The notes under the pieces are model-generated. The model did not search any database. It was not told the origin of the DNA and was given only the letters and a program-made list of their open reading frames with translations. A DNA stretch of 63,532 nucleotides, counting the filler, from Octopus bimaculoides (lineage: Eukaryota), in NCBI RefSeq assembly GCF_001194135.2. It is 6 parts of 6 records of this genome, joined end to end, with 100 filler letters (N's around TTAATTAATTAA, not from the genome) between each part and the next. Parts side by side here need not be neighbours in the genome. Positions count along the whole stretch, not along the records: positions 37,153 to 47,654 come from NC_069009.1; 5 more parts are not named here. One strand, given 5' to 3'. Shown in pieces: positions 1-63,532 of the stretch. Made by a program: the position numbers and the translations under genes. How positions within the stretch are numbered: the first letter of the stretch is position 1; the number at the start of each line of letters is the position of its first letter.

Positions 1-37
<37 letters not shown>

Positions 38-968
38 TATTTATATTGTATGTGTGTGCGTTTGCATGTGTGTATGCATATATGTATCTATGCATACATA
101 AATATATATATTTGTGTGTATATATATATGTATATGTATACGTTATATATATGCAGACACACAGGTACACAAACACACGCACACATGAACGCACACACAA
201 GCACACAGAAATACACACACACACAAGCACATACAAGACACACACACACACATATATATATAAATTGAATTTGTTCCTTTTCCTTCTTTTTCATTGATTG
301 TTCGCATACACACATTCACATACGCAAACAATACACACAAATAATACACACACACACACACTTCATAGTTTTAATTTCTCGTTAGTTTTCTTCACATTTG
401 TTCCATTTTCCTTCTCTGTTGCTTGACATTTATCGTTGGAATTGTCTCATTTCGAAGATCGTGAGCTGTTTGAAAATGTGTAATGAATCCGTAATAATAC
501 TGATTCTCTACCATTAAAACTCTTCCTTGTTGTTCTTGTTCTTTTTGTTGTTGTTCAGGATCTTGTTGCGGTAGTTGATTTTGTTACCAGTGTTGCTGTT
601 CTCGTCGTTTTCGTTGTCGTCGACTTCGTTGTTTTAATTATTTATGTGCAGTTGTCGTCATTATTGTTGGTGTTGTTTTGTTTTGTTTTTTTTTGGTTTT
701 TATTTTTAATTGTCGTTGTCATCGTTGTTGTTGTTGTTGTTGTTCTTATGTTTATTGATTGCCAGGAACGGTTGATTTCAAAATGTACAACAACGAACAT
801 AATTGCTCGTCCACAATAGCCAAGAATATATTTCTTCAAAACCGCAACGAATATTATCTCACAACCATTAGAGAAAATTAAAATTTCATTTTATTCAAAT
901 TTTTCTAATTTTTTTCATAGTTTTCAGATCGTATCATCATCACCATCATCATCAGCTGCTGTTGCTGC

Positions 969-1031
<63 letters not shown>

Positions 1032-1971
1032 TGTTGTTGTTGTTGTTGCTGTTGTTATCTTATTACTGCTCTTGTTTGGGGGTCTTTTTTGCATTCATGT
1101 TTGGCTGATGTTTCTCTCAGTAAATTAATATTTTAAATAGTGTATATTAAACAAACGAAACGTTGTTTGAATGTTGTAGTTGTTGTTAGTGGTGGTGTTT
1201 TTCTTCTTTTTCTTCTTCTTCTTCTTCTTCTTCTTGTGTTGACACTTTACCGGCACTGAACGAACAGATCTATGGTCTAAAGTATTTCACCCGTGACCAT
1301 TCCAGGTCTTCAACAGACGTATGGCATCTTGGAGCAGAGTATCTAAGACGATTCAACCTGCCCTTAGCTTACAATGTGTGCTATAATGGAGATATGTCTA
1401 GGTGTTACAATTAAGTTCTGGTTAAATAGTGATTTACTATTATTCTCTTCTTTGTAAGGAAAATATGAAGGTACTGGTCTTCTGATTAATGATCAAAGAA
1501 CTATGAGACACGTCAGCATAATCGGCATTGTTTTCCAGAGTACAAAGCGGATAACTAACTATCTTGACATCTGTTTAAAGTTTCACACCGAAATGCTTAA
1601 ACTGTATATTAATTCCTTTGAATTTATCGTGTGTGTGTGTGTGTGTGTCTGCGCGCGCGTGTCTGTGTACACTTATATATGCACACACATGCATGCATAT
1701 ATATATATATATATATATTAGAAAAAATAATAAGATACTCAGATATCTGGATGGTTGTACATTTACAGATTTTTATTATTATGTCATATGTTTTATAAAT
1801 ATTAGCGCTTGCCCCTATTCTTGTAGGTTCTTCAAATAGGTGCAAGTGCTAATATTTATAATACATGTGACATATTAATAACAATCTGTAAATGTACAAC
1901 CATCCAGATATCTGAGTATCTTATTATTTTTTCTAATATATAATTCCTGTACATCACCCCCAAACCTTCCA

Positions 1972-2011
<40 letters not shown>

Positions 2012-2251
2012 NNNNNNNNNNNNNNNNNNNNNNNNNNNNNNNNNNNNNNNNNNNNNNNNNNNNNNNNNNNNNNNNNNNNNNNNNNNNNNNNNNNNNNNNN
2101 NNNNNNNNNNNNNNNNNNNNNNNNNNNNNNNNNNNNNNNNNNNNNNNNNNNNNNNNNNNNNNNNNNNNNNNNNNNNNNNNNNNNNNNNNNNNNNNNNNNN
2201 NNNNNNTATATATGTGTGTGTATATATATATATATAAACGCACACATATAT

Positions 2252-2965
2252 AGGGTACCCGAAAGAAACCGGAAACGTTCACTGTGGAAGCCATTTGATG
2301 CGACTCTCGGACATTAGCCTGCCGACCGGTGCCGTCCTGTGAGATCGTACTGCTACATGGCGCGTCTTTGTTTTGCAGTGCTTCTCCCGCTATTCGTCGA
2401 TTTTTCAGCTACGGCTGAAACGAAGGAACGGCGTGCTTCCGTGAAATTCTGTTTTCTGCTTGGGAAAACGGCAGCTGAAACATTTGTCATGCTTCAAACA
2501 GTTTACAAGGACGCTGCCATGAGCAAACCACAAGCTTACGAGTGGTTTCCACGCTTTAGAAATAGTGACATGTCGCTTGAAAACCAAGCTCGTTCAGGAC
2601 AACTGCCGACCTCCCGAATAAATTGAAACATGAGGAAAATTCATGAACTGATCTTGGAGGACCGTCGGCGAACCATTGACGGACTTGTGGATATGACCGG
2701 TGTGTCCTGGAGCTTCTGCCAACGAATTTTGAGCGAGGAATTGCGAATGGAAAGAATTGCAGCAAAATTTGTGCCTCGCTTGCTCACGGAAGATTAAAAG
2801 CAGTCACGACTGAATGCGTGTCGTGAACTGAAAGAACAGTTGGAAGTTTATCCGGACCTTTTTTCGAACATTATCATTGGTGGCGAAAGCTGGTGCTACG
2901 AAATTTTCAGATGTGGAAGAGGTGAAGAAAATAACGACGGAGGTATTGGAAACTTCGGTTTATGT
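2252..2965 (+). mobile_element. Degenerate mariner transposon with internal deletion of the catalytic core
   Basis: ERRASVKFCFLLGKTAAET...AAKFVPRLLTED...IIGGESWCY is joined directly to C-terminal FSDVEEVKK. The start codon appears mutated to ACG at 2411, and there are in-frame stops. Confidence 0.88.
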
Positions 2966-3247
2966 CCGTTTTTTTTTTTAATTGTTAACTGTAGAACGCA
3001 ATGTAGATAAAGCTATAAATATAGCGCGTAGAAGTCTTTTGAAAAGTTTTATCTATTTCGAGATCTACAAGGAAAAAAATAACGAATTATTTCACGTCTC
3101 TGGAAGTTTTTAAGTTCTTATGACATCAACAATATACAATTCTCTCTGGTAAGAACAAATCTTCTAAAATGGATGGAGATATTCGAAGTATTGTGTTGAT
3201 CCAATTGTAGAAAGTCTGTCGTGTACAGAATATATGTGTTTCAGTAC

Positions 3248-3440
3248 CACGGCCGGGTGAAATGCATCGCAGCATTTCGTCCGTCTTTATGTTTTGAGTT
3301 CAATTTCTGCCGAGGTCGACTTTGCATTTCATACCTTTGGGGTCGATAAAATATGTACCAGTTGAGTACTAGAGTCGATGCAATCAACTAACCTCCTCTC
3401 TGAAATTGTTGGCCTTGTGCCAAAATTTGAAATTATTATT
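3248..3440 (+). mobile_element. SINE family A copy
   Basis: Shares gaggtcgactttgcatttcat..ggggtcgataaaat..gtaccag with the 8903-9538 units. Confidence 0.75.
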
Positions 3441-4781
3441 TATAGCTTCATTTGCTTCAAGTTCTACAATAAAAAAAATATACATGCATACATCGAGAGA
3501 GAGAGAGAGAAGTGAGAGAGAAGGGTGAGAGATAGAGAATGAGGCACCCATTCCAAATACTCAATAGTATTTCTTCAAAGACAGAAGTATGTTTCGAACT
3601 TTTAGAGGCTAAAACTCTAACTAGTAAGTACAACATACATATTTCATACTTGAGATTACCGTATTATAGTCAAACTTTGGAAGCAAAACTTTCAATATAA
3701 AGTTAAGCCAGAGCATTTATTGGGCATCTGGAAAAGTGTGTGAGGAAACTTGTTAGCCGAATTTCGAATTATGTTTTCGATGCAGTGAGCAGACATGCGC
3801 GCGCGCGCACAGGAATGCAAATATACACTCGAGTACAATATGTTAACGTGCATGCAACCACAGATACCAATAATATAATAAGAGAAATAAGAGAAAAAAA
3901 CACACTCAGAAGACACAGACAAGTTCGAAGTCCATATCAGTTATCGACTGAATATCACCAGAATTTACACACACGCACACACACACATATATTTATATAT
4001 TCACGTTGTCTATAACGATTTTTTTAAAAAAATCAATAATTAGTGTATCAGTTGATTTATACTATTGATTCGGTAAGGAAGTCGAGAGTATCTTCTCTTA
4101 GGAGCGGTCAACAAACCATGAAACGGTCCTTCGTAGATTTTTCCCTATTCGGTTAATCCTTATTCCATCATTGATGAGCTGCATTTATGTTGTTTTAAAG
4201 ATATTCTCGATTAAACTTATGTGCGTTATCGCTATGCGTTCTACCGATTCAACAACTGCTTTGTCTACTATTTCTTTTGGTAAGACTTTTCCATTTCTAA
4301 GACACTCCTAGTCGTGTGTCAGGTTATGTTTTCTGTGTGGTATTTATACATTTGGAACTGTGGTTAAATATTTGTAATATTGTTGCTCATACGAGGAAGC
4401 TTGTCTTATATATTTTGGTGAAGATTGTATGATATTTGTATAAAGGGAGAAGTGCATACTAATGAGTCTACAGAAGCACTATTTTAGCTACATTAAAACT
4501 ATGGAAGGGTTGTTATACTAAGTTTTTTTTTTCTACTTTTACACTTGAGCGTATTTTGGGAACGCGTCTATGTATTTGAGCGTAGTGATAAAAACCACTT
4601 CTAGCAAGAGATGTATTGTTGTAAAGGTCAGTATTAATAAACATTGTTCTATTCGATGATAGGATACTCGTGTGTATATATGTGCGTGCGTGCGAGCGCA
4701 TGGATGGATAGATATATGTCTGTGCGTATGTGTACATATATCTACATTTATATTACATGAATATATATATATACACACACA

Positions 4782-4813
<32 letters not shown>

Positions 4814-5293
4814 NNNNNNNNNNNNNNNNNNNNNNNNNNNNNNNNNNNNNNNNNNNNNNNNNNNNNNNNNNNNNNNNNNNNNNNNNNNNNNNNNNNNNNN
4901 NNNNNNNNNNNNNNNNNNNNNNNNNNNNNNNNNNNNNNNNNNNNNNNNNNNNNNNNNNNNNNNNNNNNNNNNNNNNNNNNNNNNNNNNNNNNNNNNNNNN
5001 NNNNNNNNNNNNNNNNNNNNNNNNNNNNNNNNNNNNNNNNNNNNNNNNNNNNNNNNNNNNNNNNNNNNNNNNNNNNNNNNNNNNNNNNNNNNNNNNNNNN
5101 NNNNNNNNNNNNNNNNNNNNNNNNNNNNNNNNNNNNNNNNNNNNNNNNNNNNNNNNNNNNNNNNNNNNNNNNNNNNNNNNNNNNNNNNNNNNNNNNNNNN
5201 NNNNNNNNNNNNNNNNNNNNNNNNNNNNNTACTCTCGCTAGACCACTGGTCGTAAATAAAATTTCAAAAATTTTTTTGCTACCCTATAATTTA

Positions 5294-5361
<68 letters not shown>

Positions 5362-6374
5362 TGTATGTATATTTAGTAAGAAAGATAGAGACAGAAGAAA
5401 AGAATAAAAAAAAGAAAGCGGAACAATGAGAGAATACAAAAGAAATATTAGCTAATATAACCAAACATGCCACCAGTAATGACATATGCTGTGATAAAAA
5501 TTTTGTCTAGGAGATATTATTTTGCTTTTCGCAAATTTTGAATCACATTGGTGTATTTAAATTCGAATTTTCATAGAATATAATCGCAGAGCTATTAATT
5601 CCACATTTTTTAATTCAGCAACTAAACAATCCTATGACAGTCAATGTTATTGAAAATAAATTTGATATAAGGCTGCGTGTTGTCTTTAAATACTGAATAG
5701 TAACCATAAAGAGATTCACGTACACGATTATAGTAAATGTGGAGGAATTTCAACCATGTTTCGTGGTCTGCTACCACAACAGCTCCTTTATAGGATCCAG
5801 TTAGCTCAAGACATCATCAGGAGGAACCACGTCCGGTTTCGGCCCCTACTCCTCTACCGTTTTGACGTGGCGGGGCCCCTCCATTCGGAGGTGTCTTCAG
5901 CTCTGGTGTTGGGTGCATGTCTTCTTTCTTCTATTCCCTGGCCTCTTCGATGCAGCATCAACGAGTGTCAGCGTCCGACTGATCGCCATGTCAAGTTCCC
6001 CTTTTTAAGGAGAAAGTGTACATACAGCGCGCACGCGTATATATGTGTGTGCCTATGTATGTACACACATTCTCGTTATTATTAACANNNNNNNNNNNNN
6101 NNNNNNNNNNNNNNNNNNNNNNNNNNNNNNNNNNNNNNNNNNNNNNNNNNNNNNNNNNNNNNNNNNNNNNNNNNNNNNNNNNNNNNNNNNNNNNNNNNNN
6201 NNNNNNNNNNNNNNNNNNNNNNNNNNNNNNNNNNNNNNNNNNNNNNNNNNNNNNNNNNNNNNNNNNNNNNNNNNNNNNNNNNNNNNNNNNNNNNNNNNNN
6301 NNNNNNNNNNNNNNNNNNNNNNNNNNNNNNNNNNNNNNNNNNNNNNNNNNNNNNNNNNNNNNNNNNNNNNNNNN

Positions 6375-6427
<53 letters not shown>

Positions 6428-7664
6428 CATACATACATACAAGTATGCACACATACAATCATGCATACATATATACATAGTCAAGTATATATAAACGTAT
6501 ACACACGCGCACATATGTGTATGTTTATGTATCTATATATGTACGTGTTAATGTTTTGTGTTTGTGTGTACATGTATGTGTGTGTGTGTGTGTGTGCGTG
6601 TGTGTGTGCATGCGTGCATGCGTGTTTATAGTGTTTTACTGAAGCTAAAGTCTTGACAAATTATTACTCCGAGTTTCACGTAACCTCTCCCTCCTCTCTA
6701 ACCCTTTATCCGAACACACTTTCTTTTACACAAACTCCCTTATTTGGCCTTTATGTCGTAGATGTTAATTACCCTAGAGATTAATGAGGGAACATAGATG
6801 CCTTTGATGTAGAACGATAGTTGAATAATCGATGTTGATATAAGAGTGTTGGAAATGGTGTGTGGAGGATAGGGGTACAGTAGATAAAAGGATGTCAGAG
6901 ACTGTTGTTAAAAGAGTCTTTACAATAATGATAAAAGGGTTTCGGTGAGGATAATTGAAGAAATGTGGGAGAGCAGTGGAAATAGTATGTGAATTAAAAG
7001 AAATTGGGCAGGAAGAGATTCTGAACCAGAGATACGGGAAATATCTGCTGCTGATGTCCATGCAAAAGACACAAGATGTGATGAGAATGAACAAAGGGAA
7101 GTTTAAATATGAAGGCTATCTTGTATAACATACAATATATTTTGTGCGTGTACATGAGTACATATGTGTGTGAGTATGACACATTGTTTCACATATAGCT
7201 AACATTGCGAGTCATTCCTTTGATCGCCTATTGACTCATATTCACAAGAATTTCGGTACCATCTATTAGGATATAGCTCCCTCCAGCAGTACCAAGGACC
7301 ATTAATATTACAGCCACATGCCGCCGTATCTTGTCCTTCACTGATAACTGAGGTCTTTTTTTTTTTTATCACATTCCTCTTCTTCAATAATGTGAATTAA
7401 AATTCTCTGGTATGTATTACTAATATTAAGAATAATCATAAAATCTTTATTTTCTCCAGACTTGTATTTTTTCGGTTTTTAGACGTCTCACTCCGTTAAT
7501 CCTGCACAGCTCCAACCGATAAGTTCTTTCAGTTCAGGTTGATCTCTGTTATTTAAACAACCTTTCCCACTCTCTTTCCTGGCCATATTATAGGCTATTT
7601 CACAAGTATAATATAGCATCATATAACATTTAACGTTTGCTACTTGAAACCCTACCACTAGAAA

Positions 7665-7885
7665 TATGGATTTCAAATTTTTGCACAAGGCCAGCAAGTT
7701 CTAAGAAGAAATTAAGTCGGTTATATCGACCCCAGTGTTCCACTGGTACTTATTTTATCGACCCTGAATGGATGAAAAGCGAAGTCCACCTCGGCGAAAT
7801 TTGAACTCAGAATTTGAAAACGGACAAAATGCCACTAAGCATTTTGTCCGGCGTACTAACGGTTCTGCCAGCTTGACGCCTTCCT
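7665..7885 (-). mobile_element. SINE family A copy
   Basis: Reverse complement of the family A body. Confidence 0.75.
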
Positions 7886-8902
7886 GCCACTAGAAATATT
7901 AAAGGTCGTTTTGCAGCAACATTGAACAGCCCCACTCTCATAACGCGTGGCGGTAAACCAAGTCACTCTCATCGGAACTTGCTAGCGCACTTTTACACTT
8001 CTCTATTCTTGTTAGCGATATCTCAAGCCTTTGCAGTGACCATAATGTCCTTGTCAAAGACCATGTTGGAAGCACAGGTTTTGAAAGTTAAGTGAAATTA
8101 TTTCAAATGAGAATTGAAACAATGATGACAACTTGACTCGTAAAGAGCTCACTTCTTCCACTATAGCGTTCGCTTCTAGTGAAAATTGTTTAGACTAGAA
8201 TCAAAGTGCAGCTAAGAGGTGCAGTGTATATTGTTTATTGAATTAATCCAAGTATATAACTGGTTTCTGTATGATGCTTATTCATTCGATTTTCGAAAGA
8301 GGGGCAAGGTTGACACAAGTGGGATGTGAACACCTAACGTTTACATCAGAAATTAAGCCACGTATATTTAATCCCGTGATCTATCGTTTTGCAAGATTTT
8401 AATATTTCTTGTATAAATAATTGGTTTCTAACCTTGATAGAAATCCATAATAAGTATAGTAGATTTTTCCTAAGCCCAGGAGGGATGATGAACAAAGCCA
8501 ATATCCTTAGAATTTGATCTTAAAATGTAAAGGAGACGTAACTAAATTCTGCAAAGCATTAATTTGTTCCAAAAGTGCACTCTTACTGATACTCTACCGG
8601 CCGTTCTGTTTCACTAAAGTAGCATACAGGAAAAATACAAAAGGAAACACGGATACCTAGAAGAAAATATTAGTAAAATCTAATTCAGAATAGGTAGACT
8701 AATAGCAAATATTAAATTAACGTCTGGATCTAAACAATAGATTATCAATACACTTATTATTCCAGTTATTAATTAACATTTCAACATAATAAACTGAAAA
8801 TTAATTAATTTGAAAAAAATGCTTAGAAAAATCACAAAAACTTGAAACTATAATTTTTCGAAGTTTACATAAGAACATTAGTTTTTGATACTCTCAAACG
8901 AG

Positions 8903-9538
8903 AAGGCGACGTAATGGCAGAAACGTTAGCACGCCGGGCGAAATGCTTAGTGGTAATTCGTCTGTCTTTACGTTCTGAGTTCAAATTCTGCCACGGTCGA
9001 CTTTGTTTTTCATTCTTTCAAGGTCGATAAATTAAGTACCGGTTACGCACTGGGGACGATGTAATTGATTTAATCCCTTTGTCTGTCCTTTTTTGTCCCC
9101 TCTATGTTTGACCCCTTGTGGACAATAAAGAAATAAGAAACGTTAGCACGCCGGGCGAAATGCTTAGCGGGATTTCGTCTGTCTTTACGTTCTGAGTTCA
9201 AATTCTGCCGCGGTCGACTTTGCCTGTCATTCTTTCAGGGTCGATAAATTAAGTACCAGTTGTGTACTGGGGTCGATCTAATAGACTGCCCCGCCCCCTC
9301 CAAAAATTTCGGGCCTTGTACCTAGAGTAGAAAAGAATTGTTAACATTCCAGACAAAACTCTTAGCGGCAGTTCTTCCGGCTTTACGTTCTATGTTCAAA
9401 TTCTGCTGTCGTCAACTTTGCCTTTCATCCCTTCGGAGTCGATAAAATAAGTTCCAGTGGAGCACTGGGATCGATGTAATCGACTATCCCACTTCCCCCA
9501 CAAAATTTCACTTCTTGTGCTTATAGTAGAAAGAATAT
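8903..9538 (+). mobile_element. Head-to-tail trimer of tRNA-derived SINE family A
   Basis: Three copies of ttacgttctgagttcaaattctgcc..gtcgactttg..tttcat.cttt...gtcgataaa.taagtacc starting at about 8903, 9136 and 9341, with different tails. Confidence 0.82.
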
Positions 9539-12043
9539 GTACCGTTTAGGATAATTGTTAGTGCAATCGTATGATATACAATTGTTAAGCGGTTCGCTTC
9601 TTGTGCTAGGATCAGTTCTACTTTCCAGCGTGCAGTCCAAGCTGTGTGGATTCGAAATTTATATCGTAACACCTGACGCTTCTTGTTTCTGCATTTGTAT
9701 TCCCTTACTATTGGATGATGAACCCCAAAACAGTTATTTATAACACAGAGTGTCTGATTCTATTTTACTGCTTTAAAATAATCAAGAATAAGTGAAACGA
9801 GTGTCCACCCTGTGCAGTTATTCGGTCAATTCACTATGAAAAAACAACTGAACAAGTACTGAAATCGAAACATAACTTAACCCTTAATGACGGTAATCTA
9901 GTATGCCTGCAGCCCATTGACTGAAATTAGTAAGAAGTAACTATGGTTCTTTCAGATATCTTATTTCTGTTGTTATCTATTTGCTTTCCTCTTTAAAAGG
10001 TTATTACCTTTAACAACGGAAGGAATTTCTAACCTCGTAATTACTAATTTTGTAGAATCTGTTACTATTTATAAAAAAAATGAAACGTTGTCCATGATAC
10101 ATCTTTATTGATATCTTCTTAAACACATAATTTATCCGAAAACACGGGTTTCTTCAATGTGACTGAACATAAATTTTATTAATCACAGATGACGTACAGT
10201 TACTTCTATCTGCTGTTTTACTACTACAAAGCAGTTGTTGTGGATCACTGATGATTTACAGCGTATTCACCATATACCTTTTCTGCCACTTCAAAATACG
10301 TTACATCAATGTTACTGAATATAATATGATGTTACGCTCACTGTCGATGTATCTACCTTTTGTAATACTACTATAACCGTGTCTGTGTCTCTGAATTAAA
10401 GGTGGTGGTAGTGCTTAACTGCATAATTCATCAGCTTAAGCTCATTTGCAACACGCACATACGCGCGCACGTACACGCACACGCACACGCACATACCGCA
10501 TGAAATGTTATACTCACACTCTAGAGTTGCAACGCTGTGGAATTCCTTCCATTCTGCCCCATATTTTTGTTCTTGCAGATATTGGCTTACAGACGTTCGA
10601 ACTTAAAATCCACTACCTGAATTTCACTTGACAATAACAAACTGCAATGGGCACTGAACCTCTTCTAACTAATTAATTAAAACAAAGCAATGCACTGCCT
10701 TGTTCTGCAGACGACCAAAATGATTGTTCAATAAGATTGACGCCTTACAATTTTAAGTTCGAATAATGCTCGGGGTTGATGAAGTTATTTTTCTGTTGTC
10801 GATAAACGCCGGTTGTTGTTGTTGTTTTTTTGTCGTCTATGCCGGTTGTTGGTTTTTGCTATTGTCTATACCGTTGTTGTTGTTGATTTTATCATCATTG
10901 GTTTCTTTGTTGTTGCTGTTCTTTAGTTTCTGATCAGCTCTGATTGAACAGACCTATGATCAAAGTTATTCCAGTCGTGACCACCCCGTATTTTTTAGGT
11001 ATACGGGAAACCAGGACTATATTATTTAATCCGTCCGTTTCTAAAGACCGTGCTACGTCTTGAGGAGGATCTGACTAGTGTTACCTCCAATAGATCACTC
11101 AAGAAAACTTCAAGTGACTTTCGCACCTACATTCAATTAAAATCCAAGACCGTCTTCTGTTGTTCCCAAGCCCTAGTTTACATAAAACCATATTAGACGT
11201 GTTCTTTTTTTATCAGTAAGGCATCCTTATTGGACTACTATTTTCAGTGAGTATCATGAGCAACTACATTGTGTCTCCTCGTGAAAGGTCGCATCATATA
11301 CAGTAGCTTAGTTATAAGGAAAGAACTGTTCAAACAATTATATTTGATAGCTTTCCTTTTCTTCATTCAATCCACTAACACTTTGTGTTTAAAATGGCGC
11401 CGTTCTGGCCCAAATTAATGAGTTTCTTTTAAATCTCATCTCATTTTTTATTCAAAAGAGAAGCAGCTCGTACAAAACAACCGCTTGTAGTCACTATTCC
11501 TCTAACAAATGGCTAGATATTTACATCTATCATATTTCCCCTAATATATTGTGTATTTATTTATGTCTTCGTTATCAATTTCTAGTTGTTGTAAAAGTTG
11601 TTGTTCTTAGTTTCCTTTGCTATATTTCCAGCAGCTTCATTAGAATAATCCATATGTTTTCTATGTTTACTATAAGCTAGCTGGTTTTTGTATTTTTTAA
11701 ATCATTTTCTAAGGATTATTTTAAATAATTAATTACTTTAAAAACAGGTAAAGAATAAATAAAATATAAGAAATATGAAATGATACGAAATGAATTTTTT
11801 AAAAAATGCTTATATATCTTTTTACTGAAAGAGAATGCTTTTGACATCCCTGTTGCTTAAGCCGTTTCTTACTGCCATTCACATGTATTTCTAATGCCTA
11901 TATTAATAAAATTCCAGAAAACAGTCGAGAATAAATTTGGTTAATATACTTTTTTTTTCTTCATCTGCATATAATTTCAGAAATTTTGAATAGATTTATA
12001 CTTTGTCATATACAGCTATGAATTATTTTCCACAATCTCCCAG

Positions 12044-12116
<73 letters not shown>

Positions 12117-12458
12117 NNNNNNNNNNNNNNNNNNNNNNNNNNNNNNNNNNNNNNNNNNNNNNNNNNNNNNNNNNNNNNNNNNNNNNNNNNNNNNNNNNNN
12201 NNNNNNNNNNNNNNNNNNNNNNNNNNNNNNNNNNNNNNNNNNNNNNNNNNNNNNNNNNNNNNNNNNNNNNNNNNNNNNNNNNNNNNNNNNNNNNNNNNNN
12301 NNNNNNNNNNNNNNNNNNNNNNNNNNNNNNNNNNNNNNNNNNNNNNNNNNNNNNNNNNNNNNNNNNNNNNNNNNNNNNNNNNNNNNNNNNNNNNNNNNNN
12401 NNNNNNNNNNNNNNNNNNNNNNNNNNNNNNNNNNNNNNNNNNNNNNNNNNNNNNNNNN

Positions 12459-12512
<54 letters not shown>

Positions 12513-14290
12513 ATGTATGTATGTATGTATGTATGTATGTACCAGTTGACGTTTTACTCAACACTAACTTCATCTGCAGATTTGCAGGACGAAATTCTAA
12601 AGAACTTTAACATCAAGTTTTCATTTTTGAGATGCGCTATGCAATATTTTCTTTAGAAATTTGTTTCTCTTTTTGCTTTTTTTATCATATATTTTACTCG
12701 AGTTTTGACCGACAACAGCATTTCCTTGGAGTTTTTTGTTTTTGTTTTTTTTTTGTTTGTTTTTTTTCTTAGATTCATGTCATTTCAATTTTACTACTAT
12801 ATTGATGATATTATAATAAGCTGATTAAAGAATACCAGATAGCAAAGAATATGAGATTTAGACTTTAGAACTGATAATGACTATAATGACAAAAGCTTCG
12901 ATTTATCTAATGTGCTATTTACTAGTTGTTAACACCATTTGTTCTGTATCTCTCTGTTGGTCATCAATGTAAAATGGTCTTCGCAGATGTATGATCCATT
13001 TAAATTTTTTGTTTTATGACGTATATCTGAAAGCTTTATCCACAAAGTCAAAGTTCAGAAAGACGTTTGTCAATCAATTTAGCATTTAACGCGTTTAAAC
13101 ATATGAAACAATAAGTAAAACTTAATTTTTAGAACTGATGAAGGAATTGTTCGTTAAGGTTATGTAAGCTGCTTATGAGGTCTGATGTTTTTTTCGAACA
13201 GATTTTAGTATTTATTTATTTATTTATGTGTTTCAGCCAAGTGGCTGCGGTCATGCTGATGCACCACCTGATTTTTGATTCTTTTTTTTTTTACATTGGT
13301 GCCAAATCATAGATTAATATGAGTGAAAGTTTAGTCGATTTAAGCTCATCATAACATATTACTGGTACTTATCAGCTCTGAGTGAATGAAAATAAAATGA
13401 ATCCTCGGAAAGATACCTCAGAACATAAAATAACTTAAGTAGATAGCGCAAGTTATTTTTCCATTACTGCATTATTTTGCTATCTATCATGTTTTATTCA
13501 CTTTTAAAATACTTTCTTCAAAAAAACTATGCATAATTTTATATTGACAAACTCAGTGCATAAATTTAAGTGTAAAAAATACGCGAAATGACAAATATTT
13601 TTAAAATTCAAATTGGACAAGTCTCAACAAATCTTACCATCCATTGTAGTGAGCAGTTAGAGAAAGTTGTCAGATCCTGAAAAGTAAGTCTGGCATCTAA
13701 TTTTGCTTTCGGGTTGATGCTAATTAACCTCTCATATTATGCTAATCTACTTGAGAAATTCATGAATGTCATTCCACCTTGTTAAATCTTTTAATTAAAG
13801 TCCCCTTAATAATGGTAACTACTTGGAGCAGCTACATTATTTGTGATACCTACTGACATTAGTAAATTAAATATCACATCTACAGTGCTTACTTCGGTCA
13901 GGTGAATTCTATTTTATCATAGTACCTGTTCAAAATATTGAGGTGCATGCAGTTCCATGTATCAACTAATTAAATCTTTACTTTTCTTTATTACCTACTT
14001 ACAGCAGTGAATTATAAATGACTCCCATAGTACCTGCTTAAAAATAAGTGTGTTTAGTCAATGAGAGTAAGTTTCTTGGCCTCTTACATAGCCCACTACC
14101 ACCCCCCATTTGAACCCACGCTCGTCCAAATGAATCGCTTGTATTGACTCAACACTCTCATTAGCTATGTATCAGTCAAATTAAATAATTTGAAGCTTAA
14201 ATTAGAAATCGTTATCATGTCGTGAACCCGGTGCGCTAAAAGCTTAGTGCCTACTATAGAGCATTCGGCCGCTGACATATATATATATAT

Positions 14291-14429
14291 GGTTGGCCAA
14301 AAGTGACCTGACAGTAAATCAAAACCATTGAATTCCAAGATTAAAACAAAAGATTATTTTATATGAGACATCGTTAATAGACAAATGTCGAAAAAAATCC
14401 TGATTTTAACGCGTGACTTTTGGCCAACC
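14291..14429. mobile_element. 139-bp Tc1/mariner-type MITE
   Basis: 17-bp TIRs ggttggccaaaagtgac (14291) and gtgacttttggccaacc (14413-14429), 16/17 match, between TA and TG microsatellites. Confidence 0.75.
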
Positions 14430-14469
<40 letters not shown>

Positions 14470-38178: not shown

Positions 38179-41100
38179 TTATTTATCATAATGAAAGAAA
38201 GCAAAAGATTGACGTCCAACAATAATTCCAAAAACCATGATAGAATTTTCTGAAACATCAAAACCAAGAACTTGGACGACTTCATTGTCATCACCACTGA
38301 GGACTAAATATTTTGGATTATATTCAAGTGTTGACATTTCAATATCTTCAGATGTTTCCTCTTTAATATGTCGAGGTACTCGGAAAATATTGTTTTGTGA
38401 ACCTGTTATATAAACACATTTACCCTTTGTAATTAGACGAGGTCTTTGAAAATTAAAGACCAGATCAGTACATTTTTCTTCTCTTCTTATCCTCCTCACC
38501 AATGACTTTTCCCTGAACCATTCCACAAGACAGGAATCAATCCCCCATTCAGACTCCTCCTCCTTCATCTTCTCCTCCTCCTCCTTCATCTTCTCCTCCT
38601 CCTTCATCTTCTCCTCCTCCTCCATCTTCTCCTTCCTCACAACAACAACATCACCATAAGATGTGACTCCTACATCATACACACCTGCATCTCCCTCCAA
38701 CCTTCCCTTTCTCCTCGTCTTCCCATGACACACTTCATCTTTACACTTCCCATCTTCGATATCAACCACAACCACATAATAAGAGTCAAAGATGTCGGGG
38801 TCTTTGCAAATGTAGTAATACTTGTTGTTCTTCCATATTCTTTTGTATTTCTTGTCTCTCTCTTTTTGAGTTATGTCTCTAATATAATGACCACCACACA
38901 CGAGTTGACTGTTGTTGTATTTATAAATTGTGTTGTAGTATTTCTCAGTTCTGATGGTTTTTAAACAACAGAGATCCCTGTTGAAGACCATCATTTCTCT
39001 ACCAAAGGTGACAATGAAACATTCATCTTTCCACTGACATATGTCCAGTGGTGGTTGTTGTTGTTGTTCATGTTGAAGTATGTCCCCTGTTGTTGTTCTG
39101 ATTAATGTGACACTTTCTCGAAACATCAACACACTCACATTCTCATCTAACTTAATTAGTTTATTCTTCCAGTTCCTAATGTCACAAAAATCATAATTAA
39201 AAGGTTCCTCGAATTCAGGAATAGAAAGAGGGACCATTGCTGTTCTATATGGAAGTCTCCTCACTGATATTTCATCAATTCTTGAATTACTAATTTCCGC
39301 TATGTAATTACCACATCTCACCTTTAATCTACCTTTACCAATTATTTCACCTGATTTACCTCTTCTTCCTCCATCTCCATCTCCTTCACTGTATTTCAGT
39401 TTATTAATTAATTCATTACTGGATATTTCCTTGTTTGTTTCAGATGTAATGGAAGGGAAACAACGACCAGAATCAAGATTTAATAACGACATAGTTTCCA
39501 GAATGTTCACTTGGTCCCCATCAATCTTTATGCAATGACATTCAATCAATTCAATATGTACACACCAGTAAATATGTCCCACTTTTCTCCATATTACACC
39601 ATAAGGGACGAGACTTGGCCAAACTTTAGATTTCTGCAAATTTTTTCCATTCAGTTGAAATATTTGTTTTCTTTTAGGAACTGTAGCCATTATGTCTCTT
39701 TCTGGTGTAAAACACACACCACCAACTAAACTTCCAAAATTTCTGAGACATAGCAACTCACCGTCTTCATCAAATATTTTAACATTTCCATTATTGGCTT
39801 TTTCACACACAACTGTCTTTCCTTTATCAGAGATATCAATATCTTTTACTTGAACAGAACATTCGTCTGTTTGTAAACGAGGAACCAGGAAGCTTTCTCG
39901 ATTCAACATAAACAAGCCTTCAACATACAATTCATTAATTCTCCAGGACGTCTTGGGCTTTGCAACAAACCTTGGTCCTTTACAGTTTATACTGAAGAAA
40001 TCTACTGCACCTTTATAAATTCTTTTATTTAAAAATATTCTCTTGTATTCCCCAGTCTGGGTCAAACATAAAATGTCTGAACGTTCAAGAAAACCTAAAT
40101 AAGTCTCCCACTGATAACCAAGGTACAAAAAACTGTCATCAATTGCCATCCTGTCTTCATTCGTATAACTTTTCATGTAGTGTCTAAATGAATGTGAATA
40201 TTGACCATCACGGTTGAAGAAAATGATGAATCTTCTGTTTAAGACAATGATGACATCGTCAGCAGTAACATTAATATCCTGGATGTCATCAGAATAATTT
40301 CCACATTCATCTCTCTGTAATAATGGTTCAGGTATGTCTATTTGTTTTATTTCATTCACACTCGAATGCATTTCATCGATATCAACAAAATACAAATGAC
40401 ATCCACTAAGCCATTTACTACAAACCAATTGATTGTTTGATAAAGAAGCCACACAATAATATTTATTTCTTGTCTGGTAAATTACGAATGACAATGGAAA
40501 TTCCACTTTTAATGTCAAAAGTTGGCATTTATTTTCATCTTTCGTAATGACCAGTGTGTTTGACTGCCATCGACACATTTTAACATAGCCATAAATATTC
40601 ACTTGGATAGAATCCAAAAGTTGACCATCCAATGTGAATATCACAATGCTTTCATTATCCTCGTTCCATCCTGCAATTAGATTATTTTCAGTAATTACCA
40701 TATGACTAATAAACATTCCTTCTTTATCTCCCAAATGTTGAGTGAGAGGAATATGTCTGGCTTTATCAGAAACTGTCAGATCCTGCAGATATAATGTAGG
40801 AGACAACATTTCACTGACACAAATGTTTCTGGAATATACATCAACCAGGTCAATATAATTATTAAGTTGATTATTTGTAACGAGATCATTAACCAACAAA
40901 TTATGATCGTTTATAGCAAACATACGGCTGTTGTCTATTAGAGAAACAGACGTTTGGTCAATAGATCCACCGTAAAGATTGGGGGGACGTTTCACTTGGG
41001 ACATTAAAATACTGGGGACCATCTTAATTCTACTAACATTATGACAACTACTTTTACCATCACGAAGATGATGCAGATGACTCCCACCAATAATGAACAC

Positions 41101-43791
41101 AGCTTCTAGCATGGACAGCTCAATTCTACCATCACTCCTACTACTACTACTACTACCATCACTCCTACTACTACTACTACTACTACCATCACTCCTACTA
41201 CTACTACCATCACTCCAACTAATACTACCATCACTCCTACTAGTACTACCACCACTACTACTAATACTACCATCACTGCCACTACTCTGACGACGTGCAC
41301 CACCATGACCACCACCATCTATTCTAGTGTTGTACTGAAATGCTTTTCCCCTAGTAACAATTAATAGCTTTTGTGTTTTCTCGTCTATTGATAATGATTT
41401 CACAGGTAAAGGGATATTAATTGTCTTAATTGTTTCAACTTGATTATAATAATTGATGGCTAAAATATCTAAATGTGATGGTTTATCACAGTAACAAACA
41501 ATTTTACATTCACCCATCTTACACATCCGTACATAAGGCTGACTTAATGATACACTTCTCACTGTCTTTGATAGGTTTCTGATGACCCTTAATTGTTTCT
41601 GTAGGGGTAATGTGACACCTATTTGATTAGAATCCCATCGACATATATCTGTAGCTGAAGATGGCAGAGATAATCTAGACACAATGTCTCCTTCATTTGA
41701 AATGTATAACAAGCAATCATGGTTGATGTCGGACACCACCAACTGTCCATTTGCCAGAAGACATATTTCACCAATGACAGCCTTTTCATTCTCCTTTTCT
41801 TTGAGTCGTACATTTAGATTTCTGATATAAGAATTTTTTGTGTGTAAACAACAGCAAGACGACTGGTCCTGATACTTGTAAAGAAGAACTCTGTTGAGTT
41901 GAGTGTCCGGTAGATAAACAGTTCCTTGGAAAACAGCAATGTGAGGGTGAACAAGGAAAGGCAGTTTCCCCTGCCATTTCATTTCTCCATATATATCATA
42001 ACATATCAGAATAGAGTGTCTCTTGAAGAGGACATAAAAATAAACATTATCAGAGTAGATGTGATGAGGGTAGCCATAGAATGGAAGGTATTTTTGAAAA
42101 AGTTCTTCACCGCATGTGGAATAAAATACCATTTTATTTTCGCTTCCATCTAGAACTACAAAATTAATTGGAGTTGCAGCAATGGTGACATTATAATGTT
42201 CCAGAGATATTCTTTCTATAATGTCAACTTTGTCCTCCTTGATCAATAGAATATGGATCTCATTTTTGTTTTCAGTGGTGGTCACAGCTAAACACTTATT
42301 TGATACAATATGACATATTTTCATGTAATCAGTTTGGACCTTTATTAAAGGGCCTTTTCTTAGTTCAGGACAGGTGATATACTGAAATCCTTTCATTTCA
42401 CGATAAAATACCAGGAATCTGTTTGTGTTTATTCTAGAATAGAAAGAAGGAAGCTCAAGGAGAACTAAATTATTTTGGTTAATTATTTCCTCATTATCAG
42501 TGAATAATTGGGCTTTTTTGTTTCTGTAAATTATTAATATAGAAGATGTAGACATAGGTAGAATATTTTTAATGTTGTAGAAATCCTCAATATCAATATA
42601 GTCTTTCAAACTGGGGGTATGTAGCTGGTGGTTGTATGACATTTTGGGCCAAAAGTCTTTATTTATTTGAATGGCATGTGGTTTGCCAAAATAATCTGTT
42701 ACCAAAATGGTATCTTTACCAACAGAAATAGAGCGACATTTTTTGCCAATGTCTCTCTTTGTCATAGCACCTTTAGCCGAAATCTTATAAATAATTTGTC
42801 CCTGGAGGACATAGAAATAGCTTTGGTACAGAGAGATTTTACTTGGGAGGTGCAGAGAATGGGTCTCTATCTCCCATAACTGTTGGCCATCCATATTGTA
42901 ACAGATTACTCTGTTGATACTGGAAAATGTAATTAAAAGTATATTCTGGACACCTACAGCAATATCTGTAGGCATTTCTTGGGTGATGAATTCATACTGA
43001 ATTTTATTACCCTCCCAATCAATTCGGTACACAGTCTTACCAAACATTTCTACACCTATAAGTGTAGAATGTCCCAAGTAAGCAACCAAATATAATCCCA
43101 ACTGTATTCTTTTAATCTTGAAACTTGTGGGGCTGATTAAAAGAATTGTTCTTTGGAAGGGGAGGGTTGTTAGAACCATGTCTTTACCAATTCTGGTGAA
43201 ACTGGTGACAGAAGATGGACAATGAATATCATTTCTGTCACCGTCTCTTGTCACACAACATATTGTCATACAATGGCGGGAAAAGGTTACCACTCCTACA
43301 TGTGTGACAATAATATCGGATATTATTGTGCTTTGGTCAAATTCTTCTCCAGATTCCTCGATCTTTACTTCTTTGATCACAACTGGCCAAAGAGGCCGAA
43401 ATTTTGTCGTTACTTTTGGTGGCTCAATTGTCTTGTGTTTATCTAGTAAAATATTTCTCTGTAAATAGTATTCCAGGAACAATTCTAGTTTTCCAAAAAT
43501 AATAAATTCTTGATCGTTATTTTTGTTAATGTCTTCCATCAAAATTTCTATTTTCTGTGTAAAACCTTTTAGAAAAGTATTTTCATCCATTCCTATACTT
43601 TTTAAAAAAGTACATATTTTTTCCCGAGAATTTATCAACAAATTAATTTTGTCTTCATATGCATTGAATCTGGTATAAAATATTTTTTTGTCAAAAACAT
43701 TTCGTCTTCCCATTATTTCCCTTGTTTCATGGTCTCCTTTATGACTTTTTTGTTTTGTTGTTGACTGAGATGAAACTCGTTTCCTTGACAT
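38179..43791 (-). CDS. Giant single-exon ORF (at least 1870 aa): N-terminal helical/coiled-coil-like segment plus about six tandem diverged NHL/TRIM-like beta-propeller modules; probably 5'-incomplete
   Basis: Uninterrupted 5.6-kb ORF with complex sequence in AT-rich DNA. Recurring blade motifs: IxDIxV..G, (T/L)DICxW..(I/V)xVT(L)P, Y..I.....(L/I)VC, and (Y/F)xxDG(Q/E)LL. The frame stays open for 26 more codons upstream (DSTKRNEDGVAHQKYRYGKDDGSRRE) to the gap edge at 43871. Confidence 0.88.
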   Translation of the reverse strand: MSRKRVSSQSTTKQKSHKGDHETREIMGRRNVFDKKIFYTRFNAYEDKINLLINSREKICTFLKSIGMDENTFLKGFTQKIEILMEDINKNNDQEFIIFGKLELFLEYYLQRNILLDKHKTIEPPKVTTKFRPLWPVVIKEVKIEESGEEFDQSTIISDIIVTHVGVVTFSRHCMTICCVTRDGDRNDIHCPSSVTSFTRIGKDMVLTTLPFQRTILLISPTSFKIKRIQLGLYLVAYLGHSTLIGVEMFGKTVYRIDWEGNKIQYEFITQEMPTDIAVGVQNILLITFSSINRVICYNMDGQQLWEIETHSLHLPSKISLYQSYFYVLQGQIIYKISAKGAMTKRDIGKKCRSISVGKDTILVTDYFGKPHAIQINKDFWPKMSYNHQLHTPSLKDYIDIEDFYNIKNILPMSTSSILIIYRNKKAQLFTDNEEIINQNNLVLLELPSFYSRINTNRFLVFYREMKGFQYITCPELRKGPLIKVQTDYMKICHIVSNKCLAVTTTENKNEIHILLIKEDKVDIIERISLEHYNVTIAATPINFVVLDGSENKMVFYSTCGEELFQKYLPFYGYPHHIYSDNVYFYVLFKRHSILICYDIYGEMKWQGKLPFLVHPHIAVFQGTVYLPDTQLNRVLLYKYQDQSSCCCLHTKNSYIRNLNVRLKEKENEKAVIGEICLLANGQLVVSDINHDCLLYISNEGDIVSRLSLPSSATDICRWDSNQIGVTLPLQKQLRVIRNLSKTVRSVSLSQPYVRMCKMGECKIVCYCDKPSHLDILAINYYNQVETIKTINIPLPVKSLSIDEKTQKLLIVTRGKAFQYNTRIDGGGHGGARRQSSGSDGSISSSGGSTSRSDGSISWSDGSSSRSDGSSSSSSRSDGSSSSSRSDGRIELSMLEAVFIIGGSHLHHLRDGKSSCHNVSRIKMVPSILMSQVKRPPNLYGGSIDQTSVSLIDNSRMFAINDHNLLVNDLVTNNQLNNYIDLVDVYSRNICVSEMLSPTLYLQDLTVSDKARHIPLTQHLGDKEGMFISHMVITENNLIAGWNEDNESIVIFTLDGQLLDSIQVNIYGYVKMCRWQSNTLVITKDENKCQLLTLKVEFPLSFVIYQTRNKYYCVASLSNNQLVCSKWLSGCHLYFVDIDEMHSSVNEIKQIDIPEPLLQRDECGNYSDDIQDINVTADDVIIVLNRRFIIFFNRDGQYSHSFRHYMKSYTNEDRMAIDDSFLYLGYQWETYLGFLERSDILCLTQTGEYKRIFLNKRIYKGAVDFFSINCKGPRFVAKPKTSWRINELYVEGLFMLNRESFLVPRLQTDECSVQVKDIDISDKGKTVVCEKANNGNVKIFDEDGELLCLRNFGSLVGGVCFTPERDIMATVPKRKQIFQLNGKNLQKSKVWPSLVPYGVIWRKVGHIYWCVHIELIECHCIKIDGDQVNILETMSLLNLDSGRCFPSITSETNKEISSNELINKLKYSEGDGDGGRRGKSGEIIGKGRLKVRCGNYIAEISNSRIDEISVRRLPYRTAMVPLSIPEFEEPFNYDFCDIRNWKNKLIKLDENVSVLMFRESVTLIRTTTGDILQHEQQQQPPLDICQWKDECFIVTFGREMMVFNRDLCCLKTIRTEKYYNTIYKYNNSQLVCGGHYIRDITQKERDKKYKRIWKNNKYYYICKDPDIFDSYYVVVVDIEDGKCKDEVCHGKTRRKGRLEGDAGVYDVGVTSYGDVVVVRKEKMEEEEKMKEEEKMKEEEEKMKEEESEWGIDSCLVEWFREKSLVRRIRREEKCTDLVFNFQRPRLITKGKCVYITGSQNNIFRVPRHIKEETSEDIEMSTLEYNPKYLVLSGDDNEVVQVLGFDVSENSIMVFGIIVGRQSFAFFHYDK
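38555..38632 (-). repeat. In-frame GA-rich minisatellite encoding (EEEKMK)n inside the last propeller module
   Basis: Plus-strand repeats of ctcctccttcatctt; translation KEKMEEEEKMKEEEKMK... Confidence 0.9.
41128..41290 (-). repeat. In-frame (AGT)n-based minisatellite encoding SDGSSSSSR-like repeats inside the giant ORF
   Basis: Plus-strand units ccatcactcc(ta cta)n; translation SSGSDGSISSSGGSTSRSDGSISWSDGSSSRSDGSSSSSSRSDGSSSSSRSDG. Confidence 0.9.
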
Positions 43792-44187
43792 TTCTCTCCT
43801 TGAACCATCATCTTTCCCATATCTATACTTTTGATGGGCAACTCCATCTTCATTCCTTTTTGTTGAGTCCCNNNNNNNNNNNNNNNNNNNNNNNNNNNNN
43901 NNNNNNNNNNNNNNNNNNNNNNNNNNNNNNNNNNNNNNNNNNNNNNNNNNNNNNNNNNNNNNNNNNNNNNNNNNNNNNNNNNNNNNNNNNNNNNNNNNNN
44001 NNNNNNNNNNNNNNNNNNNNNNNNNNNNNNNNNNNNNNNNNNNNNNNNNNNNNNNNNNNNNNNNNNNNNNNNNNNNNNNNNNNNNNNNNNNNNNNNNNNN
44101 NNNNNNNNNNNNNNNNNNNNNNNNNNNNNNNNNNNNNNNNNNNNNNNNNNNNNNNNNNNNNNNNNNNNNNNNNNNNNNNNNNNNNNN

Positions 44188-44328
44188 GTAACTTAGCGGT
44201 TTGGCAAAAGAGACCGATAGAATAAGTACTAGGCTTCCAAAGAATAAGTCCTGGAGTCGATTTGTTCGACTAAAGGCGGTGCTCCAGCATGGCCACAGTC
44301 AAATGACTGAAACAAGTAAAAGAGTAAC
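44188..44328 (+). mobile_element. SINE family B 3' part at the gap edge
   Basis: gtaacttagcggtttggcaaaagagaccgatagaataagtactagg..ccagcatggccacagtcaaatgactgaaacaagtaaaagag. Confidence 0.8.
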
Positions 44329-45567
44329 ATTTTGTTGGAATAAAAATGATTAGAAATAAGCATCTGGTTACAATCTATTTTAAGATGTATTAATAAGTTT
44401 CATTAATTACATGGAGTCTAAAAATTAGCAATAATTATATTCACTGGAAATGATATTTGCTCTCAACATCACAAAGTAATAATCATGTGTGGCTCAGATT
44501 TATTTAACATCTGTAAACCAATCCCCCCCCCACCTTGGAAGACATGGGAAACAAGAACTTTTGTTCTTGCAAAATGATTTTAGGTGAGCAATAAGAAGGC
44601 CGTCTGTCTGTAAAACAATGCTACAATATTTATTTTAGGAAAATAAAAATAAGAAATAAGTGGAAATTTTAACGGTGAGTGTGTTAAATTTTAAGGCACA
44701 ATAAGAAAATGACTCTCCCCAGATACAACAGAAAATGCTATAATAATATATTCATCTAACCCATGCTAGCATACAAAATCAGATGTACAATCAAACATAA
44801 GTAAACCTGTGTTTATACATTCATATGCTCTCATGCACACATAAGCACACACATGAGTGTGTGTGTGCATCTGGTGTTAGGAAGATCATCCAGCTGTAGA
44901 AATCGTGCCAAATCTTTCATCGGAGCTCAGCAAAGTCCTCTGGCTCACAAATTTAACAAATTTTAAATTTCACTTGCGACTTAGAAATCCACTGTAAACT
45001 ACTTAAAACGTGTATCCTTAGATGAACATTTCCATCAAATAGTTTTGACATAGTTATAACACAACTATACTTTATATTATATTCTGGAAATGAAATGTTT
45101 TACTTGTAATGTAACACTGTAAAATGTTTAAACAATGTCTAGTCTATAAAATGGTGTGTGAAAATAAAACAATGTCTATATAACAGGATATTTATGTTTG
45201 AAATAATTGTAATGAATGTTTAGCGATATAAATGTGTTGGTAAATTATGTGTCAAATAAATAAGTATCAGAAGAATATTATTTACCAGTTACTGGGTTTT
45301 GATTTCGGCTTGAAGTCTTTCTTTCTGAGAAATACTCTGTGTGTCTGCTTCGTTCGAATAGCAATGAAAATATGGCAACAGTTAAGAGGATACTTACAAT
45401 ATATCAGGGAGTAGTAGGCATTGCCTCCTCATGTGTGTATATATACATTTGTGTGTGTATACACCTATATATATCTATGTATATATATATATAGACGGAT
45501 ATACACATATTTATACATAAATGTCTGTGTGTATATACATATATATATATGTGTGTGTGTGTATAGG

Positions 45568-45868
45568 TACAGGAGTGGCTGTGTAGTAAGTAGCTTGCTT
45601 ACCAACCACATGGTTCTGGGTTCAGTCCCACTGCATGGCACCTTGGGAAAGTGTTTTCTACTATAGCCTTGGGCCAACCAAAGCCTTGTGAGTAGATTTG
45701 GTAGACAGAAACTCATAGAAGCCTGTTGTATATATAAATATATATATATAGATATATATGTATGTGTGTGTATACCCCCCACAACATTACTTGACAACTG
45801 ATTCTGGTGCATTTAGGTCCCTCTAACTTAGCAGTTCAGCAAAAGAGTCTGATACAATAACCACTTGA
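45568..45868 (+). mobile_element. SINE family B
   Basis: caggagtggctgtgtagtaagtagcttgcttaccaaccacatggttctgggttcagtcccactgcatggcaccttggg. Confidence 0.8.
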
Positions 45869-45924
45869 AATTTGTTAGAAATAATAAACAAATTTTCCTA
45901 AAATAACATAGAACCTTCTCATAA

Positions 45925-45979
<55 letters not shown>

Positions 45980-46810
45980 NNNNNNNNNNNNNNNNNNNNN
46001 NNNNNNNNNNNNNNNNNNNNNNNNNNNNNNNNNNNNNNNNNNNNNNNNNNNNNNNNNNNNNNNNNNNNNNNNNNNNNNNNNNNNNNNNNNNNNNNNNNNN
46101 NNNNNNNNNNNNNNNNNNNNNNNNNNNNNNNNNNNNNNNNNNNNNNNNNNNNNNNNNNNNNNNNNNNNNNNNNNNNNNNNNNNNNNNNNNNNNNNNNNNN
46201 NNNNNNNNNNNNNNNNNNNNNNNNNNNNNNNNNNNNNNNNNNNNNNNNNNNNNNNNNNNNNNNNNNNNNNNNNNNNNNNNNNNNNNNNNNNNNNNNNNNN
46301 NNNNNNNNNNNNNNNNNNNNNNNNNNNNNNNNNNNNNNNNNNNNNNNNNNNNNNNNNNNNNNNNNNNNNNNNNNNNNNNNNNNNNNNNNNNNNNNNNNNN
46401 NNNNNNNNNNNNNNNNNNNNNNNNNNNNNNNNNNNNNNNNNNNNNNNNNNNNNNNNNNNNNNNNNNNNNNNNNNNNNNNNNNNNNNNNNNNNNNNNNNNN
46501 NNNNNNNNNNNNNNNNNNNNNNNNNNNNNNNNNNNNNNNNNNNNNNNNNNNNNNNNNNNNNNNNNNNNNNNNNNNNNNNNNNNNNNNNNNNNNNNNNNNN
46601 NNNNNNNNNNNNNNNNNNNNNNNNNNNNNNNNNNNNNNNNNNNNNNNNNNNNNNNNNNNNNNNNNNNNNNNNNNNNNNNNNNNNNNNNNNNNNNNNNNNN
46701 NNNNNNNNNNNNNNNNNNNNNNNNNNNNNNNNNNNNNNNNNNNNNNNNNNNNNNNNNNNNNNNNNNNNNNNNNNNNNNNNNNNNNNNNNNNNNNNNNNNN
46801 NNNNNNNNNN

Positions 46811-47122
46811 TAACGTGCAAGTGGCTGAGCACTCCACAGACACGTGTACCCTTAACGTAGTTCTCGGGGATATTCAGTGTGACACAGAGTATGACAATGC
46901 TGACCCTTTTGAATTACAGGCACAACAGAAACAGGAAGAAAGAGCGAGAGAAAGTTGGGGCGAAAGAGTACAGCAGGGTTCACCACCATCCCCTGCCGGA
47001 GCCTCGTGGAGCTTTAGGTGTTTTCGCTCAATAAACACTCACAACGCCCGGTCTGGGAATTGAAACTGCGATCCTATGACCGCGAGTTCGCTGCCCTAAC
47101 CACTGGGCCATTGTGCCTCCAC
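46811..47122 (-). mobile_element. tRNA-derived SINE family D (5' part)
   Basis: The head ggaggcacaatggcccagtggttagggcagcg..gcagtttcaattcccagaccggg has A- and B-box-like motifs; the body is shared with 48856-49160. Confidence 0.78.
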
Positions 47123-47321
47123 ACACATACATTAATACATATGTGCACATACATGCACAAACACATACATACATACAAACACACACATAACAATCAGTCT
47201 AGTTTGTTGTGTATTGTTGGTCTTCAAATTTGACAATCCTCAATGTTTATTGTATACGAATGCTTTGTGTATTGTTTTTGTTTTCCTGTACACTGTACAC
47301 TGTACACTGCTTTATTCTTTC

Positions 47322-47375
<54 letters not shown>

Positions 47376-47984
47376 ACCACTCTCTCTCTCTCTTTCTCTC
47401 TTCAAATAATCACTCTGAAATCATTTCATCGTTGTTCTTTTGATTTCGTTTCCACTCCCTCCCTCTCAACAACTAACAATCCACTTTTGTGTTACAATGG
47501 CCAAGGTACCTATAGACGAAAATAAATATAATTGAAACCTCTTTGCAAACTGATAACACATTCATTTACAGATTCCGGGTCATCTGAAGTGTTTTGCTTT
47601 TAAAACCCTTAGAAACTTTCGTTTTTCTAATAATTTTGCATTGTTCAGTATAAANNNNNNNNNNNNNNNNNNNNNNNNNNNNNNNNNNNNNNNNNNNNTT
47701 AATTAATTAANNNNNNNNNNNNNNNNNNNNNNNNNNNNNNNNNNNNNNNNNNNNTTTTTTTTTTGTTTCTCAATCCCTTTTGATCGAACTCCCCCCTTTT
47801 TTCCCTTCCTACGATCCCTTTTGATCGACACATCCCTACTTTTTTTTTCCTTCCTCCTCCCAAAAAGAAAAGCACTACATTGTTGAGCCCTTTGTGGCTA
47901 ATAAAAGAAATCTATCTATCTAGTTATCTATCTATCTATCTATTTATCTATCTATCTATCTTTGTCATCCATAGGCTATAATAA

Positions 47985-48305
47985 TAATGAACTTATTGAT
48001 GGTGCACTACAAGTCATCAGAAAAAGTAACCAAAACTGCATGAGCAGTACATAGAATATGCACAATAAGTGAACAGTGAATAACTCTTCAAAAAGAAAGA
48101 AAAAAAGAAGAAATGTGGGATGATGGGGCCTTAGGTATACTGTTGGTGAATTTCAGGAAGCATAAAAGGTTTGATAGATGCAGAGTCTAGACTGCTTACA
48201 ACTGATGTAGGTGGTTTATTCCATGCTTCAGCTAATCTGAATGTGAAAAAATGGTTTCCAAAAGTCATGGATGCTGTATTGTTTTTTGATTTTGTAAGCA
48301 TGTCC
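47985..48305 (-). mobile_element. CR1/L2-like LINE 3' end
   Basis: HFFTFRLAEAWNKPPTSVVSSLDSASIK..*, followed by a UTR and an (ATT)n tail. Confidence 0.7.
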
Positions 48306-48334
48306 ATTAACAAAATGGAGTCTGGTTCTGCATC

Positions 48335-48660
48335 ATCATCATTTAACGCCTGTTGTCTATGCTGGCATGAGGTGAAAGGTTTGACCAGAGCTGGCAAGCT
48401 GAGGAGCTGCACCAGACTTCAATCTGATTTAGCATGGTTTCTACAGCTGAAGCCCTTCCTAACGCCAGCCACTTTTCAGAATGTGTTGGGTGCTCTTATG
48501 TGGCACTGCACGGGCACTTTTACATGGTGCTACACGGACACTTTTACATGGTACTGCATGGGTACTGTTACATGATTCCACATGGGTGCTTTTATGTGGC
48601 ACTGCCATGAGTGCTTTACACCACCAGCACAGTGCAGGTTTTCTTGAGGTATTACTGGTA
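48335..48660 (-). mobile_element. Retroposon family C
   Basis: catcatcatcatttaacgcc..ttctacagctgaagcccttcctaacgcc plus ~25-bp degenerate subrepeats. Confidence 0.75.
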
Positions 48661-48855
48661 TGCTGAAGTAGAGATTAGCTAAAGCAGGTGCCCGGTATCT
48701 CAGTCCTCTGTCATCTCACCTGAAAAGTTCAGTTTCCTAAGGTTCTTCTCCTCAGAAACTCCAAGAAGGCCAATAAACTTTGTATTCTACTCCTAGTACA
48801 TTAATAGTTGATAATACTGTCACTAAAAATTACACTTGATACTCAATAACACTGT

Positions 48856-49160
48856 TTGTTGTTGTTGGCACTCCGTCGCTTACGACGTCGAGGGTTCCAG
48901 TTGATCCGATCAATGGAACAGCCTGCTCATGAAATTAACGTGCAAGTGGCTGAGCACTCCACAGACACGTGTACCCTTAACATAGTTCTCGGGAATATTC
49001 AGCGTGATACAGTGTGACAAGGCTGACCCTTTGAATTACAGGCACAACAGAAACAGGAAGTCAGAGTGAGAGAAAGTTGTGGTGAAAGAGTACAGCAGGG
49101 TTCGCCACCATTCCCTGCCGGAGCCTCATGGAGCTTTAGGTGTTTTCGCTCAATAAACAT
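48856..49160 (-). mobile_element. SINE family D lacking its head, with a (CAA)n tail
   Basis: Near identity to 46811-47040 (taacgtgcaagtggctgagcactccacagacacgtgtaccc...). Confidence 0.8.
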
Positions 49161-62737: not shown

Positions 62738-63475
62738 AATGCCCGGATGCAGTACCAGAGAGTGGCTCTCATGGCTTCTGATCTTAACTGATTGGAAGTG
62801 TTATCATGTACATTGTTTTGTCTTGGTCTAAAAAGATGGCCTACAGCAAATATTCTGCTCAATTCCACAGATTTGCTAATGCCCTGATGCAGTACCAGGC
62901 AATGGTTCTCGTGGCTTCTGATCTTAACTGATTGGAAGTGTTATCATGTACATTGTTTTGTCTTGGTATAAAAAGATGGCCTACAGCAAATATTCTACTA
63001 AATACCACAGATTTGCTAATGCCCTGATGCAGTACCAGGCAGTGGCTCTCATGGCTTCTGGTCTTAACTGATTGGAAGTGTTATCATGTACATTGTTTTG
63101 TCTTGGTATAAAAAGATGGCTTACAGCAAATATTCTGCTCAACACTACAGATTTGCTAATGCCCTGATGCAGTACCAGGCAGTGGCTCTCATGGCTTCTG
63201 ATCTTAACTGATTGGAAGTGTTATCATGTACATTGTTTTGTCATGGTATAGAAGATGGGCTACAGCAAATATTCTGCTCAGTACCACAGATTTGCTAATG
63301 CNNNNNNNNNNCAGGCAGTGGCTCTCATGGCTTCTGATCTTAACTGATTGGAAGTGTTATCATGTACATTGTTTTGTCTTGGTCTAAAAAGATGGCCTGC
63401 AGCAAATATTCTGCTCAATACCACAGATTTGCTTGTCAGTTGTTTGACCTTAACCAGTTGAGCATGTCCCTTAGT
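62738..63475 (-). repeat. Five-copy 140-bp tandem array derived from the 3' end of a retroposon with an (ATT)n tail
   Basis: Unit starts gccc(t/g)gatgcagtacc at 62741, 62881, 63021, 63161 and about 63300; unique extension 63434-63475; (AAT)n at 62681-62740. Confidence 0.92.
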
Positions 63476-63532
63476 AGAAGACACACATACACACACACAC
63501 ATATATATATATATACGACAGGCTTCTTTCAG

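Follow-up and report, generated by a model that had tools for sequence, protein, structure and literature searches.

NHL domains are six-bladed propellers that bind ligands such as RNA or proteins, and they occur as single C-terminal ligand-binding domains in TRIM-NHL regulators and a few other proteins. The locus described here, from Octopus bimaculoides, encodes a protein whose propeller unit, judged by profile comparison, is homologous to those of the TRIM-NHL proteins (TRIM2, TRIM3, TRIM32/Thin, TRIM71/LIN-41, Brat, Mei-P26 and the cuttlefish protein P0063). In contrast to these, it strings together about six propellers where they have one at the C-terminus, it is devoid of a RING, a B-box or a recognisable TRIM-like coiled coil, it is encoded by one giant exon, and only in octopods has its family expanded and evolved fast. 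No description of an E3-less chain of about six NHL propellers came to light in Pfam, PDB sequence searches or the full-text literature.

Two further groups of proteins come close in their general construction. The receptors of the LRP4/LRP5/LRP6 type likewise bear several six-bladed propellers on one chain and serve as a multivalent binding platform. These receptors are extracellular and possess a signal peptide, EGF spacers, a transmembrane (TM) helix and YWTD blade motifs, whereas the octopus protein has no TM segment and, by Pfam, neither EGF nor LDLR class B (Ldl_recept_b) domains, and the N-termini of its homologs are hydrophilic; LRP4 appears at rank 42 of the Foldseek matches. The WD40 scaffolds (DDB1, EML1/4, the IFT-A components WDR19/IFT140, and Utp21), with two or three consecutive propellers, provide the best Foldseek matches, but the octopus protein lacks a WD40 signature and its sequence affinity is to NHL: the resemblance is one at fold level.

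The window, i.e. the whole stretch of DNA analysed, comprises 63,532 nucleotides (with filler) and joins six parts of the genome, and the locus lies in the part that derives from NC_069009.1. The original prediction had claimed one stop-free frame of at least 1896 codons, and translation confirmed this: 1896 sense codons are followed by a TAA at 38179-38181. Its end coordinate of 43871 had to be corrected, as it lies 2 nt out of frame and the frame ends at 43869. Upstream, the frame is open as far as a run of N (Table 1). The in-frame ATG nearest to the visible 5' end, at 43791, leads to a product of 1870 aa. The ORF of the O. vulgaris counterpart reaches 40 codons beyond aa 1 of the window, with a conserved Met 21 codons upstream of aa 1. 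From the aligned homologs and this counterpart, the start (MEDQTENT...) is placed about 21 codons upstream, in the gap, which by this alignment probably conceals the start and about 21 codons of the ORF. Two homologs are likewise encoded by single exons, P0013 with 1783 codons and P0005 with 1870. An exact database look-up of the 1870-aa product returned no record, the window's own product is absent from the annotated proteins in the databases searched, and this gene copy has likely been overlooked in annotation owing to the assembly gap. A scan of the piece with ARAGORN and Rfam gave no match.

Table 1. Positions of the reading frame, the assembly gap and the predicted modules in the window; amino acids (aa) are counted from the first visible codon.
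Feature	Position	Strand	Evidence and remarks
Single ORF, 1896 codons + TAA stop	38179..43869	-	Translation; 5' end enters assembly gap
Run of N, assembly gap	43872..44187	.	Probably conceals start codon and ~21 N-terminal codons
N-terminal helical region, aa 48-139, four predicted helices	43453..43728	-	AlphaFold, pLDDT 45-58
Propeller A, aa 186-401, 23 strands, ~6 blades	42667..43314	-	pLDDT 62-86; merged NHL-like profile 94.1%, E 1.3e-7; dN/dS 0.49
Propeller B, aa 433-665, 23 strands, ~6 blades	41875..42573	-	pLDDT 58-85; merged profile 94.3%, E 1e-7; dN/dS 0.54
Propeller C, first part, aa 699-847, ~4 blades, with TDICRWDSNQIGVTLP	41329..41775	-	hhalign against TRIM-NHL P0066 95.8%, P0064 91.3%, P0063 90.8%
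Disordered Ser/Gly/Asp-rich insert in module C, aa 850-955	41005..41322	-	pLDDT <30; family occupancy 0.07
Segment C2, aa 956-1050	40720..41004	-	Family identity 0.75-0.81; pLDDT <35
Propeller D, aa 1054-1318, 23 strands, ~6 blades	39916..40710	-	pLDDT 70-91; dN/dS 1.14
Module E, aa 1340-1461, 12 strands, 3 blades	39487..39852	-	AlphaFold; hhalign against P0066 92.9%
Low-confidence loop between E and F, aa 1464-1540	39250..39480	-	pLDDT 23-40; family-conserved, identity 0.78-0.86
Modules F + F2, aa 1541-1895, ~25 strands	38185..39249	-	With LDICQWKDECFIVT, YYNTIYKYNNSQLVC; hhalign of F against P0064 78.8%; dN/dS 1.07-1.09

AlphaFold predicts helices at the N-terminus and, after them, an all-beta chain whose blades have four strands each; this chain is divided into the beta-rich units A to F (Table 1; unit C combines aa 699-847 and 956-1050). 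The model of aa 1051-1896 reached a pLDDT of 68.6 and a pTM of 0.65; that of aa 1-1050 reached a mean pLDDT of only 52.8, with blocks at 70-86 in modules A and B, and aa 850-1050 were not confidently built. The strand number of A, B and D fits, from predicted secondary structure alone, six blades closed by a shared strand, and 16 strands were modelled in C, of which C2 presumably forms the final two or so blades. The most conserved module in the family is the first part of C. Six modules had been proposed from the sequence: their positions roughly match the beta-rich units, but the boundaries are approximate, and so is the count, because the last ~555 aa, with ~40 predicted strands or roughly 10 blades, show no clear partition into propellers. 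The five second-blade strings that had been quoted for these modules were all located in the translated product: TSFTRIGKDMVLTTLP at aa 222-237, TDICRWDSNQIGVTLP at aa 740-755, KMCRWQSNTLVIT at aa 1097-1109, GVCFTPERDIMATVP at aa 1384-1398 and LDICQWKDECFIVT at aa 1608-1621. The most NHL-like blade is the first one of module E, KDIDISDKGKTVVCEKANNGNVKIFDEDGELL.

A comparison of the models with PDB structures in Foldseek retrieved multi-propeller proteins only (probability 1.0, E 1e-13 to 1e-20), which together with the four-stranded blades bears out the postulated tandem propellers; the whole-model matches have TM-scores of just 0.12-0.31 and sequence identities of 7-12%. The N-terminal region could not be linked to the coiled-coil regions of the TRIM-NHL proteins P0063 and P0066 (hhalign probability <1%). 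As had been foreseen, the 1896-aa product contains no TM segment, its top Kyte-Doolittle window of 19 residues reaching 1.49, under 1.6, and the protein is by default regarded as cytosolic.

The affinity to NHL propellers emerges from profile comparisons. With Pfam, an hmmscan search of the product (1896 aa, E up to 10) gave neither an NHL match (PF01436) nor a WD40 signature (PF00400 or related) nor any other domain, and five homologs likewise yielded no match, be it to NHL, RING, zf-B_box or another model; as the original prediction had it, no named family is recognisable by Pfam or protein searches. RING is absent by Pfam from the window product, of which ~21 residues are hidden in the gap, and from the homologs with complete N-termini; zf-B_box is absent by Pfam from the window product and homologs and present in the cuttlefish protein P0063. 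A single-sequence phmmer search against PDB likewise found nothing relevant, only one chance-level match (EAF3, E 0.21). The profile A4, for which only the octopus modules C, D, E and F were used, matched in PDB the NHL domains of TRIM2 (1.6e-14), TRIM3 (5.6e-14), Brat (1.8e-9), TRIM71 (8.5e-9), Thin (5.4e-7) and Mei-P26 (2.2e-6), E-values that are sums over several weak blade matches; the match with TRIM71 is one 71-position stretch across two blades. The best PDB score of A4 went to a cyanobacterial WD40 protein of hyper-repetitive sequence, whose score adds up from numerous weak blade matches, and part of the A4 signal is thus a generic blade motif. Beyond this repeat protein and its designed derivatives, all other significant natural matches are the NHL domains of the six TRIM-NHL proteins. 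The full-region family profile A3 against PDB sequences hit only the NHL domains of TRIM71, TRIM2 and TRIM3, at E 0.19-1.3, which is not significant alone.

Among 1.84 billion representative proteins, A3 retrieved the cuttlefish P0063 (CAE1315789.1) with E 1.3e-6. By Pfam this protein comprises RING, B-box and NHL, the latter with 29.1 bits against a cutoff of 20 (35.2 bits in P0064), and in its C-terminal part it resembles the NHL structures of TRIM2/3 (~1e-11). Module D of the octopus protein aligns end to end with the NHL domain of P0063 over ~208 columns (hhalign 96.3%, E 1.9e-9) and shares with it the motifs GICxW...VVTLP and Y..VAS....LVCS. These comparisons show, at the level of sequence profiles, that the propeller unit shares its ancestry with the NHL propeller at the C-terminus of TRIM-NHL proteins from cephalopods and other animals, and the assignment to the NHL/TRIM type that had been read from the blade motifs is upheld. 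Neither C2 nor F2 (aa 1775-1896) has a significant link to the NHL profile in hhalign with the merged profile.

The modules are also related to each other, as had been supposed, but the relationship escapes plain sequence comparison. Self-BLASTP of the protein (word size 2, E 10) produced no off-diagonal match and hence no visible repeat, whereas profiles bring the internal repeat to light, as does aligning modules C, D, E and F de novo with MAFFT. In the cleaned family alignment, from which P0001, P0002, P0010 and all low-identity rows were left out, module-versus-module hhalign gave 93.5% for C-F, 83.8% for C-D and 72.3% for D-E, and the merged profile matches modules A and B at 94%. Much stronger matches of A with F (99.7%, E 6.5e-27) and with E (97%) were discarded, as they resulted from misaligned rows of the chimeric P0001 and disappeared after cleaning.

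Full-length relatives are limited to Octopus species and Argonauta (Argonauta hians) among the 1.84 billion representative proteins, in agreement with the proposed lineage specificity. The family has dozens of paralogs: among the first 38 matches, 21 are situated on the 29-Mb O. vulgaris chromosome OX597841.1. Its members (e.g. XP_014783180.1 (LOC106878473), LOC106868082, the CAI97xxxxx entries labelled 'Hypothetical predicted protein' and GAB1597371.1) are 45-84% identical at full length and have the same architecture; all these entries are without domain annotation or name. In public octopus annotations since 2015 the family figures only as 'uncharacterized protein' with no domain, and a full-text search of the literature on octopus or cephalopod NHL or TRIM proteins gave no description of it. 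Collinearity with OX597841.1 at 10.21-10.25 Mb extends over the ORF and the flanks on either side, with 88-92% nucleotide identity, and the positional counterpart in O. vulgaris is P0007 on this chromosome. SINE-like repeats are abundant in the flanks. Degraded, fragmentary copies adjoin paralogs, and some gene models of the family include DUF4371 or C2H2 zinc fingers as fusions.

At a divergence of 11.9% from the O. vulgaris counterpart, ~27 stop codons would be expected under neutrality, of which 13 would fall in the C-terminal half, but the ORF has none; the 13 indels between the two sequences are all in frame. dN/dS amounts to 0.75 overall, with 0.43-0.54 in modules A-C2 and 0.9-1.14 in D-F2. 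In both halves the strands are under clearly tighter constraint than the loops, and in the C-terminal half the strands have a dN/dS of 0.68 and the ordered loops one of 1.53 (bootstrap 95% interval 1.01-2.38; YN00 1.83), a value from one pairwise comparison with a wide interval, which gene conversion among paralogs can distort (mosaic dS). The beta-strand cores are thus under purifying selection and the reading frame is strictly maintained, while in the loops of the C-terminal propellers nonsynonymous change outpaces synonymous change. A dN/dS of ~1 in the C-terminal half would also result from relaxed constraint. Of the pairing of a dN/dS near 1 with frequent stops, named beforehand among the refuting signs, the stops are absent and the dN/dS near 1 holds for the C-terminal half.

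These data lead us to regard the locus, with good though not complete confidence, as an intact single-exon member of an octopod-restricted family, amplified in tandem, that encodes a RING-less protein of ~1,900 aa with N-terminal helices and about six tandem NHL-type propellers. That it is instead a decaying, functionless product of birth-and-death evolution, a recently dead pseudogene or a fully relaxed copy whose frame has not yet been hit, is quite improbable. The dN/dS values, the fragmentary copies next to paralogs, the absence of the product from annotated proteins and a frameshift in an A7 run of the O. vulgaris counterpart might be taken in this sense. However, the frameshift could be a homopolymer assembly error, and the missing stops, the in-frame indels, the stronger constraint on strands in both halves and the dN/dS of 0.43-0.54 in A-C speak against it. 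A transposon- or virus-derived ORF that spread by transposition rather than by tandem duplication is the least credible origin, even if a multi-copy family of intronless giant ORFs with SINE-like repeats in the flanks and fusions to DUF4371 or C2H2 zinc fingers may recall one. The fused models look like annotation chimeras, the copies lie together on one chromosome and share 45-85% identity, being neither near-identical nor dispersed, and both flanks are collinear between species, as at an ordinary locus. A match to such an ORF was looked for in Pfam, BFVD and the flanks and none was specific: Pfam revealed no domain of a mobile element, be it transposase, reverse transcriptase, integrase, capsid or another, and the BFVD structure matches are just generic WD40/PQQ propellers with at most 14% identity.

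More directly related to the fold is the view that the propellers are not NHL-derived and that generic or WD40-like blades have converged on a common blade motif. It can point to the top Foldseek matches, which are WD40-type multi-propeller proteins, to the repetitive WD40 protein with the best A4 score and to the silence of the Pfam NHL model. Yet Foldseek with a multi-domain query of 850-1050 aa favours long multi-propeller targets, and Pfam WD40 is silent as well. Modules of ~215-270 aa with 23 strands fit six blades, not the seven typical of WD40, and the other significant natural A4 matches all fall in the NHL domains of six TRIM-NHL proteins, with a single stretch of two blades in the case of TRIM71; in addition, module D aligns over the whole propeller with a RING/B-box/NHL protein and has multi-blade motifs in common with it. 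We therefore hold convergence to be improbable. A housekeeping or developmental role of the same molecule in place of diversifying recognition, e.g. translational repression of particular mRNAs as in Brat, LIN-41 and Mei-P26, deserves somewhat more credit but is still unlikely. The nearest characterised propeller relatives are RNA-binding TRIM-NHL regulators and the N-terminal propellers are moderately conserved, but dozens of paralogs with birth-and-death turnover and a loop dN/dS of ~1 or above in the C-terminal propellers speak against it, and the restriction to octopods is atypical of conserved developmental regulators.

The origin of the gene may be pictured as follows: a TRIM-NHL-derived propeller would have been multiplied within one exon, with loss of RING and B-box, and afterwards amplification of the whole gene would have given rise to dozens of copies, the majority of them on one small chromosome. 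The protein could act as a multivalent binding platform, in which each propeller, like NHL domains, would offer a binding site on its top surface and loops, and the C-terminal propellers might diversify in tracking fast-changing ligands. Lacking an E3 domain of its own, it would act through sequestering, scaffolding or the recruitment of other factors. A multivalent binder with diversifying surfaces is our best guess. Among specific roles, defence against viruses or transposons is the most attractive one to propose, but it is tentative and rather doubtful; the loop dN/dS >1 in the C-terminal propellers is compatible with a role in immunity. It is a bolder and unlikely proposal that octopods evolved a novel type of recognition repertoire in the germline, made up of dozens of proteins with no RING and about six NHL propellers each and encoded for the most part on one small chromosome. 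The loops of the C-terminal propellers would diversify under positive selection, with exchange by gene conversion, and would bind fast-evolving targets such as viral or transposon RNA or proteins. If true, this repertoire would be an intracellular multivalent counterpart of the LRR- or TRIM-based families of innate immune receptors.

The family has become tractable as TRIM-NHL-derived, octopod-only, clustered on one small chromosome and with a maintained frame and a loop dN/dS >1, and cephalopod biology gains in it a tangible candidate for a system of recognition or regulation that is lineage-specific. It also offers a testable case of domain multiplication within one exon that was followed by gene amplification, and it teaches that annotation pipelines based on Pfam leave such genes blank.

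The window protein differs from its Octopus and Argonauta relatives in a longer Ser/Gly/Asp insert and in a Glu/Lys insert. The former is an in-frame trinucleotide repeat (TRF array 41126-41286) in a region that is occupied in 2-3 of the 38 homologs, and 75 of its codons are absent from the O. vulgaris counterpart; the latter, a Glu/Lys-rich repeat in the F/F2 region at ~aa 1745-1775 (DNA 38554-38638), is likewise in frame.

Our analysis shows that the product of the window gene strings NHL-type propellers into one long, soluble chain that lacks a RING; it is a member of a large family confined to octopods, in which cores are conserved and loops evolve fast. The original prediction of an octopus multi-propeller protein was essentially right. 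Minus-strand translation from window position 43869 to 38182 reads through 1896 sense codons to a TAA stop at 38179-38181, as long as the stop-free frame of at least 1896 codons that had been proposed, but the upper coordinate of that proposal (43871) lies two bases out of frame. Chance is ruled out as the source of the open frame, because the observed substitution spectrum, applied at the observed divergence of 11.9%, produced on average 26.7 simulated stops in the whole ORF (12.7 in the C-terminal half) and none is observed. The ORF has a GC content of 0.32-0.38, and the flanks are poorer in GC. The earliest visible in-frame ATG, at 43791, gives a product of 1870 aa. Homolog N-termini read MEDQTENT..., and by the O. 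vulgaris counterpart this Met precedes the first visible codon by about 21 codons, which most likely puts the start codon inside the adjoining N gap. This gap, one of two N runs in the piece (the other at 45981-46811), takes away the gene's 5' end, and it is probably the reason why neither homology search nor exact look-up retrieved an entry for the gene's own product from the protein collections.

A Pfam search of the product (E up to 10) detected no domain, a phmmer search against all PDB sequences returned nothing relevant, and no TM-like hydrophobic window is present. For AlphaFold the product was split into two halves, each modelled from an alignment that included 35 homologs (A1 and A2). 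The model of aa 1051-1896 (mean pLDDT 68.6, pTM 0.65) consists almost entirely of short beta-strands grouped by four; that of aa 1-1050 has a mean pLDDT of 52.8, with aa 850-1050 remaining without a model. Units A, B and D count 23 strands each, which fits six four-stranded blades, C has 16 ahead of its disordered insert, and the last ~555 residues hold about 40. In Foldseek searches against PDB both models matched multi-propeller proteins only (E 1e-13 to 1e-20, probability 1.0; e.g. IFT-A subunits, ciliary WD proteins, DDB1, Utp21, EML1 and LRP4), with low TM-scores, as expected with multi-domain queries. BFVD structure matches were likewise generic propellers, and the product contains no mobile-element domain. 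The two low-complexity inserts are microsatellite-like arrays that vary in length between paralogs; relative to the O. vulgaris counterpart the difference amounts to 75 codons (Ser/Gly/Asp) and 20 codons (EEEKMK).

Features of the window gene; dN/dS is against the O. vulgaris positional counterpart
Feature	Residues (aa)	Window DNA	Remark	dN/dS
N run		43872-44187	frame still open where it begins
Whole ORF				0.75
N-terminal helices	48-139		AlphaFold
All-beta unit A	186-401		AlphaFold blocks, pLDDT 62-86
All-beta unit B	433-665		AlphaFold, pLDDT 58-85
All-beta unit C	699-847		AlphaFold, pLDDT 37-74
Ser/Gly/Asp low-complexity insert in module C	~850-955	41126-41286	in-frame short tandem repeat array
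Modules A-C2				0.43-0.54
Module D	1054-1318			1.14
Module E	1340-1461			0.90
Module F	1541-1895 (F with F2)			1.07
Glu/Lys low-complexity insert near C-terminus	~1745-1775	38554-38638	EEEKMK tract, in-frame repeat
Module F2	1775-1896			1.09

BLASTP of the product against itself found no internal repeat, and the relationship between modules emerges at the level of profiles. After cleaning, hhalign related C to F at 93.5%, C to D at 83.8%, D to E at 72.3% and D to F at 51%; a self-comparison matched aa 706-1085 to 1061-1373 (93.4%). An initial match of A to F at 99.7% was false: it stemmed from misaligned rows of the chimeric gene model P0001 and vanished on cleaning. A further profile was built up from D, C, E, F and three TRIM-NHL-like proteins in successive merges, each at 90% or more; A matches it at 94.1% (E 1.3e-7), B at 94.3% (E 1e-7). 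The five motif strings quoted earlier all occur at their places, and the blade motifs are genuine and repeated: MAFFT, given only the first ~100 residues of C, D, E and F as taken from several paralogs, lines up N-x-L-V-x-D-x-N...F...G-x-L-L, D-I-C-x-W...V-T-x-P...Q-L and Y...I...Q-L-V-C across these four modules. The reading as tandem propeller modules stands, but six as their number, and the boundaries, are only approximate.

The most direct test of NHL affinity is the search of PDB with profile A4, which holds octopus module sequences only. It matched the NHL domains of six TRIM-NHL proteins, TRIM2 (E 1.6e-14), TRIM3 (5.6e-14), Brat (1.8e-9), TRIM71 (8.5e-9, a single 71-position stretch), Thin (5.4e-7) and Mei-P26 (2.2e-6). 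Many weak A4 blade matches also add up to a score for a hyper-repetitive Nostoc WD40 protein and its designed derivatives, and a generic blade motif therefore makes up part of the signal; the other natural proteins matched are, without exception, TRIM-NHL members. Of 1.84 billion representative proteins, only 31 reached E <=0.001 with the family profile A3 (aa 691-1740). Among its remote matches is P0063 (E 1.3e-6), a protein of the cuttlefish Acanthosepion pharaonis with RING, B-box and NHL domains by Pfam (NHL 29.1 bits, cutoff 20), whose C-terminus matches the TRIM2 and TRIM3 NHL crystal structures at E ~1e-11; P0064 (NHL 35.2 bits) and P0066 resemble it. Module D aligns with the NHL domain of P0063 at 96.3% probability over ~208 columns. 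These matches bear out the proposed NHL/TRIM type and lead to the conclusion that the octopus modules are NHL-type propellers diverged beyond the reach of Pfam's 28-residue repeat model. Their homology to the propeller of TRIM-NHL proteins would make them of TRIM-NHL descent, yet the window protein, with about six propellers, is not a TRIM itself, because Pfam finds neither RING nor B-box in it or in homologs with complete N-termini, and comparison of its N-terminal helices with the TRIM coiled coil revealed no resemblance.

Lineage specificity was also upheld: among the 1.84 billion proteins, full-length A3 matches are restricted to Octopus vulgaris, O. sinensis, O. bimaculoides and Argonauta hians. 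All 38 matches of the first protein search are from Octopus (45-84% identical, mostly 1,600-1,900 aa); each is labelled 'uncharacterized' and almost none has a Pfam domain, and 21 of them lie on one O. vulgaris chromosome, OX597841.1. The family clusters on a single small chromosome: OX597841.1 (29.19 Mb) in O. vulgaris, CM046629.1 (11.99 Mb) in O. bimaculoides and a 15.1-Mb contig in O. sinensis. The homologs P0013 (CM046629.1) and P0005 (O. vulgaris) are each encoded by a single exon. Three public gene models, P0001 (2526 aa), P0002 (2053 aa, C2H2 zinc fingers) and P0010 (2120 aa, DUF4371), look like chimeras of two family copies, or of one copy and a neighbouring zinc-finger or DUF4371 gene.

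The window ORF and both flanks align collinearly with 10.21-10.25 Mb of OX597841.1 (88-92% nucleotide identity), which identifies the P0007 locus there as the positional counterpart. P0007, only ~90 kb from P0005, carries one frameshift in an A7 run (GGAAATAAAAAAATAGAC, ~29440-29480 of locus L002) that splits the ORF into 1145 and 716 codons and is bridged by an annotated 'intron', so that ~160 residues are absent; either a true lesion or an assembly error in the homopolymer could account for it. Beside the intact P0005 and a C2H2 zinc-finger gene, locus L003 contains a short family fragment (10-318, equivalent to aa 192-295) and a truncated, degraded copy (20137-22950, 41-83% identity, with frame changes), which indicates birth-and-death turnover in the cluster.

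The high dN/dS of the C-terminal modules can be read as simple decay or as diversifying selection. All 13 indels against the counterpart are in frame. By predicted secondary structure, dN/dS is 0.33 in strands and 0.73 at other positions of the N-terminal propellers, and 0.68 and 1.63 in the C-terminal half, where the ordered loops (297 codons) reach 1.53 (bootstrap 95% interval 1.01-2.38; YN00 1.83). Frame and strand cores are thus maintained while C-terminal loops change at or above the silent-site rate, and diversifying selection on binding surfaces fits better than decay, on pairwise estimates only. Against P0005, dS spans 0.085-1.1 over the gene (window 38182-43869, L003 10001-15613; module E 0.085, module A 0.67, N-terminal region 1.1), a mosaic suggestive of gene conversion or recombination between paralogs; the dN/dS values therefore call for caution.

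The NHL domain type is already known; literature searches found no description of the architecture, in which a single exon encodes about six NHL propellers, RING and B-box are lacking and amplification is confined to octopods. The top surface of the propeller is an RNA-binding site in Brat, LIN-41/TRIM71 and Mei-P26 and a docking site for protein partners in other NHL proteins. By analogy, the propellers here probably serve as individual binding modules of a multivalent platform, which, lacking an E3 domain, would act by sequestration, scaffolding or via partners. The family dynamics make a recognition role in defence against viruses or transposons plausible, if tentative; the main functional alternative is a regulatory role in RNA binding.

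The gene flanks consist largely of multi-copy SINE-like repeats. ARAGORN and Rfam called nothing in them, and segment 45572-45860 begins with a tRNA-like head. Across 92.5 kb of three homologous loci, copies number 11 for segment 44188-44327, 13 for 45572-45860, 8 for 37456-37503 and 2 for 46811-47123, with identities mostly of 77-94%.
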